Shown: positions 1 through 64,000 of the stretch, one piece after another | Layout of the letters: the number at the start of each line of letters is the position of its first letter | Numbering within the stretch: the first letter of the stretch is position 1 | Assembly: GCA_963727755.1 (NCBI GenBank) | Contig: CAVSHN010000008.1 | Span: 541,156-605,155 of the forward strand | Direction of reading: 5' to 3' | Length of the DNA: 64,000 nucleotides | DNA from: an uncultured Chloroflexia bacterium | GTDB taxonomy: Bacteria > Chloroflexota > Ktedonobacteria > Ktedonobacterales > Ktedonobacteraceae | Position numbers and translations under genes: made by a program | The notes under the pieces: model-generated | Databases searched by the model: none | What the model was told of the DNA's origin: nothing | The model's input: only the letters and a program-made list of their open reading frames with translations

Positions 1-120
1 AGCTAATCAATTCACGCGTCGTCCATCCACGTGAGCGGATTGAGAACCAAGAAGTGTGGGAAGCAATGTTCGATCAATTCGCCTTACAGCGCAGTGAGTC
101 CTAATAGTTGCTCGTTTTTT

Positions 121-606
121 TTAATCTGCATCAATCTTGCGTTGCTGAGCCTCTTCAATCAAACTGACAAGATACTGGAGCTTCTTGATGGTATGTTGGG
201 CATTGCGCTTGTTACGCTCATAGCCATCGGGGGCAAGTTGCTGAAACCAGATATGAATATCGTCTTCAGAGATATCATACCACTTAGCATCAGCCTGTAA
301 TCGCAGATAGACCCGCATCTGTGGATCTTGCTTCTTGCGAGCCGACGTGGCAGACGAGGACTGACCAGCACTCTCGCTTTCGTCAGCGGCAACTGCGGCA
401 GCCAACTCCACCGACGGATGTAATTCTTTATACAATGCCTCAACATCGCTAGCACGAAAGAAAGCTTCCCGCCCCACTCCTCGATGTGTCCTGATCCTGC
501 CTTCTTTGACCCATAACTCAAGAGTCACCCGATCTATACCTAGGCGTCGAGCGGCCTCACCAGCATCTACAAAGGCAAAGCTCCCACCTCCAAGTTTACT
601 GACCAT
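121..606 (-). CDS. Helix-turn-helix (excisionase/MerR-type) DNA-binding domain protein
   Basis: N-terminal AARRLGIDRVTLELWVKEGRIRT resembles an excisionase-family HTH. The C-terminal half is uncharacterised. Confidence 0.45.
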   Translation of the reverse strand: MVSKLGGGSFAFVDAGEAARRLGIDRVTLELWVKEGRIRTHRGVGREAFFRASDVEALYKELHPSVELAAAVAADESESAGQSSSATSARKKQDPQMRVYLRLQADAKWYDISEDDIHIWFQQLAPDGYERNKRNAQHTIKKLQYLVSLIEEAQQRKIDAD

Positions 607-1270
607 CCCTCACCTCTCCTTCTCCTTGCTGTCCAACTTGCTGTTGATAGAACATCAACAGAGTACTTCCATAACGACGCTCATCCGTAAGTATGAGGTG
701 CCGACACTCCACCGCTGCTACACCCGGGCGTTCCTTCGGATGAATTTGTACAATAACCAGCCCATTATCAGCTAGCAGGGTTGAACTATCGATGAGAGCA
801 AGCGCACGAGCAGCCAGCTCTTCATATTGCGGAGGAGCCACGTAGAGTATATCATATATCCGTTGACGGCTAGTAACTAAAGAATTTGCTGGAACTTGCC
901 CGTTTCGGGTAGAAGATAATATTTGATGAGATTGCAGAAACTTGAAGGCATCTGTATGCAAAATTTCGGCACGATCTGCAAGTTGAGTGATTTGCAAATT
1001 TTCACGTACCAATTTCAAAATCTTGCCATTCATCTCAATGAACGTGGCATGCCGAGCACCACGACTGAGTGCTTCAATGCCAACACTACCTGTACCAGCA
1101 AACAAGTCCAGGAAGCGAGCATCCTCAACCTGAGTCGAGAGAATATCAAAGAGTGCTGTCTTCACACGGTCCATGATGGGGCGTGTCCCAACAGTCTTAG
1201 GGGTCTTTAACTTGCGCCCCTTGGCCTGACCAGTCACCACACGCATAGAGATCCTCCTCTTCTGCCACAA
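596..1270 (-). CDS. rsmD: 16S rRNA (guanine966-N2)-methyltransferase RsmD
   Basis: RsmD motifs (FLDLFAGTGSVGIEALSRGA, DILYVAPPQY). The real start is probably the internal MRVVTGQAKGRKL at about 1246. Confidence 0.8.
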   Translation of the reverse strand: MWQKRRISMRVVTGQAKGRKLKTPKTVGTRPIMDRVKTALFDILSTQVEDARFLDLFAGTGSVGIEALSRGARHATFIEMNGKILKLVRENLQITQLADRAEILHTDAFKFLQSHQILSSTRNGQVPANSLVTSRQRIYDILYVAPPQYEELAARALALIDSSTLLADNGLVIVQIHPKERPGVAAVECRHLILTDERRYGSTLLMFYQQQVGQQGEGEVRDGQ

Positions 1271-1561
1271 ATATTTCCTAGGTTCTCATTCTCATGCGTA
1301 CATTATATCAAAAACACTCGGTGGAAGCACCCCTTGAAGTTGAGCCACCTTAACTGCTCACTTCGTTCTAACGCCAGAGTAATAACCGAAACTATTTGAC
1401 ACAATACATTATAGGTATGATATTATAATAAAACCACCGATTGATATACAGCGACGCAATTTTAGTCAAGATCAGAGCAACAGAACCGCAACAGAGAGAT
1501 CTCTGTTGTATCCTTTTGCCATAAGCTAGTAGGCAATCCTGAGAAAGTCGAGACGTAGACC

Positions 1562-2281
1562 ATGACCAGCCCGGCACCTACACAACCGCTATCAACCCAA
1601 ACACCAGTACTCACATCGGAAAATAAAGTGACAACAATGGCACAACATAAATCAACACCAAATAAACCAGTACTAGCTACTCCTGCTAGAAGAAGAATAG
1701 GGGATACCCAAGGTGCACTCGTTACCAAAGCCATCTTGCGCCCTTTTTTCAAATTTTTGTATTACCTGAGCAGCTGGCTCAAAACTCATAAGCTGGCCAG
1801 CCTAGGTATTCTTCTCCTTCTGGGGATAAGCATCGGTGCAACTTATTATTACACAACACCAACACACGAACTACCCTTTGGCATCAACCACGATCCTTTC
1901 GACTTCCCTTACGACGGAGGCAAAGGTGAGGGAGTTATCGTAAAGGATTGGCTCTATGCCCTGAAGGATGGAGATACCACCCATCTTGCACTGCTTGGGC
2001 AAAATCTCCCACAGGGACAGACAACTGACCCTTCACAGTTAGTAAGTCAATATAGCGAAACAAAAGCTCACCTTACATGGGGGGACGTGGATGTCATATC
2101 CGTCCATCAGCAACCAGACTCGACTATAGATAGCCTTGTACAAATACCACTCTCAACTAAGGGGCCAGGAACCTCAGTAAAGGCAATCCTACTCATTCAC
2201 TTTGTCACCGCCTCACTCAGCGGACAAGGTCCCACCATACTGGGTGTGGATATCATGCCTCTACGACCCTTACAATCGTAG
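1562..2281 (+). CDS. Hypothetical membrane protein (one TM helix, no recognisable domain)
   Basis: Long ORF with the TM segment LASLGILLLLGISIGATYYY. No family recognised. Confidence 0.35.
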   Translation: MTSPAPTQPLSTQTPVLTSENKVTTMAQHKSTPNKPVLATPARRRIGDTQGALVTKAILRPFFKFLYYLSSWLKTHKLASLGILLLLGISIGATYYYTTPTHELPFGINHDPFDFPYDGGKGEGVIVKDWLYALKDGDTTHLALLGQNLPQGQTTDPSQLVSQYSETKAHLTWGDVDVISVHQQPDSTIDSLVQIPLSTKGPGTSVKAILLIHFVTASLSGQGPTILGVDIMPLRPLQS

Positions 2282-2331
2282 CACTATAATGTTGAGAAAC
2301 TGGGGTTTTTCCAAAAGAAGGGATACAGACA

Positions 2332-4192
2332 ATGACACAAGAAGCTGCTACGAAACAAAAGAGCAGTCTGGATAAGTCGATTGATCTGGGGCTAGACCAG
2401 TTTGGGCGTTTTTTGAAAAGCTCTTGGCTCTGGCTCACAATCGTATTCGTACTCATCCTTTTCTTCACATCCATAATCAAGATACCTGGGGTCGATCCAG
2501 GTGTCATCCTCACATCGACGCTTGAGATTGGCTTCGCAATTTGTTACATCCTGATCCAGTTTATCGCTCTCTTCTGGTTCTTAGGACGTCCACGCCTGTA
2601 TTGGGTCATGCCTGGAGAAACTGGAGTCACCTTTGACGATTATAAAGGCAATCCTGAAGTGCTCGAAACAGCCCGGCGCATGGTTGCATTATTGCGTGGC
2701 ATTAAAGAATTCGAGCAAATGGGCGGCAAACCAGTCCGCGGTCTGCTACTCTCTGGCCCTCCAGGAACAGGTAAGAGCTACCTAGCACAGTGTATGAGCA
2801 CTGAAGCTGGCGTCCCATTTGCCTATGCCAGTGCCGCCAGTTTCCGCGCTATGTTCATTGGCATGGACGTCCTTATGATTAGCAGGCTCTATCGCAAAGC
2901 TCGCAAACTGGCACGCGAGTATGGCGGTTGTGTTGTCTTCATGGACGAAATCGACGCTATCGCTACATCACGTACCGCCCGAGGCGGGGGAACTATGGCA
3001 ATGGGAGGCGGTATCTTCGGTGGTATGGGGGGAACAGGTGGTCTCAATCAACTTCTGATGGAAATGGACCCACCGAACATTGAAACAGGCTGGTTTAAGA
3101 AAGTTCTCCGTATGCTCGGTCTCTACCATAGCCGAGCACAGAGTGAACCTGTCCTGACAGTTGGAGCAACCAACGTCCCTGAGTCCCTTGATCCAGCACT
3201 TCTACGTCCAGGCCGCTTCGATCGGAAGGTCCATGTTGCTCCACCAACAGATAAATACCGTCCAGAGGTGATAGAATTCTACCTGAATAAGGTGAAACAT
3301 AAACCAAATATATCTCTTCCTGCACTTTCAGCTCGAATGGTTAACTATACACCAGTTGCCATTAAGCATGTAGTCAATGAAGCAACCATTGTCGCTCACT
3401 TCGATGGCCGCGATACAATCACTTACAAAGATCTTGTTGATGCACAGGATGTACATGAATACGGCCTGCGCCAGATAAGCGAACTGACACCCATCGAACG
3501 CCGTCGTTTGGCTTACCATGAAGCTGGCCATACCGTCGCTGCTTACTACCTGAAGGACCGCGAATACCCAGCATTCGTCACGTTACATGGCCACGGAGAT
3601 GTGGAAGGAGCCGCTGCTTTTGCACATTCTCGACCAAAAAGAAACTGTCATTACGCAAAATCGAGAAGATCTTCTGGCTCAGATCCAAGTCTGCTTGGCA
3701 TCTCGCGCCTCTGAAGAACTCTTCCTCAATACCCAACTGAGCGGCGTCACGTCAGACTTTGCGACAGCGACCCAACTGGCCACGTTATACATAGGCGCAT
3801 TCGGCATGGATGGCACGATTACATCCTACCTAGGTTTTTCCGACGGGTTCATGGGAGCTAATCCACGCGGCTTGCCAAAAATGGAAGAACGTGTAGAAGC
3901 GTTGCTCCAATCGCAACTTAAGGCCGTCCGACAGCTCTTTATGGAACATCGAGAAGCTCTTATCGCCCTTGCTGAAGCCTTGATAGAGCGTGATGAACTG
4001 GTTGCAGAAGAAATCAAGGAGGTGATTGCCAGTGCGGATGCACGTAAGGCTATCCAAACTGTTCTCAGTGAATTCTCTCCACTGCTGGGAACAGGCAACA
4101 ATGGACATAGAGAGGCTATAGCAAATGGCCATAGCAAGGAAACGCCCTCTCTGCCCAGCCCACGAAATAATCCTCCGCAGAACATGGACTGA
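2332..4192 (+). CDS. FtsH-like AAA+ ATPase / M41 zinc metalloprotease paralog, reading frame interrupted
   Basis: Walker A GPPGTGKS, Walker B DEID, sensor GATN, PGRFDRKV, HEAGH zinc motif, then an FtsH C-terminal helical region. The track's ORFs 2332..3714 and 3587..4192 join if one A is dropped from the A5 run at 3636-3640. Atypical N-terminus (two TM helices, no FtsH periplasmic domain) and a Gly-rich insertion between Walker B and sensor-1. Confidence 0.7.
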
Positions 4193-4245
4193 CCAGCGAG
4201 CAAGCAGCGCAGTAAGTTCTCGCACAGATGAGACAAACGCTCTCT

Positions 4246-4290
4246 AAGGATTAGAGGGCTTCCTAGAGCGATCAGGAAGCCCTCTAGCTG
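4246..4290. terminator. Perfect 12-bp inverted repeat (agagggcttcct...aggaagccctct) downstream of the ftsH-like gene
   Basis: Seen directly in sequence; position is consistent with a terminator. Confidence 0.4.
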
Positions 4291-4418
4291 CCCTCTTGTT
4301 AATAGATAGGATATGCAACCTCTCCACTAATTCAAGCGTGCTAGTAGTGTACAATGTCGAGGCCAGACGGCCTGACATCTCACATAGGTACCAACACTCT
4401 AAGCAGGAGAGGTGAAAT

Positions 4419-4721
4419 ATGCCAGTTGTAGGGTTGATCCTTGGTGCAGCATTTCGACCCGATGGCCTTGTGATCTGGCTGATTATTGGTTTGATCGCGG
4501 GCTTCATAGCCAGTCGGATTATGCGTAGTGGTGGCTATGGAGTTATCGGTGACATCATTGTTGGTCTCATCGGAGCTTTCATCGGGGGCTTGCTCACCAA
4601 TCTTCTCATTCCCAACGCTAACTTTGGGTTCATTGGGAGCATCATCGTATCCATCATCGGTGCTTGTATCCTAATCGCGATCATACATGCTTTTCGTGGT
4701 ACTAGTAGCACAAGAGTCTAA
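4419..4721 (+). CDS. GlsB/YeaQ/YmgE family stress-response membrane protein
   Basis: 100 aa, Gly-rich TM helices (GFIASRIMRSGGYGVIGDIIVGLIGAFIGG) typical of the transglycosylase-associated family. GGAGAG SD precedes the start. Confidence 0.75.
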   Translation: MPVVGLILGAAFRPDGLVIWLIIGLIAGFIASRIMRSGGYGVIGDIIVGLIGAFIGGLLTNLLIPNANFGFIGSIIVSIIGACILIAIIHAFRGTSSTRV

Positions 4722-4772
4722 AGATTTACTTCCGTGCCCAGGCCCCAAAGATTGGAGTGAGCTTATAGAGCA

Positions 4773-4830
4773 GGGGACAATTTGAAGGAAAAAAGCACAT
4801 TTTCCTTCAAATTGTCCCCCTTTTTGACTT
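4773..4830 (+). terminator. Rho-independent terminator
   Basis: ggggacaatttgaaggaaaa...ttttccttcaaattgtcccc hairpin followed by ctttttgac. Confidence 0.5.
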
Positions 4831-4879
4831 GAAAGACTCCTCACTGATCAGCTATCCTCTTACTCAAGAGTAGTTCTAG

Positions 4880-6571
4880 TTGGAAATATGCAAAGATAGA
4901 GAAAAGTTAAAGATGAAGAAACGCCTTCGACGACAACCACACCTTTCTTTAGTCGATATCACCATTCTCATTGGGCTGACCTTCGCAGCCCTACTCCCAC
5001 GCATCATACTCGCTCTTCGACTTGATATAGTCTCTGACGAACTTGTCTATATCCAAGCAGCCAAGAAATATTTTCCGCTCTTAGAACATCTAAAAATAGG
5101 CGCAAAGGGATGGAGCTTCAACTACGAGCAGCCCCCACTTGTCAAACTATTCATCGGTCTAGCTCTCTACCTCAACACCATCCTTGCTCACCCTTTAGCT
5201 GAACTCCAAGCTGCACGCATCCCTAGCATTATCATGGGCACCGTGCTTGTCGTTGCAATCTATTGGCTGGGGCATGCTATTGTTGGACGTGTCGTAGCTT
5301 TGCTTGCTGCCCTTTGCCTTGCCTTCAGCCCCTGGCTCGCATTTTTTAGCGCCATTGCCTATCTCGATATACCAATGACAACGTTGATTACTCTCGCCTA
5401 TCTTTTAATCTGGTATGCTCCTCGCCGACCTGTACTCTACCCGCTTGCAGCCGCTCTGCTAGGATTGGGAGCGGCGAGTAAATATCCTGCCGTGCTCATT
5501 ATTCCATGTATGATTCTCTTTACTGCCCACTATTTTTTCCTGATTCGCCCACGCCTCCCCGTTGAGCAACGACCAAGCATACCTTGGGGCTGGTGGGCCA
5601 GTGCAATCATTGTAGCCCCTCTCACTTTTCTAGTCGCCAACCCGGCCATCTGGCCCTCCCCTTACCACCTGTTGATCCATAGTTTTACCTTTGAGTGGAA
5701 ACATGCAGTTAATGGGCATTTAACCTTTATTGATGGACAAGCTAACTGGCATGCTCCTCATTGGGCCATCCCCTTTATCCTTCTTGTCAAGATGAGCCTA
5801 CTTGTAACAATTCCTGCTGCTATTATTATATGCTACACACTAATACAATTAATACAGTTCCACCTGTACCATACCAAAATAGAGATAGCAGACGTCACAA
5901 CTTTCTCCTTTCTGCTCATTTGGCTCGTTGGCATCATAGGGATGTTCTGTCTCTTTACCATTGTTGTTGGAACCAACTATGCACTCCCAGCAGTTCCTCC
6001 AGTAGCACTGGCAGGCGCTTATGGACTCACGAAGTTTCTAGGCTATCGTCGAGGGCAGTTGTTCTCATCATCCTCTCCAGAAATAGCACCCCTAAAATCG
6101 TCACCTCTCCGGCCACATAAGCTAGGACTGCAACCTTATACAGTAACATCAGTCACTTTATTGACTCTCATGCTAGCTGTCCCACATTTGATTGGGCTCA
6201 TAAGCGTTTCTGATGCAGATGGATATAGCAACGAACTTTTTCGTGGTGAGAATAGAGTTCTGCAAGGGAGCTATATCGGCTATCATGATGCTTTGCAATG
6301 GCTGAACCAGCATACGCATGGCAAAGCAAGTGTCGGGTTTGTCACAATTTGGAATACGGGAATAGATCTCTGGTACCACTATAACAAGAACTTTTCTACC
6401 CACTATCGATTGGCTCCAGTTTATCCAGGTACCCTTATTCCATCTTATAAATACCTGATTTTCCCTATAAATCTTGTCCAGCGCGGGATAACTATACCCC
6501 CGCAATACCACATCATCCATGTTATTTCAGGAGGCAGTACCATTTACTGTTACGTTACTGCACACACCTGA
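4880..6571 (+). CDS. Integral-membrane glycosyltransferase, GT39/ArnT/PMT-like (PMT_2 family)
   Basis: Multi-TM N-terminal region with loop motifs typical of phospholipid-carrier-dependent glycosyltransferases, plus a soluble C-terminal domain. Confidence 0.6.
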   Translation: MEICKDREKLKMKKRLRRQPHLSLVDITILIGLTFAALLPRIILALRLDIVSDELVYIQAAKKYFPLLEHLKIGAKGWSFNYEQPPLVKLFIGLALYLNTILAHPLAELQAARIPSIIMGTVLVVAIYWLGHAIVGRVVALLAALCLAFSPWLAFFSAIAYLDIPMTTLITLAYLLIWYAPRRPVLYPLAAALLGLGAASKYPAVLIIPCMILFTAHYFFLIRPRLPVEQRPSIPWGWWASAIIVAPLTFLVANPAIWPSPYHLLIHSFTFEWKHAVNGHLTFIDGQANWHAPHWAIPFILLVKMSLLVTIPAAIIICYTLIQLIQFHLYHTKIEIADVTTFSFLLIWLVGIIGMFCLFTIVVGTNYALPAVPPVALAGAYGLTKFLGYRRGQLFSSSSPEIAPLKSSPLRPHKLGLQPYTVTSVTLLTLMLAVPHLIGLISVSDADGYSNELFRGENRVLQGSYIGYHDALQWLNQHTHGKASVGFVTIWNTGIDLWYHYNKNFSTHYRLAPVYPGTLIPSYKYLIFPINLVQRGITIPPQYHIIHVISGGSTIYCYVTAHT

Positions 6572-6746
6572 CTTAATCTATGAAGAAGGGCCAGAAAAAA
6601 AGTGCAAAACCTTGAACTAGACCCGTACATCTGTTATCCTAACCACAGGTTTGTGCATATCATCTACACCCTAGCATAGTTCTAGAAAACTTAGCATTCC
6701 ATATCCCTCTCCCCAAATGCTACATTGATAGCATCTGAAGTGAAAA

Positions 6747-8415
6747 GTGATAAAATTGATGAAAACAGATACTTCACTGAGTCAACTTACTCATACCCTT
6801 TACTCCAGTATGCTTACCAGCTCTCGATCTAAGCAACACTGGCTAACCTTACTAACGTGGATAGCCGTGCTGATTTTCTTCACAGTCGCTATTTGGATGC
6901 GCCTACATTTACTTGACGTCCCTTTTGATCGCAATTCATACGACGAAGGCGTCTACTGGCAATCATTACGCTCAATGAGTACAGGTAGTTTGCTCTATCA
7001 ACAAATTTTCTATTCTCAGCCCCCAGCTTTCTTGCTCTCTATCTATCCTTTCTACGTTCTTCTCGGTCAAACAATCTGGTCTGCCAGACTAGGTATTGCC
7101 ATTATCTCATTATTTGGCTTTCTAGGTGCTCTGCTCCTAGGCAAAGCCTTAGCGGGACGATTGGGTTTGCTTTTTGCATTGCTGCTACTAACCATCAACC
7201 CACTCTACCTTACGGAATCACAGATACTACAGGCTGATGCCCCATCAGCAGCTCTGTCACTACTAACCATAGGACTAGCCTATCTCTGGTGGCAAAGGCC
7301 TAATGGGATTGCAGGATACTGTCTGGCAACTCTGACTGGAATGACACTCGCACTTAGTATCCTCACTAAACTTCTAGCAATTTCTGCTGTGATACCTGTC
7401 AGTCTGCTAGTACTTGCACACCTCGTGAGGACGAAAAAGCAAGCAGAGGTAATTTCCTCGCATTCTAAGAACGTACTCTTCCTCGGATGTGTAGCTATCG
7501 TGCTAACTACCATCTTGCTATTAGAGCCTTTCAGGCCTGCATTTCCACAGTTGTGGAAAATGGTTGTGACTTTCCACACTAAAGCCGAAAGGCCTTATCT
7601 AGCTACGCAAAAATGGAATAGCAGTGCCATTCGGCCTATCCTAGTATCCTTTCTTGGTGCTAGTGCCCTCTATGGCACTCTGATAGCACTATTCAGGCGT
7701 GATTGGCGCGTGATACCATTGTTAGCATGGTTGGTTGCAACAATCTACCTGTTATGGCAACAAGTCCCACTCTTTCCTCACCATCTGGTGGCCCTCACTC
7801 CTCCTCTGATCGCTTTAGCCATCATGGGCATTTCTCCCATCACCTCCGCAGAACAACGTCCCAGACTATTAGATGATCCCTTGTTCCCCCTGGCTACCAC
7901 GAAAAATAGCTTCTTTCAGTAAAAGGATAACCTTTTTAAAAGGCACATCTACGACAACTCACGCACTAGTTACCTATACCACAACCGTACTAGCAATGAT
8001 TTTAGCCATTTGTCAAATATCTATCAATATTCAAGCAATACGATTCTTTTATGACAATTCATATGTAATGGCCCGATCACCAAATGTGCAGCTTAGCCTG
8101 CATGCCGTGCAAGATTTACAGCAATTTACTAAACAAGGCCAGTTAGTCATCACAGATGCCCAGTTCATTGCCGCACAAGCAAACCGCAACACACCTGCCA
8201 GTCTGGTTGATACCTCAGAAGTGCGCATCATCGTAGGCTATTTGCCTACAAGACAACTAAGAGAGGAAGCTTCGCAACCCCAGGTGTACGCTATCCTTTT
8301 TTATACAGATCGTCTTGACAGATTTTTGCCGTCATTCTACAATTGGGTACAGTACCACTTTCACCTCGCCTATTACTATGGCGAAGGAAAGGAGCTATGG
8401 GTCAGAAACCCATAA
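6747..8415 (+). CDS. Second GT39/ArnT-like membrane glycosyltransferase, frame interrupted
   Basis: ORFs 6747..7922 and 7873..8415 together match the neighbouring 563-aa paralog (TM region plus C-terminal domain). They join if one C is removed from the C5 run at 7886-7890. Confidence 0.5.
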
Positions 8416-8551
8416 AGGGGATTTTTTATGCAGAACAAAAAGACTTTTAGTACTATGGAGATCATCCTAGTTGGCGTCCTACTAGGTTCACTCCTACTCG
8501 GATTCTTACAGGCACGCCGCGAGGAAAAGGGAAGATAGGGCTGGGAGATTT

Positions 8552-8895
8552 TTATTCATCCCGCCATCCCTTTTTCAATTCACGTACAAAACCGATCATA
8601 CCCTGACGCCAGGTCATTTTCTGTTCTCGCTTAGCCTTTTCTTGCTGGAGCCGAATCGTCTCCAGCATAATAGAGTCGCGCAAGCTTTCCAAGCGCTCGA
8701 CATCATAGGCAATACGCTTCAGAGGATCACTCAACACCGCATAGGCCTGATTGAGCTGCTTGATACGGCTATTCTCGTTACCTTTATTGATGTCAGGATG
8801 ATAGAGGCGCACAAGACGACGGTAAGATTGCTTGATTGCTCAAGAGAGGCATTTGTCGGAACTTCGAGAATTGCATAATAATCTGGCGGCTGCAT
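8552..8895 (-). CDS. J-domain (DnaJ-like) protein, frame interrupted
   Basis: MQPPDYYAILEVPTNASLE in one frame continues as AIKQSYRRLVRLYHPDINKG...LNQAYAVLSDPLKRIAYD in the next, which is a classic J domain with HPD. One base is missing near 8842-8848. ATG at 8895 is preceded by AGGAGA. Confidence 0.6.
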
Positions 8896-8897
8896 AG

Positions 8898-9350
8898 CTA
8901 TTCTCCTGTACTTCCAAAACCTCCACGGCCACAGCCCACCTGTCCCACTTCATCCCAGACAACACGGGTAACTGGAACAAATATTCCCTGAGCGATACGT
9001 TCGCCACGCAAAACAGAAACTGGTTCGTCACGAAAATTATAGACCGAGACGAGCACTTCATCACCTTCACCACAATAGTCTTGGTCAACAACTCCCACAC
9101 CGTTTGGTATCAATAGCCCCTTACGCTTGGCTGTACTGCTTCGCATGGTCAGGAGCAACATATATCCTGGTGGCGTCTCGACGATAACATTGCCAGAAAT
9201 GCGTGCTAACCTACCTGGTAGCACTTCGGTATCCTCACGGCAAATTAAGTCGAAACCCACTGACCCCGCTGTAGCATATCTGGGTAGTGGCAAGGCTGTA
9301 TCGACTCTTTTGATTTTGACATTCAAACTGTAAGGAAAATGGTTCATCAA
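8898..9350 (-). CDS. dut: dUTP diphosphatase
   Basis: 150 aa with dUTPase motifs (AGSVGFDL, PPGYMLLLTMRSS, GVGVVDQDYCGE, SVLRGERIAQ). Confidence 0.85.
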   Translation of the reverse strand: MMNHFPYSLNVKIKRVDTALPLPRYATAGSVGFDLICREDTEVLPGRLARISGNVIVETPPGYMLLLTMRSSTAKRKGLLIPNGVGVVDQDYCGEGDEVLVSVYNFRDEPVSVLRGERIAQGIFVPVTRVVWDEVGQVGCGRGGFGSTGE

Positions 9351-9361
9351 AATCTGGCAAG

Positions 9362-9783
9362 GATACCCCTGCCTTTAGGCATGGGGAGGAATTGCCCCCT
9401 GCACGCAATGGGATGTGGGGAAGGCAAGTGGAGGGCTGTCCTTGTGCGTAAGCACTCTCTTGCCTCTCCTTTCTGTTCTGTCCCCTTGCGGGGAGCCGTT
9501 TTTTGATAGGAACGGCTAAACCGACACTGGTCTCCCAGGTAATGTTCGCCTCGACGATGATATCAACCGGTACTTTCCGATGAGCACTGGCTTAACCCTT
9601 GTACACCTGTTTAACCCATCAGTTCTAGAGCAGCGGGCTGGCGTCGCACCCGCTGGTAGGAGCTTGAACACTTGTTGATATCGTAGCCCCGTCAGCCTTT
9701 CGGCTGGTGGCTGGGTCTGGTCAGGTGGGCTTGATGAAACAACGTTGCCGCTGCTCACAAGCCCCTAGCGAAAGCTTGCGGGT
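9362..9783 (-). mobile_element. Miniature IS200/IS605-like element with omega-RNA-like scaffold and no protein gene
   Basis: Shares its 5' hairpin, a ~270-nt structured core and a 3' end region with the IscB element at 61030-62701 but has no iscB. The 5' flank is TCAGG before AACCC. See findings. Confidence 0.55.
9516..9783 (-). ncRNA. Orphan IscB-type omega-RNA-like structured RNA
   Basis: Aligns end-to-end with the region 5' of iscB (62430-62700). Stems show compensatory substitutions (gatatcaac/gttgatatc versus gttatcgac/gtcgataac; cggg..cccg versus cacg..cgtg). Confidence 0.5.
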
Positions 9784-10636
9784 TCCTGACAGATGGGTTC
9801 TATTCTAGGGAGTGACATCTCCCCATGACTAATGAATGTTAAGAAATTAACAGGGTAAAGAGATAAGCATCGTATATACCCTCTTAATTTTTTAAAGTTC
9901 ATAAGTCATGGGCTTCCCATCCTCACGAATGAGCTTTTCTGTTTCATCGGGGGTTGCCAGTCTGAGCTTTCGCCTTGAGCGGGTCTTATACTCCCTCCGC
10001 AAACCTAAATTCCCCTGAGCCCCAGGGTACTTACTCAGGAGCCACTTTGGGCTGCTGACAACGCTATTCTAGCAGATCTATCGAAAATTATACACTGGAA
10101 TAGGCAAAAGGTACCCCGGTGCCCAACCCCCATTAAAGGACGCGTCATTCATCCCCATAGCTGAAGCAAGGGGTCTTCTGACGCAAGAAGAATAAGCGCC
10201 GACACGTCAAGGGTTTCCCACAAAACCCAAAACTGTCCCTCTTTTCTCCTATGAGAAAGTGCAAACTTCTGTTAAAATAAAATCAAAATGACAGGCACAA
10301 AAAAGCTAGAGATCCTGCCACCTCCGGTCCTACTAAAACGTATAAAGGGAAAGGCTGTTTAATTTGACTTACCAAATTATCCAAGAATTTCTAGAGAATC
10401 CGGCCCTCAGGGACTAGAATGAAAGGAGGACTTGCGTTATAATTGGAATAGGAATAATTTCCAACTTGATATTGTTGCTTTCTAGAAGAGACAGGATACA
10501 TGTCATTGAATTCCTCTTACTCGGCGCCCGGACAGAACGGTCTGACGGAGGCCCGTTTTCCCTGAGTGTAGGACCATACAAATGAACAGATATCTTGCTG
10601 CTTAGGATATACTTACTTTTTCCTGGAGGGCGCACA

Positions 10637-11852
10637 ATGATAAATACAAAGCGTGCCATGATGGGAACAACGCTTACATTAAATACAATGAAAGATCCCG
10701 ATCCCGAGAAGCCGTTCGACATCGTTGGGCAATTGCTTGCGAAGGATATTGATTATACTCCAGAGGATGAAACGGGCTCAGCTAAAGATGAACAAGAGTT
10801 GGAGGAAGATTTGGGAGATCTCGAGCTCAGGGCCCCTTGAGATAGAAGAGATTAGCGATATACACGAAGAGCTTAGTCCCGTACCAGCCTCTGAGCTAGA
10901 GGTTGATACCTTGCTCCAGTTGCCAACAATTGCTACGGCTACAGAAGGAGAACACCCTGTTCGCCGTACTGCCATGCGCCGTCGGCGTTCAGAAGACCAA
11001 GATGAGAACACCATTAATCCTGCCGATGCAGGCGAGTCAGATGCAGTAATGACCTATCTACGTGAAATCGGGCGGGTTCCGATGATCACGCACGATCGTG
11101 AAATTGAACTAGCCCAAAACATAGAAGCTGGTGATCGCGAGGCAATGAAACAATTTATCCTCGCAAATCTTCGCTTGGTAGTTAGCATTGCTAAACGCTA
11201 CGTTGGTCGTGGACTGACTCTGCTGGATTTGATCCAGGAAGGAAATATTGGCTTGATCAGGGCCGTTCAGCGCTATGATTGGCGTCGTGGCCATCGGTTC
11301 TCCACCCATGCAACTTGGTGGATTTGTCAAGCCATTAGCCGTGCAGTTGCCGATAAAGGGCGTACTATCCGTCTTCCCGTCTACGTCAATACCGCTCTTA
11401 ATCGCATTCGCCGCGAACGCCAACGCCTGTTGCAGGAGTTAGGACGCGAGCCAACTGAGCAAGAACTGGCCGAGGCTACTGGCTTAGATCCTATCCGTAT
11501 GGTCGAGTTGCAATCTGCACCCGGAGCACCTGTCTCGCTGGAATTGCCAGTTGGTGAGGATGAAGAGCAAGAGTTAGGTGATGTGCTCGCTGATACTGAA
11601 TCAGCTTCACCAGAAGATCTCGCTACAACACAAACTCTCAAGGACGAAGTACAACGCGTTCTAGAATCGGTACTCACTCCACGTGAACAGCTTGTCTTAC
11701 AACTTCGTTTCGGTCTAGGCAATGGTCAGGCTCACCCACTTGAGCAGGTTGGCCGAGAACTGGGTATCACTCGTGAACGAGTGCGTCAGATCGAGGCCGG
11801 AGCCCTAGCCAAACTGCGTCAGCCTCCTGTGCTCGATCGCTTACGCAGCTAA
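10637..11852 (+). CDS. RNA polymerase sigma-70 family factor (RpoD/SigA-like), frame interrupted
   Basis: Regions 1.2-4 are clear (YLREIGRVPMIT, DLIQEGNIGLIRAVQRYD, THATWWICQAISRA, RERVRQIEAGALAKLR). The acidic N-terminal region sits in ORF 10595..10840 and the rest in 10725..11852. They join by a 1-nt change in the CCCC run at 10834-10837. Start proposed at 10637 after GGAGGG. Confidence 0.8.
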
Positions 11853-12141
11853 TTCTGCCCTTACATGACATGGACAAAGACCTCCGGCAGGGTGTATTTC
11901 CTGGAAGTGCATCCTGCCGGGGGTCTTTGTGCGTGCATTGCCTTTCAAGCCATCAATAGATCGGGGTATTTCTCGGTTAGCAGGTCGTGCGCCTTGCGCA
12001 GTGCAACAACATAGTCTTTCATCTGGTAACGCCATAGTGCGCTCAAGGTTAGCCAATGCATGACTAAATTTTGCAAAAGCCTAAACTGGTCTAGCATCGC
12101 TCATAGGGGTAGCGCTACGCAAGCTGTCAGCTTACGTAGCG

Positions 12142-12466
12142 CTACCCCTCATACAGTGTCAGCCCTTCTTCCACGATGCTTTGTTGTAATAGCAGATCAG
12201 CATGCTCAAACTGCACTAGGCCGATTTTGAGGAGAGTAGGCACTCGATCGTCTTCCACATCTGCTAAGCGACAGATGTCTAGCCATTCCCTGCGATCTTT
12301 GACACCGACCACTGCCATATCAATGTCAGAAAAAAGTGGTATGTGTGCCCTTTGCTCGTGGACCGAAAAGAATGACTTTCTGCACGCTTGGGAATGTACT
12401 GATGTACTCCACCAGCTTGTTAATAGCCGGATGGAAGGTGTTGCTCTTCTGCGATGTATTCATCAT
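12142..12466 (-). CDS. Minimal nucleotidyltransferase (MNT/MntA-like antitoxin), frame interrupted
   Basis: MMNTSQKSN...VILFGPRAKGTHTTFF then SDIDMAVVGV... in the next frame. The break is an A6 run at plus-strand 12330-12335. The track's 12176..12511 plus-strand ORF is antisense to it. Confidence 0.5.
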
Positions 12467-12567
12467 GAGAAAATCCCTTTCGTATATCATATCACACTTC
12501 TTCTGTTATAGGAATGCTATGCAGGTCAGGTCATCACTTTGTGGATTAGCAGCCATTTCTTTTCTCC

Positions 12568-12921
12568 TTACTGTTCTCTAGAAGAGTATTCCTGAATAAG
12601 CTGTTCTATCTGCTTCTTAAGTATCGGCAATGCGTTTACTACTGTATCCCAAATTCTATTAAAATTTATGCCAAAATACTGATGAATGACAACATCCCTC
12701 AAACCTGCCATTTCTTTCCATGGAACATCTGAATGCTTCTTCCTGAATTCGTCGGGAAGGTTTTTCGTTGCCTCTCCGATAATTTCAAGTCTTCTGACAA
12801 CAAGGTCTTGCTTCTCTACAGATGTATGAAAATACTCTTCTGTTACCCCTTGCACATACATCTCTATGAGATTAATCGATTCCAAAATGCGCGTGAGAAA
12901 AACGATTGGCTCTTTTTTCAT
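12568..12921 (-). CDS. HepT-like (DUF86) toxin of a HepT/MNT pair
   Basis: 117 aa with the Rx4HxY motif (RDVVIHQY). Overlaps the upstream MNT gene by 4 nt. Confidence 0.7.
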   Translation of the reverse strand: MKKEPIVFLTRILESINLIEMYVQGVTEEYFHTSVEKQDLVVRRLEIIGEATKNLPDEFRKKHSDVPWKEMAGLRDVVIHQYFGINFNRIWDTVVNALPILKKQIEQLIQEYSSREQ

Positions 12922-13439
12922 AAAATTGGATACTGCGATGCTAGAATAGAGTCCTTCAAAAGTGGATGAATTCCCCCATACTCAACTACATCGACCTTCC
13001 TATGCAATATTTCCTCAATAGCTTGTTTTATCCCAATCAAATCAAAAAGCGTTTTGCCCCTAGGAAGATCAACAAGAACATCAATATCACTATTTTCGTT
13101 GTTATCTCCCCTTACATATGATCCAAAAAGTGCGGCTTTTTTCACTTCTGCCTGTTCAAGTACTGGTAGTATTTTTTGTACTATTTGTTCCAAAGTTAGC
13201 TGTTCCATTACACCTTCGCTGTACTCATTACGAATACTTTCACGTGCAAAGTTGAGTACCGCAACAATTTGCTCGCGTGTTAGTTGGGGATACTCATCAA
13301 GCAATTTCTCAATGGTATAGCCTAGAGCAAGCTGTTCAAGGACGAAATCCACACTGATGTATGTGCCTGCAATACAAGGCTTACCAGATGCGATGTTGGG
13401 ATCAATACTAATATACTGGTTATCAATCATAATGAGCAC
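12918..13439 (-). CDS. DUF433 domain fused to a minimal nucleotidyltransferase (MNT antitoxin-like)
   Basis: N-terminal IDPNIASGKPCIAGTYISVDFVLEQLALGYTIEKLLDEYPQLT is DUF433-like. C-terminal GSYVRGDNNENSDIDVLVD is the GSx9-DxD nucleotidyltransferase motif. Confidence 0.7.
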   Translation of the reverse strand: MLIMIDNQYISIDPNIASGKPCIAGTYISVDFVLEQLALGYTIEKLLDEYPQLTREQIVAVLNFARESIRNEYSEGVMEQLTLEQIVQKILPVLEQAEVKKAALFGSYVRGDNNENSDIDVLVDLPRGKTLFDLIGIKQAIEEILHRKVDVVEYGGIHPLLKDSILASQYPIL

Positions 13440-13493
13440 CTCCTCATCTAAATGATTACACTATCGAATCATAACATGTCAATCATTCCTGTC

Positions 13494-16042
13494 CTTACTT
13501 CTTTCCACCAAGATCGCGTGCAACAGAAACCACGCCTTTGATTCTCTCCAAGCGCATGAATAGGCGATGTAATACCTCTAGCTCAGTAATCTGTACCGTC
13601 ATAGTCACAATGGCAGTATCCCGATTGGCCCGACTACTGATCGAGAGCAAATCAGTTCCAATGTCACCAATGACAATCTTAATATCCCGTACCAGGTTTT
13701 TCTCGTTTCGCGCAACAACTACAATAGATGCAAGATAGTGCTGTTGACTTATTCCCGACCAATCTACATTAATTAGCCGTTCACCATCCTGAGTCCGAAT
13801 ATGAGTTATATTATGACAATCCGCACGGTGGACAGATTACCCCCTTGCCACGACTGACAAAACCAACAATGGCATCACCCGGCAAAGGACAACAACAACC
13901 CGCCAGCTTAGATAAAAGACCACTGACTCCAGCCACCTCCAACTGAGCTGTAGCCACTTTAGTGGTGACGGCAGGGAGTGGACGAGTGTCTTGATCTTCC
14001 TTCAGTTCTCTTGTTTCTTTCCCTTCGCGCTGCTGCCAGTATACAAGGAGTTTCACAACAACAGGATGAGGACGCATATCATCTGAACCAAGACTTGCCA
14101 GGATGTCCTCAAATGACTCGAGATGGAATTCGCTACAGAGCATATTCTCGGCATCTTCCGTGATAGCCTCTACACCACGAGGGCCCACAGCCTTGAGTTC
14201 ACGATCTAACCGTTCACTCCCAATTTGGATATTTATAGGCCGTTCGTGAAGCTTAATGTAGCGCCGAATTTTGCTCTTGGCTGTAGCCGTACGGGCAAGA
14301 CTCAGCCAATCCCGCGTCGGATGTGCCGTACGATTGGTGACGATATCAACAATTTCTCCGCTCTTCAATTCGTAATCAAGTGGCACCATACGCGCCACCA
14401 ACCGCCCTCGATCCTCGCCTTCTTCTATCGTCGGTGTAATAATACGCGCACCAGCACATTTCTCACCAATTCCAGAATGAATGCGATAGGCAAAGTCAAG
14501 CGGAGTTCAGCCAACTGGTAGATCTTTCACTTCGCCTTTCGGCGTGAAGACAAAGATCTGCTCCTCAAAAGCATCATCCTTGCTGCCCACATCAACCAAT
14601 TCGCTCTCGCTCGTATTGGCAGTACGCAGATCTTGCTGCCACTTGGCAAGTTGCCGCAACCAACCTAGTAACTCTCTCGCAGAGGCAGAAGCAGAGTCAC
14701 CAACATCTTTGTAATGCCAGTGCATAGCAACACCATACTCTGCCATTTCGTGCATGGCATGAGTACGAACCTGAATTTCTACAAGTTGGTCATCCAGACA
14801 GAAAACAGTTGTGTGTAGAGCACTATACCCATTGGGTTTAGGATTGGCAATAAAATCTTTGATACGCCCATCCTTTGGCTTCCATAGGCTATGCACATGA
14901 CTCAACACAACATAGCAATCAGTCGTCGTATCAACCAGGATACGAAAAGCGATCAGATCATGAATCTTGCTGATATCAGCCGCCGCCTTGAGCTGTTCAA
15001 AATCCTCAACCTCACTAATTTCGCGTGCAATTTTTCGATAGAAACTATAAGCATGTTTCACACGCCCAGAAACTTCCGCTTTGACTCCGATCGCAGCCAT
15101 CTCTGAGCGCAAGAGACCACAGACATGCTCAACATACGACCTCCACTGCTTACTCTCTTCCTCGATGATATCGCGCACCCAGTTATACTTCTCGGGCTCT
15201 AGAACCTCAAAGGCTAGGTCCTCCAGCTCACACTCTACGCGTGACATACCCAGCCGTCCCGCCAGTGGAGCATAAATCTCTCGTGCTCCCTGCGCTGTGA
15301 CAAGCACCTGTTGCTGATCACTTGGATATATTTTTTCACGTATAAGGCGCATAGTATACAAGCGATATGCAAGTTTGAGGAGCACAACTCTGGGGTCATC
15401 CGCCATTGCTACAAACATCTTGCGAACAGCCTCGGCTTGTTGGCGACGCATTGCCTCCCGTACACGCGGCTTTTTACTTTCCACATTTGAGGCTATGCCA
15501 GCATCATTTTGCTCATTATAAATCTTCTTATGGCTTGCAGCTTGCATATTCTTAATCGTCGCCATTGCACCAGTTGCTGCATTTTGCTTTTTACGTTCCA
15601 AAATATTGAGCCGAGCCATACTGTCAATCACACGTGCGGTAGCTCTTCCCAAGACACGCTCGACCTGCTCAATAGTCAAAAGTTCAGCATCTACCGCTTC
15701 AAAGATCAAGCCAGCAGAAATACCTATTGCATCGACATGCATCATTTGAGCTAGAATGGTTGTGACGGCCAGAGCACGTTCCACGCGAGGCAGGAGATGC
15801 ATCTCTTCTACGCCCTGGCGACAGCTATCTAGCGATAACCGAAAAGCCGCAACTACCATATCTACCTCCTGGACATTCATGTATGGGGATACCAAGTCCA
15901 GGAGTTGCTCCATTGCACTCTGGTAAGGATCTTCTGTGATGTGTTGTTCTATCGATCTATCATCTATCATAGACTTTTTGGCTATGAAAAGGTATACCAC
16001 CTCAAGGAGAGAACAGTTGACCTGTAAGGCCACCTCCAACAT
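13494..16042 (-). pseudogene. RelA-like long RSH paralog with degenerate hydrolase motif and several reading-frame lesions
   Basis: Synthetase domain is intact (DLIAFRILVDTTTDCYVVLSHVHSLWKPKDGRIKDFIANPKPNGYSALHTTV). The HD motif is replaced (FEAVDAE versus HDVVEDT in the neighbour). There is an in-frame TGA at 14497-14499 where the paralog has Ser (PVG*TPLD). Around 13812-13850 the conserved GKGVSVHRADCHNITHI only appears in a +1 frame between two compensating indels. An ACT domain follows, ending GGKK. Confidence 0.6.
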
Positions 16043-16186
16043 ACAAATACAACGACTCTAAAGGATCTTGTTCAAGGCCTAAAGATTGCACAGCAACCAA
16101 AAATACATACGCCTACTTAGTATACGTTTCAAATCGGCTCTTGTTAGATCTAACTGACTCACCAGTAGGAAAAATGGGGACTCATT

Positions 16187-18640
16187 CTATTTGCTCGAAG
16201 CGCGTCCAACATCAAGCACCCCTTTCACCTGGCGTAAACGACCTTGGATGCGCTCGATTTGATCAAGAACTCCAGATTCAGAGGGAATCTCCAGGGTAGC
16301 TGTGATCACCGCTTTTTGGGTTGTAGTATTACTCGTCGAAGTTACTGATGTCATATTTACGCCAGCATCAGCCACAACCGATGCCACATCACGCAATAAA
16401 CCTGCACGATCATAGGCTATAATACTGATCGGAGCAAGATAATACTCCGGCTGGATTTGTAACCAGTTAATCTCTACCAGGGCATGCGTATTACCTCGAT
16501 TGCGATGTAGCTTTTGACAGCCATTGCGATGCACAACCATCCCACGATCGGGAGTGAGAAAACCTACAATCTCATCCCCAGGGAGAGGGCAACAGCATTG
16601 CGCTAGATGAACCAGGATAGTACTCTCACCATCTTTTTTATACAGGTTGCGCTCACTCCTCTTCACCCTATCCTTCTTATCTTCCTGTGTGCCCTGCTCA
16701 GTGCCAAATCGCTTAGGTAAAAGAGGCAATAAATGCTCCAGAACGGGCTCAACCTGGAGTTCCTCACGACCTAGCGCTAGATAAATATCTTCAACGGTTG
16801 CATATTTTTTGAAGATTGAGTCGGCAGCAATCTCTTCAGAGCACAAGCCAACAAGCAACTCCTCAACCATTTCATTAACACCTTCAGTCCCGGAAGCTTT
16901 TAGTGCCAGGGATAGCAGCTCACGACCCAGTTGGACATTAATCTGATGCTCATACGTTTTTAGATAGCGCCAAATCTTGGTGCGTGCCGCAGCCGTACGC
17001 GCGAATGAGAGCCAGTCTCGTGTTGGATGAACCTCGCGATTGATAATGATATCAACAATCTCCCCGCCTTTCAGCTTATAATCAAGCGGCACCAAACGCG
17101 TCACCAGACGACCACTGTCATCCATGTTTGAGATAATGCGTGCGCCCGCACAATGATCACCAAGGTCTGTATGAATGCGATAGGCCATATCCAGAGGAGT
17201 CGAGCCAACTGGCAGATCTTTCACTTCGCCTTTTGGTGTGAAGACAAAGATCTGCTCCTGGAAAATATCTCCTTTGACCGCTTCCACAAATTCGTCAGCC
17301 CCCTCCTGGGGTAAGGAACGCTGCCACTCACGCAACTGCTCAATCCAAGTAACCATCTCCCGATATGATAAACGCCAACTCGCTGGAACAATCTCCTCAT
17401 CGGGCAATTCTTCTTCTTCCTGCCCCATACGATCCTTCAGGTACCAGTAACTAGCAATGCCATAGTCAGCTGTACGCTCCATATCATGGGTGCGAATTTG
17501 AATCTCAGCTAAGCAATTATCCAGGCAAAAGACCGTTGTATGCAATGATTGATAACCGTTGACCTTGGGAATGGCAATAAAATCCTTGATACAACCATCT
17601 TTAGGACGCCAGAGCGCATGGATATGCCCCAGAGCAAGATAGCACTCATAGTCTGTATCGACAAGGATACGAAATGAGACCAGATCATGGATCTGACTAA
17701 GATCACTGCCATCTTGCGATGATGGCAGATCCTCCAGTTTCCGATGAATACTAGCCAAATGTTTCTGCCAAGCCATGATCTCAGCATTAATACCCGCCCG
17801 CTTCATCTCTGTATGCAAGGTACGCTGAACTTCACGAATAAAAGGCAGACGCCTTTTCACTTCTTCTTCAATTTGACGAGCAAGACACTTATATTTCTCC
17901 GGTTCCAGATAACTGAAAGCAAGATCCTCCAGATCCGCCTGGACCAGGGACATCCCCAGACGACGCGCTAACGGAGCATAAATTTCGTTGGTTTCACGTG
18001 CCGTATTCTGTTGTTGGGCAGGAGACATCACTGCAAGCGTACGCATATTATGCAAACGGTCAGCTAGCTTCAGGACTACCACACGTGGATCTTCTGCCAT
18101 CGCTAACAACATTTTACGTACAGTCTCTATGCGCAAACGACGTTTATCAACCAGTGAAGGGGGAGCAATTGGGCCATCTTGATCATCACCTGAAATTGGC
18201 TTATTGGATAAAGCTAGTGCATTGAACTTTGTGACACCATCTACAATATTGGCTACAGCTAAACCAAATTGGTCACGCAGATCATCTACTGAATAGTGGG
18301 TATCTTCAACAACATCATGCAAGAGAGCAGCTACAATACCTTCCGCATCGATACGCATGGCCGCTAGCAGCAAAGCAACCTCTAGAGGATGCTGGATATA
18401 GGGCTCTCCAGAACGTCGCAGAGCACCTTTGTGAGCCAAGAAGGCAAGATCATAAGCACGTTTGATCTGCTCAATATCCTGCTCTGCAAGATATTGCCTC
18501 GTTTCTGACAGCAAATCCTCTAAAGTCAGTTGAGAGGGCGTATCCCCTACTCCCAGATTCGTTGTTGTCCCGACTAGAGGTAACACTGCCTGAAACCGCT
18601 CGGCATTATCAACAACCTTATCAAAGTTGGTAGCCATCAT
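16187..18640 (-). CDS. rel: Bifunctional (p)ppGpp synthetase/hydrolase Rel (RelA/SpoT homologue)
   Basis: 817 aa. HD domain (HDVVEDT), synthetase domain, TGS, the CCCPLPGD zinc-finger region and a C-terminal ACT domain are all intact. Confidence 0.9.
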   Translation of the reverse strand: MMATNFDKVVDNAERFQAVLPLVGTTTNLGVGDTPSQLTLEDLLSETRQYLAEQDIEQIKRAYDLAFLAHKGALRRSGEPYIQHPLEVALLLAAMRIDAEGIVAALLHDVVEDTHYSVDDLRDQFGLAVANIVDGVTKFNALALSNKPISGDDQDGPIAPPSLVDKRRLRIETVRKMLLAMAEDPRVVVLKLADRLHNMRTLAVMSPAQQQNTARETNEIYAPLARRLGMSLVQADLEDLAFSYLEPEKYKCLARQIEEEVKRRLPFIREVQRTLHTEMKRAGINAEIMAWQKHLASIHRKLEDLPSSQDGSDLSQIHDLVSFRILVDTDYECYLALGHIHALWRPKDGCIKDFIAIPKVNGYQSLHTTVFCLDNCLAEIQIRTHDMERTADYGIASYWYLKDRMGQEEEELPDEEIVPASWRLSYREMVTWIEQLREWQRSLPQEGADEFVEAVKGDIFQEQIFVFTPKGEVKDLPVGSTPLDMAYRIHTDLGDHCAGARIISNMDDSGRLVTRLVPLDYKLKGGEIVDIIINREVHPTRDWLSFARTAAARTKIWRYLKTYEHQINVQLGRELLSLALKASGTEGVNEMVEELLVGLCSEEIAADSIFKKYATVEDIYLALGREELQVEPVLEHLLPLLPKRFGTEQGTQEDKKDRVKRSERNLYKKDGESTILVHLAQCCCPLPGDEIVGFLTPDRGMVVHRNGCQKLHRNRGNTHALVEINWLQIQPEYYLAPISIIAYDRAGLLRDVASVVADAGVNMTSVTSTSNTTTQKAVITATLEIPSESGVLDQIERIQGRLRQVKGVLDVGRASSK

Positions 18641-18799
18641 CTATAACCTGCTGCTCCACTTTCCTGGGCCGAGTCTGGTCAGTGACACTCTACCTCAAAT
18701 TATACAACAACGAGCACTCAGAATATGTCTATAAGAAAGGCCATTTATAGTCTACACAAAATAGACGAATAATGCAAAACAAATGTTACAGTTAACGAC

Positions 18800-18836
18800 C
18801 CAAAAAGCCCCGTCCATCTATGGCGGGGACTGTCAA
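18800..18836 (-). terminator. Rho-independent terminator for the zinc-ribbon gene
   Basis: Minus-strand reading is ccccgccatagatggacgggg followed by ctttttgg. Confidence 0.45.
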
Positions 18837-19014
18837 GACTGCCTTTCAATAGCAAATCAATGAGAAGCTATGGCAGAGCACACCAATTTCCTAATGTCAA
18901 GCAACTATCCCAAAGAAATATGCTTAACAATGATATAAAGGCAAAGCCAAGAACACACCTTGGCTTAGCCTCTTGGATCTTGATTGGGAAACGCCAGCAG
19001 ATTGATAGCGTCAA

Positions 19015-19320
19015 TTAATCACGGGCAACACGTACTTTATCATAGCAAGGGCTACAATAGACGGGGCGATCATTCTTAGGCAAGAACGGCACCTGCGTCT
19101 CTGTACCGCACTCTGCACACGTCACCGTGTACATTTGACGTGGGGCACGCTCACGACCTCCTGAACCGCCACTCGCCTTACGGCGGGCCTCCCGGCACTC
19201 AGGGCAACGGCTTGGCTGATTTATCAGGCCTTTTTGCTGGTAGAACTCTTGTTCGCCAGCTGTGAATACAAAATCATTTCCGCATTCACGACACTTTAGG
19301 GTTTTGTCTTCGAAGCTCAA
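19015..19320 (-). CDS. Zinc-ribbon domain protein (four CxxC pairs)
   Basis: CRECG...CPECR and CAECG...CSPC, 101 aa. Confidence 0.6.
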   Translation of the reverse strand: MSFEDKTLKCRECGNDFVFTAGEQEFYQQKGLINQPSRCPECREARRKASGGSGGRERAPRQMYTVTCAECGTETQVPFLPKNDRPVYCSPCYDKVRVARD

Positions 19321-19891
19321 CTAGGGACCTCCTGTATGATATGTCGGTAATCCTCCAGGTCCATCATGACTCCTTTGTGGGTACCTCTGGATTTTATCCA
19401 TAAGGGAGGAAAAGACATCTTAAGCAGCAGATGCCCCAGTTTTTTACTCCCCCTACCAGTATTGGGGTTCTTAGCACCCCAGATAAGCACTGTATCAGAG
19501 AGAGGACTCCTGTGCCCATCCCCCAAAAAGGGAAATTCTATTTCCCCGCATCTAATGATGGGAGTCTAGGCCGAGTTATATAAGACCGAGATGGGATACC
19601 GCATTAAAGCATACACTATCCTTTAGCGATTTGCAAGAGTTTTTTCAGGACAATTCGTTGTTTACCCCCTCATTTTTAGGTATTTGGTAGGATAGACCAG
19701 ATTGCGAGATCTACATAATACACAATACGTGCAACAACAGGTAAATTTAGCAACGTTAGAGGCGATTAAGCATGCACATACCTCTCATCTCGCACACATT
19801 CAGCTTTCCTCTTCAGAAATGTCTGATAGTGGAATTTTTGACGGTACCAAGAGATCAGAACCAGCTTTTTTCCCTGCTACTCTGAAAACTT

Positions 19892-19940
19892 GTTTCCTTG
19901 TAATGTCAACCTGTAAGCCATTCTCTTATAATGTCAACCT
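19892..19940. repeat. Direct repeat taatgtcaacctgtaagc in two copies, 26 nt apart
   Basis: Seen directly. Lies upstream of the paralog array and may be an operator. Confidence 0.5.
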
Positions 19941-20019
19941 GTAAGCACAAGGCTCTTGTCATGCCAACCGACATCTATTTTCCAATGAAAAGTTAAAAAA
20001 GTGTATAGTTTATACATTG

Positions 20020-20048
20020 ACAAAGATAGATGATTTTATGTATACTTA
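20020..20048 (+). promoter_or_regulatory. Strong sigma-70-like promoter TTGACA-N18-TATACT
   Basis: Near-consensus hexamers, ~190 nt upstream of the first array gene. Confidence 0.45.
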
Positions 20049-20149
20049 CCACGAGATACTCGATCTGCCAAACTTGGCAGCTAAGTAATAAATACTTTAT
20101 AAAGGAGGAGGTACGCATACCAACTTTTGATTTTCCTCTTCTGAAATCT

Positions 20150-20239
20150 TTCACTGTTTCGTGTGCATGAGAGACGTTTAGACGTTGAGACATTTGAGCA
20201 CATACCATTGAGATTTATTCTCCAGCAAAGGACAAACTC
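20150..20239 (+). promoter_or_regulatory. Conserved ~90-nt promoter/leader module, first of five copies
   Basis: GTTTCGTGTGCATGAGAGACGTTTAGACGTTGAGACATTTGAGCACATACCATTGAGATTTATTCTCCAGCAAAGGACAAACTCATG recurs at 20930-21029, 21560-21654, 22240-22331 and 23275-23364. It contains AGACGTT direct repeats and a candidate TTGAGC-N16-TATTCT promoter. Confidence 0.5.
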
Positions 20240-20746
20240 ATGATACCAAGAGAAATATCAAGATCAAAAGATGTAGCTGCGAATTCAACAGGAAAATCAG
20301 GAAAATCAGGTCCAAGACCTTGGGAATTAGATCAGTACATATACAAAGAGTCGTCAAAAGACGATGGTGGGCCGTCACACGGTGACCCAAGGCTCGAGTT
20401 CGCACTGCAAAGTTACGATCGGCACCAAACTGACAGCGACTTCAGACCCTCTGATGACTACGGATATGGCTACCCTGTCTTCGGCACCATGCCCGACCTC
20501 TCTGCTCGCGCTTCCTCCGCTAGCGAGTTGGGGACTCTGGCAGGGGGGGAGAGGTGGGATGAACTGTGGAATAAGTCACTAAAAGGATTAGAATGGGAAG
20601 GCTCTGAGAAGTGGAATCGAAAGTGGGATGTTGGAATGCGCCACCGCTTGTCATCTAAAGACACAGATAGACAATGGAATGGCTCTAAGCAGTGGAAGCA
20701 AAAGTGGGATGATGCAACGAGTTGGGGACGCACATATGGGAAATAG
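20240..20746 (+). CDS. Small acidic protein, tandem-array paralog 1 (conserved N-terminal ~100 aa, Trp-rich repeated tail)
   Basis: Shares GPRPWELDQYIYKE...DPRLE...QTDSDFRPSDDYGYGYPVFG...GTLAGG with the four paralogs. Tail has WxxxW repeats. Confidence 0.55.
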   Translation: MIPREISRSKDVAANSTGKSGKSGPRPWELDQYIYKESSKDDGGPSHGDPRLEFALQSYDRHQTDSDFRPSDDYGYGYPVFGTMPDLSARASSASELGTLAGGERWDELWNKSLKGLEWEGSEKWNRKWDVGMRHRLSSKDTDRQWNGSKQWKQKWDDATSWGRTYGK

Positions 20747-21026
20747 AAATGCATCAGGGACAATGTGAAATCAAAAGTGGGATGCCGGAGCTAGTTATGG
20801 ACGCTACAATTTGTCATCTGAAGACTTGAGTAGACAATGGAGTGGCACTAAGAGGCTGTGTGCAAAGGAAAGAGCAACGAGCCCAATCGTCCACGTTGCT
20901 TGATCAGGGAGCCGAAGCCTTCGTTTTCTGAAATTTTTCACTGTTTCGTGTGCATGAGAGACGTTTAGACGTTGAGACATTTGGGCACATACCGTTGAGA
21001 TTTATTCTCCAGCAAAGGACAAACTC

Positions 21027-21440
21027 ATGATGACAAGAGAAATATCAAGATCAAAAGATATAACTGCGAATTCGACAGAAAAATCAGGAAAAGCAGGCCC
21101 AAGACCTTGGGAATTAGATAAGTACATATACAAAGAGTCGTCAAAAGACGATGGTGGGCCGTCGCACTGTGACCCAAGGCTCGAGTTAGCGCTGCAAAGT
21201 CACGGTCAGCACCAAACTGACAGCGACTTCAGACCCTCTGATGACTACGGATATGGCTACCCTGTCTTCGGCACCATGCCCGACCTCAATGCTCGCGCTT
21301 CCAGAGCAAGCGATCAGGGGACTCTGGCAGGATGTTGGAAGAAACCAAAAGTCCATCAAATTATTCGTTTTCCTATTCCTGATACTGCTAATCCTACCCC
21401 TGATTCTACTGCTACTTCTACTCCTACTGCTGGTAATTAG
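21027..21440 (+). CDS. Tandem-array paralog 2 (Pro/Thr-rich tail)
   Basis: Same conserved N-terminal region. Tail is PIPDTANPTPDSTATSTPTAGN. Confidence 0.55.
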   Translation: MMTREISRSKDITANSTEKSGKAGPRPWELDKYIYKESSKDDGGPSHCDPRLELALQSHGQHQTDSDFRPSDDYGYGYPVFGTMPDLNARASRASDQGTLAGCWKKPKVHQIIRFPIPDTANPTPDSTATSTPTAGN

Positions 21441-21651
21441 GATGGAGGAGAGAGAGCATGTTTAAAGATTTGTGTGAGCAGTTTAGCGTAAAGAGTGAGC
21501 AGATCAACCATTAATGGCAGCGCAGGCCGCTTCTGGCGCGACTGACAAAGCAAGATTCTTGTAAAATGTTTCGTGTGCATGAGAGACGTTTAGACGTTGA
21601 GACATTTGAGCACATACCGTTGAGATTTATTCTTCAAGAAAGGACAAACTC

Positions 21652-22215
21652 ATGGATCAAATACACCATAGAGATAAACCGCTAGAGAAAACGGCGAAGC
21701 TAACAGCAAAAGCAGGTCCAAAACCTTGGGATATAAAGCAGTACACATACCAGGAGCCAATAGATGATCAGAGGCCATTGCACGGTGACCCAAGGCTCGA
21801 GGTCGCACCGCAAAGTCACGGTCCGCACCAAGAGCAATTTGACAGCGACTTCTCATCCTCTGATGCTGACCACGAATATGGCTACCCTGTCTCCAGTAGC
21901 AGCTTCACGCCCGAATACTATGCTCGCACTTCCACCGCAAGCGATCTGGGGACTCTGGCAGGGAGTTTAAACGACAAAGAAATAGATGCAAAATACTATG
22001 GTCAGCATTCTCCAGACAACTCGCCGAATGGTCAGGGTTCATCGCGTGAAGCAACACGTAAAAAACATAGGCTGCTATATCCTCCTCGTAAATCACAACC
22101 AGCAGTTAGTCAGTGGCACAATCAACAACAACAACAAAAGGCTGCCGCCAGCAAACAGCGTGACAGTCAGGCTCAATCGAACAAAGGTCAGGCAAGCCAC
22201 CGGAAAAGTAAGTGA
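21652..22215 (+). CDS. Tandem-array paralog 3 (Gln/Ser/Lys-rich tail)
   Basis: MDQIHHRDKPLEKTAKLTAKAGPKPWDIKQYTYQEPIDD... matches the conserved N-terminal region. Confidence 0.55.
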   Translation: MDQIHHRDKPLEKTAKLTAKAGPKPWDIKQYTYQEPIDDQRPLHGDPRLEVAPQSHGPHQEQFDSDFSSSDADHEYGYPVSSSSFTPEYYARTSTASDLGTLAGSLNDKEIDAKYYGQHSPDNSPNGQGSSREATRKKHRLLYPPRKSQPAVSQWHNQQQQQKAAASKQRDSQAQSNKGQASHRKSK

Positions 22216-22328
22216 CACTTATATACAAGTCGAATTTTTCCAACGTTTCGTGTGCATGAGAGACGTTTAGACATTTAGACGTTTGCACACATACCATTGA
22301 GATTTATTCTTCAAGAAAGGACAAACTC

Positions 22329-22790
22329 ATGGATCAAATACACCATAGAGATAAACCGCTAGAGAGAACGGCGAAGCTAACAGCAAAAGCAGGTCCAAAA
22401 CCTTGGGATATAAAGCAGTACACATACCAGGAGCCAATAGATGATCAGAGGCCATTGCACGGTGACCCAAGGCTCGAGTTAGAGCTGCAAAGTCACGGTC
22501 CGCACCAAACTGACACCGACTTCAGACCCTCTGATGACTACGGATATGGCCACCCTGCCTTCGGTATCGGCTTCACACCCGAATTCGATGCTAGCGCTTC
22601 CACCGCAAGCGATCAAGGTACTCTGGCAGGGGGAGGATGTCTTGGTAAACCAAAGCCCCGCGATAGGTATCAGCAGCAGATGCAACGGGAGGCAAAGGCA
22701 ACTATGGATTATAGGATAGCTCGAAGAGAGTGGGAGGTGAAGAAAACAGATACGATGAACAAGAGGATGGAACGGCTACGGCCACGGTAA
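22329..22790 (+). CDS. Tandem-array paralog 4 (basic, possibly coiled-coil tail)
   Basis: Conserved N-terminal region as in paralog 3, then a KR-rich tail. Confidence 0.55.
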   Translation: MDQIHHRDKPLERTAKLTAKAGPKPWDIKQYTYQEPIDDQRPLHGDPRLELELQSHGPHQTDTDFRPSDDYGYGHPAFGIGFTPEFDASASTASDQGTLAGGGCLGKPKPRDRYQQQMQREAKATMDYRIARREWEVKKTDTMNKRMERLRPR

Positions 22791-23361
22791 GTGGTGGATA
22801 AAGGTCCTCCCGGCCTAGCAAAATGGGCATCCATTGGATTACCTTGTATCTATGAAAAAAAGAGATACGAGCACTCCACAAAAGATGGATGCCTGCGAAC
22901 AATTTTGCCCGAACTTGGAGTGCGAGTCAAGAGAGCAAATTGGACAGGGAAATATTGTCGGTCATGGCAGTAAGGTACTTGACGGCTATGAGACAACGAG
23001 AAAAAGCTAGATCTTCCAGATAGGAAACCGTCAGGAACCCGCTGGCTAAAGCCCTGACAATTATACACAAGTCTGATGAGCTTGCTTAGAAAGCGGCTCT
23101 CCAAGCATATTGCCACTGTGGAGCTTTCATAGAAGCTTCTGCATTGTGGACTAGCTTTTGGAGCGACTTCTCCAAAAATGTGTATAAAAATCAGGGCTAA
23201 AGCCAGGGGCTTGTGAGCAGCTCAACCATTGGTGGCAGAGCAGACCGCTTCTGGCGCGACTGACAAATCAAGATTCTTGTAAAATGTTTAGTGTGCATGA
23301 GAGACATTTAGACGTTTGAAAACATACCATTGAGATTTATTCTCCAAGAAAGGACAAACTC

Positions 23362-23838
23362 ATGGATCAAATACCCCATAGAGATAAACCGCTAGAGAGA
23401 ACGGCGAAGCTAACAGCAAAAACAGGTCCAAAACCTTGGGATATAAAGCAGTACACATACCAGGAGCCAATAGATGATCAGAGGCCATCGCACTGTGACC
23501 CAAGGTTGGAGGTCGCACCACAAAGTCACGATCCGCACCAAACTGACAGCGACTTCATACCATCTGATGACTACGGATATGGCCACCCTGCCTTCGGTAG
23601 CAGCTTCACACCCGAACTCGGCGCTAGCGATCCCTCCGCAAGCAATCAGGGGACTCTGGCAGGGGGAGGATGTCTTGGTAAACCAAAGGAGAATACGACG
23701 GAGCTGCAACGCAGGAAGCAACAAGGGCAAGACCAGATTAGGCGGAACACGCAACAAAGGTTGCAGCAACATAACAAGACAATAGAACAATTAGGGCAGA
23801 GGCGGCAGGAATATCGTGCGAAACGGGGAGCGCGGTAG
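23362..23838 (+). CDS. Tandem-array paralog 5 (basic Gln/Arg-rich tail)
   Basis: Conserved N-terminal region, then a QR-rich tail. Confidence 0.55.
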   Translation: MDQIPHRDKPLERTAKLTAKTGPKPWDIKQYTYQEPIDDQRPSHCDPRLEVAPQSHDPHQTDSDFIPSDDYGYGHPAFGSSFTPELGASDPSASNQGTLAGGGCLGKPKENTTELQRRKQQGQDQIRRNTQQRLQQHNKTIEQLGQRRQEYRAKRGAR

Positions 23839-23978
23839 TAGCAGGTAAGTGGTTACAGGTGAACTACCGTTTTGAGATAAGTCTGGCCCAAGCACAATCA
23901 TGTTGCTCAACATCTAGATCATTCTCTTGGTACTTGACGGCCATGAGACAATGAGAAAAAGCTAGATCTTCCAGATAG

Positions 23979-25168
<1,190 letters not shown>

Positions 25169-25191
25169 TAAGCATTATTAGGGAATCAGCT

Positions 25192-25983
25192 ATGCAAACT
25201 CCACCATATCGTTTCATTAATACAGGCATCTTGAATGCTGCGCTGAACATGGCCATCGACGAGGCTATTCTCATCCACCACCTCAAAGGAGAAGCGCCTC
25301 CAACATTGCGCGTCTTCCGCTGGTCGCAGCCATCGATTTCGCTGGGACGCTTCCAGAGCGTCGAGCGGGAGATCGAGTTAGATATCTGCCAACAAAGAGG
25401 TATTGCTCTGGTACGCCGTCCAACAGGTGGACGTGCAGTCTATCACCGAGATGAGTTCACCTATAGCATCGTTATGAGCAAACGGTATGGTGTGCCTTCA
25501 GGAATCGTTGCTGCCTACGCCTATCTTGCTCAGGGATTGCTGGCAGCACTTCGTCTACTTGGAGTTGAGGCCGAAATTAGCGATGAGCGTGTCAACAAAC
25601 ATCCTTCCGCAGCCTGTTTTGCCTCCTCAACCCAAGCCGATCTGACCAGTGATGGCTTCAAACTGATAGGAAGTGCCCAGATTTGGAAAGAGAACGCATT
25701 ACTGCAACAGGGCTCGTTACCACTTGATGACCGGGCAGCCGAGTTCTTCGAAATGCTACGCTATCCTGATGATACTGCTCGCCAAGATGCATTAGCACTC
25801 TATCATCAAAAAATGCAGCCATTGCATGCATTCAATCCTACAGCAACATGGGATGAGGTAGCTCAGGCTTTCCACAGCGGCTTCAGCACGTTCTTCCAGA
25901 GAACTTTTGAGCCGGGAGATTTGAGTTCCTCAGAGTGGGAACTTGCGCAGCAACTGGTAGAGGAGAAGTATTCCAACCTCTAA
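25192..25983 (+). CDS. Lipoate-protein ligase / octanoyltransferase family (BPL_LplA_LipB domain) protein
   Basis: Motifs RVFRWSQPSISLGRFQ, RRPTGGRAVYH and KLIGSAQ. Start moved to MQTPPYRF, downstream of the tgt stop. Confidence 0.65.
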   Translation: MQTPPYRFINTGILNAALNMAIDEAILIHHLKGEAPPTLRVFRWSQPSISLGRFQSVEREIELDICQQRGIALVRRPTGGRAVYHRDEFTYSIVMSKRYGVPSGIVAAYAYLAQGLLAALRLLGVEAEISDERVNKHPSAACFASSTQADLTSDGFKLIGSAQIWKENALLQQGSLPLDDRAAEFFEMLRYPDDTARQDALALYHQKMQPLHAFNPTATWDEVAQAFHSGFSTFFQRTFEPGDLSSSEWELAQQLVEEKYSNL

Positions 25984-26120
25984 TTCGTAGAATAACGAGT
26001 CCCATCCAACCTATCAAGGAGTACATTCGTACATATACAGACCAAGTCAGGCTATTTTGCTATACAATTGAGAAACACAATCTCAATATCATCAACTATA
26101 GGCCATTCAGGAGTCCAAGC

Positions 26121-26927
26121 ATGAGCCAGCAACAAGAGCTTATTACCATAACAAGCACGAGCAGAAAACAGCGACGAACACGTCAGCGTCGTAACCAGCC
26201 AGTGCTAGTTACTGACACCGAGATTGAGCATACGCCACCAGAGATGGATGGACTGACCATAGACACGGACAGTGAACAGGACACAGAAACCACAACTACG
26301 ACCGAGTCCACTCTGGCAACGAAGGCTAAGCCTTTAGCATATCTTCCCAAGTTCTTCTCGCGAGTCGATAAGACTGAACAGAAAGAGGAAGAAGTCGTCA
26401 AAGCACGGCTTGCCCGTGCCAATCACGACACTCTTAGCCGGGGCAGCAAAACATCGGTTGCCAAGACAAATACGAAAAACGAGGCAAAATTACAGACGAA
26501 GACACCAGAACGCAAAGAACCTCTCTTTAAGATACGCCACTTCGTTGGCATGACTATCTATCTCTTTGGAGCAGAGTTTATCTTACCCTATCAATTCGCT
26601 CTAGCACATCAGCTAGGCATGGACCGTCCTTTCTTCACAACGATCATTTTCAATTTCCCAATACAGCTTAGCTCGGCCATCTTCTTGAATATCGCCACAC
26701 TCATTCTCTTCCTCTATATCCTGGTCAAGCTCGATCTACTGCCAAACACCGCAAGTGCTAAACTTAGAGCCGAGCAGAAAGCGAGGGAACAGCAAGGCAA
26801 GCAAGGTCAGAACACAGCCTCAGCAGTGAAACATCTACCCCCACCGATGAAATTGGGCGTCCAGGGCCAGGATGATGATCTGTACAGGGCATACCGTGCT
26901 AATCAGCGCAGGGAGAAGAAACGTTAG
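26121..26927 (+). CDS. Hypothetical membrane protein (acidic Thr-rich N-terminus, two TM helices, basic C-terminus)
   Basis: ATG at 26121 after CAGGAG. No family recognised. Confidence 0.4.
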   Translation: MSQQQELITITSTSRKQRRTRQRRNQPVLVTDTEIEHTPPEMDGLTIDTDSEQDTETTTTTESTLATKAKPLAYLPKFFSRVDKTEQKEEEVVKARLARANHDTLSRGSKTSVAKTNTKNEAKLQTKTPERKEPLFKIRHFVGMTIYLFGAEFILPYQFALAHQLGMDRPFFTTIIFNFPIQLSSAIFLNIATLILFLYILVKLDLLPNTASAKLRAEQKAREQQGKQGQNTASAVKHLPPPMKLGVQGQDDDLYRAYRANQRREKKR

Positions 26928-27159
26928 TGCTTCTCCCACAAATGTTGGCTAAGTGAGCTTGCAAAACTCAAATAGTTCCCCGCCCCACTTGACAAGCTCG
27001 CTCCAACGACTTAAACTAAGAATATACAAAAGTGAGATAGCTGACGGTGCAGCTAAAAGTGTGCAGCTGTCTCTACCAGAAAGTAGCAATAACAACGTAT
27101 GGAACATATGCTCAGTCATTATACCCTTACAGGGTCGAAGTTTTATTATTGGTTTAGCC

Positions 27160-27252
27160 CTCCAGCATGATGGTGGGCCCTTCGGGCTGAGCAAAATTTG
27201 TCCACCAGCATGCTGGGGAAGCAGAGGAAAAAGTCCTCTGCTTTTTTGTTTC
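27160..27252 (+). promoter_or_regulatory. Structured leader with a terminator hairpin upstream of the DAHP synthase gene (attenuator or riboswitch-like)
   Basis: ccagcatgatggtgg pairs with ccaccagcatgctgg around an inner gcccttcgggc hairpin, followed by gcagaggaaaaagtcctctgctttttt. Confidence 0.4.
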
Positions 27253-27290
27253 TCTAAAAGTGTAGTGTCAAGAAAGGAAAAGACAAACAT

Positions 27291-28359
27291 CATGATTATC
27301 ACTATTCACAAGCAAGCAACAACTGAAGAACGTGCGCAATTAATGGCCCTTCTCTGCCGTATCACCGGCAGCCAATGTCCAATTACCACAACCACCATAG
27401 GTGATCGTGAAGTCATCGCCCTTGATGGACAACAAATCGATACTGCTACCACCATCGCTCTCGAGCAACAAAGCGCTGTAGCTCACCTCCTGCCTCTAAA
27501 AACCCCCTACCAACTTGTGAGCCGTGCATTTCAGGCAGAGACAAGTAGTATTCTGATCGGAGAAGCCCACGGAAGCTCTCTCGTCACCATTGGAAACGAA
27601 GCAGACCCAGTTATCATGGCTGGTCCCTGTGCCGTCGAAAACCATGAACAACTGCTCTCAATCGCACGAGCTGTCAAAAAAGCGGGAGCTACCGTACTAC
27701 GAGGAGGAGCCTTCAAACCTCGTACTTCGCCCTATCAATTCCAGGGACTTGGTATTGAAGGATTGCACCTGCTAGCAGATGCACGTGCAGAAACTGGTCT
27801 GCCTATCATCACCGAAGTGATGGAACCAGCAATGGTTGAAGAGGTCTCCCAGTATGCAGACATCTTGCAAATTGGAGCACGCAATATGCAAAATTACGCA
27901 CTTTTGCGCACTGTAGGGCAAAACAGCAAGAAATTGCCTGTACTGCTCAAACGAGGATTGTCAGCCACCATTGACGAATGGTTGCTAGCTGCCGAATACC
28001 TCGTCGCCTCAGGCAACCCCAACGTCATCCTCTGTGAACGTGGCATTCGTAGCTACAATTCACACACCCGCAACGTCCTCGACCTGACCTGCATTCCCCT
28101 CCTCCGCAACCTGACCCACCTACCTGTTATTGTTGATCCCAGCCATGCCACTGGACGCCGCGAACTCGTCCCAACCATGTCACGCGCCGCTATCGCAGCA
28201 GAAGCCGATGGACTGATCATCGAAACCCACTTAGACCCCGATAATGCTCTCTGCGACGGACGACAGTCCATCACACCGCAACAACTAGAAAAGATTGTCT
28301 ATGAAACAAGAGCAGTAACATCAATTGTGAAAAGAGAATTGCAGGCGTTGAGTGTATGA
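27291..28359 (+). CDS. 3-deoxy-7-phosphoheptulonate (DAHP) synthase, type I-beta, with an N-terminal regulatory extension
   Basis: Catalytic core is clear ([39 protein letters not shown]). The ~90-aa N-terminal domain is unassigned. Start at 27291 (MIITIHKQ) rather than the track's 26953. Confidence 0.8.
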
Positions 28360-28557
28360 ATATGATATGATAAAATGATCTAAAATAGAAAGCTGTGAAT
28401 GCTCTGTTTAGCTTATTAGCCTGCTTACAGTTAACAGCCCATTCATCCCCCGTCTTTCAAGCGGGAGATGAATGGGCCTACCTTTTATGGGGCTTGGGCA
28501 CAGGGATACTTTTGGGTTTGCCCTTGACAGACGTGTCTACATATTCCATGTCTATAG

Positions 28558-29440
28558 ACATGGAATACATTCATGATAACCACACAGTCCATTTGATTGT
28601 GTACCACATTATCTGGTGTCCAAGAAGAAGGAGGAAGATACTTCAATGGTCCAGTTGCTAGTCGGCTTGAGCAAATCATCCATGAAGTTGCAAATGAGCA
28701 TGAGATGCCCAATCGGTATATAACCGATCCTTTGAGCTTGGCCGTATCCCCATTCTCAAAAAGCCCTTTGCGCAGTGGAATAACCAGAATTGGAAGCTGG
28801 AGATGAGTGAGACCCGATCCCACACAAAAGGAGGTTTGCTGGGCACACTCATCATTCCTATTTGGGACGGCACCAGAACCAGACAGATCAAAATTGCCTG
28901 TTGTGGTGAAATACCAGTAGGTGAGAAGGGCATCCTCCGTATCAAGAGGAAAAGCGAGAAATGGGTAGCGGATGCCACAACAACACTACCAGATGTTCAA
29001 CCGTTGCCTCGTGAGATCGTCATGGGAGTGGACACAGGCATCAAGGTCCCAGCAGTGGCCTATATCGCTGGTCAATCCGCAAGCATCGCAACAAAGCAGA
29101 TGATCGCACCTATGAATGTAGTGAGTGTGGATGGTTTGGCCATAGAGACATTGTGGGAGCAATCAACATCAGTCGCAGGACTGGCCTTGATGGTGATAGT
29201 CAAGGTGCCACGGGAGCCTCTGAGCTGCTCAACCCGTGGAAGGCCACCTGGGATGGCCTCATCTGGAAAGCGATGATCCTGAAGGTGAAAGCAGTTGAAG
29301 GGGAGCTGAACCGGAACCCCCGCTCTTTTAAGGCGGGGAGATCTCAGACAGACCACCTGCTAACGTTCTATAGGACCTATGCAGAAAATCTGCCGCCGCA
29401 CCCGTTTGGCTTTTCACCATCGTCTGTAAAGTCATAGGCA
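28558..29440 (+). mobile_element. Degenerate IS200/IS605-family element (tnpA remnant plus internally deleted tnpB remnant)
   Basis: TnpA N-terminus HTVHLIVYHIIWCPRRRRKIL then VASRLEQIIHEVANEHE after a frame break. TnpB-like RuvC-I region IVMGVDTGIKVPAVAY (28803..29276) and a TnpB C-terminal AINISRRTG signature (29153..29437). The TnpB central region is missing. Confidence 0.5.
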
Positions 29441-29661
29441 CTTGCGATAATCTCTGGTGTTATGATAACATGATTGCTAAGGAAAGACAAGAGAATAGGA
29501 CAAAGTTCCAAAGAATTGTCAAGAGGAATCGAAGCTTCGCTACCTTTTCAGTGAACGTTTCCTATACTTTCTCTAAGGAAGAGTATTTCTTCTACGGCTG
29601 GATTTCTCCAACCACAACAGCCAATTGGTTGGAACAATTCCAAGGGCTTTGAGGAGGCGCT

Positions 29662-30235
29662 ATGCCAACACGTATCATTATTGCAGACGATGAGGCCATT
29701 CAACGCATGGATCTCCGCGATGTGCTGACCAAGCAAGGCTATCTGGTCATTGGAGAAGCTGGAGATGGGCAGAGTGCTATCAATCTGGCACGGGAACTGC
29801 GACCAGACCTACGTAATCATGGATATCCGCATGCCAGACATGGATGGCATCACTGCTACCGAAACTCTCACACAAGAAAAAATTGCTCCTGTCTTGCTGC
29901 TCACAGCCTTTGGAGATCAACAATTAGTTGAGAGAGCCAAAGAGGCTGGTGTAGTCAACTATATCGTCAAGCCCCTGCGCGAGAGTGAGGTTGCACCAGC
30001 AATCGAAGTCACATTGGCACGCTACAGCAAGTTTCGTGCCCTTGAAGAAGAGGCAAAGTCACTGAGTGAAAAATTAGAGACCCGCAAGGTGGTTGAACGA
30101 GCCAAAGGGCTCCTGATGGAAAAACAAGGGCTTTCTGAGCAAGAAGCCTTTCGCAAGATCCAGAAGGCGAGCATGAATAATCGTAAATCCATGCGCGAAG
30201 TAGCCGAGGCCATCTTATTGGCGAATGAAATGTGA
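29662..30235 (+). CDS. ANTAR-domain response regulator (AmiR/NasT family), frame interrupted
   Basis: REC domain (IIIADDE...VIMDIRMPDMDG...LLLTAF) plus ANTAR (ETRKVVERAKGLLMEKQGLSEQEAFRKIQKASMNNRKSMREVAEAI). ORFs 29662..29931 and 29750..30235 join at about 29810-29814, which is not a homopolymer. Confidence 0.75.
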
Positions 30236-30318
30236 CGATTATTAAACTATGAGAGGTTCATCCCTGCCTAATGCAGAACAGGGATGAACATTCTGTTGTT
30301 CTCTAAAGATAGAAAATA

Positions 30319-31218
30319 ATGTCTTTGACGACGAGCGTAGAAAAAAACATTATTGTCGTCGGCGTACGCTTTCGGCCTGCTGGTCGTATTTATTATTTTG
30401 ACCCACAGGACCAGTCTTTCACAAATGGCCAGTATGTTATTGTAGAGACGACACGAGGAGTTGAGGCAGGTCGCGTTGTAATTGCCTCAAAAAAGGTTGC
30501 CGAGAGCGATCTCAGCGATCCTCTTAAACCTGTGCTACATCTAGCCACAGAGGATGAATTGCGCACCATGCTCTCGTTTAAAAGCAAAGAGAAGGATGCA
30601 CTGATACTCTGCCATGAACGTGTCCTACAACATAATCTTCCCATGAAACTGGTAGAATCCGAATACAACTTTGATGGCAGTCGACTCACCTTCTACTTTA
30701 CTGCCGATGAACGCGTCGATTTCCGAGCACTGGTACGTGATCTGGCTGCTATTTTCCGTACCCGCATTGAATTGCGGCAGATAGGAGCACGCGATCAGGC
30801 CAAACTGCAAGGTGGTATCGGTTCTTGCGGCAAAACCCTTTGCTGTAGTTCCTGGATCACCGACTTCGGCATTGTTTCAATTAAAATGGCAAAAGAGCAG
30901 GGTCTTCCTCTTAATCCTACAAAAATATCTGGCGTGTGCGGTCGCCTAATGTGCTGCCTTTCTTACGAAAATGATAACTACATCCAGGCAAAACTGCTGA
31001 TGCCCCAGATCGGCTCCTTGCTCAATACCCCCAGCGGTATGGGCAAAGTCGTTGGAATCAACGTACCACAAAACTCAGTGGAGGTTATGCTCAAAAGTGG
31101 CGTTACCATTCATGTGCCTGTTAATACACCAGAACGACAGAGCAATAGAGGCTCCTGCTGTAATAGCAAGAAAGGTAGCAGCGGTTGCGGGTCTTGCGAT
31201 CTCAAGAAAAAACGGTAA
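30319..31218 (+). CDS. PSP1 domain protein (RicT/YaaT family)
   Basis: PSP1 C-terminal region with the conserved Cys cluster (GSCGKTLCCSSW, VCGRLMCCLSYEND). Confidence 0.7.
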   Translation: MSLTTSVEKNIIVVGVRFRPAGRIYYFDPQDQSFTNGQYVIVETTRGVEAGRVVIASKKVAESDLSDPLKPVLHLATEDELRTMLSFKSKEKDALILCHERVLQHNLPMKLVESEYNFDGSRLTFYFTADERVDFRALVRDLAAIFRTRIELRQIGARDQAKLQGGIGSCGKTLCCSSWITDFGIVSIKMAKEQGLPLNPTKISGVCGRLMCCLSYENDNYIQAKLLMPQIGSLLNTPSGMGKVVGINVPQNSVEVMLKSGVTIHVPVNTPERQSNRGSCCNSKKGSSGCGSCDLKKKR

Positions 31219-31279
31219 AGCAAATAAGCACCCCATATGGCGTTGAGTTGAGCTGAGCTGAGCTGATAGGAAGGAAGGT

Positions 31280-32722
31280 ATGCAATATATGTCACCAGAC
31301 AATAAAGAACCAAAAACAGGAGGGCAAATTCCCACCAACGCCGACTCACTCGATCAACAACAAATGGGACTCTTTCCCAGTACTCTTACTTCTAGAGAGC
31401 TAACAAATAACGAAATCAACGCCTCTACTGAGTCTGATGATCTCCACAAAGAACTATGGTACATCATCAAACTCATCATCCTCCCATTACTCTTTGCTGG
31501 CATCTCATGCTTGCTAGTGCTTCCATCTATTGCCACCGGGCAGGCCAAATTCCCATCAGAAACGCTGTGGCCAATTGCCATCACTATCATCATTGTTGCC
31601 CTCTTGCAAGGAATTGCAGTCCACTACACCAAAGACGTATTCGGTGCATGGATACTGTGTACAGCAGGCAGCTTTGTGCTCCTGTTGTCAATTAGTACTT
31701 TTGCTCTGTTCGGGGCTGGACCAGGCATTTTTTTAGTGCTGGTACTGCTCGCTTCCACCTCTTATATGTTACTGCGCATCATCCATCCAGTACATGAAGA
31801 AGTGGTCGATATTGTGTTCTCTTCTGGGGAGTACAAACGCACACTCTACAGTGGTTTTAACCTCCTCTTTCCCTGGGAGAAAGTGACACATCAAATTAAT
31901 GTGCAAGAGACCCATTGGAACTGTCCTCCACAAAGAATCCAACTATCGCAGGATGAAGACGTTATACTGCGAGCATTGATCTCATACCAAGTTATACCCC
32001 AAACGGCCCATTTGGCAGCAACCCAGGTCGGAAATTGGGAAGAAAGCCTACGAGACATATTCATAGCCACCTTGCAAACCGTCGCTACCGTCTTTACGCC
32101 AGACGATTTCGTGAACTGGCCCCGTAGCTTACACGAGTACCAGAGCCAGCCCCACCATCCTGTCTCTGGCTCACCAGCAGATGACTTTAGCGAAAGCGCA
32201 GATCGCCGTGAGAGCATCAACGACTATTTATGCCAGTTTACTCGTGCTAGGACAACACACTGGGGTGTGCAGATCAACTGGGTCAATATTCGCGATATTG
32301 AATTGGTACCACACAGTCTTGCTACAGACATCAATCCTCTTAGCCAGATAGTCACCAAGCAACAGCATCTGCCAGAAAGTTCTTCACTACCAGAACAAAC
32401 TCCACAGCTGGTCCAGAAGATTGAAACGACTGAACCTATGCCGCAAGCCTTACCAGTCCTAGTCGAGGAAATGGAGCCAATCAAATCAACGCAGATTCCC
32501 ACGGAAATTCTCAGTGAAGAGATATTGATTAGAGCCTACAAAGATGTCCAGCAAGGCAAGATCACTGACCCTGAAACAATTCGCATGATCGCAACAAGAT
32601 TTGAGGCCGTGGCACGAGATACTCAAGCTCGCCTATCAGTCAGTTTCGACGCAGAGCGTGCAGCCCACAATCTGTATAAACAAGCTCATAAATACGAAGA
32701 AATCTACGCAAAAGAAACTTAA
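31280..32722 (+). CDS. Hypothetical membrane protein (possible SPFH/band-7-like central region)
   Basis: Several TM helices at the N-terminus. The central region only weakly resembles SPFH. C-terminus is acidic and Gln-rich. Confidence 0.35.
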   Translation: MQYMSPDNKEPKTGGQIPTNADSLDQQQMGLFPSTLTSRELTNNEINASTESDDLHKELWYIIKLIILPLLFAGISCLLVLPSIATGQAKFPSETLWPIAITIIIVALLQGIAVHYTKDVFGAWILCTAGSFVLLLSISTFALFGAGPGIFLVLVLLASTSYMLLRIIHPVHEEVVDIVFSSGEYKRTLYSGFNLLFPWEKVTHQINVQETHWNCPPQRIQLSQDEDVILRALISYQVIPQTAHLAATQVGNWEESLRDIFIATLQTVATVFTPDDFVNWPRSLHEYQSQPHHPVSGSPADDFSESADRRESINDYLCQFTRARTTHWGVQINWVNIRDIELVPHSLATDINPLSQIVTKQQHLPESSSLPEQTPQLVQKIETTEPMPQALPVLVEEMEPIKSTQIPTEILSEEILIRAYKDVQQGKITDPETIRMIATRFEAVARDTQARLSVSFDAERAAHNLYKQAHKYEEIYAKET

Positions 32723-32896
32723 GCACATAGTAGGATCGCAGAATACACAGTTACCTTTTGGGGGATCAAACTGGAAACCTGTTGCGGAATGCGCTACAAT
32801 GCCTATAGAGAAGGCTTAGAAGAAAGTCCTGCCTGCGGGCAGCCTTTCTTTCCTCCCATCTCCTCAACGAGACGGGCCCCTAGAAAGGATTTTTTT

Positions 32897-33391
32897 ATGG
32901 CAGGCGATTGCTCCTTTGATATAGTTTCGCAATTTGACGAACAAGAACTGGTCAACACACTCGACCAGACACGGCGCGAAGTACAGACGCGCTATGATTT
33001 GAAAAACACAAAGACAGAAATTACGCATGATAAGAGTAGTATTACGATCGTTACTGATAGCATGCTGACATTGAAAAGTGTACGTGATGTCCTAGAGAGC
33101 AAAGCAGTACGTCGCAATCTATCACTCAAGATCTTCAAACCCGGCAAAGAAGAGAATGCAGCCGGAGGCCGGATTCGTCAGGTCATCCAGTTACAACAGG
33201 GCATCTCACAAGAACTGGCCAAGGAGATCGGTAAGTTTATTCGCGACAGCCACCCGAAAATGCGCACCCAGATACAGGGCGATGGCCTACGTGTACTAGG
33301 CAAAAGCCGAGATGAACTACAGGCGGCCATTGCCAGCGTCAAAGAAAAGGATTACCCAGTACCACTCCAGTTTATCAATTATCGTAGCTAA
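32897..33391 (+). CDS. YajQ family nucleotide (c-di-GMP) binding protein
   Basis: UPF0234/YajQ-like sequence over its whole length. ATG at 32897. Confidence 0.75.
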   Translation: MAGDCSFDIVSQFDEQELVNTLDQTRREVQTRYDLKNTKTEITHDKSSITIVTDSMLTLKSVRDVLESKAVRRNLSLKIFKPGKEENAAGGRIRQVIQLQQGISQELAKEIGKFIRDSHPKMRTQIQGDGLRVLGKSRDELQAAIASVKEKDYPVPLQFINYRS

Positions 33392-33499
33392 CAGAGTACC
33401 AAAACAGCCATGAGAGTACTTTAGTACCAAATTGAGTATTCATCTAACAGATTTATAGTACCCTTACCTTTGACTAAGTCAGCACACCTAGTAGTCAAG

Positions 33500-33958
33500 A
33501 ACCCCTGGCTAAAGCCTAGGGGCTTGCGAAACGGCTAGCGCAACGTAAGTTCTTGTCTAGTGGGCTCTCATTCAAGAGAGCAGCAGCGGTATGGGCTAAG
33601 AGATAGTGAAATCCCAGGCTCAAGTGCTAGGGAAAGTAACCGAAAGAGCGTTTGGATGCCACCCTAGTCTAAACCACCTCCTGCCACGCCGAAGCAGACG
33701 GTCTCGGACCTATGCCTGTACTGCAATCACGAAGGGTCATTGAACCTAGGCTTAGACCTAGCGTGCTCAACATCGAGCAAATGTTTTCTGGGCTTTCTCC
33801 TAAAAAGCCCGCCCCGCAAGGGAAAGGAACAAGCAAAGCAGAAAGGGGAGCAAGAGAGTGCTTACGCACAAGACAAGCTGGCCCATCGCCCGCCACTTGT
33901 CTTCCCCACATCCCCTTGCGTGCAGGGAGCCATTCCTCCCCTGCATGAATGACAGGGG
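33500..33958 (+). mobile_element. Miniature IS200/IS605-like element: same 5' hairpin and 3' end module as the IscB element, different interior
   Basis: 5' AACCCCTGGCTAAAGCCTAGGGGCTTGCGAAACGG after a TCAAG flank. The 3' ~150 nt is the reverse complement of 9366-9490, including the terminal cccctgcatgaatgacagggg hairpin. Confidence 0.45.
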
Positions 33959-34033
33959 TCTCTTGGCACATTTCTTATAATGCAATGTATTGTATCATTC
34001 TAGTATACGGGTACTCAAGAAAGCAAATCTGGC

Positions 34034-37000
34034 ATGCCTGGGAATAAACAAGTCTTTAGTACAGCACTGAATGCTGCTGAGCGCCTCCTTTGGGCTTGCC
34101 AATGGATACAGGCTCTGCAAGAATACCAACAAGCACTTGCTGAGTTCCCAGAAGACTTAACAGCTCGCAGCGGTCTCGGCTTCTGCTATATGCAGACCAA
34201 ACAATGGTCAAAAGCACTCGAGGAGTATGGATATGTCCTCAAGAGCGAGCCGAGTAATATTATCGCATTAAGTAAAATTGCCGAGTTGTATGGTATTTTG
34301 AATCAACGTGAGGACGCCTATCATGCGTACCTCCATCTGGCGAATCTCTACTCGCAAGCTGGCCAGGGAACACGCGCAGAGGCAGCGTGGCAGAAAGCTG
34401 TTCAACTGTCCCCCGGCAAACCAGAGCCCCATGAACGGCTCGCAAGCTACTATTTTGAGAAAAAAGATATCGCTCAGATGATTCAACAACGATTGGCAGC
34501 TGCGCAGGACTACCTTCTGTGCAATAAGATCTCATCAGCACAGAAACAATGTGAAGAAGTACTGCGTGCAGATGCAACAAACGCTCAAGCACAACAGATA
34601 CTCGTGCAAATCCAGGATAAAGAAAATGAGGCATCCAATCCATTAGCACTGATAGCAGGAGTATCATCGGTTAACAATGCAGATAGCCCTGTGAATAGAA
34701 TATCAGCAGCCAAAACTGATTCTATCCTATCTAGGGATAACTCTGCAAAAGAAACTTTTCCATTGGGAAATATAAGCGGAGGGAATACTGGCATGATGAA
34801 TAATATGGGCGGCGCAGGTAATTATGGCAACGTTGGCAATTTAGGACCAACTGCAACCATGAACGGGAATGGTGGAGGCATAAATTCTGCCCCTCAGCAG
34901 AGGATCACTGCCAGCCAAGTCACAGAAGCATTGCAACAGGCGCAAATATATCAAGACCAGGGCCGTTTCAACGATGCTATCAACCTCTGCGAACAGATCC
35001 TGGCAAGTGGCTTTGACCGACCAGACGCACGATACTTCCTAGGTTGGCTTTATCAGGAACAACAGCGCTGGGACGAGGCCGTTGAACAGTTCCAGGCTTT
35101 ACTCAACGACCCTGACTACGCACTCTCCTGCTACTACTCACTGGGGCAATGCTACCGAGCAGGCGGCGATTTACGCTCTGCCACCGTGCATTTCGACGAG
35201 GCCGTTGATCGCGTCAACCTCGACGCCCTGACGGTGGAAGAGTCCGATCAACTTGTTCAGCTCTGTCAAGAGGCCGCTGAGGCTCACCGCCTATTAGGCG
35301 AACAGGAACAAGCTTTCACGATCTATAATGCCTTACTTGGTTTCCTGCGCAGTCGTGGCTGGAATGATAAAGTTACGCAGGTCGAGTTCATGATTCAACA
35401 GGCACAGAATATTCTTCCTGCCGACGCTTCTTCAATGACGGGTATGGCACAGACTCAGTCGCCACAGATACCAGCCGATGAAGTCCTCGAAGCTCCCACA
35501 GTAGCTGTCAATACAGCTAACATAGCCAGTAACACACAGTCATCACCTGCTCCAGCCAGTTCTACCGGTGACTTACCTGATTGGCTCACAGGCATTTTGA
35601 ATGATGAGGACAAAACACAAAGGGCCAATAAGCCTGCTACCCCTCCCCCTGCGGCCAAACCAGCACCAGCCATCGAGCAGCCAGCACCCATACAACCTCA
35701 GACTGCTACACCACAAGCATCGGTTGCCCCTCCTGTCGCACCAATAGAACCACCCACGACTACTACACCTGCAAAATCGACTTCCTGGTTAACAGACGAT
35801 GCCAATGCCAACGCCACGCGTGTTCTTCCACCAGAACCCCCGGTTCCTGCTAAACTCAACCACCTGCCGCACCAATACCCGTGCCACAACCACCTGCTGC
35901 ACCGCAGGCTGCTTCCACTGCCCCCATTCCAGAGCCAGCATTTCAGCCGCCTGCCGATGTATTCATACAACCAACATTTAGTGCTCCATCAATTCCTCCA
36001 GTAGATCAGCCTGCTTTTTCCATACTAAGCACTTCTTTCACCCCAATCCCTCCTACACAGCTAAACGGAGCTGCCGCCGCCGAAGATCTGCTTAACCAAA
36101 TGGCTGGAGCACAAGCTAATGAGCTAAATAACGTTGCTGACGCCGTTCTAGCCAGCACAGCTTCATTGCCAGAAAATCTACGCCTGCAAGTCGTACGCTC
36201 CATGCAGAACATTCAGAAGTATATCAACCACGGACTACTGACCCCAGCAAAGGAAGAGTGCTTGCGCGTAATCAATATCGCACCACAATATCTAGATGTA
36301 CACCAAGTACTATGCGAAATCTATGTCCGTGAGGGAAAGATCGATCAAGCCATCCCCAAATACGCTATTCTGGTCGATACCTACATCGCCAACGGGCGTA
36401 TCGAAGATGCTACCGCAACTTACCGACGCATCCTAGAACTCGACCCCAATAACATTACGTATCGCATGCGCCTAATCAATATGCTCTCGGCCCAGGGCAA
36501 CACAGAAGACTTACTGCGCGAGCGTACCTTGGCTGCCAGAGTCTTATCTCCGCCTTGGCTATATGGACCGCGCAATGACTGAGCTTGAACAGGCACTGCT
36601 GGAGAATCCGACCAATGTGCCAACTCGTCTGAACTATGCGCTGGCACTACAAAAGCTAGGACGTACCCAGGAGGCCATTGCAGAATACCAGCGCGTGTTA
36701 CAAGTTGATCCGCGCAATACCACTGCCCTTGTCCGTTGGCATGTCGCGATGGTCACAAACCTAGGTACGCCCCGAGGCACATCGCTCGAGGTGCTGTCAC
36801 GTATCCGCTGGCAATTGCGTGGTCCAGGACAGAAATATGCAGACTTTGTGACACGTGAGTATCTACAGGCATTAGATCTCTACCCCAACAATGCCGATGT
36901 GCATTATACATTAGGACAAATCTACCAGCAGAGTGGTCAATACGACCGTGCACTCGACTCATACCTCCTAGCCACACGCGATAATGCTGTCGAGATCCTG

Positions 37001-37972
37001 GCTCGCGTCAGCGCCGCTCAAACATTGTTTGCACAGGGCAGACCTGAACCAGCTATGCAGCACCTTGAACAGGTTTTACAACAAGTGCGACAATCTCCCA
37101 CTGCAATTGACCTCGCTACATGGGCCGCACGTCCGCGTGAAGAAGGCGAAGAACACCAAGCTCCCGAAATGGAAATCTCCTTGCAGCTTGTACAGGCCTA
37201 TAAACGCACAGGTCGTCAAGAGCAGATGCAAGCCCTTCTGCGCCAAGTGAAACAGCTTAAGACTGGACAGGACGAGGTAGTTTCCACCCTAGCCGATATA
37301 TCAAACCTGAATAACGACCCTGAAACCACCATGCGCGAATACCTCAAGTTGGTCAAACACTATCGCCAGAGCCGACAGCATGATAACGCACTCAAGACAT
37401 TGAATGAGATGATACGCTTTGCACCAGAGGACCCACGTACTCACGAAGAGCTGGCAGATATCTACATCAAGCGAGGCATGTTGGAAGAGGGGATGGCAGA
37501 ATTACGCATCCTGGCAGATATCTATCTCCGCAACGGCAATCTAGAGCAATCTGCTACGAAAATTCAACACATTGGCAACATGTACGCCCAGATGGGCAAC
37601 AACGATGAAGCACTATCTACCCTCTTCCGCGCCGCAGAGTTAGATAACAGCTCGATGGAACTGCTACGCGAGGTAGTTGGCCTGTGCCTGCAACTCGGCC
37701 GCAACCAAGATGCTGCTCGCTACCAGATTCAGATCGCCCGCCACTATGTTGCCACAGACCAGATCAAAGATGCTGTCGCAGCTCTCCAGCAATTGATTAC
37801 CATCGACCGCAACAATTATGAAGCCTATGACTTGCTAGGCCAAACCTACCAGTCTGTGGGTGAATATGAACAAGCCAGTCGTGTTTATCGCAACCTCGCC
37901 AAAATGAACCCCAGCAGTTCCACTGCCCGTGAACGACTAGCAACACTGCAAGAGTTACGTGCAGCCCGTTAA
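34034..37972 (+). CDS. Very large TPR-repeat protein with a Pro/Ala/Thr-rich low-complexity linker, two frame interruptions
   Basis: TPR repeats in 34034..36004 and 36563..37972. ORF 35881..36582 bridges them. Breaks are at the AAA run 35852-35854 and at tt in gtcttatctcc (about 36545). Confidence 0.55.
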
Positions 37973-38176
37973 CTGAGGTGATTCCCAGCTCGCGAATTGC
38001 AAAAGATGAGGTACGTTGTCTATCTTTTGGATAATGATACGTGTTATAAGAGTACCAGAAAAATGCTTGGTGCCGCTCAGATGCTGAGTTATCCTTACGA
38101 CATGAAGTTTGTAGCACCAAAGATTGTATTGCCACTGGAGATGAACATTCGTTCCAACTAAGGAGGTAATTGATCC

Positions 38177-38701
38177 ATGCCAGTGCAAACTCAAAAAGAC
38201 CTGTTTTTACATGAGCTGGGTGACATCTACGATGCTGAACAGCGCATAAAAAACATATTGCCTGAGATGGCTAAAGAGGCACAAGACCCCGATATCAAGA
38301 AAGCTTTTGAGCAGCATCTTACCGAGACCAACCAGCAGATTAATAATATCGAGCAATGTTTCAAGGTACTCGGCGTGCAGCCAAAAACTTCCCCCTGCCT
38401 GGCAATTGATGGCCTCAAGAAAGAGCATGACAATTTTATGCGTGAGCAGCCCTCTGCCGAAATTCTCTCGATGTATGACCTGGAAGCGGCAGTGAAAACT
38501 GAACATTATGAAATTGCATCCTATCAAGGCCTGATTGACTCAGCAACCACGTTGGGACAGTCACAATGTGCCCAACTGCTCAAACAAAACCTTGATCAAG
38601 AAGAGGTAATGGCCGAAAAGGTTGTGCTCTTCGCCCGCCAACTCAGCAAGCAGATAGCAGGACAGGTGAGCAAAGACATCGACGTTAGCGATATCGAATA
38701 G
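38177..38701 (+). CDS. Ferritin-like DUF892/YciE-family protein
   Basis: Full-length similarity to YciE/YciF-type ferritin-like stress proteins. AGGAGG SD upstream. Confidence 0.7.
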   Translation: MPVQTQKDLFLHELGDIYDAEQRIKNILPEMAKEAQDPDIKKAFEQHLTETNQQINNIEQCFKVLGVQPKTSPCLAIDGLKKEHDNFMREQPSAEILSMYDLEAAVKTEHYEIASYQGLIDSATTLGQSQCAQLLKQNLDQEEVMAEKVVLFARQLSKQIAGQVSKDIDVSDIE

Positions 38702-39005
38702 GAAAGTCTTCATTAAACCATGAGCTGCCCATATACGGGTAGCTCATGGTTCAGTCTATAGATGTCATTGCTCTGGATACATAGGATATTATTCCTAAAC
38801 ATATAGCAGAAAACGACGAAAAGCTGATATCATTATGTTCAAGGAAAGTCAATAGGCAAGGATACGTCAGAGACGAAACGGTTTTAGCAAGAACAAAACC
38901 AAAATGTGATTCCCCCCTTTGTCTTTGTTTCTTTCCCATCTGCAAAAAACATACAGCGCCATTACTTTTTTTATGGTACTGATTGGAAAAAGGAGTTCAA
39001 AAAAC

Positions 39006-39206
39006 ATGAGTCAATTATTAACTGTTTCAGAAGTTGCCGATATTTTGCGTGTTGATGCGACAACCGTCCGACGTTGGGTGAAGTATGGTGTGCTTGAAGC
39101 TATAAGTCTACCACATGCTCGTAAGCGGCGATCCTATCGGATTAAACGCGAAACGTTAGACAAGGTTTTTGAAAACAATACACACCTGCAACTTGCTCAA
39201 GCCTAA
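39006..39206 (+). CDS. Small excisionase-type helix-turn-helix protein
   Basis: LTVSEVADILRVDATTVRRWVKYGVL. Start taken as MSQLL rather than the track's 38919. Confidence 0.45.
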   Translation: MSQLLTVSEVADILRVDATTVRRWVKYGVLEAISLPHARKRRSYRIKRETLDKVFENNTHLQLAQA

Positions 39207-39541
39207 GTCAGGCCCTGACCTGATAGACCGTAATTGGTCCCAGTTTAGCCGTTCTGGCAAAACGGCTTCCCGAAAAGGTTTCGCTTAGCCAAAAACGGCA
39301 GCCTTCATCGCTGCGGCAACTTTGATGTTGGCAGGATAGGGCAAGTCATGAGTCAATCAGCATTGACTCATCTTTGATGTAGATGCTATAGTATCTTTTG
39401 AAGACACTATGCTCTCTACGTCAAAGTTGCATAGATGTATGCACATCTCTACGCTTAACAGGCCGTATAGGATAACTTTAAGTCCCTGTCCAACGGAAGA
39501 TGTCTTCCTCAACTATCGAGGATGTTTGAATACAAGAAGGA

Positions 39542-40522
39542 TTGCCGTGCGATATGACATTTGCGAAAACTTTGCTTAAGACGAGCCTATCCGTGGGTGG
39601 TATCCTCGGAACACTGGCGATTGTCAACAAAGTGACCGAAACCATGGCGGGCGAACTCGATACCGTATTAACTGGTGAAGAGCGTCGCTATCCCTGGAAA
39701 TATGGTGATGTGTTTTATAAGGTGCAAGGGGCCCGGGATGCTAAGCCACTTGTGCTCATCCATAGTCTAAGTCTAGGAGCTTCTTCTTACGAGTGGCGCA
39801 AAAATGCCGATGCGTTGGCTCAACAGTTCCGTGTCTACACACCAGACTTGCTGGGGTTTGGTCTCTCCGATCACCCAACGATCGATTACGACGCTGAACT
39901 CTACGCAGACCTGATTAGTGATTTTCTGAAGGAAACTATCGGTCAACCTGCGATCGTCGTTGCTCATGGCCTTACCAGTGCCTACGTAATTGCGGCAGCC
40001 TATCGTCGTCCCCAATTATTTGAGCGGCTGGTACTAGTGGAACCATCACCTATCATATTGGAAGAGGCTTATCCAGGCCCTCTCAGCTCCGCATGGAAGC
40101 TTCTCCTGCGAACCCCAATTGTGGGCCAGTTTATCTATAATCGGCTAACCTCTCGTCAGGCTATTTGCAGCTACTATGATAAGCAAGGCTACCACAATCC
40201 CGGCTTAATCACTGACGAGCTAGTTGAGTATATCTATACCAGTGCTCATCAGCCCAATAGCCGTTTTGCGATCGCCTCTCTTCTCAGCAATCACTTGAAT
40301 CTGGATGTGCAAGAACCTTTCAGTCATTTGAAAACCCCCGTGGTTGTCGTGTGGGGACGCGAAGGTACACTCGCCTCTTCCGAAGCGCGTGCTGCTTTCA
40401 AACGTGCCAATCCTGACATCGTCGTGGATATCATCGACAAAGCCAGACTGCACGTCCAGGATGAACAGGCTAATCAGTTCAACACTCTGATCCGCGAATT
40501 TGCTCCCACAACTGTGAGATGA
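39542..40522 (+). CDS. Alpha/beta-fold hydrolase
   Basis: Alpha/beta hydrolase-6 pattern (PLVLIHSLSLGASSYEW, VVAHGLTSAY, LVLVEPS). The nucleophile motif is atypical (GLTSA). Confidence 0.7.
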   Translation: MPCDMTFAKTLLKTSLSVGGILGTLAIVNKVTETMAGELDTVLTGEERRYPWKYGDVFYKVQGARDAKPLVLIHSLSLGASSYEWRKNADALAQQFRVYTPDLLGFGLSDHPTIDYDAELYADLISDFLKETIGQPAIVVAHGLTSAYVIAAAYRRPQLFERLVLVEPSPIILEEAYPGPLSSAWKLLLRTPIVGQFIYNRLTSRQAICSYYDKQGYHNPGLITDELVEYIYTSAHQPNSRFAIASLLSNHLNLDVQEPFSHLKTPVVVVWGREGTLASSEARAAFKRANPDIVVDIIDKARLHVQDEQANQFNTLIREFAPTTVR

Positions 40523-40554
40523 ATCCGAGAGTGACGAGATCGTGAGCATAAAGG

Positions 40555-40589
40555 GAGATCTCCACACCCTAGCTGAGTGTGGAGATCTC
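40555..40589. terminator. 13-bp perfect stem hairpin (gagatctccacac...gtgtggagatctc) 3' of the hydrolase gene
   Basis: Seen directly. A weaker copy is at 42264-42298. Confidence 0.45.
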
Positions 40590-40711
40590 CCACAATCTGC
40601 ATCTACGCCCCATCCGCAGTGCGATGAGCGACCTAGAAGATCTATGCCCATCCATCTCTCAGCGGGGATTCATTTTTCCCGATTCCCACATGGGTTCCTG
40701 CTATCAGTCAC

Positions 40712-41797
40712 TCACTGAATATTACAACAGTCATCATCAATACAACAGTCACCACCACCACCACTGCCACCACCACTATTGTAATCCACGGCACCATCTA
40801 CATATCCCTCCGTGTAGTTATCACGCCTTCGACGTTCAGCTCTAGAGGGCCTATTACTCTCGTCATCGCGACAACAGCAGTCCCAGCAAGACTTCAAAGT
40901 ATCCTCAATCCTCTTAACAAGCTTCTTCCCATCCTCCTTAAAACCCTTCCAGTCTATACACCCCACTTCCACAGCTTCGCCACCTCTTCTATCGTGTTCA
41001 GGCTGTACACGCGCATTGCGCAACTCTCCCAATTCTCGCGAATATTGCAAATATTGCAGATACTGCGACTCTCGCTCAATCTGCTCGTTCAGCTGACTCA
41101 TTTGTTCATACCGCTCGCGCCACTCTCTCGCCTGATCAGATTCGCTCAATTCATGCAAAGGTTGCATGTTCATCCTTGAAAGTCCGGGTAACTGCAAATA
41201 TTCTCGATACGCCTCATGTTTCTCTCGTAATCTCTTCGGTTCTGAGGTGCCACCATCTGAGGAAACAGCTCTACCTACTTCCTGATAAGCAATAACGGCG
41301 GATAAGGTAAATGCCGCATTCCGAAAATCTGTGTTGCTGCCTTTACTAAAAATGAGCGCTGGCTTTTTCTTCAGCCGATCGATAAATTCCTTTACATAAT
41401 CATTATTCGTCAATAGCGGCTCGAGTATACCTGCTACTACTGCTTGATCATACTTACCAGCTACTATGTCGTTAACATGTGGGCCAATCGACGGGTTACC
41501 CATGAAGTTTCTAATGTTCCTCTGAGCTTTCTCATCATTCAGCGCACTGCGAAATAGTTCGCCAACCGATTTATCAGACTTTAGAAGAATCTTCCGGAGA
41601 GTCTTCTCGAAGGACGTCAACGCTCGTGCTTCTGTCCCTTTGCTCTCGCTCGACTCTGGCCGAGACAAAGGAGAATCCTGCAAAGGCATCCCCTTGACGC
41701 CATCTCTTCTCATACGTTGAAGCCTGTTTTCACTAGATGAGCTACTTCCTACAGTCCCATTTACTCCATGATACGCTGATAATACAACTTTATCCAT
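40712..41797 (-). CDS. Hypothetical protein with an extreme Cys/Asp/Gly-rich C-terminal tail, cassette gene 1
   Basis: 361 aa. Tail is CWDCCCRDD...GGGSGGGGDCCIDDDCCNIQ. Preceded by a conserved ~400-nt upstream module. Confidence 0.45.
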   Translation of the reverse strand: MDKVVLSAYHGVNGTVGSSSSSENRLQRMRRDGVKGMPLQDSPLSRPESSESKGTEARALTSFEKTLRKILLKSDKSVGELFRSALNDEKAQRNIRNFMGNPSIGPHVNDIVAGKYDQAVVAGILEPLLTNNDYVKEFIDRLKKKPALIFSKGSNTDFRNAAFTLSAVIAYQEVGRAVSSDGGTSEPKRLREKHEAYREYLQLPGLSRMNMQPLHELSESDQAREWRERYEQMSQLNEQIERESQYLQYLQYSRELGELRNARVQPEHDRRGGEAVEVGCIDWKGFKEDGKKLVKRIEDTLKSCWDCCCRDDESNRPSRAERRRRDNYTEGYVDGAVDYNSGGGSGGGGDCCIDDDCCNIQ

Positions 41798-42386
41798 ATG
41801 CCACTCCTTTTACTTCTTGATAGAGTTCAAACTCATCCAATCTCGCTCGTGTGAAACGCTTCACACCATTTTCCAAAATCAACACAACATGCAGGCTCAG
41901 AGCTGGCATGAGCAATGGCAGTCTCTCTCCGTGATGTTGACAGCTCACGATCCAGAGATTCCTCCTCCAGCCATTCCCTCAACTGGAGAACTGTTCGGCA
42001 GTGCCCTCGACTCTCATACTCAGCAATAGCCCTAGCTTTAACACTACCTTCATCACTGCATGCCCGTCAAGATGACAAAGAGGTGACAAATCCTACAGGA
42101 CGAGATAAGCGTGCCAATCCTGACATCGTTATGCAGATCATTGACAAAGCCAGACTGCACATCCAAGATGAACAGACTGATCAGTTCAATCATCCGATCC
42201 GCGAACTTGCTCCCACAACGGTGAGATGAACCAGAGAGTGACGAGATCGTAAGCACAAAGAGAGACCTTCACACCCTAGCTGAGTGTGGAGATCTCCCAC
42301 AGCATGCCTCTACGCATCAAACAATCTGTTGTACAACGAGCAGCTGGGAGAATCTATGCTCCTCCACTCCTTAGCGAGCTGCCATT

Positions 42387-44048
42387 CTATGGATTCTCGG
42401 GTGAGAAGTCCTCTAACGAGCTTGAACCGTTTGTGCGACGCGAAGGCCCAGGATCGTCATACTCACTTGGTTGTTGCGTTCCTCTCTCGTTGTCTACCAT
42501 ACTTCGTACCATTGCACGCCTGATTCCCTCATCGTTGCGGGGACCCATTCTTTCCGATGGTATGGGAAGCAACGGCGGGTTATCACTGTTTCTGCGATCG
42601 ACCTGCCCAGAGCTAGAACCCTCTTCGAACAAAGATTGAGGCCTACCACCCGGATATCCCTCGATACCGCCCCGGCTTTCTAGCTGTTGTCTCTCAAGAT
42701 CGCGTTCTAGAGATTTCCCATCGGGTTTAGGTTCATAAGGGACAGGTATAGCGGCAAGTATACGATTGGAGTCTATACGCTCGAGCAGATAACCAATGAC
42801 CATTGGTATATCTCTTGGTTGCACTTCCCTATTTTGATTCCTCTGCTCACCTTGATTCCCCTGCCTATTTTGATTCCTCTGCTCATATCGATAGCAACAC
42901 CATAACAAAACACACAACATAGCCACGCCTACCATACTAATACTCCAAGAAATCCGGTCAGAGGATTTATTTGGTGTATCATTTGTTGATGGTGTATCAT
43001 CTGCTAATGGTATATTATCTGCTAATAGTACTTCCGCATGTTGCTGTACTTCTTGTATCATTCTCTTCGTCAGAGACAATTTTCGAATGTCTTCCAAAGA
43101 ATAGAGATCATGCGCTCTAAGCTCATTATCCTGTATTAAATGTTTAAAGTTTTCCATATACTTCTTATTGTTGAACACCTTTTTGAGGACTTGCAGAGCC
43201 TTCGGATTCTCCCATAACAAGATGGCTCGTTCGACATTCTCCTTATTCTTCAGCTCAGAGATGACACACCTCCTAACCCCTTCATCCTGTATTAAATCGT
43301 TAATACCTCCCATAACCTCCTTATCATTCTGCACCATTTGCAAGCATTTGCGAGCCTCCGGATGCTCCTTGAGAAAAGCAGCGCAAGTTCTCAAGGTGTC
43401 AAACTCCTCCCTACTCAGCTTGAGAGACTCTGCCCTTTCGCTCTTGTCCTGCTTTAGCTGATCTGGATGAGCATCTGTTACGGATCGAGAAGTCTTCTCA
43501 CCAAGCGTCACCTTCCTCGAACGAAAATCAAGAGCTGTCTCCCTGTCATCTTTTCTCTGACCCTCTCCTTGATGCAAGCCCTTGGAAGCTTGCTCACCTT
43601 CTCTGGCCCATTTATCAATATCTTCAGCCAAGTGAGGCCATAGCTTACGTAACGGCGAGTCCTCGTCGGGAACTCCCAAGTTTTTATTTGTCCCATCTGG
43701 ATCAGATGACCCTGGGGTATCCTGGGATAATTTCCTCTCTGGCAGTCCCTCAATGCAGTTGGCTCGCTGCTCAGGCACTGCCAGAGAAGAAGATGGTCGA
43801 TCCGTTAGCTCCTTGCCGCCCCCTAGAGCAAGAGCTGTATCAGAAGCTCCAGGCGGTGAGACACCCTCGGCACGACTTATCCCCGAAGCTCCTTGGACAG
43901 CCAGAACAGCCAAGCCAAGACGGTACGCTCCTGCAAATGCAACACCTACATACTTTCGCATTTTATCAGAAGCGGTACCGCTTCCATCTTTTGGCTCTCC
44001 TTTCTCGCTAGACTTTGATTCATTTTCACTATTTACGTCTCCTGACAT
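42387..44048 (-). CDS. Hypothetical membrane-anchored protein, cassette gene 2
   Basis: 553 aa. N-terminus MSGDVNSENESK then a hydrophobic helix (YVGVAFAGAYRLGLAVLAV), helical repeats in the middle, a second TM, and a low-complexity Q/N/R-rich C-terminus. Confidence 0.45.
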   Translation of the reverse strand: MSGDVNSENESKSSEKGEPKDGSGTASDKMRKYVGVAFAGAYRLGLAVLAVQGASGISRAEGVSPPGASDTALALGGGKELTDRPSSSLAVPEQRANCIEGLPERKLSQDTPGSSDPDGTNKNLGVPDEDSPLRKLWPHLAEDIDKWAREGEQASKGLHQGEGQRKDDRETALDFRSRKVTLGEKTSRSVTDAHPDQLKQDKSERAESLKLSREEFDTLRTCAAFLKEHPEARKCLQMVQNDKEVMGGINDLIQDEGVRRCVISELKNKENVERAILLWENPKALQVLKKVFNNKKYMENFKHLIQDNELRAHDLYSLEDIRKLSLTKRMIQEVQQHAEVLLADNIPLADDTPSTNDTPNKSSDRISWSISMVGVAMLCVLLWCCYRYEQRNQNRQGNQGEQRNQNREVQPRDIPMVIGYLLERIDSNRILAAIPVPYEPKPDGKSLERDLERQQLESRGGIEGYPGGRPQSLFEEGSSSGQVDRRNSDNPPLLPIPSERMGPRNDEGIRRAMVRSMVDNERGTQQPSEYDDPGPSRRTNGSSSLEDFSPENP

Positions 44049-44449
44049 CCTTGTTTCTTTGAAATCCCAATTTTATACTCCTTTTACTTTTAATAGGTGT
44101 TCAAACTTATTCAATCTCATTCAGGCGAGACGCTTGACACCGTTTTTCAAAATCAACACAACATGTAGGCTCAGAGCAGGCATGAGCAATGGCAGTCTCT
44201 CTCCGTGATGTTAACAGCTCACGATCCAGAGATTCCTCCTCCAGCCATTCCCTCAACTGGAGAACTGTTCGGCTGTGTCCTCGACTCTCATACTCAGCAA
44301 TAGCCCTAGCTTTAACACTACCTTCATCACTATATGCCTGTCAAGATGACAAAGAGATGACAAGGTGACAGCTCATACAGACGAGATAAGCATGCCACTT
44401 CCTGACATCGTCGTGGATATCATCGACAAAGCCAGTCTCCAGCGGGGTT

Positions 44450-45010
44450 CTATGTTTTGCTACGAGAAGATCTCAACGAACCCCGCCGTGTGGCCTCCTC
44501 CAGACTAATTAGTTCGTCTTGGCCTTTTCCTTGTGCTTTCCTCCGCCGTGTCGTCTCCCCCAGAATGATTGGAGGACTCTGCTCGTCTTGGCCTTTTCCT
44601 CGCGCTTTCCACCTCCATGTCGTCTCCCCCAGAATGATTGGAGGACTCTGTTCGTCTTGGCCTTTCCTCCGTATCCCTCCTCGCCGTGTCGTCTCCCCCA
44701 GATGAGGACTTAGCATCCCCAACTCGCCTTTTCCTCGCGCTTTCCACCTCCGCGCCATCTCTCCCAGATGAGGACTCAGTATCCCCAACTCGCCTTTTCC
44801 TCGCGCTTTCCACCTCCATGTCGTCTCCTCCAGATGAGGACTTAGCATCCCCAACTCGCCTTTCACTCGCGCTTTCCACCTCCATATCGTCGCTCCCAGA
44901 TGAGGACTTATTATCCCCAACTCGCCTTTTATTCGTTTCTCCCTGGGCTGATGATATATCACGTCTCTTCGCAATATTTCGGGAAGGCTCCACCGATGAG
45001 CTTGCGCCAA
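44450..45010. repeat. Minisatellite of about eight units of 59-69 nt
   Basis: Units are cgtcttggccttttcctcgcgctttccacctccatgtcgtctccc(c)cagaWtga.... Unit length varies, and ORFs are open in four frames, so coding status is uncertain. Confidence 0.6.
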
Positions 45011-46579
45011 GACGCTTCTGCCCTGAAATTCACCGATGAATTAGCCTCGAGTTGTCGAGACGATGCCATTGGATTCAAACCTGCGTCCGGTACGTTGGAA
45101 GGAAGCATGTTCTCACCCATTTGGGACGATGGAGCCCAAGAGTAATCATGGAATTGAGAAGGCGCTTTTGCACGGGAGCAAGCCGGAACATCAGCTTTTT
45201 CCATCCTTAAGCTTTGAGATATTGTATCCGAATACATTTGATGAGGAGCAGTCATGCTGATCTCATCCCACTGTCTATTGCCATAGGGTCTTTGTCGCAT
45301 TCCACCGCCGTATCTCCTCCCTCCATTGCCAAAGGGCATTTGTCGCATTTCATCGTTGTATCCCCTCCTCTGTTCACGGTCCCTTGCTTCAGATGCAATA
45401 CGGGCGGCTCTTTGTACCTCACTGGAGGAAGCAGAGCCATCAGCTCGTCCCCACGATAAGCGTAGAGGCGCCGTGCAGAAATTTTTAATTGCAGTAACTC
45501 GTCTCCTGCAGGAGCTTGTAAGTCTCGCCAAATCGTCATATATAGGCTCTCTCAATGCCCATAATATAGTTCCACCTAATAATAATCCAATAGACGCGAA
45601 TGACTTTGGCCAGTCTACATTTCTACCGTTTTCACAATGAGATATGCCCAATGCATCTTTACAACAATTGTAGTAATGGACCAGATATTCGCCTTTGCGA
45701 TATGCCTCATAGGATCTATACGGCTTACAATACTCCTCAACTTGAGGGTATTGAGACTTTCCAACCTCCTTATTCTTTTCAAAACTCTTACTGTCTTCCA
45801 CAACTCCCTCATCATCTATTAAATTTTTATTTTGCTTACTAATCTTTTTATCGTTAATCTCCCCTTTGAGGCGCTTCCAAGCCTCTGGATTTTCCTTGAG
45901 ATAGTCAACTAAAGACTTAACAACCTCCCCTGGAACCTCTGTCCTTTTGCTCTCGCGATGCTCTTGTGATGGAGTCTCCATTGCGGATTCGAGCAGCCTT
46001 CTCACTAGGTGTTATCTTCTTTGAGTGGAGGTCAGGAGGGGTCTTTTCGCTAGGTGTTTCCTGACCCTCTCCTTGATGCAAGCCCTTGGAAGCTTGCTCA
46101 CCTTCTCTGGCGGCCCATTTATCAATATCTTCAGCCAAGTGAGGCCATAGCTTACGTAACGGCGAGTCCTCGTTGGGAACTCCCAAGTTTTTATTTGTCC
46201 CATCTGGATCAGATGACCCTGCGGTATCCTGGGATAATTTCCTCTCTGGCAGTCCCTCAATGCAGTTGGCTCGCTGATCGGGCGCTACTTGAAAAGAAGG
46301 TCTTTGATCCGTTAGACCTTTGCTGTCCATCGGAACAAGAGCAGAGCCAGAAGCTTCAGGCGTTGAGACACCCTCGACACAACTTATCCCCGAAAAAGCT
46401 ACTTGGACAGCCAGAGCAGCCACGCCAAGACGGTACGCTCCTGCGAATGCAACACCTATATACTTCTGCATTTTATCAAAATCGGTATCGCATCCATCTT
46501 TTGAATTTGCTTTCTCGCTAGACTTTGATTCATGTTCACTATTTACGTCTCCTGACATCCTTATTTCTTCGAATCCCAT
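44959..46579 (-). CDS. Paralog of cassette gene 2, frame interrupted
   Basis: ORF 45917..46579 is about 75% identical to the N-terminus of the 553-aa protein. ORF 44959..46005 aligns to its central helical repeats (LKENPEAWKRLKGEINDK versus LKEHPEARKCLQMVQNDK). The frames meet near 45960-46010. Confidence 0.4.
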
Positions 46580-47078
46580 TTTTACGCTCCTTTTACTTTT
46601 AACAGATATTCAAACTCTTTCAAACTCATTCAATCTCGTTCAGGCGAGACGCTTCACACCGTTTTTCAAAATCAACACAATACATTGGCTCAGAGCTGGT
46701 ATGGGCAATGGCAGTCTCTCTCCATGATGTTGACAACTCACGGTCAAGAGATCACGCCTCCTGCCATTCCCTCAACTGGAGAACTGTTCGGCTGTGCCCT
46801 CGACTCTCATACTCAGCAACAGCCCTAGCTTTCATCATACCTTCATCACTGCATGCTTGCCAAGATGACAAAGAGGTGACATTGTCATGTAGATCATCGA
46901 CAAAGCCAGACAGGTGAGGTTGATCTTCTTGCGTGGAGATTGCCCACGGGAAGCGGGAACGATAAATGAAACTGATGGAAATTCTGAGGAGTATTGGTCA
47001 AAGCACCCGCTTGCCTAACGCCAGCGGGCGCAATAAATCGGGTATGCGCCGCAAATCTTATGCGCGTTTTCCCCCTGA

Positions 47079-48459
47079 TCAATCATAGCTACGACGATTG
47101 TTGCTACGATTACTAAAGTTGCCAACGAGATGAGGTGCAACACCCCCTTTTTCCAGAGCATTACGCAATTCACGTAGATCTGTATCTCCATTGACGGCAA
47201 GCATACCGGGGGCAAGCTGGCGGATACCAAATTCCTGAAGCTTGGCAGATGCAGATAACTGAGCTATCGCCTCTTCACTCGACACTTTCGAGCAGCAGAA
47301 CCTGCGAGATACGTGTCTCTTTGTATTGCCGAGCCCAATCTCGCAGCGTATAAACAACATTCTGGGGCAATTCCTTATGACTATTTTCCTCTAGAACCTG
47401 GATAATCCGCTCAACAGTGTAACCAGCGGCCATGCCACGCAAGAGGGATGCTTTCGTCAGTGTTAAACGGCTAGCTGCCGCAATCTGATTGACCTGAACA
47501 AAAGGCAGTACACTATATAACGTTGGCAGGTGAGAGTGCAAGAGTAGCAATTCGAAGCTAGGCTGGACAATTAGGAAGCGTTGTGTGCCATTTCCATTAT
47601 CCGTCTGTTGGCTAACTTTAGTATGCTGTTCAGATGTTGGGAGCACGGTCGCGGCCAGTTCACTAAGCATAAAAGTATCAGGATTTCGATATTTTTCCTC
47701 AGTAGGAGCAATCTGATAACCTAGGCTCACGATCCCCAAGTCACGCAATGAGCTATCAAGCATACCAACATAAAATTGGCCATCGCTCTTCATCCATTTG
47801 TGGCGAGCATCTTTGTCATTGCGCAGGCGTTTTTTCGCTGACGACCCACGGCGCATCGCCTCAGGATTTTTCTCCCATAGTTCCTCTAGGAGAGAATCGA
47901 CCCTATACCACTTGTCTGGTATACAAGTACACAACTGTTCTAGTAAGACCTGACGCCCTTTACGTATATCCAAGTCATAAAGGTAGGAATACGAGTCCCA
48001 GGGATCATATTCTGCTCTAGCTACGTCTATAATGTGCTTGTTATGGCTCCATTCTTTTAGTAACAGCTTCATCTGCCCAACTATATCCAGACGGGACCAA
48101 GATATCAATTGGGAACCAGGGTCAATGCATGGCTTCATATCGCTAAAGGGCGGCTCGGTACGTTGCAGGACATGCATATTGATCAGCAAATCAAAGAGCA
48201 TGTCAGTATAATTATCTGTGCCATTATAGTCCAAACGAGGCTGTCCTTTAAGTTGTGGACGTAGCTTATTAACTATACGCTTGGGAATGTGCCCGGCCTG
48301 TGTCGGTTCAATCTTCTGCTGATAAACGGCATTGACTATTACTGCCACATCGTAAATTATTGCTGGCTCAGCAGCATACTCGACTGGTGGTGCTGTTTCA
48401 AGTATTTTTAACATCCTTCTCCTCAGGTTGGTATGTTTCAAGATAACGGATAACCTCAC
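47079..48459 (-). CDS. Hypothetical protein, possibly frame-interrupted near 47300
   Basis: ORFs 47275..48459 and 47079..47360 look like one gene. The start may be the internal MLKILET at about 48414. No confident family. Confidence 0.3.
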
Positions 48460-49300
48460 GTGTCAGTTGACTCGGTGTAGAGGCTCCAGCAGTCACCGCA
48501 ACGCGCTTCTTACCCTTAAGCCATTGTGGATCTAATTGCGATAGATCCTCGATACGCTTTGCTGGCACATTAGCCAACTCTTCAGAGACTTGCACCAGAC
48601 GATTGGTATTATTGCTACGTGGATCACCAACCACGATAGTCAAGTCAGCACCTCTGGCTTGCTCTGCCACAGCTTCCTGACGAATTTGAGTGGCAGGACA
48701 GATATCGATATGGATCTCAGCGTGTGGGTAGCACTGCTTGATATACTGAACCATGCGATGGGTATCCCATTGAGAGAGTGTGGTCTGGGTAGAGACTGCA
48801 ATTTTCTGCTTCTGCTCGGTTGTCAATTGCAATGCATCGACATCAGCTTCATTCTCAATAAGGCTGATATGACCAGGAACCTCCCCAATCACCCCTTCCG
48901 GCTCAGGATGCCCCCTCTTGCCGATATAGAGAATATAATAACCCTGAGCAACGAGATGACTAACAAGTTCATGCGTTTTGGTGACATCGGGGCAAGTAGC
49001 GTCAATGCACATCAGACCACGTTCCTTAGCCCGGTGCCTAATCTCAGGAGAGACACCGTGCGCCGTAAAAATAACAGTGCCACTCTTGACCTCTTCAAGA
49101 ATGGTTGCCCGGTTGAGACCATCCAGGGTAATAACGCCCAGACTGGTCAGTTCATTAATTGCATGACGATTATGGACAATCTGTCCAATAATATAAATCG
49201 GGCGAGGCAATGCTAGGTCCTTAGCCCCTTTACGGGCTATAGTGAGAGCATCAACAACGCCATAACAGTAACCACGCGGCGATATTCTAATGACTTCCAT
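48398..49300 (-). CDS. ispH: 4-hydroxy-3-methylbut-2-enyl diphosphate reductase
   Basis: 300 aa, LytB family throughout, with three conserved Cys (CYGV, TAHG, DATCP). Confidence 0.9.
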   Translation of the reverse strand: MEVIRISPRGYCYGVVDALTIARKGAKDLALPRPIYIIGQIVHNRHAINELTSLGVITLDGLNRATILEEVKSGTVIFTAHGVSPEIRHRAKERGLMCIDATCPDVTKTHELVSHLVAQGYYILYIGKRGHPEPEGVIGEVPGHISLIENEADVDALQLTTEQKQKIAVSTQTTLSQWDTHRMVQYIKQCYPHAEIHIDICPATQIRQEAVAEQARGADLTIVVGDPRSNNTNRLVQVSEELANVPAKRIEDLSQLDPQWLKGKKRVAVTAGASTPSQLTREVIRYLETYQPEEKDVKNT

Positions 49301-49536
49301 CTGAATCCTTGTTTTCCCTCGCCAGTTGCACTTTTCATATGATCATAAAGCCTATAGAACATGAATGTCAAGCATTTTTCAAGCCATACTGGCGTTCTGA
49401 TATAAGCTTGGCCCGAGCACAATCATGTTGCTCAACATCTAGTAGCAATCAGCCCTACGCCTCGATCTTAAATGGGTCCCATCCCTTATATCAAAACATC
49501 AGTTTGGGCATACGCCAAGCTCCAGTGCTGTGGAAG

Positions 49537-49884
49537 TCACACTTGCAAGGACTTCCTAGATCGCTTTTGCCTTTTCCCACCATCTTTCTTAACTGGAGAG
49601 TCACTAAGCGCACGAAGTACCGCTTCAGGTTCGCGGTCAATCACCTTGAGGAAAGCCTGTGCAGGACCAGAAGGCACCGCTCGTCCTTGTTCCCATTCTT
49701 GCACAGTGCGAACACTTACACCAAAATGAGCCGCAAATTGGCTCTGGCTCATCCCAATTTTTTCACGAATGCGTGCTGTATCAATTTCAGGAGGGATATG
49801 GACGACACAGCCATTGTCCTCACCACGAGCGAAGGCTAGAGCTTCATTTACGCTATCGATCAAGCTTTGCCCAAAACTAGTCAT
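49537..49884 (-). CDS. HigA/XRE-type HTH antitoxin
   Basis: HTH (IREKIGMSQSQFAAHFGVSVRTVQEWEQGRAVPSGPAQAFLKV). Its ATG overlaps the stop of the upstream toxin remnant (ATGA). Confidence 0.65.
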   Translation of the reverse strand: MTSFGQSLIDSVNEALAFARGEDNGCVVHIPPEIDTARIREKIGMSQSQFAAHFGVSVRTVQEWEQGRAVPSGPAQAFLKVIDREPEAVLRALSDSPVKKDGGKRQKRSRKSLQV

Positions 49885-50130
49885 GATTTATTTCTCCTTC
49901 GATATGTGTCAGCAAGCGCGGCAAGCGTTACCTTCAACTCATTCCGTTCCGCTTGTGTTATATCAGCTCTCTCGTTTTTTGCAATTACGCGCTCCCCCTG
50001 TTCCCTTAATCTCATCCCCAGCATCAGGGTTAGCTGCTACAAAATTCACAATTTCATCGTGCTCTTCATCGGACATCCCAAGCAATTTTACATCTCGCTG
50101 AAAGCGATCCGTTTCAACAACCGTTTGCAT
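49882..50130 (-). pseudogene. Remnant of a HigB/RelE-like toxin (DUF1044 type), truncated and frame-shifted
   Basis: MQTVVETDRFQRDVKLLGMSDEEHDEIVNFVAANPDAGDEIKGTGGAR, then after an A6 run (plus-strand T6 49975-49980) IAKNERADITQAERNELKVTLAALADTYRR. The central toxin core is absent. Confidence 0.4.
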
Positions 50131-50263
50131 ATTCTAACTATACGTATCTAACGTACATTTGTCAAGTGGAAATAGAGAAAATGGTATGCACTGTATTTTT
50201 TCCTGAGTGGATTGTTGACCTTTCATGCCTAGTCCCGTAGAATGAGAGAAAAAATCAAACCAT

Positions 50264-51091
50264 GTGAGGATATCAATGCCATACGCGATCGGAGAATACT
50301 ACGAGCATATCAGTGATTACGACCTACAATACCAGAGCCAATCGGAACAGGACCTACCTTTCTGGCGCGAACTAGTCATGCGCTACACACCTGGACGCGT
50401 GCTTGAACTAGCCTGTGGCAGCGGTCGCATCGGACTCGATCTGCTCAAAAGTCCCGGCAACTTCCACCTGGAAGGTCTGGACATCGAACCAGACATGCTT
50501 GCTGCCTACCAGAGTAAATTGGAGCGCGAGCCAGCACCATTACAACAACGAGTCACCCTTCACCAAAGTGACATGTGTTCCTATGAGCTTGAGCATAAAG
50601 GCAAGTTCGATCTGATCCTTTTACCATTTAACTCAATCTCACACCTCCACGAAATTGAGCAACAATTCGCAGCATTTCACGCGACCTATGACCATTTAGC
50701 GCACGGGGGCCGCTTCATCGTTGATACATTTCTACCCGACATCGATTATTTAAGTGATGCCTTAAATCGTCCATCACACGTCTATTTAGAGGACGAAATC
50801 GAGTCTCCAGATGGAGATTTTACTATGCTCATCTATACAACCCGCAAGTATGACCCTTTCGAGCAAACACAACATATTAGCTGGGTCCATGAGAAATTCT
50901 TCCAAAACGGAGCAAATGAGCGTTACCTGAGCAAGCTAGACATGCACAATTTCTTTCCACGCGAACTACAGCTGCTTTTCCTGGCAACTGGCTTCCGCAT
51001 CGAAGCCATTTATGGTGACTATCAATGGCAGCCCTTTGGCCAAGGATTGCGGCAGATCGTCATTGGTCGTAAGCCAATCAATAATAGTTGA
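50264..51091 (+). CDS. Class I SAM-dependent methyltransferase
   Basis: Motif I VLELACGSGRIG and post-I DLILLPFNSISHL. Confidence 0.7.
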   Translation: MRISMPYAIGEYYEHISDYDLQYQSQSEQDLPFWRELVMRYTPGRVLELACGSGRIGLDLLKSPGNFHLEGLDIEPDMLAAYQSKLEREPAPLQQRVTLHQSDMCSYELEHKGKFDLILLPFNSISHLHEIEQQFAAFHATYDHLAHGGRFIVDTFLPDIDYLSDALNRPSHVYLEDEIESPDGDFTMLIYTTRKYDPFEQTQHISWVHEKFFQNGANERYLSKLDMHNFFPRELQLLFLATGFRIEAIYGDYQWQPFGQGLRQIVIGRKPINNS

Positions 51092-51195
51092 CTCTAGCCT
51101 GCCTCAGTGCTAAAATATATCCTAGTTAATAGGTCGGATTAAATAAGTGTCAATTACGTACGTTTGCAGACAAACAAGAAGGCAGAGATCGAATG

Positions 51196-51753
51196 ATGTT
51201 ACGTGTATCTACAAAAGGCGAATATGGTGTTCGGATCATGGTTGATCTGGCTCGTCATTACGATGGCCGTCCTCGATCTCTCACAGATATTTCGCAGGCA
51301 GAGATGTTGCCGCTAGCATACCTAGAGCAGCTGATGAAACTGCTACGGGAGGCTGAGCCGCCTCTAGTCATCAGCACACGTGGTGCTCATGGTGGCTACA
51401 AGTTGAGCCGTAGCCCAGCACAAATTACAATGGGAGAAGTTATTCGTGCTCTGGAGGGCCCCATTTCTCCTATGATCTGTGCAACGGAAGGCGAGATGGT
51501 ACAAACCTGCAACTTCCTTGACTCATGCAAAACAAAATATCTCTGGGCACGCGTACGTGACGCCGTTGCTCAAACTCTCGACTCTATTACACTAGCGGAT
51601 TTGGCAGTAGTATCGGATGATCACCATCCTTCTACTCATTTCATCGCAGTTTCTACTATTCATGTCGCTACATCTCCTAAGGGAGAGCACCTACAGGCAC
51701 AGCCAGCAACACTGCCAAATAGCAGTCCAGCAGAGGCTAGCTCTTTAAATTAA
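51196..51753 (+). CDS. Rrf2-family transcriptional regulator (IscR/SufR-like) heading the suf operon
   Basis: Rrf2 HTH (MLRVSTKGEYGVRIMVDLA) and conserved Cys (ICATEGEMVQTC...C). Confidence 0.75.
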   Translation: MLRVSTKGEYGVRIMVDLARHYDGRPRSLTDISQAEMLPLAYLEQLMKLLREAEPPLVISTRGAHGGYKLSRSPAQITMGEVIRALEGPISPMICATEGEMVQTCNFLDSCKTKYLWARVRDAVAQTLDSITLADLAVVSDDHHPSTHFIAVSTIHVATSPKGEHLQAQPATLPNSSPAEASSLN

Positions 51754-51831
51754 AGAGCGCTATTTACTCACAAAAGGGCGATCAGGACTTCGCTCTTGAT
51801 CATCAAATCAAAAGGAAGGTATGTTTGGATA

Positions 51832-52656
51832 ATGACATCTGAACTTGTAATTAAAAATCTTCATGCCAATATTGAAGGCAAACCGATTTTGCGCGGTGTG
51901 GACCTAACCGTCAAGCAGGGTGAAATTCATGCACTGATGGGTCCTAACGGCTCAGGCAAAAGCACATTAGCCAACGTCATCATGGGTAACCCCAAATATG
52001 AAGTTACCGAAGGTGAGATCTGGTTTAAGGGTGAGAATATTCTCGAATATGCACCAGATCGTCGTGCTCGTATGCGCCTGTTCCTAGCATTTCAGTACCC
52101 TATGTCTATCCCAGGTGTAAGCGTAGCCAACTTCCTACGCCGCTCTCTGGAGGCTGTACGCGAAGGAAACAAATCTCTTGAAGAGGGTGAGAACCCCTCC
52201 GGCAAGATGACCAAGCGTAAGACAGTTCCTCCCGGTGAGTTCCGTAAACTCTTGCAGGAGAAGATGCGCTTGCTCAAAGTCGACAACAGTTTCATTAACC
52301 GTTCCATCAATGATGGCTTCTCTGGTGGTGAGAAAAAGCGTGCGGAAATCTTGCAGATGGCACTCCTAGAGCCTGAAATCGCGCTAATGGACGAGACCGA
52401 CTCTGGCCTAGATATTGACGCGCTACGTATCGTATCTGAAAGTGTCAATGCTTTGACTGGTCCTAACCTAGGTATTTTGCTGATCACTCACTACCAGCGC
52501 ATGCTCAACTACATCACGCCTGATTACGTCCATGTGATGTTTAACGGTCGCGTTATCAAATCGGGAGGCAAAGAACTGGCCCTCGAGTTGGAAGAGAAAG
52601 GCTACGAATGGCTCAAGCCTGCAAACGAAGAGAGTGGAGTAAGTGCCGATGTCTGA
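51832..52656 (+). CDS. sufC: Fe-S cluster assembly ATPase SufC
   Basis: Walker [13 protein letters not shown] signature FSGGEKKR, Walker [16 protein letters not shown] at 51832 after AAAGGAAGG. Confidence 0.85.
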
Positions 52657-53968
52657 ATCTAAATCCCAATCCAACGTTTTGGCTCCAAGATTCTCGCGGG
52701 CTGCGGTAGAGGAACTCTCACGTCTAAAGGGAGAGCCCGATTGGATGTTGCAGTTGCGCTTACATGCCTGGGAGACCTATGAAAACACTCCAGCGCCACT
52801 AGGTCGGCGCGGTGACCTAGGTACCCAGCGCACTGTTGCCAACTTCAAGTTCGAAAACCTGAACGCATTGACCCCGTCGTCCAGCTCAGTTCTGCCTACT
52901 GCTATCGAGCAATCATTAGCATCTGCGCTAATCAACGAGCGTTCGGGTCTGCTCGTCCAACTCAATGCCAACGTCGTACGCAACGAATTGCGTGAAGATC
53001 TTAAGCAGCAAGGAGTGATCTTAGTCAACCTGGATACAGCTGTCCGTGAGTATCCCGAACTAGTGCAGAAATATTTTATGACCGAGTGTGTGCCCATAGC
53101 AACCAGCAAGTACACTGCATTACATGCAGCATTCTGGACTGATGGTTTCTTCCTCTATGTGCCACAGGGTGTCGAGATTGAAGAGCCGATCCTAGCCCAA
53201 GTCTGGCTAGACACACCTCTATCTGCTACATTCTCGCACACGCTGATCATTGCAGAACCGCAAAGTAGTGTGCGCTTCGTCCAAGAGTACAATTCGCTCG
53301 TTGCAGGCGACGACCCTGCTCTACTGAGCGATGTAGTTGAGATCTATGCTAACCGTGAGGCACGTGTTGAGTTCAGCAATATGCAGGATCTCGGCCAGAA
53401 TATCTGGAACATTACTAATAAGAATGCCATTCACCAGAATGATGCCAGTGTAACCTTTGTGATCGCCGACCTAGGTAGCGCAGTTAATCTAGAAACCATC
53501 GGTGCTGATTTGCAAGGCAATGGTACAGCGGCAGAACTCGTCGGTATCTTTTTCACCGATCACAATCAGCGCTACGTGATCAAATCTCTCTCAGACCACA
53601 TTGGCCTCTCTACCAACGCTGAGACGATGGTTAAAGGCGTGCTTACCGACGAGTCACGTGTAGAATTCGATGGTATGATCCGCATTCGTCCAAAAGCCCA
53701 GCAGACAGCCTCATTCTTATCAGCACACGGCCTATTGCTGAGCAAGAAGGCACGTGGTGAGTTCATCCCTGGCCTAGAGATCGCGGCCAACGAAGTCAGT
53801 GCCAGCCACGGTGCGACTTCGGGTCAGATTGACGAGGAGCAACTCTTCTACCTGATGGTACGTGGCATTCCACGTCCTGAGGCCGAGCGCATCATCGTAC
53901 AAGGCTTCTTTCGAGCCAGTTCTACAGCGCATCCCATTGGAAAGTCTGCGAACTCGGTTGCGCCGTAG
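52643..53968 (+). CDS. sufD: Fe-S cluster assembly protein SufD (SufB/D family)
   Basis: C-terminal beta-helix signature ([36 protein letters not shown]). NLLLS rather than LLLD favours SufD over SufB. Confidence 0.7.
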
Positions 53969-54238
53969 CATCGTACATCGCATGAGCGGTGGCTATGAGA
54001 CCGAAGCCAACATCTGGATTGACGCCCAAGAACGCTGGGAAATTGAAGGAGTCGACGAGGGAGCAGTCCATCTGGACGATAGCACGAAAGCAAACGAAGA
54101 GATCAAACTCACAGAATATTAAGGAGCGCACTCTCCCTCTTAAATAGAGGGAGAAAAAGGGCATTATACCATTGCAGATGAATGTGGCTTATGCTATACT
54201 CCTCCTAAACCTACATCAATGCAAACAAATGGGGGAAG

Positions 54239-55213
54239 ATGGCATTGGCAAATTCTACACACAATGATCCACAACCATACGATAGTCTCGTAAAGCATCT
54301 TTTTCGTAGTGAAGCAAAGGAGATCATTCCACTACTGCTGCAAGGAGCGGAAGTACTCAGCGATCAAAACATCGAAATTGACCGCAGCACCTTAAAAGTG
54401 GATCTAGCACTCAAAATTCTCTATTGGAGAGAATTAGCTATTCTCCATTTCGAGGCGCAAAGCGACGAGGATGAGGATATGGAGAAACGGATGAGCATCT
54501 ATAATGCAGGCCTGCACAGCACATACGGCCTACCAGTCATCTCCATCCTGCTCTACCTGTTCAAATGTGCAACAGTGGAACCACCCTACCATGTGACATG
54601 CGCTGGCCGCAAATGCTCATCGTGCTACTATGAGGTGATTCGCCTTTGGGAGGTAGATCCACAGCCATATATCAATCGTCATACTGTTCCACTCTACGTG
54701 CTGCTACCCGGAATGAAGAAGCCATCGGTTGCTCTTCTCAAACAAGCAATCAAGGAAATTACCGAGTACTACGACGAGAGGCGTGCAGTAGAGCGACTCA
54801 TCCAATTTGGCGTAATGCTCAAACGGACGACGACCGTCTCAGCATCAAATAAGAAAAAGATTCAGGAGGCACTCAACATGTATTCACCGTATCGAAATTT
54901 CATAAAACAAAATCCTGACGTTGAGCAGATTGCAAAGGAAAAAGAGATGGAAGGTGAGATCAAAGGCAAGGTTAATTCGATTTTAAAGATTCTAACCTTT
55001 CGTTTTCCGAATGACATGCTCATCGATCTCGCTAAACAAGCTCTAGGCGACATTCAAGACATCCAAGTCCTTGATCAACTTGAATTTGAGGCTCTTAGTT
55101 CTCCAGATAAACAATATATACACAAGCGGCTGGACAAGTATTTGCCTCAAAACAAAACTAAAAGCACTGTAGAAGGTGACTCAGAGAGTAGTACAGAAAG
55201 TGAGACTGAATAA
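54239..55213 (+). CDS. Rpn-family PD-(D/E)XK recombination-promoting nuclease / putative transposase with a C-terminal DUF4351-like region
   Basis: N-terminal pattern (YDSLVKHLF, ILHFEAQSDED, LPVISILLY, YEVIRLWEVD) and C-terminal ILKILTFRFPNDMLIDLAKQALGDIQ match this family. It lies inside the suf operon. Confidence 0.55.
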   Translation: MALANSTHNDPQPYDSLVKHLFRSEAKEIIPLLLQGAEVLSDQNIEIDRSTLKVDLALKILYWRELAILHFEAQSDEDEDMEKRMSIYNAGLHSTYGLPVISILLYLFKCATVEPPYHVTCAGRKCSSCYYEVIRLWEVDPQPYINRHTVPLYVLLPGMKKPSVALLKQAIKEITEYYDERRAVERLIQFGVMLKRTTTVSASNKKKIQEALNMYSPYRNFIKQNPDVEQIAKEKEMEGEIKGKVNSILKILTFRFPNDMLIDLAKQALGDIQDIQVLDQLEFEALSSPDKQYIHKRLDKYLPQNKTKSTVEGDSESSTESETE

Positions 55214-55225
55214 GTAGAACAAACT

Positions 55226-56594
55226 ATGGCTACATTTGACAACACATTACACATCGCACAAACCAAACCCATCATGCGCCCCACCGAGGAGATCCGCAAG
55301 GATTTCCCTATTCTCTCACATAAGGTGCATGGCAAGCCACTGGTGTACTTAGATAGTACGGCCAGTTCGCAGAAGCCCACAGTTGTGCTTGAAACGATGG
55401 AGCACTACTACCGAACCTACAATGCCAACATCCATCGCGGCGTCTACCACATAAGTGAAGAGGCGACAGCCGCAATGGACAAGGCGCGTGTGAAAATCGC
55501 TCGTTTCATCAAGGCACGCCAGAGCAAGCAAATCATCTTCACGCGCAACACGACCGAGAGTATCAACCTTGTGGCCTATAGCTGGGGGGATGCAAACATT
55601 CATGCTGGCGACTTGATTGTACTGACCGAGATGGAACATCACAGCAATCTTGTCCCCTGGCAACTGCTAGCTCAGCGTACAGGTGCCCATCTAGAATTTA
55701 TCCCGGTAAGTGATGAGGGCCTATTGCGTCTAGACATCTATCAGGAAGTCTTGCAACGGCAGCCAAAATTGGTAGCGTTTACCCACATGTCCAATGTCCT
55801 GGGAACAATCAATCCCGCCAAAGAGATGATCGCACAGGCGCATGCAGCGGGAGCCACAGTACTGCTAGATGCAGCCCAGAGTGTGCCTCACTTACCAGTC
55901 AATGTAGAGGATCTCGACGTCGATTTCCTGGCTTTCAGTGGACATAAGATGCTTGGTCCTACAGGTATTGGTGTCCTTTATGGCAAACGAGCATTATTAG
56001 AAGCCATGCCTCCATTTATGGGCGGTGGCGACATGATCCGCACGGTACACCTGCGCGAATTCTACTTGGAACGATCTACCATGGAAATTTGAGGCCGGAA
56101 CACCAGCCATTGCTGAGGCTATTGGTCTGGGAGTTGCGGTAGATTATTTGAATGAGTTATTGCAGTATCCTCCAACGGACCAAAGAGAAAACCCAACAGA
56201 CATGGGCAATCCCAACGGAGCAAAGCTCAACATGTCAAGCAATCTTGTATCGAGCATGGCAGCGGTACAACAACACGAGAGTGAGATAACAGCCTATGCC
56301 ATGGAGCAGTTACAAGCAATTGCTGGCTTGAAAATCTATGGACCCGATGCCAACCAACGTGGCGGAGTCATCTCTTTCACACTAGATGATATCCACCCAC
56401 ACGATCTGGCCTCGATCCTAGACCAAGAAGTGGGTGTAGCAATCCGTGCTGGCCATCATTGCGCCCAACCCTTGATGGACCGATTTGGGCTAGCCGCAAC
56501 GGCCCGTGCCAGCTTCTATATCTACACACTTCCAGCAGAAATTGATATACTAGTACAGGGATTACGCAAGGCACAAGAAATCTTTCGTTTCTAG
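55226..56594 (+). CDS. sufS: Cysteine desulfurase SufS, frame interrupted
   Basis: PLP Lys in FSGHKMLGPTGIG and catalytic Cys in RAGHHCAQP. ORFs 55226..56092 and 56148..56594 join at about 56063-56067 (REF then TWNDLPWKFEAGTP). About a 40-aa insertion follows DYLNEL. Confidence 0.85.
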
Positions 56595-56627
56595 TGCTCA
56601 TATCACATTAGCGAGGTCAATTTTGTC

Positions 56628-57029
56628 ATGGCAATAGACTATCGAGAATATATACTGGACCATTATCGTGATCCACGCAACTATGGAGAGCTAGCACATC
56701 CTGATGTGCATTGCGAGGACTTCAACCCACTCTGTGGCGATCAACTTGCTATGGACTTACAAATCGAGAGCGACCGCGTCACAGATGTACGCTTCCACGG
56801 GCGAGGCTGTGCGATTAGTCAGGCAGCCGCCTCAATGCTCACTGAAATGATCGAAGGCAAGACCGTGCAGAGAGGTAATTGCTCTGGGGAAAGATGATGT
56901 TCTGGAAGCACTTGGTATTCCCATCAGCCCAGCTCGTACAAAATGTGCATTTCTCTCCCTACGAGTACTGCACCGTGGCCTCGCCCTTGCAGGCCTTGAG
57001 AAGCCTGCAGAAGACGATGAAGTATAATT
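56628..57029 (+). CDS. sufU: SufU/NifU-like Fe-S scaffold, frame interrupted
   Basis: CGD, HGRGCAIS and KCAFLS Cys motifs. ORF 56628..56897 continues as EVIALGKDDVLEALGIPISPARTKCAFLSL after a 1-nt shift near 56866-56870. Confidence 0.75.
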
Positions 57030-57050
57030 TTTTCAAGAGAAGCGGATTTT

Positions 57051-57368
57051 ATGGATAAATTTGTCAAAGTCGCAAATTTAAGTGATGTGCAGGAAAATTC
57101 GCTATTCACAGTAGAAGCGGACGGGGAACCTGTTTGCCTCACCAAGATCGATGGCATTATTTACGCCTTTACCGATAACTGTACCCACATCAGTGGTCCC
57201 CTCAACGAGGGTGAATTGGAAGAGAGCACCATTACCTGCCCTTGGCACGGTGCTCAATTCGACGTCCGTACCGGCAAAGTTCTCTGTGGCCCCGCACGTC
57301 AGGACCTCTTTACCTATCCAGTAAAGGTTGAAAATGGTGGGATTTATATTAGCCTACCCGAAGCCTAA
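57051..57368 (+). CDS. Rieske [2Fe-2S] ferredoxin-type protein
   Basis: CTHISGPL...CPWHGAQF (CXH...CXXH), 105 aa. Confidence 0.75.
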   Translation: MDKFVKVANLSDVQENSLFTVEADGEPVCLTKIDGIIYAFTDNCTHISGPLNEGELEESTITCPWHGAQFDVRTGKVLCGPARQDLFTYPVKVENGGIYISLPEA

Positions 57369-57422
57369 TTAAATCCCACTTGATCTGACATTTTTGGCTT
57401 GATTTCTGCACTTAAATATTTT

Positions 57423-57914
57423 CTATTCCCCTTGTGGCTGTGGCAATCGACCAAGTATCGTTTTCAGCAGTTGCCCATGCTTACGCTGATTTTCCTTAAT
57501 CTCGCTTTGGGTGCGTTCAATCCTATCAAGACTTTTATCATGCCCATCAAGCACTTGTTCAATCCTGTCCAGGCGTTTATCATGCCCATCAAGCATTCGT
57601 TCAATCCTGTCAAAGCGCTTATCATGCCCATCAAGTATTCGTTCAATCCTGTCAAAGCGTTTACCATACCTCTCAAGCGCTTGTTCAACGCCATCAAAGC
57701 GCTCCCTTACATCGCCTATATCGAGCGTAAGGCCATTGACAGCACCGATGATCTGCTGAAGATTGAATTTATGACGTTGTGAGAGTTTTATAAGTGCCTC
57801 CTCGTTTTTGATGATATCACCGCAGAGCTGTTCAATATCTGTTACACGCTGTTCTAAGCTAGATTGATTGTCGTTGGGCAGGTTCATACAGGGTGTCCGT
57901 CCTTTCCTATGCAA
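57423..57914 (-). CDS. Coiled-coil protein with four 11-residue (33-nt) tandem repeats LDGHDKRFDRIER
   Basis: 33-nt DNA period at 57525-57690 is in frame. No known family. Confidence 0.45.
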   Translation of the reverse strand: MHRKGRTPCMNLPNDNQSSLEQRVTDIEQLCGDIIKNEEALIKLSQRHKFNLQQIIGAVNGLTLDIGDVRERFDGVEQALERYGKRFDRIERILDGHDKRFDRIERMLDGHDKRLDRIEQVLDGHDKSLDRIERTQSEIKENQRKHGQLLKTILGRLPQPQGE

Positions 57915-58201
57915 TTAGTCATTTGGGACTTCCTAACCGTCCCCTGACATCGTCTTGGCAGCGACAATAATATACTACAAGATGTAGTATATTATACGTG
58001 TCAATATATCTATATATGAGTAGCAAGAAATGAGTAGACCACATTGACAGACAGATATCCTCAGCAAATCCTCCGCACACCCGGTTAGTACTAGAACATA
58101 GCCTTAAAAGCTGAAGCTATGCTATAATGCCCCAAACTATCTCTTCTCTTTCGTTTTTGGATGAGCCAAGATTATCCAGGCTATAAGAAAGACAATCAAG
58201 C

Positions 58202-58897
58202 ATGATTATTGGGAAGATCGCCAAATCAGACTCACACATCAACTACGTTTGCCAGATCTTTGGTCCACGCGAAGCTGAGGTCATGCCTACCTCACCTGAT
58301 TATGCCTTCGGGCGCTTTGTACGAGTAGCTATTCGTGCCGCACAGGATGAGGATGACAAGGCATCAATGAGGCCTAGCCACAATCATAAGCCCATTACCT
58401 ACGCTATCGGCGTGATCTACGATACTATTCTCGTCAATCCACAGTTCGGTGCACTAGGGCCACGCCTCTCCAACGAAACTCAGGTTGAGCTATTCTCTCC
58501 CGACTATATCTCTGAGAAGGCTGTCCTGATTTATATCATGATCTTGGGTGTCATGGTAATGCGTCAATCCTCCCAGAGCATACCCGAGGTTCTTTCAGTA
58601 ATGCATGGTATTCCCCCCTTGTCCCTGGATCTGGATAGCGAGATTGAGACGATGACTGATCAAGAAGTACAAAGCTTCCACTTCTTTAAAGATGCCGTTG
58701 AAGACTCTGGTACTCTACATCCCTACCTGCACATGGGCTATCTACCCCATATCATTGCACAGCGTAACAGTCTGCTCCCCATGGTCACACTTCGCATTAT
58801 CGACCAATTGGAGCGTCTGTTCCCACAGGATCTTGCCCTACTCTTAATTGTCAAACGTAACTTTGCTTGGCGACTTAAAGTGGAAACAACTGGTTAG
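58202..58897 (+). CDS. Hypothetical protein, first gene of the HerA-like cassette
   Basis: 231 aa, no recognisable domain. 16 nt upstream of the HerA-like gene. Confidence 0.4.
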   Translation: MIIGKIAKSDSHINYVCQIFGPREAEVMPTSPDYAFGRFVRVAIRAAQDEDDKASMRPSHNHKPITYAIGVIYDTILVNPQFGALGPRLSNETQVELFSPDYISEKAVLIYIMILGVMVMRQSSQSIPEVLSVMHGIPPLSLDLDSEIETMTDQEVQSFHFFKDAVEDSGTLHPYLHMGYLPHIIAQRNSLLPMVTLRIIDQLERLFPQDLALLLIVKRNFAWRLKVETTG

Positions 58898-58913
58898 CAG
58901 AGGTTAACATTCC

Positions 58914-60641
58914 ATGCTCGATCAAAAGACATTCCAACTCGCCTCCTTGCGCAAACCCGTAGGGATTACCAAAGGACCAGGCGAGACCATTCACGAATAT
59001 ACCTTCGTTTCACGCGATGATCTGCAGATACTCAAAAATGGTGAGTATGTGTATTATGAACTCATCGATCCTGATCTAGCAACTATAAATGGCAATGCCG
59101 CTCCCACTCGCCGAGTACTTGGGCGTATCCTCAAACGCGTCCCTCTACAGCTCTACCCGGATACATTTTTAGGTGAACCAGAGATCTCACCTGCTCAGGT
59201 TGCAGCTATGGTGGGTTACAATACACATACAAATGAACTTTTCGAACTGCACGTTGCTATCATGGGCTACTACGACCCTGCAACTGCTTCATTTATCAAT
59301 CCTTGGATTCCTCCCCAATCCGGCAAGCAGATCTTCCTGGCAGACAACCAGATGCTCGAAGAAGTTCTGAGCCGTAAGCGGGACCGCCAGTTCGGTTCCG
59401 CAACCATCGGCTCTCTGCTAACCCGACCGCTAGGCGCAGTTCCGATCGTATTATCAGTCAAGGACTTGGTCAGCACACACCTAGCCATCATTGCCAGTAC
59501 TGGTGCCGGTAAAAGCTATCTAGCCAGCGTGATTATTGAGGAACTGATGCAGCCACATAATAAAGCCTGTATCTTGATTATCGATCCTCACGGTGAATAT
59601 AGCACCCTTGATCAGATCGCTAACACTCCTCAGTTCGAAGAGCCCGGCGACGGTCGCGGTAGCGGCTACCGAGCAGAAGTGCGTATCTACAAGCCCGAAC
59701 AAGTCAAGGTGCGAATTTCTTCACTGAACATGGGCGATATGCGCCAACTGCTGCCGGAGATGACTGAGAAGCAGCAATATTTGCTAAGCAGGGCACTACG
59801 CAAGGTTCGCGAGACCAAACGTGGTACCCCCTGGAGCGTGGCTGATCTTAAGCAGGCCATCAAGGCCGTCTCGCGCCAGAAAAACGATGAGGATAGCGAA
59901 GGGGCCGACAATTCTAGCACTGTCCATGCTCTGACATGGCGAGTGGAGCAGATTTTTGAGCATAGCTTTACCTTCGACGATACACAGCACCTAGACTTAC
60001 CAGAAATTTTCAAACCGGGCCTGTGCACAGTCTTACAGCTCAACGAGATTGATGAGCGTGACCAGCAAGTGGTGGTAGCAACCTTGCTACGCCGCTTGAA
60101 CCAAGCGCGTATGGATACCGAGCGAGGAAAAGTACATTCAGGCGAGTCCTATCTGCCCTATCCCGTCTTTGTACTACTGGAGGAGGCCCATCACTTTGCT
60201 CCTGGCGGCACCGAAGTTGTTTCGACAGCTATTCTCAAACAAGTGCTGGCCGAGGGACGTAAATTTGGTATTGGTGTTGGTCTAATCAGTCAGCGCCCCG
60301 GCAAATTGGATGCCGATGTACTCAGTCAGTGCCAGACGCAATGCATCATGCGTATAGTCAACGAGTTAGACCAGAAAAGCGTTGCCACCACTATTGAAGG
60401 AGTAGGACAAGATCTGCTAGGTAATTTGCCTGCACTTTCTAAAGGTCAAGTCATCGTTGCTGGAGCAGCCGTGAATACACCCATTATTTGTCGTGTACGA
60501 CAGCGCTATACACAGCATGGAGGCGAAAGTAAAGACGCCCCTGATATGTGGCAAAAATATTTCAGCCGAGAGACGCAAGAAACCAGAAAACGTACTGAAG
60601 CGCCATTGAACGGCAATAGAGGCTTTAACTTGTTGAGGTGA
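58914..60641 (+). CDS. HerA/FtsK-like ATPase (DUF87 / HerA central-domain family)
   Basis: N-terminal barrel-like region, then Walker A IIASTGAGKSY, ILIIDPHGEY, Walker B VFVLLEEAHHF and an Arg-finger region GVGLISQRPGKLD. Confidence 0.7.
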   Translation: MLDQKTFQLASLRKPVGITKGPGETIHEYTFVSRDDLQILKNGEYVYYELIDPDLATINGNAAPTRRVLGRILKRVPLQLYPDTFLGEPEISPAQVAAMVGYNTHTNELFELHVAIMGYYDPATASFINPWIPPQSGKQIFLADNQMLEEVLSRKRDRQFGSATIGSLLTRPLGAVPIVLSVKDLVSTHLAIIASTGAGKSYLASVIIEELMQPHNKACILIIDPHGEYSTLDQIANTPQFEEPGDGRGSGYRAEVRIYKPEQVKVRISSLNMGDMRQLLPEMTEKQQYLLSRALRKVRETKRGTPWSVADLKQAIKAVSRQKNDEDSEGADNSSTVHALTWRVEQIFEHSFTFDDTQHLDLPEIFKPGLCTVLQLNEIDERDQQVVVATLLRRLNQARMDTERGKVHSGESYLPYPVFVLLEEAHHFAPGGTEVVSTAILKQVLAEGRKFGIGVGLISQRPGKLDADVLSQCQTQCIMRIVNELDQKSVATTIEGVGQDLLGNLPALSKGQVIVAGAAVNTPIICRVRQRYTQHGGESKDAPDMWQKYFSRETQETRKRTEAPLNGNRGFNLLR

Positions 60642-60642
60642 T

Positions 60643-61008
60643 ATGTCTACACGGTCATCAATTCATAAACTATTCCTGATCGCTCTATTTGCTTGGAGTG
60701 GACTGCTTCTTTTCACCTATTTTGTAAAGCCACAATCTGCACTAGCCTTCATAATCTTCCTGCTGATTGTGAGTGTAGCACTGACCAGTACGCTCGCGAT
60801 CATAGCTTATGGCATTAGTCGCTATCTATTTACATCCCGCGTTTACCGTGCAACTATTCGGCGAGCAATTCACCAAGGAGCGCTCTTATCTCTAGCAATT
60901 GTGCTAGACCTGATTTTGCGCATACTACATAGTGGGAATATTTTCACAGCGATTATGATTGTCGGGGCTACACTTGTACTAGAAGTGCTGACTTTAGCCA
61001 AGAAATAG
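60643..61008 (+). CDS. Small 4-TM membrane protein, translationally coupled to the HerA-like gene
   Basis: Starts 2 nt after the HerA stop. Four hydrophobic helices. Confidence 0.45.
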   Translation: MSTRSSIHKLFLIALFAWSGLLLFTYFVKPQSALAFIIFLLIVSVALTSTLAIIAYGISRYLFTSRVYRATIRRAIHQGALLSLAIVLDLILRILHSGNIFTAIMIVGATLVLEVLTLAKK

Positions 61009-61127
61009 CACTGATAAGAGTTATGCTACCTAGTCGCGCCAGAGTGCCCCTTGCAAGAGCCTTGGGGGTGAATGGCGCTTCCTTTCGGGGTGGGTTGGGA
61101 TGTGTGGGCCGCGTAGGCGGCGTGTGC

Positions 61128-62429
61128 TTAAGCACACTGCTCACCGCTCTGATAGCTGTACCCGTCCATCTTATGCACTACTTTACAATATCTGTAGCCT
61201 GTATCGAAACGAGTACCATCCTTTCTATAGAGTTTGAAATTACCTGTTTCACGTGCTGCAATGCGTCCAATATGCACTCCAGCATTCTTGAGGTGTGATG
61301 GCCTCACAGCTTTCACAATATCCCCAGTCTGGAAGCCATAGAAGATCTTGGCTTGCTTCGCCCCGCCGACTGGAAAACCGTACTTATCGTGATTTTGGAC
61401 TTGACGGCATCCATGTCCGTAAGCGCGAATTTGCAAGGGTTGCACACCTCTTATATTCAGAACTGCTGGTGTGCTCTTCCCCACGCACGCTGCGTCTAGC
61501 CAATGAGTCTTCGACAACTTGCGGTTGGTCCGGTTGAACTTGGTGAGCCCACCAGAACCGCACTCAATTGGTAAGCCAAAACCTTGCAAGCGCCTGAACA
61601 ATTCCCATCGTGTTGCATTCACAGCAGCAGCATCTTTGAGAGGTGCTTTTGCGAAGGCTTCGATCTTCTTCAAGAGATCTGGCTTTTTCTTGAGGAACTC
61701 CTCTATGTTCTTGGTTCCCTTGGCTAGATTGCGTTTCTCGCATGAGAGGCACAAATTGCTCACTCTGTTTGAACCTCCTTTAGCACGAGGAACAATATGC
61801 TCAATTTGCAGAGGAATATTTTCCTTGCCGCAATATGTACACTTATGTTCCCACTTGTGCAAGAGATATTCACGGACTTCATATCCTGCCAAAGTACCTT
61901 GCTGATATTCAGTGCCGGATATCTCAGCATTTTCCATCAGTTGCATATCGAACTTCACCAGCTCCATGCTGATGTTCGTGATATGACACACTCGTGCCAA
62001 ACGTTGGACCCAGGTGAGTATATTGCTGATCCGACTCTGGAGCGATGGTGGCAACCAGCCAGATGCTCGTCTTCTGTTTTGCCATCGTGGTTTGCGATTG
62101 CGGGTATGGCGTGCTCGTCTGCCTCTGCGTGAACCTCGCCGATCGTCTAAGCTCTTTTTGATGGCTTGCCCACGATGTGACAACTCCGCTGTGTAGACGA
62201 CTCTGCCGCTAGCATCATCGACAATCGCTATGCCCGTGGTTCTTGAGCCTGGATCAAGCTTGACCCGCAAATCGGGAACTTTCGGACTCTCAACCGCATA
62301 CTTCAGGATGATGGCGAATGGGAATTTGCGATATATGGCAGCTTTACCTGCATCCAGCAGTATCCTTGCTTTAGCCTCATGGCATGGAGCAAGCGGTACT
62401 TTGTTAGTGTCCATGACGAAAACTGACAT
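61128..62429 (-). CDS. iscB: IscB, the Cas9-ancestor RNA-guided HNH/RuvC nuclease
   Basis: 433 aa. PLMP domain (NKVPLAPCH), RuvC-I LDPGSRTTGIAIVD, Arg-rich bridge helix, RuvC-II ISMELVKFD, HNH CTYCG...IEHIVPRAKGGSNRVSNLCLSCEKRN, RuvC-III HWLDAAC. All catalytic residues are present. Confidence 0.8.
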   Translation of the reverse strand: MSVFVMDTNKVPLAPCHEAKARILLDAGKAAIYRKFPFAIILKYAVESPKVPDLRVKLDPGSRTTGIAIVDDASGRVVYTAELSHRGQAIKKSLDDRRGSRRGRRARHTRNRKPRWQNRRRASGWLPPSLQSRISNILTWVQRLARVCHITNISMELVKFDMQLMENAEISGTEYQQGTLAGYEVREYLLHKWEHKCTYCGKENIPLQIEHIVPRAKGGSNRVSNLCLSCEKRNLAKGTKNIEEFLKKKPDLLKKIEAFAKAPLKDAAAVNATRWELFRRLQGFGLPIECGSGGLTKFNRTNRKLSKTHWLDAACVGKSTPAVLNIRGVQPLQIRAYGHGCRQVQNHDKYGFPVGGAKQAKIFYGFQTGDIVKAVRPSHLKNAGVHIGRIAARETGNFKLYRKDGTRFDTGYRYCKVVHKMDGYSYQSGEQCA

Positions 62430-62700
62430 GTGTAAAATTCCTTTCGGAACCTGGAAACCCAGGTGATGTGTGCCTCGACAATGTTATCGACCCGGTACTT
62501 TCTGATGAGCACTGGCTTAACCCTTGTACACCTGTTTAACCCATCAGTTCTAGAGCAGCACGCTGGCAACGCACGTGCAGGTAGGAACTTTAACTCTCAT
62601 CGATAACGTAGCAGAGTCGCCTCTGCTGAGTCTGGTCATGTGAGCTTGTGAAACGATGCTAGCACCGCTCCACAAGCCCCTGCCCGCAAAGGCATGGGGT
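62430..62700 (-). ncRNA. Putative IscB omega-RNA scaffold
   Basis: About 270 nt directly 5' of iscB and abutting the element's 5' end. It is conserved in the orphan copy at 9516-9783 with compensatory stem changes. ORFs 62303..62569 and 9516..9758 across it are not credible genes. Confidence 0.55.
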
Positions 62701-63318
62701 TCATGACCTTTCTTTATTGATACCTCGTTTCCTATACTTTCGGAATGGCTCAAAAGCGGGGAGAACAACTCTATCATAAATTTCTTCGACGGGAACAGTC
62801 AAGCCAATACTTTGTAATTCCACATTTTCACCTTGCTTAAACCATGTAGTCAGCCATTGCCCGCCTTGCCGTCTCTCTATTTGGACTAACGTGCATTCAT
62901 AGTTAATAAGGACATACTCTTGAATGGAAGGACAATACGTATATTTAAGAAATTTTTCTCCTCTATCATCTTTTTCAGTAGAAGGAGATAATACTTCTAT
63001 TACTAATTTTGGATACTCTATATAGGTTGGATTTTCATCTTCCGCCAAATCCTTTTCATCGCATGTTACCATCAAATCAGGCAATAAACACTCATCCTCT
63101 ATTTTAAGAGTCATTTCTGTAAAAACAAAACAGGGACTTCCTTTTAGATGATTACCTAAAATGAGATGAAGATTAGATATAAGCATCCCATGGTGTTTAG
63201 AACCCCCCGCCATGGCTATCATACGACCATTTCTGTATTCGTATTTCTGGTCAAGAGATTCACGATCTAGGGCCAAGAAGTCCTCTACAGAGAACCAATC
63301 GTCTCTTTGTGCTACCAT
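62701..63318 (-). CDS. Uma2-family (DUF820) PD-(D/E)XK endonuclease
   Basis: 205 aa, similar to Uma2/putative restriction endonuclease family proteins along its length. Its 3' end is the insertion site of the IscB element. Confidence 0.65.
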   Translation of the reverse strand: MVAQRDDWFSVEDFLALDRESLDQKYEYRNGRMIAMAGGSKHHGMLISNLHLILGNHLKGSPCFVFTEMTLKIEDECLLPDLMVTCDEKDLAEDENPTYIEYPKLVIEVLSPSTEKDDRGEKFLKYTYCPSIQEYVLINYECTLVQIERRQGGQWLTTWFKQGENVELQSIGLTVPVEEIYDRVVLPAFEPFRKYRKRGINKERS

Positions 63319-64000
63319 ATTTCTACTCTCTTTCTACCTCTTAATACATGTGTCTATTCTATCTGACAGTATTGACCTTGCTCAAGCACAAAATTGTCAA
63401 CTTGATTTGACGCATGCCGTCGAACGAACTATACAGTACCCACAGTATACCCGAGAGATTGTTGCATGTACATACTTAAATTTAACTATAGGCATAGTTC
63501 ACCTTTTTGGTCATTCGCTTTCCTTCCCTACCTTATCCAGTCACGCGTACATGCCTACTGCCTGACATACCGACAACACTCAAATCTCAAGAAATTCCCC
63601 ATTTTTTGGGCCTACATCCGACGCATATTTTGTTACTTTTTATGTTATACTCAGGATAGACACCCGTTGGGTCGTCTTTGATACACTCTCCCTCGTAGCT
63701 CGTCTCTGTTTTTGTACATTCGCCTATAATAATACGTTTTCGTATCACCGTCTCTGTATTGCTCCCCATACTACCATCACATATCCTAACAGTGCACATA
63801 ACAAACAAATACTCTTTGCACTGAGCAGAAGAGTTAGGAAAGGACTAAATAAGAATTATGCAGTCAAGAGAAATCAAGCAATATAATGATGCAAAAAAAG
63901 CATCTGAGTCATCTAATCGTAGCGACGTAGGTAAAAAGTATACAACCCATGAAGACCGATGTTGGAACTTTAAACGGTTCTTAACGCCCCTTACCCTTGG

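What the first reader, a model, noticed from the sequence alone, without database searches (positions are those of the whole stretch)
40380..46925. Cassette-like array: repeated ~400-nt upstream modules, including copies of a hydrolase gene's 3' end, flank unrelated minus-strand genes with odd low-complexity tails
Three copies of a ~350-450-nt module (41798-42300, 44049-44445, 46580-46925) sit directly upstream of three minus-strand genes. Two of the modules (42095-42300 and 44390-44440) contain partial copies of the last ~200 nt of the alpha/beta-hydrolase gene plus its strong terminator hairpin, down to in-frame relics such as RANPDIVMQIIDKARLHIQDEQ. The gene bodies are not the same: a 361-aa protein ending CWDCCCRDD...DCCIDDDCCNIQ, a 553-aa membrane-anchored helical-repeat protein, and a frame-disrupted paralog of the latter. 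Conserved flanks around exchangeable genes, plus an embedded minisatellite, points to a recombination-driven variable locus such as a polymorphic surface/toxin-immunity or contingency locus. A repeated long 5'UTR could also be a shared riboregulator.
Basis: seen in the sequence. Interest (0 to 1): 0.75.

Follow-up and report, generated by a model that had tools for sequence, protein, structure and literature searches.

The report
Recombining tandem array of orphan membrane-protein genes
In an uncultured soil Ktedonobacteraceae bacterium, a gene for a fast-evolving, mostly disordered membrane protein was copied three times in a row, each copy carrying its own promoter and a scrap of the neighbouring hydrolase gene, and the copies still swap pieces; this is a clear but ordinary kind of bacterial gene-family evolution, not a new cassette machine.

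Summary
Window 40400-46915 holds three head-to-tail units. Each unit is a relic of the hydrolase 3' end, a minus-strand gene, and a ~290-nt promoter/leader module. A fourth 42-nt relic and a 66-nt minisatellite are also present.

The genes are mosaic paralogues of one orphan family, not unrelated cassettes. I found 81 clusters in 1.84 billion representatives and no Pfam, NCBIfam or PADLOC hit. Members have an N-terminal anchor, a helical-repeat ectodomain, a TM helix, and Cys-rich or repetitive tails. Gene A's link to the family is weak.

The same relic|module junction occurs in six related assemblies. A more distant Ktedonobacteraceae MAG has an empty site, with 85 nt between the hydrolase and helicase stops.

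Among relatives whose flanking genes are 91-97% identical:
- unit number varies between 2 and 3;
- paralogue type varies by position;
- modules are mosaics with a recurrent breakpoint (max-chi2 p 0.0015-0.024);
- relics exchange alleles with the live hydrolase end.

Array genes show dN/dS 0.66-1.2, against 0.05-0.37 for flanking genes.

Nothing supports a riboregulator, an integron-like mechanism, a toxin-immunity system or a phase switch. Best reading: a young tandem paralogue cluster that diversifies by unequal homologous recombination and gene conversion. Protein function is unknown and is probably in the cell envelope.

The parts
39542..40522 (+). Alpha/beta-hydrolase gene (326 aa). Its last ~123 nt (40400-40522) are the source and partner of the repeated 'tail' relics.
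   Evidence: Pfam Abhydrolase_6/1 E 1e-16. Orthologues are 95% aa identical in L001, L002 and L035. The native tail is 90-91% identical to the L001 and L037 tails, while the gene body is 97% identical.
40553..40591 (.). 17-bp-stem hairpin between the convergent hydrolase gene and gene A. It is followed by a T-rich run on the minus strand, so it is a terminator-like site for gene A.
   Evidence: (I1).
40712..41797 (-). Gene A, 361 aa, no TM segment, Cys-rich tail. It is a divergent, mosaic member with a 'type II' N-terminus.
   Evidence: ORF. It matches only itself in 5.8 billion proteins. Residues 19-69 match the L037_8601 N-terminus. hhalign to the family profile gives E 3.7e-4, probability 37%. 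AF2 pLDDT 39, all helical.
41803..42106 (-). Module 1: promoter-like site (-35 at 42070-42065, -10 at 42046-42041), ~250-nt leader and an AAAGGAG Shine-Dalgarno sequence.
   Evidence: Alignments A1 and A3. It is 95% and 97% identical to module 2 in the first two thirds and 77% in the last third.
42107..42315 (+). Tail relic 2: in-frame copy of the last 41 hydrolase codons with the stop codon, plus a hairpin copy (42262-42298) that lies 89 nt after the gene B stop.
   Evidence: 87% identity to 40400-40608. Translation.
42387..44048 (-). Gene B, 553 aa. It has an N-terminal hydrophobic anchor (33-51), a helical-repeat region (213-341), a TM helix (366-384) and a long low-complexity tail with 18/36-nt in-frame repeats.
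   Evidence: Homologues. No Pfam, NCBIfam or PADLOC hit.
44049..44399 (-). Module 2: promoter-like site (-35 at 44344-44339, -10 at 44320-44315), leader and Shine-Dalgarno sequence.
44400..44441 (+). Tail relic 3: 42 nt, no hairpin.
   Evidence: 95% identity to 40411-40452.
44483..44935 (-). Minisatellite, period 66/69 nt, about 6 copies. It is open in two minus-strand frames. It is probably the repetitive C-terminal tail of B' after a frameshift. No counterpart exists in the related loci.
44959..46579 (-). Gene B': a paralogue of B split into a 220-aa ORF and a 348-aa ORF by one extra base at about 45985-45990 (CGA-A-TCC). It is either a pseudogene or an assembly indel.
   Evidence: Other genes in the window are also split.
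46580..46873 (-). Module 3: promoter-like site 46863-46834, with an internal 10-nt x 3.5 repeat at 46608-46642.
46874..46915 (+). Tail relic 4: 42 nt, helicase-proximal. It is present at the same place in L001, L002, L035 and L037.
47079..48459 (-). Helicase_C_3-domain gene, the far boundary of the array. In L003 its stop codon lies 85 nt from the hydrolase stop.

Best explanation
This is a young tandem paralogue cluster restricted to one lineage of Ktedonobacteraceae.

How it arose. One transcription unit came to lie between the convergent hydrolase and Helicase_C_3 genes. The unit consists of a sigma-70-like promoter, a ~250-nt leader, a Shine-Dalgarno sequence, the gene and a terminator hairpin. 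It was then amplified by unequal crossing-over. One duplication end-point lay inside the last ~120 nt of the hydrolase gene, so every unit now starts with a relic of that gene's 3' end, usually with the terminator hairpin.

How it works now. The repeated [tail relic + promoter/leader + first ~200 codons] blocks are substrates for homologous recombination. Unequal exchange adds or removes whole units. Gene conversion homogenises neighbouring units within a genome. Crossovers inside the leader and inside the genes reassort N-terminal, core and C-terminal segments. Slippage of in-frame tandem repeats remodels the tails. Because the live hydrolase end is one of the repeats, it also exchanges sequence with the relics.

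The products (inferred). They are mostly disordered single-pass envelope proteins, with an anchor or signal, an exported helical-repeat region, a TM helix and a Cys-rich or repetitive cytoplasmic tail. They evolve almost without constraint on sequence while keeping long ORFs. That pattern fits diversifying or very relaxed selection on a surface-exposed protein.

Shown: the anatomy, the single origin of the junction, the empty site, the turnover, the mosaicism and the rate contrast. Inferred: the order of events, the promoter and terminator function, the membrane topology and any biological role.
For: Tandem units and junctions:
- The same [tail|module] junction is present in all seven assemblies (window, L001, L002, L034-L037).

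Empty site:
- In L003 the hydrolase stop is followed by 85 nt and then the helicase stop. The flanking genes there are 74-84% nt identical to the window.

Turnover:
- The window, L001 and L002 have 3 units. L035 and L037 have 2. L001_u3 and L035_u2 have truncated modules. The hydrolase-proximal gene is of a different type in each genome. Flanking genes are 91-97% nt identical across these genomes.

One family:
- All-against-all BLASTP and alignment A4.
- 13 homologues among 5.8 billion proteins.
- 81 clusters among 1.84 billion representatives.

Mosaicism and conversion:
- W_u1 vs W_u2 modules are 95/97/77% identical by thirds. L002_u2 vs u3 are 98/88/70%.
- Max-chi2 gives p = 0.0015-0.024, with breakpoints recurring at alignment columns 217-230.
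- Relic tails carry alleles (VQ.I, NHLIREL) that are native in other genomes.
- Native tails diverge about 3 times more than the hydrolase body.

Rates:
- dN/dS is 0.66-1.2 for array genes (alignable pairs) and 0.05-0.37 for hydrolase, lytB and DUF892.

Promoter:
- TTGACA-18-TAnnnT, with G33, T34, A35 and T39 invariant in 14 copies. The tool detects the site in module 3.

Protein architecture:
-.

In-frame tandem repeats in several members:
-.

Precedents for the mechanism:
- S. aureus lpl (PMC2568036) and esaG/tipC (PMC9484751).
Against: - No expression or protein data exist, so promoter, terminator and topology are predictions.
- dN/dS near 1, one broken copy (B') and pLDDT 39-44 are also what decaying, functionless duplicates would show.
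- The first step is unresolved. I cannot say how the unit arrived or why a 42-nt tail relic sits on the helicase side of the last unit. A simple tandem duplication does not by itself produce that relic.
- Most of gene A's body (about residues 110-290) has no detectable relative, so 'divergent paralogue' rests on its two ends and a weak profile match for that gene.
- The assemblies are MAGs and metagenome contigs. The window carries several split genes, so single-base details such as the B' frameshift are unreliable.
Confidence: 0.78

Rival explanations
1. Neutral debris: the array is a set of functionless, decaying duplicates, and the long ORFs are transient. The locus is a recombination-prone scar with no biological role.
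For: dN/dS is 0.66-1.2. B' is frame-broken. L036 carries a split A-like gene. The proteins are about 60% disorder-promoting residues and pLDDT is 39-44. Module divergence is about equal to dS.
Against: ORFs of 360-720 codons persist in most units of seven assemblies, even though paralogues are 30-70% aa divergent. The anchor / helical repeat / CC..GIPHCD motif / TM / Cys-cluster architecture is retained. The promoter hexamers and the Shine-Dalgarno sequence are the most invariant parts of the module. Family members also occur in other genomic contexts (L038, L039).
Confidence: 0.12
2. Shared riboregulator: the ~250-nt leader is a structured cis-regulatory RNA, or encodes a regulatory leader peptide, that co-regulates all units. 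Selection for it explains the conservation of the module.
For: The leader is long and has invariant stretches across 14 copies. One reading frame (..VLQLREWLEEESLDRE..ETAIAHASSEP..) is open in 7 of 14 copies, and gene callers annotated it in L002, L034 and L036.
Against: There is no Rfam match at E<=1. The MFE z-score is -0.10. Only 2 of 60 alifold pairs show compensatory change and the covariation term is -0.6 kcal/mol. Indels of 1 or 2 nt break the peptide frame in 7 of 14 copies. Two units (L001_u3, L035_u2) and L039 lack the central ~170 nt of the leader altogether. Divergence is about the same as dS. The copies are too similar for covariation to be a strong test.
Confidence: 0.08
3. Site-specific cassette system (integron-, shufflon- or invertase-like): the conserved flanks are recombination sites for a dedicated recombinase that moves genes in and out.
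For: The look is cassette-like: conserved flanks around a dissimilar body (A versus B), an imperfect hairpin at the 3' end of two units, and an HTH_17 (excisionase-like fold) gene 340 nt upstream of the hydrolase.
Against: No integrase, invertase or transposase was found among the neighbours I scanned. The HTH_17 gene is also present in L030, whose contig ends before the site. Each unit has its own promoter. The hairpin is simply the hydrolase/gene-A terminator and is missing from relics 3 and 4. Breakpoints lie at various places inside long homologous blocks, including within the leader and within coding sequence, which is typical of homologous recombination. All units have the same orientation.
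Confidence: 0.02
4. Polymorphic toxin-immunity or antagonism locus: the array is a string of immunity-like membrane proteins comparable to esaG, tsaI or tipC.
For: The array is a tandem set of non-identical paralogues evolving by recombination (compare PMC9484751). L001 has a small EndoU_bacteria ORF about 9 kb away, beyond the suf operon.
Against: No toxin, LXG/WXG, Rhs, T6SS or T7SS component was found in or beside the array. The proteins are long, disordered and single-pass, unlike known immunity proteins. The flanks are housekeeping genes (lytB, suf, DUF892).
Confidence: 0.04
5. Assembly artefact: a repeat expanded or mis-joined during assembly.
For: The window contains several frame-split genes (helicase, SufS, TPR protein), so base-level errors are plausible.
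Against: The copies are 77-95% identical, not 100%. The same architecture was recovered independently in six other assemblies from ENA and JGI samples.
Confidence: 0.01

Closest known systems
Staphylococcus aureus lpl tandem lipoprotein-like cluster (Tsuru & Kobayashi 2008, PMC2568036)
   Same: Both are tandem paralogues of envelope proteins. The conserved unit of evolution spans gene boundaries (3' part + intergenic region + 5' part of the next gene). Homologous recombination at conserved blocks shuffles the variable parts and changes copy number between strains.
   Different: Here the conserved block is mainly non-coding (promoter/leader) plus a relic of an unrelated neighbouring gene and the N-terminal third of the coding sequence, not a central intragenic block. 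There is no lipobox. The protein family is unrelated and uncharacterised. The host is a soil Chloroflexota bacterium, and the locus is not a pathogenicity island.
T7SS immunity gene arrays esaG / tipC (Garrett et al. 2022, PMC9484751)
   Same: Both are strings of non-identical tandem paralogues. Blocks of high similarity, including at the 5' and 3' ends, mediate recombination that accounts for gene loss and expansion.
   Different: No toxin or secretion system is linked here. The proteins are large, disordered, single-pass membrane proteins. The recombination blocks extend into intergenic DNA and into a live neighbouring gene.
Mycoplasma variable surface lipoprotein loci (vlp, vsp). This comparison is from my own knowledge and was not tested against sequences here.
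   Same: Each gene in the cluster has a highly conserved 5' non-coding region and N-terminal export or anchor segment, followed by a divergent C-terminal region built of in-frame tandem repeats that change in number.
   Different: I found no lipoprotein signal, no homopolymer tract in the promoter spacer and no invertase, so there is no evidence of an ON/OFF phase switch. Variation is seen only between genomes, not within a clone.
Integron gene-cassette arrays
   Same: A row of genes with recurring boundary sequences, and a hairpin-forming element at the 3' end of some units.
   Different: There is no intI, no attI or attC, and the cassettes are not promoterless. The genes are paralogues, and exchange is by homologous recombination.

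Membership tests
Tandem paralogue cluster diversifying by homologous recombination (lpl / esaG type) | Adjacent, same-strand genes that are paralogues of one family | tested here: met
   B, B' and all array genes of L001, L002 and L034-L037 hit each other (E 1e-17 to 0; alignment A4). Gene A is linked only through its N-terminus and a weak profile match.
Tandem paralogue cluster diversifying by homologous recombination (lpl / esaG type) | Blocks of high nucleotide similarity shared by all units | tested here: met
   The tail relic and the module are shared by every unit in seven assemblies. Mean column identity of the module is 83%.
Tandem paralogue cluster diversifying by homologous recombination (lpl / esaG type) | Mosaic or incongruent relationships between segments of the same unit | tested here: met
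   Segment-wise identities switch nearest neighbour. Max-chi2 permutation gives p 0.0015-0.024 in five of six triplets.
Tandem paralogue cluster diversifying by homologous recombination (lpl / esaG type) | Copy number and content differ between close relatives | tested here: met
   Arrays have 2 units (L035, L037) or 3 units (window, L001, L002), and L003 has an empty site.
Integron cassette array | Adjacent tyrosine-recombinase integrase (intI) and attI | tested here: not met
   The neighbours are DUF892, HTH_17, the hydrolase, Helicase_C_3 and LytB. No recombinase was found in the ORFs scanned. I did not scan the whole 64 kb.
Integron cassette array | attC site at each cassette 3' end, and promoterless cassettes | tested here: not met
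   The hairpin is present in only 2 of 4 boundaries and is the copied hydrolase terminator. Every unit has a conserved -35/-10 pair.
Structured cis-regulatory RNA (riboswitch or leader) | Match to a described RNA family | tested here: not met
   Rfam 15, E<=1, both strands, 39000-48000: 0 hits.
Structured cis-regulatory RNA (riboswitch or leader) | Structure supported by covariation or by unusual stability | tested here: inconclusive
   The z-score is -0.10. 2 of 60 pairs show compensatory change. The copies are 77-94% identical, so the test has low power.
Phase-variable contingency locus | Long simple-sequence tract in the promoter or 5' coding sequence, or an invertible element | tested here: not met
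   TRF finds only coding mini-repeats and the 66-nt array. The promoter spacer has no homopolymer, and the leader (GA)n tract has only 3-5 units. There are no flanking inverted repeats.
Polymorphic toxin / immunity system | Toxin domain or dedicated secretion genes linked to the array | tested here: not met
   Pfam, NCBIfam and PADLOC give nothing for the array proteins. The flanks are housekeeping genes.
Bacterial lipoprotein families (vlp / vsp / lpl-like) | Signal peptide ending in a lipobox cysteine | tested here: not met
   The N-terminal hydrophobic segment (...AVLAVQGASGISRAEG...) has no L-x-x-C motif (sequences). This rests on inspection, not on a dedicated predictor.

The most novel reading that the evidence does not exclude
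The array is a selected diversity generator for an exposed envelope protein of a free-living, mycelial soil bacterium. Under this reading, the conserved promoter/leader and the hitch-hiking hydrolase-tail relics are kept because they serve as portable homology arms. Those arms let units be reshuffled, gained and lost at high rate, for example to escape phages or for kin recognition. As a side effect they continually rewrite the C-terminus of a housekeeping hydrolase. A related possibility is that most of gene A's body is newly originated coding sequence captured between family-derived ends.
Probability: 0.15. Interest if true: 0.6.

Novelty: new member of a known kind. Interest (0 to 1): 0.35.

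Why it matters
The locus gives a clean, datable example of how a multigene family is born and diversifies in a little-studied phylum, because an empty site is still available in a relative. It also shows that a duplication end-point inside a neighbouring gene leaves in-frame relics that look like designed cassette boundaries and then drag that neighbour's 3' end into concerted evolution. It defines an unannotated, fast-evolving family of predicted envelope proteins restricted to Ktedonobacteraceae, which could be tested for roles in phage interaction or development. For genome scanning it is a useful caution: conserved flanks around dissimilar genes can arise from ordinary unequal recombination plus mosaic paralogues, with no dedicated cassette machinery.

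Tried and rejected
- Pfam, NCBIfam and PADLOC scans of A, B and both B' ORFs gave only sub-threshold noise. Pfam on 10 distant family hits gave composition-driven TM/juxtamembrane matches and weak GerD/TcaA_2nd hits below cut-off. I did not rely on these.
- AF2 of B with a 13-sequence alignment gave pLDDT 44. Foldseek against the PDB gave no hit at E<=0.001. AF2 of A from the single sequence gave pLDDT 39. Neither model is informative beyond 'helical plus disordered'.
- Rfam, single-sequence folding and alifold on the leader gave no support for structure.
- The test for a conserved upstream ORF in the module failed: the frame is open in only 7 of 14 copies, and the 3-periodicity of substitutions is weak.
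- Two scans of metagenome contigs found nothing. One used the protein alignment. The other used a 29-base two-part module pattern. That collection evidently lacks these organisms.
- The exact-sequence contig look-up for P0001 failed, so the window's own record name is unknown.
- I searched the array for relics of the helicase 3' end or the hydrolase body, to explain how the first unit arose. None was found.
- BLASTN and TBLASTX of the gene A body against all loci, looking for out-of-frame or antisense derivation from B-type genes, found only the type II N-terminal ~130 nt and the 3' flank.
- The minisatellite has no counterpart in related loci.

Full report
**1. What is in the sequence**

The region 40400-46915 consists of three head-to-tail units on the minus strand. 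Read 5'->3' on that strand, each unit has three parts:
- a ~290-350-nt upstream module;
- a gene;
- a copy of the 3' end of the convergent alpha/beta-hydrolase gene (39542-40522, + strand).

Self-BLAST and the repeat finder give these matches:
- modules 41803-42159 vs 44077-44441: 88%;
- modules 41826-42088 vs 46619-46881: 88%;
- module plus about 200 N-terminal codons of B and B', 43428-44362 vs 45937-46881: 84%;
- hydrolase tail plus hairpin, 40400-40608 vs 42107-42315: 87%;
- 42-nt tail fragments at 44400-44441 (95%) and 46874-46915 (89%).

The junction between module and tail relic is the same in all copies.

The hairpin at 40553-40591 has 17 pairs and is followed by a T-rich run on the minus strand. 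It is copied at 42262-42298, 89 nt after the stop codon of gene B.

A 66-nt minisatellite of about 6 copies lies at 44514-44930.

One refinement is needed: the repeated object is a whole tandem unit, and there are four tail copies, not two.

**2. Organism and comparative context**

The hydrolase finds 31 loci in GTDB species genomes. All are Ktedonobacteria or Ktedonobacteraceae (Chloroflexota).

Proteins related to gene B led to six further assemblies:
- L001 from ENA;
- L002, L035, L036 and L037 from JGI;
- L034 from ENA.

Wherever the contig is long enough, the array sits in the same place: LytB, Helicase_C_3, array, hydrolase, HTH_17, DUF892.

Flanking genes are 91-97% nt identical to the window. 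Every one of these arrays has the same tail-relic|module junction, including the short 42-nt relic on the helicase side.

By contrast, L003 is a Ktedonobacteraceae MAG whose hydrolase is 83% nt identical to the window's. In L003 the hydrolase stop is followed by only 85 nt and then the Helicase_C_3 stop. So the array arose once, after that lineage split off.

**3. Turnover**

The window, L001 and L002 have three units. L035 and L037 have two.

The gene next to the hydrolase differs between genomes:
- window: A, 361 aa, soluble, Cys-rich tail;
- L001: a 521-aa relative of B (59% identity by BLASTP over 574 columns);
- L002: 418 aa;
- L035: 633 aa;
- L037: 724 aa, with a type II N-terminus and ten 13-aa repeats.

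Two units (L001_u3, L035_u2) have lost the promoter and the central leader.

**4. The genes are one family, not unrelated cassettes**

All array genes of the relatives, and B and B', match each other (alignment A4).

The shared architecture is as follows:
- an N-terminal charged segment;
- a hydrophobic anchor;
- a disordered stretch;
- a conserved HQGEAQGKD..FRSRKV motif;
- 2-10 short helical repeats;
- often a CC(K/R)D..GIPHCD motif;
- a TM helix;
- then a dense Cys cluster or a long low-complexity or repetitive tail.

Gene A finds only itself in 5.8 billion proteins. However:
- its residues 19-69 match the N-terminus of L037_8601, a clear family member (E 6e-9 against 21 sequences);
- about 130 nt of its 5' coding sequence is 79% identical to L037;
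- its ..LKSCWDCCCRDD.. tail resembles L036_3001;
- residues 44-107 align weakly to the first helical repeat of the family profile (hhalign E 3.7e-4, probability 37%).

I read A as a mosaic, strongly diverged member. The middle of the protein has no detectable relative.

The family is small and restricted. It has 13 word-based hits and 81 clusters at 50% identity among 1.84 billion representatives. No Pfam, NCBIfam or PADLOC family matches.

The family is not confined to this locus. L039 carries an 819-aa member beside an enolase-superfamily gene, with the promoter part of the module but no hydrolase tail. L038 carries a more distant member.

**5. Evidence for ongoing homologous recombination**

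Module copies are mosaics.
- W_u1 vs W_u2 are 95%, 97% and 77% identical in successive thirds.
- L002_u2 vs L002_u3 are 98%, 88% and 70%.
- The 3' thirds group instead with 'type II' units of other genomes.

Maximum-chi-square tests with permutation give p = 0.0015-0.024 in five of six triplets. Breakpoints recur at alignment columns 217-230, about 75 nt before the start codon.

So neighbouring units within a genome have been homogenised over tail plus promoter, while the gene-proximal parts keep older lineages.

The tail relics remain in frame in almost all copies. They carry combinations of two alleles of the hydrolase C-terminus (VVDII...NTLIREF and VVQLI...NHLIREL). Each allele is the native one in a different genome.

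The native tails of L001 and L037 differ from the window's by 9-10%. The rest of the gene differs by under 3%. The live hydrolase end therefore takes part in the exchange.

**6. Rates**

For alignable pairs, array genes have dN/dS of 0.66-1.2. Hydrolase, lytB and DUF892 between the same genomes have 0.05-0.37.

Module divergence (88-83% identity, K about 0.13-0.19) is close to the synonymous divergence of the adjoining N-terminal coding sequence (dS 0.17-0.32).

The conservation of the module and of the in-frame relics therefore needs no special selection. They are simply young or recently converted.

**7. The module**

It contains TTGACA, an 18-nt spacer and TAnnnT, with G33, T34, A35 and T39 invariant in 14 copies. 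After about 250 nt there is an AAAGGAG Shine-Dalgarno sequence. The scan tool reports the site in module 3.

Tests of the riboregulator idea gave the following:
- no Rfam match;
- folding energy no better than shuffles, z = -0.10;
- a consensus structure with a -0.6 kcal/mol covariation term and 2 compensatory pairs out of 60.

A peptide frame is open in 7 of 14 copies and broken by 1-2-nt indels in the rest. Natural deletion variants lack the central leader.

A regulatory RNA is not excluded, because the covariation test has low power. Nothing calls for one.

**8. Proteins**

AF2 of B with 13 sequences gives pLDDT 44. Only the helical repeats at 213-341 (pLDDT 65-76) and the TM helix are modelled. 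Foldseek finds nothing at E<=0.001. AF2 of A gives pLDDT 39.

Function is unknown. The anchor / ectodomain / TM / tail layout and the rate pattern make an envelope protein under diversifying or very relaxed selection the most economical inference.

**9. B' and the minisatellite**

B' is split by one extra base in CGA-A-TCC, which is not a homopolymer.

The 348-aa frame stops at the start of the minisatellite. The minisatellite is open in the other two frames. In frame 1 it would encode about seven RRVGDAKSSSGGDDMEVESARK repeats, a tail of the kind seen in other members.

The helicase, SufS and TPR genes of the window are also split relative to their orthologues. These breaks may therefore be assembly indels rather than pseudogenisation.

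**10. What remains unexplained**

I cannot say how the first unit reached this site. I also cannot say why a 42-nt tail relic, truncated at nearly the same position as relic 3, lies between the last module and the helicase in all genomes.

No relics of the helicase end or the hydrolase body occur in the array.

**11. Comparison and verdict**

The mechanism matches tandem paralogue clusters that diversify by recombination at conserved blocks:
- S. aureus lpl, where the conserved unit spans gene boundaries (PMC2568036);
- esaG/tipC arrays (PMC9484751).

In layout it resembles Mycoplasma vlp/vsp loci (from my own knowledge), but without a lipobox or a phase switch.

Integron, toxin-immunity and contingency-switch memberships fail their defining features.

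The locus is a genuine, variable, recombining array of a new orphan family. The kind of system is known.

Noticed in passing
window 47275-47360 (minus strand): The Helicase_C_3 gene is split into a 394-aa ORF and a 93-aa ORF by a single extra G (CGAAA-G-TGTCG) relative to L001 and L037, where it is one 444-aa gene.
   Followed up: partly
window 55226-56594 and 34034-37972: The SufS-like aminotransferase is split into 288-aa and 148-aa ORFs. The large TPR protein (1224-1343 aa in L001 and L002) is split into 656-, 233- and 469-aa ORFs. Several frame breaks in one window suggest indel errors in the assembly, or widespread pseudogenes.
   Followed up: partly
L003 1417-1510: Empty site: in a Ktedonobacteraceae MAG (SMAG_U4882) the hydrolase and Helicase_C_3 stop codons are only about 85 nt apart, with a hairpin between them and no array.
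   Followed up: yes
L039 500-3072: An 819-aa family member lies beside an enolase-superfamily gene. It has the promoter part of the module and a leader lacking the central ~170 nt, but no hydrolase-tail relic. It is a possible donor-type or dispersed copy.
   Followed up: partly
window 40400-40522 vs L001 14987-15110 and L037 10929-11051: The last 41 codons of the functional hydrolase differ by 9-10% between genomes whose hydrolase bodies differ by under 3%. The variant residues are the ones carried by relic copies, so a housekeeping gene's C-terminus is being rewritten by gene conversion.
   Followed up: yes
window 42811-42885, 42972-43026 and 40750-40777: There are in-frame 18/36-nt repeats in the tail of gene B (QRNQNRQGNQGE...) and a CAC/12-nt repeat in the tail of gene A (GGGSGGGG). 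Relatives carry other coding repeats, such as 10 x KELMEGIKSLVKD in L037_8601 and ERNRLMP repeats in L036.
   Followed up: partly
window 46608-46642: Module 3 has a 10-nt unit (GAGTTTGAAT on the gene strand) repeated 3.5 times just upstream of the Shine-Dalgarno sequence. The other modules have one or two copies.
   Followed up: no
module alignment A3, columns 95-260 (e.g. window 44260-44100, minus strand): A peptide-like frame (..TVLQLREWLEEESLDRELSTSRRETAIAHASSEP.CCVDFEKRCE..NEIE*) is open in half of the module copies and was called as a 72-83-aa gene in L002, L034 and L036. It may be a relic of an older coding sequence rather than a live upstream ORF.
   Followed up: partly
family proteins, juxtamembrane region (e.g. 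L002_8172 residues 345-412; window gene A residues 305-361): There are very dense cysteine clusters (CCCCAVCCC, CWDCCCRDD, DCCIDDDCCNIQ) at or after the TM helix, preceded in many members by a conserved CC(K/R)D..GIPHCD motif. Metal binding or acylation is conceivable. I know of no characterised counterpart.
   Followed up: no
window 58914-60641: There is a HerA/DUF87 ATPase gene (575 aa) preceded by an unannotated 231-aa ORF. It could be part of a defence or DNA-processing pair and is unrelated to the array.
   Followed up: no
window 39316-39430: A 24-nt inverted repeat pair (67 nt apart) and a 10-of-12 promoter-like site (39363-39392) lie in the HTH_17-hydrolase intergenic region.
   Followed up: no

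Follow-up and report, generated by a model that had tools for sequence, protein, structure and literature searches.

The locus studied here raises the question of which task a HerA-type ATPase fulfils when it is encoded between a DUF8166 protein and a small membrane protein. HerA-NurA has so far been studied as a two-protein machine, and a preliminary description of the same 64-kb stretch of DNA (the window) had read this three-gene cassette as a defence or DNA-translocation module. DNA translocation is still a reasonable reading, whereas defence does not agree with the class-wide synteny of the trio and with the usual place of DUF8166 in a Mre11-Rad50-NurA-HerA operon. The explanation that we favour, with moderate confidence, is a chromosomal operon that has been passed on vertically within the class Ktedonobacteria, that encodes HerA, DUF8166 and a four-transmembrane (4-TM) subunit and whose role most likely lies in DNA-end processing and recombinational repair.

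Organization of the operon

The three genes lie on the same strand, exactly at the positions first assigned to them (Table 1), and form a genuine operon. The DUF8166 gene ends with a TAG codon (58895-58897) 16 nt before the HerA ATG, which has AGAGG on its 5' side; the TGA codon of HerA (60639-60641) is separated by a single base from the ATG of the 121-aa reading frame, with GAGG 8 nt upstream, in agreement with the coupled start that had been proposed for the small protein. Since dozens of genomes contain conserved homologues of all three in an unchanged order, the reading frames did not arise by chance. A sigma-70-like match with the highest consensus score of the region (10/12 positions) might represent the operon promoter; the scan of the region gave 10 matches versus 5.0 +/- 1.9 in shuffles.

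Table 1. Features of the trio and its surroundings (positions in the window)
Feature	Positions	Strand	Remarks
Sigma-70-like promoter match (candidate)	57944-57973	+	~230 nt 5' of the DUF8166 gene; consensus scan
DUF8166 (PF26500) gene	58202-58897	+	231 aa, acidic, pI 5.6
HerA-type ATPase gene	58914-60641	+	575 aa; N-terminal HAS-barrel region, Walker A, Walker B
4-TM protein gene	60643-61008	+	121 aa, basic, pI 11
IscB (RRXRR + HNH; IscB/HEARO element)	61128-62429	-	confirmed
Uma2 nuclease	62701-63318	-	confirmed

The HerA ATPase

The window HerA matched the Pfam DUF87/HerA central domain PF01935 over residues 165-395 (E 3e-41, 142.3 bits, gathering cut-off 23.2), and both its Walker A (GAGKS, 197-201) and Walker B (LLEE, 421-424) motifs are intact. 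Judged from its sequence, the protein is probably a hexameric, ATP-driven translocase of double-stranded DNA. Its best PDB match was HerA in the T. kodakarensis complex with NurA (9x1l, E 1e-48), and its first 170 residues align collinearly with the N-termini of HerA in 9x1l and 4d2i, at weak E-values of 0.002-0.045. Full-length identity amounts to 41-43% with the HerAs that accompany DUF8166 in Halobellus and in a Helarchaeota MAG.

The top NCBIfam match was the archaeal double-strand break (DSB) repair HerA NF040819, which scored 209.5 bits (cut-off 970); NF040937 gave 152 bits (cut-off 800), so that the equivalog score of a DSB-repair HerA was not reached. The anti-phage HerA models of NCBIfam stayed below the equivalog level as well, with 95 bits (cut-off 800) and approximately 80-81 bits (cut-off 850). 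Because these scores lie so far under the equivalog cut-offs (210 vs 970 bits), the window HerA belongs to a separate HerA subfamily. All matches to DNA-transfer ATPases were below their cut-offs (TrwB 19.8 bits, cut-off 20.5; CedD 75, cut-off 600; VirB4 19, cut-off 590), and no FtsK/SpoIIIE motor, FtsK_4TM or gamma domain was matched in the trio proteins by Pfam or NCBIfam models.

DUF8166 resembles the N-terminal barrel of HerA

The assignment of the 231-aa partner to DUF8166 is based on a precomputed PF26500 match, which is present on a 98%-identical protein (P0001) and on every one of the at least 120 homologues listed. The 231-aa protein itself gave no matches when scanned against PADLOC, NCBIfam and a Pfam copy that lacked the PF26500 model, and a PDB sequence search returned noise only. 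Its structure was predicted confidently as a HAS-barrel-like beta-barrel followed by a C-terminal helical hairpin, with the HAS-barrels of HerA as best fold matches and the defence HerAs 9c1m, 8j4u and 8wet among the structural neighbours of the barrel. The nuclease or NADase fold that had been considered, or any other enzymatic fold, was not found when the predicted structure was compared with known folds. Scans and fold together bear out the view that the partner is not NurA, Sir2 or DUF4297, and the suspected distinct HerA-associated combination is genuine.

An hhalign comparison of DUF8166 with the HerA N-terminus was collinear, yet not significant (probability 1.5%, E 0.035); the likeness appears to be structural only, and no sequence homology is claimed. 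In fold, DUF8166 resembles a free-standing version of the barrel at the N-terminus of HerA itself, and it is a predicted structural partner of HerA. To our knowledge, F1/V1/A1 and flagellar/T3SS ATPases invariably carry the HAS-barrel as part of the ATPase chain, whereas in the trio the barrel is a polypeptide of its own with a C-terminal helical hairpin, encoded beside a HerA that has retained its barrel as well. DUF8166 is not strictly a HerA subunit, since it was also found without HerA in a cyanobacterial locus (L087) and in a paralogue locus (L172). No characterised complex is known to contain it, and as a third subunit it is undescribed; a literature search (PF26500, DUF8166, Ktedonobacter with HerA) gave nothing relevant and no paper that mentions DUF8166. 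Relatives were not found in viral contigs and phage genomes, and matches in the plasmid collection were confined to haloarchaea.

A PD-(D/E)XK nuclease motif read from P100-D101...E105-K106 was ruled out by its wrong spacing and by the HAS-barrel fold. P0172 (448 aa) begins with a DUF8166 region and had looked like a possibly informative fusion; it was set aside because its other domains, isochorismatase and RapZ_C, are unrelated and the protein is probably a chimera.

The small membrane protein

Hydropathy and AF2 place four hydrophobic helices in the 121-aa protein (3-27, 33-62, 67-95 and 101-120), the AF2 model being of low confidence (pLDDT 69, pTM 0.39). Scans against Pfam, PADLOC and NCBIfam matched no family, and the approximately 30 homologues that were found are all without a Pfam family. 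A homologue is located 3' of HerA in 72 of the 74 Ktedonobacteria loci with enough downstream sequence, whereas none follows HerA in those non-Ktedonobacteria loci that were inspected; in these searches the protein thus appears to be restricted to Ktedonobacteria loci. Four residues (W18, P30, L92 and E114) do not vary within the family, and there is almost no variation in the R77-Q78-G79 loop and at N89.

Conservation and genomic context in Ktedonobacteria

A scan of the GTDB species genomes with a six-sequence DUF8166 alignment led to at least 568 loci, the best 80 of which are all from Ktedonobacteria. The trio is present in the same order in each of these 80, which cover every cultured Ktedonobacteria genus sampled and include Ktedonobacter, Dictyobacter, Tengunoibacter, Thermogemmatispora, Thermosporothrix, Ktedonosporobacter and Ktedonospora. 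HerA identity to the window copy ranges from 68 to 91%, and the median pairwise identity of 80% equals that of the neighbouring MoxR and exceeds that of SOD (76%). The synteny SOD-RR-trio-GT9-274aa-MoxR-DUF58 is common to 27-48 of the 81 loci (approximately half); it contains no division genes, and the 81 loci have neither relaxase, integrase or T4SS genes nor CedA as a neighbour. The trio is therefore kept, in almost all sampled Ktedonobacteria genomes, in a chromosomal, syntenic and class-wide context, and conservation in a core-genome context was among the outcomes that the preliminary description had itself named as counting against its reading.

The neighbouring IscB, Uma2 and repeat-containing coiled-coil genes could all be confirmed; the defence or mobile island that they had seemed to form could not. 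IscB is a recent insertion beside the trio: it is missing from the site in relatives with approximately 95-98% identity (95% in DNA, 98% in the DUF8166 protein), which do possess the trio, and the insertion measures 1.68 kb and has clean boundaries. The adjacency of Uma2 and suf is specific to the lineage of the window and its close relatives. The island look is thus due to the recent IscB insertion and to lineage-specific rearrangement, and a HerA with an uncharacterised partner and IscB or Uma2 nearby should give no ground for annotating a defence island.

Link to the Mre11-Rad50-NurA-HerA repair operon

Outside Ktedonobacteria the usual gene order is Mre11-Rad50-NurA-DUF8166-HerA, as seen in Halobellus, on a Natrinema plasmid, in the Helarchaeota MAG and in most metagenome loci; NurA lies upstream in 36 of the 41 informative non-Ktedonobacteria loci, and HerA follows DUF8166 in 60 of 62. 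The upstream gene of the Natrinema plasmid is named 'DNA double-strand break repair nuclease NurA' in RefSeq, and the closest homologues are all located within break-repair operons. In a large HerA subfamily, spanning Chloroflexota, other bacterial lineages (metagenome contigs), haloarchaeal megaplasmids and the Helarchaeota MAG, an additional conserved gene thus separates nurA from herA. The extended module of haloarchaea occurs on megaplasmids and in conjugative regions and is horizontally shared, the Halobellus homologue adjoining TraG-, TraC- and TrbL-like genes.

NurA was found neither in the 64-kb window nor within 6-10 kb in 85 Ktedonobacteria loci by a PF09376 HMM, phmmer and tblastn. 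Likewise, mre11 and rad50 are absent from the window and from the 6-10 kb flanks of the 85 loci, with the exception of one locus (L028), where an unlinked SbcD-like gene lies 5 kb from the trio. In a midpoint-rooted NJ tree of HerA, the Ktedonobacteria sequences form a clade whose sister clade is bacterial and for the most part linked to NurA, and the two archaeal HerAs with NurA linkage fall outside these two clades; from this topology, NurA linkage looks ancestral. The gene order found elsewhere therefore suggests that the Ktedonobacteria trio is a NurA-uncoupled derivative of HerA-NurA, and because of the ancestral operon arrangement the DUF8166-HerA pair would be part of the 5'-3' end-resection machinery.

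The characterised HerA-NurA systems (S. solfataricus 4d2i, T. kodakarensis 9x1l, D. radiodurans 7f6d) share the plan of the window HerA, with a HAS-barrel, a RecA-like core bearing Walker A/B and a helical insertion, and their HerAs are its best sequence matches; orthologous DUF8166-HerA pairs elsewhere lie within Mre11-Rad50-NurA-...-HerA operons. What sets the DUF8166-linked loci apart is the conserved DUF8166 gene between nurA and herA, and the Ktedonobacteria loci depart further by having no linked nurA, mre11 or rad50 and an added 4-TM protein.

Discussion

By homology, HerA would act as a ring ATPase that moves double-stranded DNA, and DUF8166 might sit, as an adaptor or regulator, on or next to the HAS-barrel crown face of HerA, to which NurA is docked in the solved HerA-NurA structures. 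The HAS-barrel face of HerA mediates the binding of NurA (PMC9960219). We propose that an ancestral Mre11-Rad50-NurA-DUF8166-HerA operon was retained in many bacteria and archaea, and that in Ktedonobacteria the DUF8166-HerA pair was split from nurA, mre11 and rad50 and then coupled to the 4-TM protein, which probably tethers the HerA motor to the cytoplasmic membrane. The nuclease may be supplied in trans, either by a NurA encoded elsewhere in the genome or by RecJ; a Deinococcus study includes the report that HerA interacts with RecJ too (PMC4663267).

The main rival to the repair reading is a membrane-anchored DNA pump, in which HerA and the separate 4-TM protein would constitute a split FtsK/SpoIIIE that moves DNA across septa, into spores, or out of or into the cell, with DUF8166 gating the pore. 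We regard this as possible rather than probable. Ktedonobacteria are mycelial and spore-forming, and the archaeal Ced system serves DNA transport. The translational coupling of the 4-TM gene to herA and its near-constant presence there, in these searches in Ktedonobacteria only, argue for a pump, as does the unusually high HerA conservation; the gain of the 4-TM protein coincides with the lost nurA/mre11/rad50 linkage, and the conserved intramembrane E114 together with N89 suggests more than a passive anchor. The weak CedD match points in the same direction, and a precedent exists in Thermus TdtA, a NurA-linked, membrane-associated HerA homologue that pushes DNA out of cells (PMC5365140). However, the contact between the membrane protein and HerA is putative, the model of the former is of low confidence, no FtsK/SpoIIIE or FtsK_4TM family was matched, the scores for Ced, VirB4 and TraD are far under the cut-offs, the conserved synteny is free of T4SS, relaxase and division genes, and the nearest relatives all reside in break-repair operons. 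FtsK/SpoIIIE and TdtA do resemble the trio as ring motors of the FtsK-HerA superfamily with four transmembrane helices or membrane association, and TdtA exemplifies a NurA/HerA-type pair repurposed for DNA transport. Here, in contrast to FtsK/SpoIIIE, the membrane part is a separate polypeptide without FtsK_4TM similarity and a gamma/SpoIIIE domain is lacking; TdtA, for its part, has kept an adjacent NurA and is ICE-borne, whereas the trio belongs to the chromosomal core and has no nuclease neighbour.

The trio does not look like an anti-phage system, and we consider it very unlikely that it works like Sir2-HerA (Nezha) or DUF4297-HerA, the effector being either DUF8166 or the membrane protein and acting, for instance, by membrane disruption. 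Those systems also combine a HerA hexamer with a co-encoded partner, which binds the HAS-barrel face, and their HerA chains 8j4u and 9c1m are, like 8wet, structural neighbours of the DUF8166 barrel. PADLOC HerA models score the window HerA (best 153 bits), IscB and Uma2 adjoin the trio, the haloarchaeal module is horizontally shared, and a membrane protein of this small size is conceivable as an abortive-infection effector. Nevertheless, in the PADLOC-style scan that had been suggested, HerA alone scored; neither partner was matched by any PADLOC, Pfam or NCBIfam defence model, and a Sir2 or DUF4297 effector was not found beside HerA in the Pfam and PADLOC scans of both partners. The partner is a HAS-barrel look-alike without enzymatic fold instead of an effector enzyme, HerA scores higher with repair than with anti-phage models, viral and phage collections contain no relatives, and IscB and Uma2 are recent or limited to close relatives. 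Defence genes are typically patchy in distribution. The trio shows the opposite pattern, being syntenic, present in all of the best 80 genome matches and conserved at a housekeeping level, whereas the Sir2 and DUF4297 systems are sporadic. Even less credible, and largely refuted, is a role as mobile-element cargo or in conjugation, in which an integrative element or the IscB transposon would carry the trio along. The position right beside the IscB/HEARO element, the weak P-loop matches to TrwB, TraD and VirB4 and the conjugation-like neighbours in Halobellus would fit, but relatives carry the trio without the clean-edged insertion, its synteny is stable across the class without relaxase, integrase or T4SS, and plasmid matches come from haloarchaea only.

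A broader proposal joins the repair and pump readings: DUF8166 would be an unrecognised third core subunit of the Mre11-Rad50-NurA-HerA machine that is widespread in bacteria and archaea, forming a HAS-barrel ring on the HerA crown that controls nuclease docking or DNA exit, and the Ktedonobacteria form would be a split FtsK-like membrane DNA pump that has lost the nuclease, gained a 4-TM subunit with a conserved intramembrane Glu and become indispensable to the way in which a mycelial, sporulating Chloroflexota lineage handles its chromosome. Taken as a whole, we hold this to be rather unlikely.

Since DUF8166 appears to mimic the nuclease-docking barrel of HerA, it offers a concrete target for work on end resection, and it is relevant to the way in which HerA scaffolds choose their partners, including those of anti-phage HerA systems. 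The Ktedonobacteria form, with a membrane subunit, no linked nuclease and approximately 80% conservation, may be seen as a natural experiment in which a repair motor was possibly retargeted. The loss of the nuclease neighbours, the gain of the membrane subunit and the very high conservation speak against a repair role, and the motor could have taken on a new job.

Gene layout and predicted products of the cassette

The three-gene cassette at 58202-61008, in which the preliminary description had recognized a HerA-like ATPase and a 4-TM protein, was confirmed by the ORF calls, the DUF87 domain and four hydrophobic helices (see table). The DUF8166 ORF and herA are separated by 16 nt, with AGAGG preceding the herA ATG, and a single base lies between the herA stop codon (TGA) and the ATG of the 121-aa ORF, with GAGG 8 nt upstream. 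The layout of these last two genes is compatible with translational coupling.

Features of the window and gene orders of DUF8166 loci in other genomes
Feature	Position	Strand	Basis
DUF8166 ORF (231 aa)	58202-58897	+	ORF call
HerA-type ATPase ORF (575 aa)	58914-60641	+	ORF call, Pfam DUF87
Membrane-protein ORF (121 aa)	60643-61008	+	ORF call, four hydrophobic helices
IscB insertion (1.68 kb)	about 61030-62707	-	comparison with close relatives L001-L003
IscB ORF (RRXRR + HNH)	61128-62429	-	domain matches
HEARO/omega RNA	62463-62707	-	Rfam RF02033, 120 bits
Coiled-coil gene (163 aa)	57423-57914	-	weak DUF7201, DUF7310, XhlA matches
42-bp tandem repeat in coiled-coil gene	57514-57688		4.2 copies, 84% match
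Halobellus clavatus: metallophosphoesterase (Mre11), 899-aa ORF, NurA, DUF8166, HerA	L086 397-16624		
Natrinema zhouii plasmid NZ_CP084885.1: metallophosphoesterase, SMC family ATPase, NurA, DUF8166, HerA	L175		RefSeq names
Helarchaeota MAG: NurA, DUF8166, HerA			
2-Mb bacterial contig: Mre11, SbcC/Rad50, NurA, DUF8166	L089 2191-14702		

The 231-aa protein was assigned to Pfam PF26500 (DUF8166) from a large protein database, the local Pfam copy holding no model of this family. DUF8166 is small (221 clusters at 50% identity), occurs in Ktedonobacteria, other Chloroflexota, Cyanobacteria, Halobacteria, Nanohaloarchaea and one Helarchaeota MAG, and found no mention in the literature searched. AlphaFold2, given 62 diverse family members, modelled the protein with confidence (pLDDT 90.9, pTM 0.87): a beta-barrel at the N-terminus leads into a helical hairpin at the C-terminus. 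Its structural neighbours were TdpA, Nezha HerA and the HerA proteins of D. radiodurans and T. kodakarensis, along with the N-terminal barrels of F1, V1, flagellar and T3SS ATPases and Gar1-type barrels. Because these neighbours include the HerA, F1, V1, flagellar and T3SS barrels, DUF8166 is predicted to be a free-standing HerA-ATP-synthase barrel (HAS-barrel) protein. No nuclease, NADase or P-loop fold was seen in the model. When the DUF8166 profile was compared with that of the linked HerA N-termini, the match was collinear but fell short of significance (probability 1.5%); the two are related in structure only. Since a barrel region of its own is retained at the N-terminus of the linked HerA, DUF8166 is an addition rather than a split-off piece.

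The 575-aa product belongs to the HerA-type ATPases (Pfam DUF87, E 3e-41) and has Walker A (GAGKS, 197-201) and Walker B (LLEE, 421-424) motifs that indicate an intact ATPase. It aligned over its full length with the Halobellus and Helarchaeota HerAs (41-43% identity, E 1e-146 to 1e-153), and its identity to metagenome HerAs was 46-55% for complete genes and 41-63% in the best local alignments. Characterized HerAs are much more distant (T. kodakarensis E 1e-48, Sulfolobus E 2e-34), and those of anti-phage systems even more so. Although it falls within the HerA/DUF87 family, the protein reached no NCBIfam equivalog (210 vs 970 bits and similar).

With a pI of 11, the 121-aa protein is basic; among the loci searched its homologues were confined to Ktedonobacteria, the gene being coupled to the herA 3' end. 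W18, P30, L92 and E114 are invariant. E114 in helix 4 and the nearly invariant N89 in helix 3 are both predicted to be intramembrane, an R-Q-G motif is conserved at the start of helix 3, and a basic loop at residues about 58-79 is predicted to be cytosolic. The conserved E114/N89 and R-Q-G are unusual for a simple anchor.

Conservation of the cassette in Ktedonobacteria

Scanning a single genome for each GTDB species gave at least 568 loci with DUF8166 relatives, the best 80 of which all belong to Ktedonobacteria, including Ktedonobacter, Dictyobacter, Tengunoibacter, Thermogemmatispora, Thermosporothrix, Ktedonosporobacter, Ktedonospora and strain brp13. The context, whose conservation had been left to be checked, proved stable: HerA lies downstream of DUF8166 in every best-80 locus extending far enough, and in 72 of 74 loci HerA is in turn followed by a gene for a 121-aa-protein homologue. 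Across the best-80 loci, DUF8166 was 57-83%, HerA 68-91% and the membrane protein 35-72% identical to its counterpart in the window.

Clustering of flanking ORFs revealed, in a third to half of the loci, the order superoxide dismutase (SOD), response regulator, the three genes, family-9 glycosyltransferase, 274-aa protein, MoxR and DUF58, a neighbourhood that is probably ancestral. Downstream, the glycosyltransferase was present in 48, the proline-rich and poorly conserved 274-aa protein in 43, MoxR in 35 and DUF58 in 27 of 81 loci. The glycosyltransferase starts 6-27 nt past the membrane-protein gene (e.g., locus L004, 12832-17598, and equivalents); the window lineage does not have it at this locus. 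Median pairwise identity of HerA equals that of MoxR (80%) and exceeds that of SOD (76%). The constant gene order, the synteny and the HerA identity thus mark the cassette as a core gene set that is inherited vertically and strongly constrained, unlike an accessory defence island.

NurA, Mre11 and Rad50 were not detected in the 64-kb window by NurA HMM, phmmer or tblastn, nor within 6-10 kb of the cassette in 85 Ktedonobacteria loci, with the sole exception of an SbcD-like gene in one MAG, 5 kb off, unlinked and in opposite orientation.

DUF8166 and HerA outside Ktedonobacteria

Elsewhere, DUF8166 recurs in NurA-containing gene sets (see table). The sole match of the Halobellus 899-aa ORF was the Rad50 query, which is that ORF itself, and the RefSeq names in Natrinema are 'DNA double-strand break repair nuclease NurA', hypothetical protein (DUF8166) and ATP-binding protein (HerA). 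The DUF8166 stop and HerA start overlap or abut in the Helarchaeota and Halobellus gene calls. Among 80 metagenome loci fetched with non-Ktedonobacteria DUF8166 queries, HerA was directly downstream in 60 of the 62 with at least 600 bp on that side and NurA upstream in 36 of the 41 with at least 1.3 kb upstream; many carry Rad50 and Mre11 further upstream. The predicted HAS-barrel partner gene thus lies directly upstream of herA in two domains of life.

In a neighbour-joining, midpoint-rooted HerA tree, the Ktedonobacteria sequences form a clade whose sister is bacterial and mostly NurA-linked, and the two archaeal sequences, both linked to NurA, diverge outside this pair of clades. By this topology NurA linkage looks ancestral, with at least three losses. 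Further NurA-less DUF8166-HerA pairs exist, and no small membrane gene follows HerA in those inspected.

On the bacterial contig L089, no HerA was found past DUF8166; a cupin gene and then a 1713-aa fused DEAD/UvrD-type helicase follow, and this different helicase may have replaced the HerA motor. Solo DUF8166 genes were observed about 1 kb downstream of ruvC in two cyanobacterial MAGs (L087/L088, 8001-8627), and a solo paralogue (46% identical) lies beside an ECF sigma factor and a DUF488 gene (L172/L173, 10001-10675). No HerA was found within 8-10 kb of these genes, and the barrel protein may therefore have HerA-independent roles as well.

The haloarchaeal Mre11-Rad50-NurA-DUF8166-HerA module resides on megaplasmids or beside TraG-, TraC- and TrbL-like genes and is accessory and mobile. 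One 90%-identity DUF8166 cluster is common to Halobellus and Haloarcula isolates and a Nanohaloarchaea MAG, which argues for recent horizontal transfer. The module may have a defence or plasmid-maintenance role. It is preceded in Halobellus by a 762-aa gene with a faint Piwi match and in Natrinema by an ATPase and a DEAD-box helicase. Both HerA and NurA are missing from the model haloarchaeon H. volcanii (PMC7776575).

Proposed role

HerA forms hexameric rings that translocate dsDNA. The NurA dimer docks on the HAS-barrel face of HerA (PMC9960219), and HerA-NurA acts together with Mre11-Rad50 in 5'-3' end resection (PMC3326311, PMC5715905). The Ktedonobacteria cassette lacks the adjacent NurA that defines HerA-NurA and the effectors that define Sir2-HerA and DUF4297-HerA, and it does not classify with the FtsK/SpoIIIE or T4SS ATPases under their membership tests. 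The earlier suggestion of a distinct HerA-associated combination was correct, the partner being DUF8166. The cassette is best seen as part of a HerA-NurA-type motor subfamily that an extra HAS-barrel subunit sets apart; within it, Ktedonobacteria have a class-wide form in which the motor is uncoupled from NurA and a membrane protein is coupled to it. Neither the extra subunit nor the NurA-less, membrane-coupled form was found in the literature searched. This is relevant to specialists in HerA/NurA and HerA-scaffolded systems, and corrects a likely mis-annotation.

DUF8166 might sit on the HAS-barrel face of HerA as an adaptor, a cap or a regulator of nuclease coupling or DNA exit, and in Ktedonobacteria the 121-aa protein would hold the HerA complex at the membrane. 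The nuclease would be supplied in trans; Deinococcus HerA also binds RecJ (PMC4663267). We infer, at roughly even chances, that the cassette serves recombinational DNA-end processing in Ktedonobacteria. A HerA motor retargeted as a membrane DNA pump, serving segregation, sporulation or the transfer of DNA, has a precedent in Thermus TdtA (PMC5365140) and is a distinctly less probable reading, whereas anti-phage defence, at odds with the class-wide vertical pattern, seems very improbable.

IscB insertion and local surroundings

IscB, Uma2 and the repeat-containing coiled-coil gene lie where the preliminary description had placed them. Close relatives of the window (L001-L003; 95-96% DNA identity, DUF8166 protein 98%) share the suf genes, the coiled-coil gene, the cassette and Uma2, with a gap of 17 bp between the membrane-protein gene and the Uma2 3' end. 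In the window a complete IscB element occupies this gap and has altered the last few Uma2 codons. Because these relatives lack IscB here and carry another copy (70-73% aa identity) where the window has none (about 49380-50182), the element is a recent, independent insertion and no partner of the cassette; the differing sites imply that IscB was recently active in this lineage. The proposal of a defence or mobile island is not supported, the cassette itself being class-wide, syntenic and core-like.

In more distant genomes the suf genes do not flank the cassette, nor as a rule does Uma2, and unrelated Uma2 copies (32-38% identical) occur near it in three distant loci. The coiled-coil gene is 90% conserved in close relatives and was not detected at the corresponding loci of more distant genomes.

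In the window, sufS is broken into two ORFs (55226-56092 and 56148-56594, region 55226-56897) and sufU is short (56628-56897, 89 aa vs 132 aa in relatives). The sufS breakage varies by contig among the relatives, the gene being intact (455 aa) in L003, and the sufS/sufU breaks therefore look like long-read indel errors rather than true pseudogenes; other frameshifts in the window should be treated with equal caution. Between sufD and sufS lies a variable segment (54481-55215) comprising most of a 324-aa ORF (54239-55213) without Pfam match, which in close relatives is replaced by non-homologous DNA and other small ORFs, including one for an EndoU-domain protein in L002.
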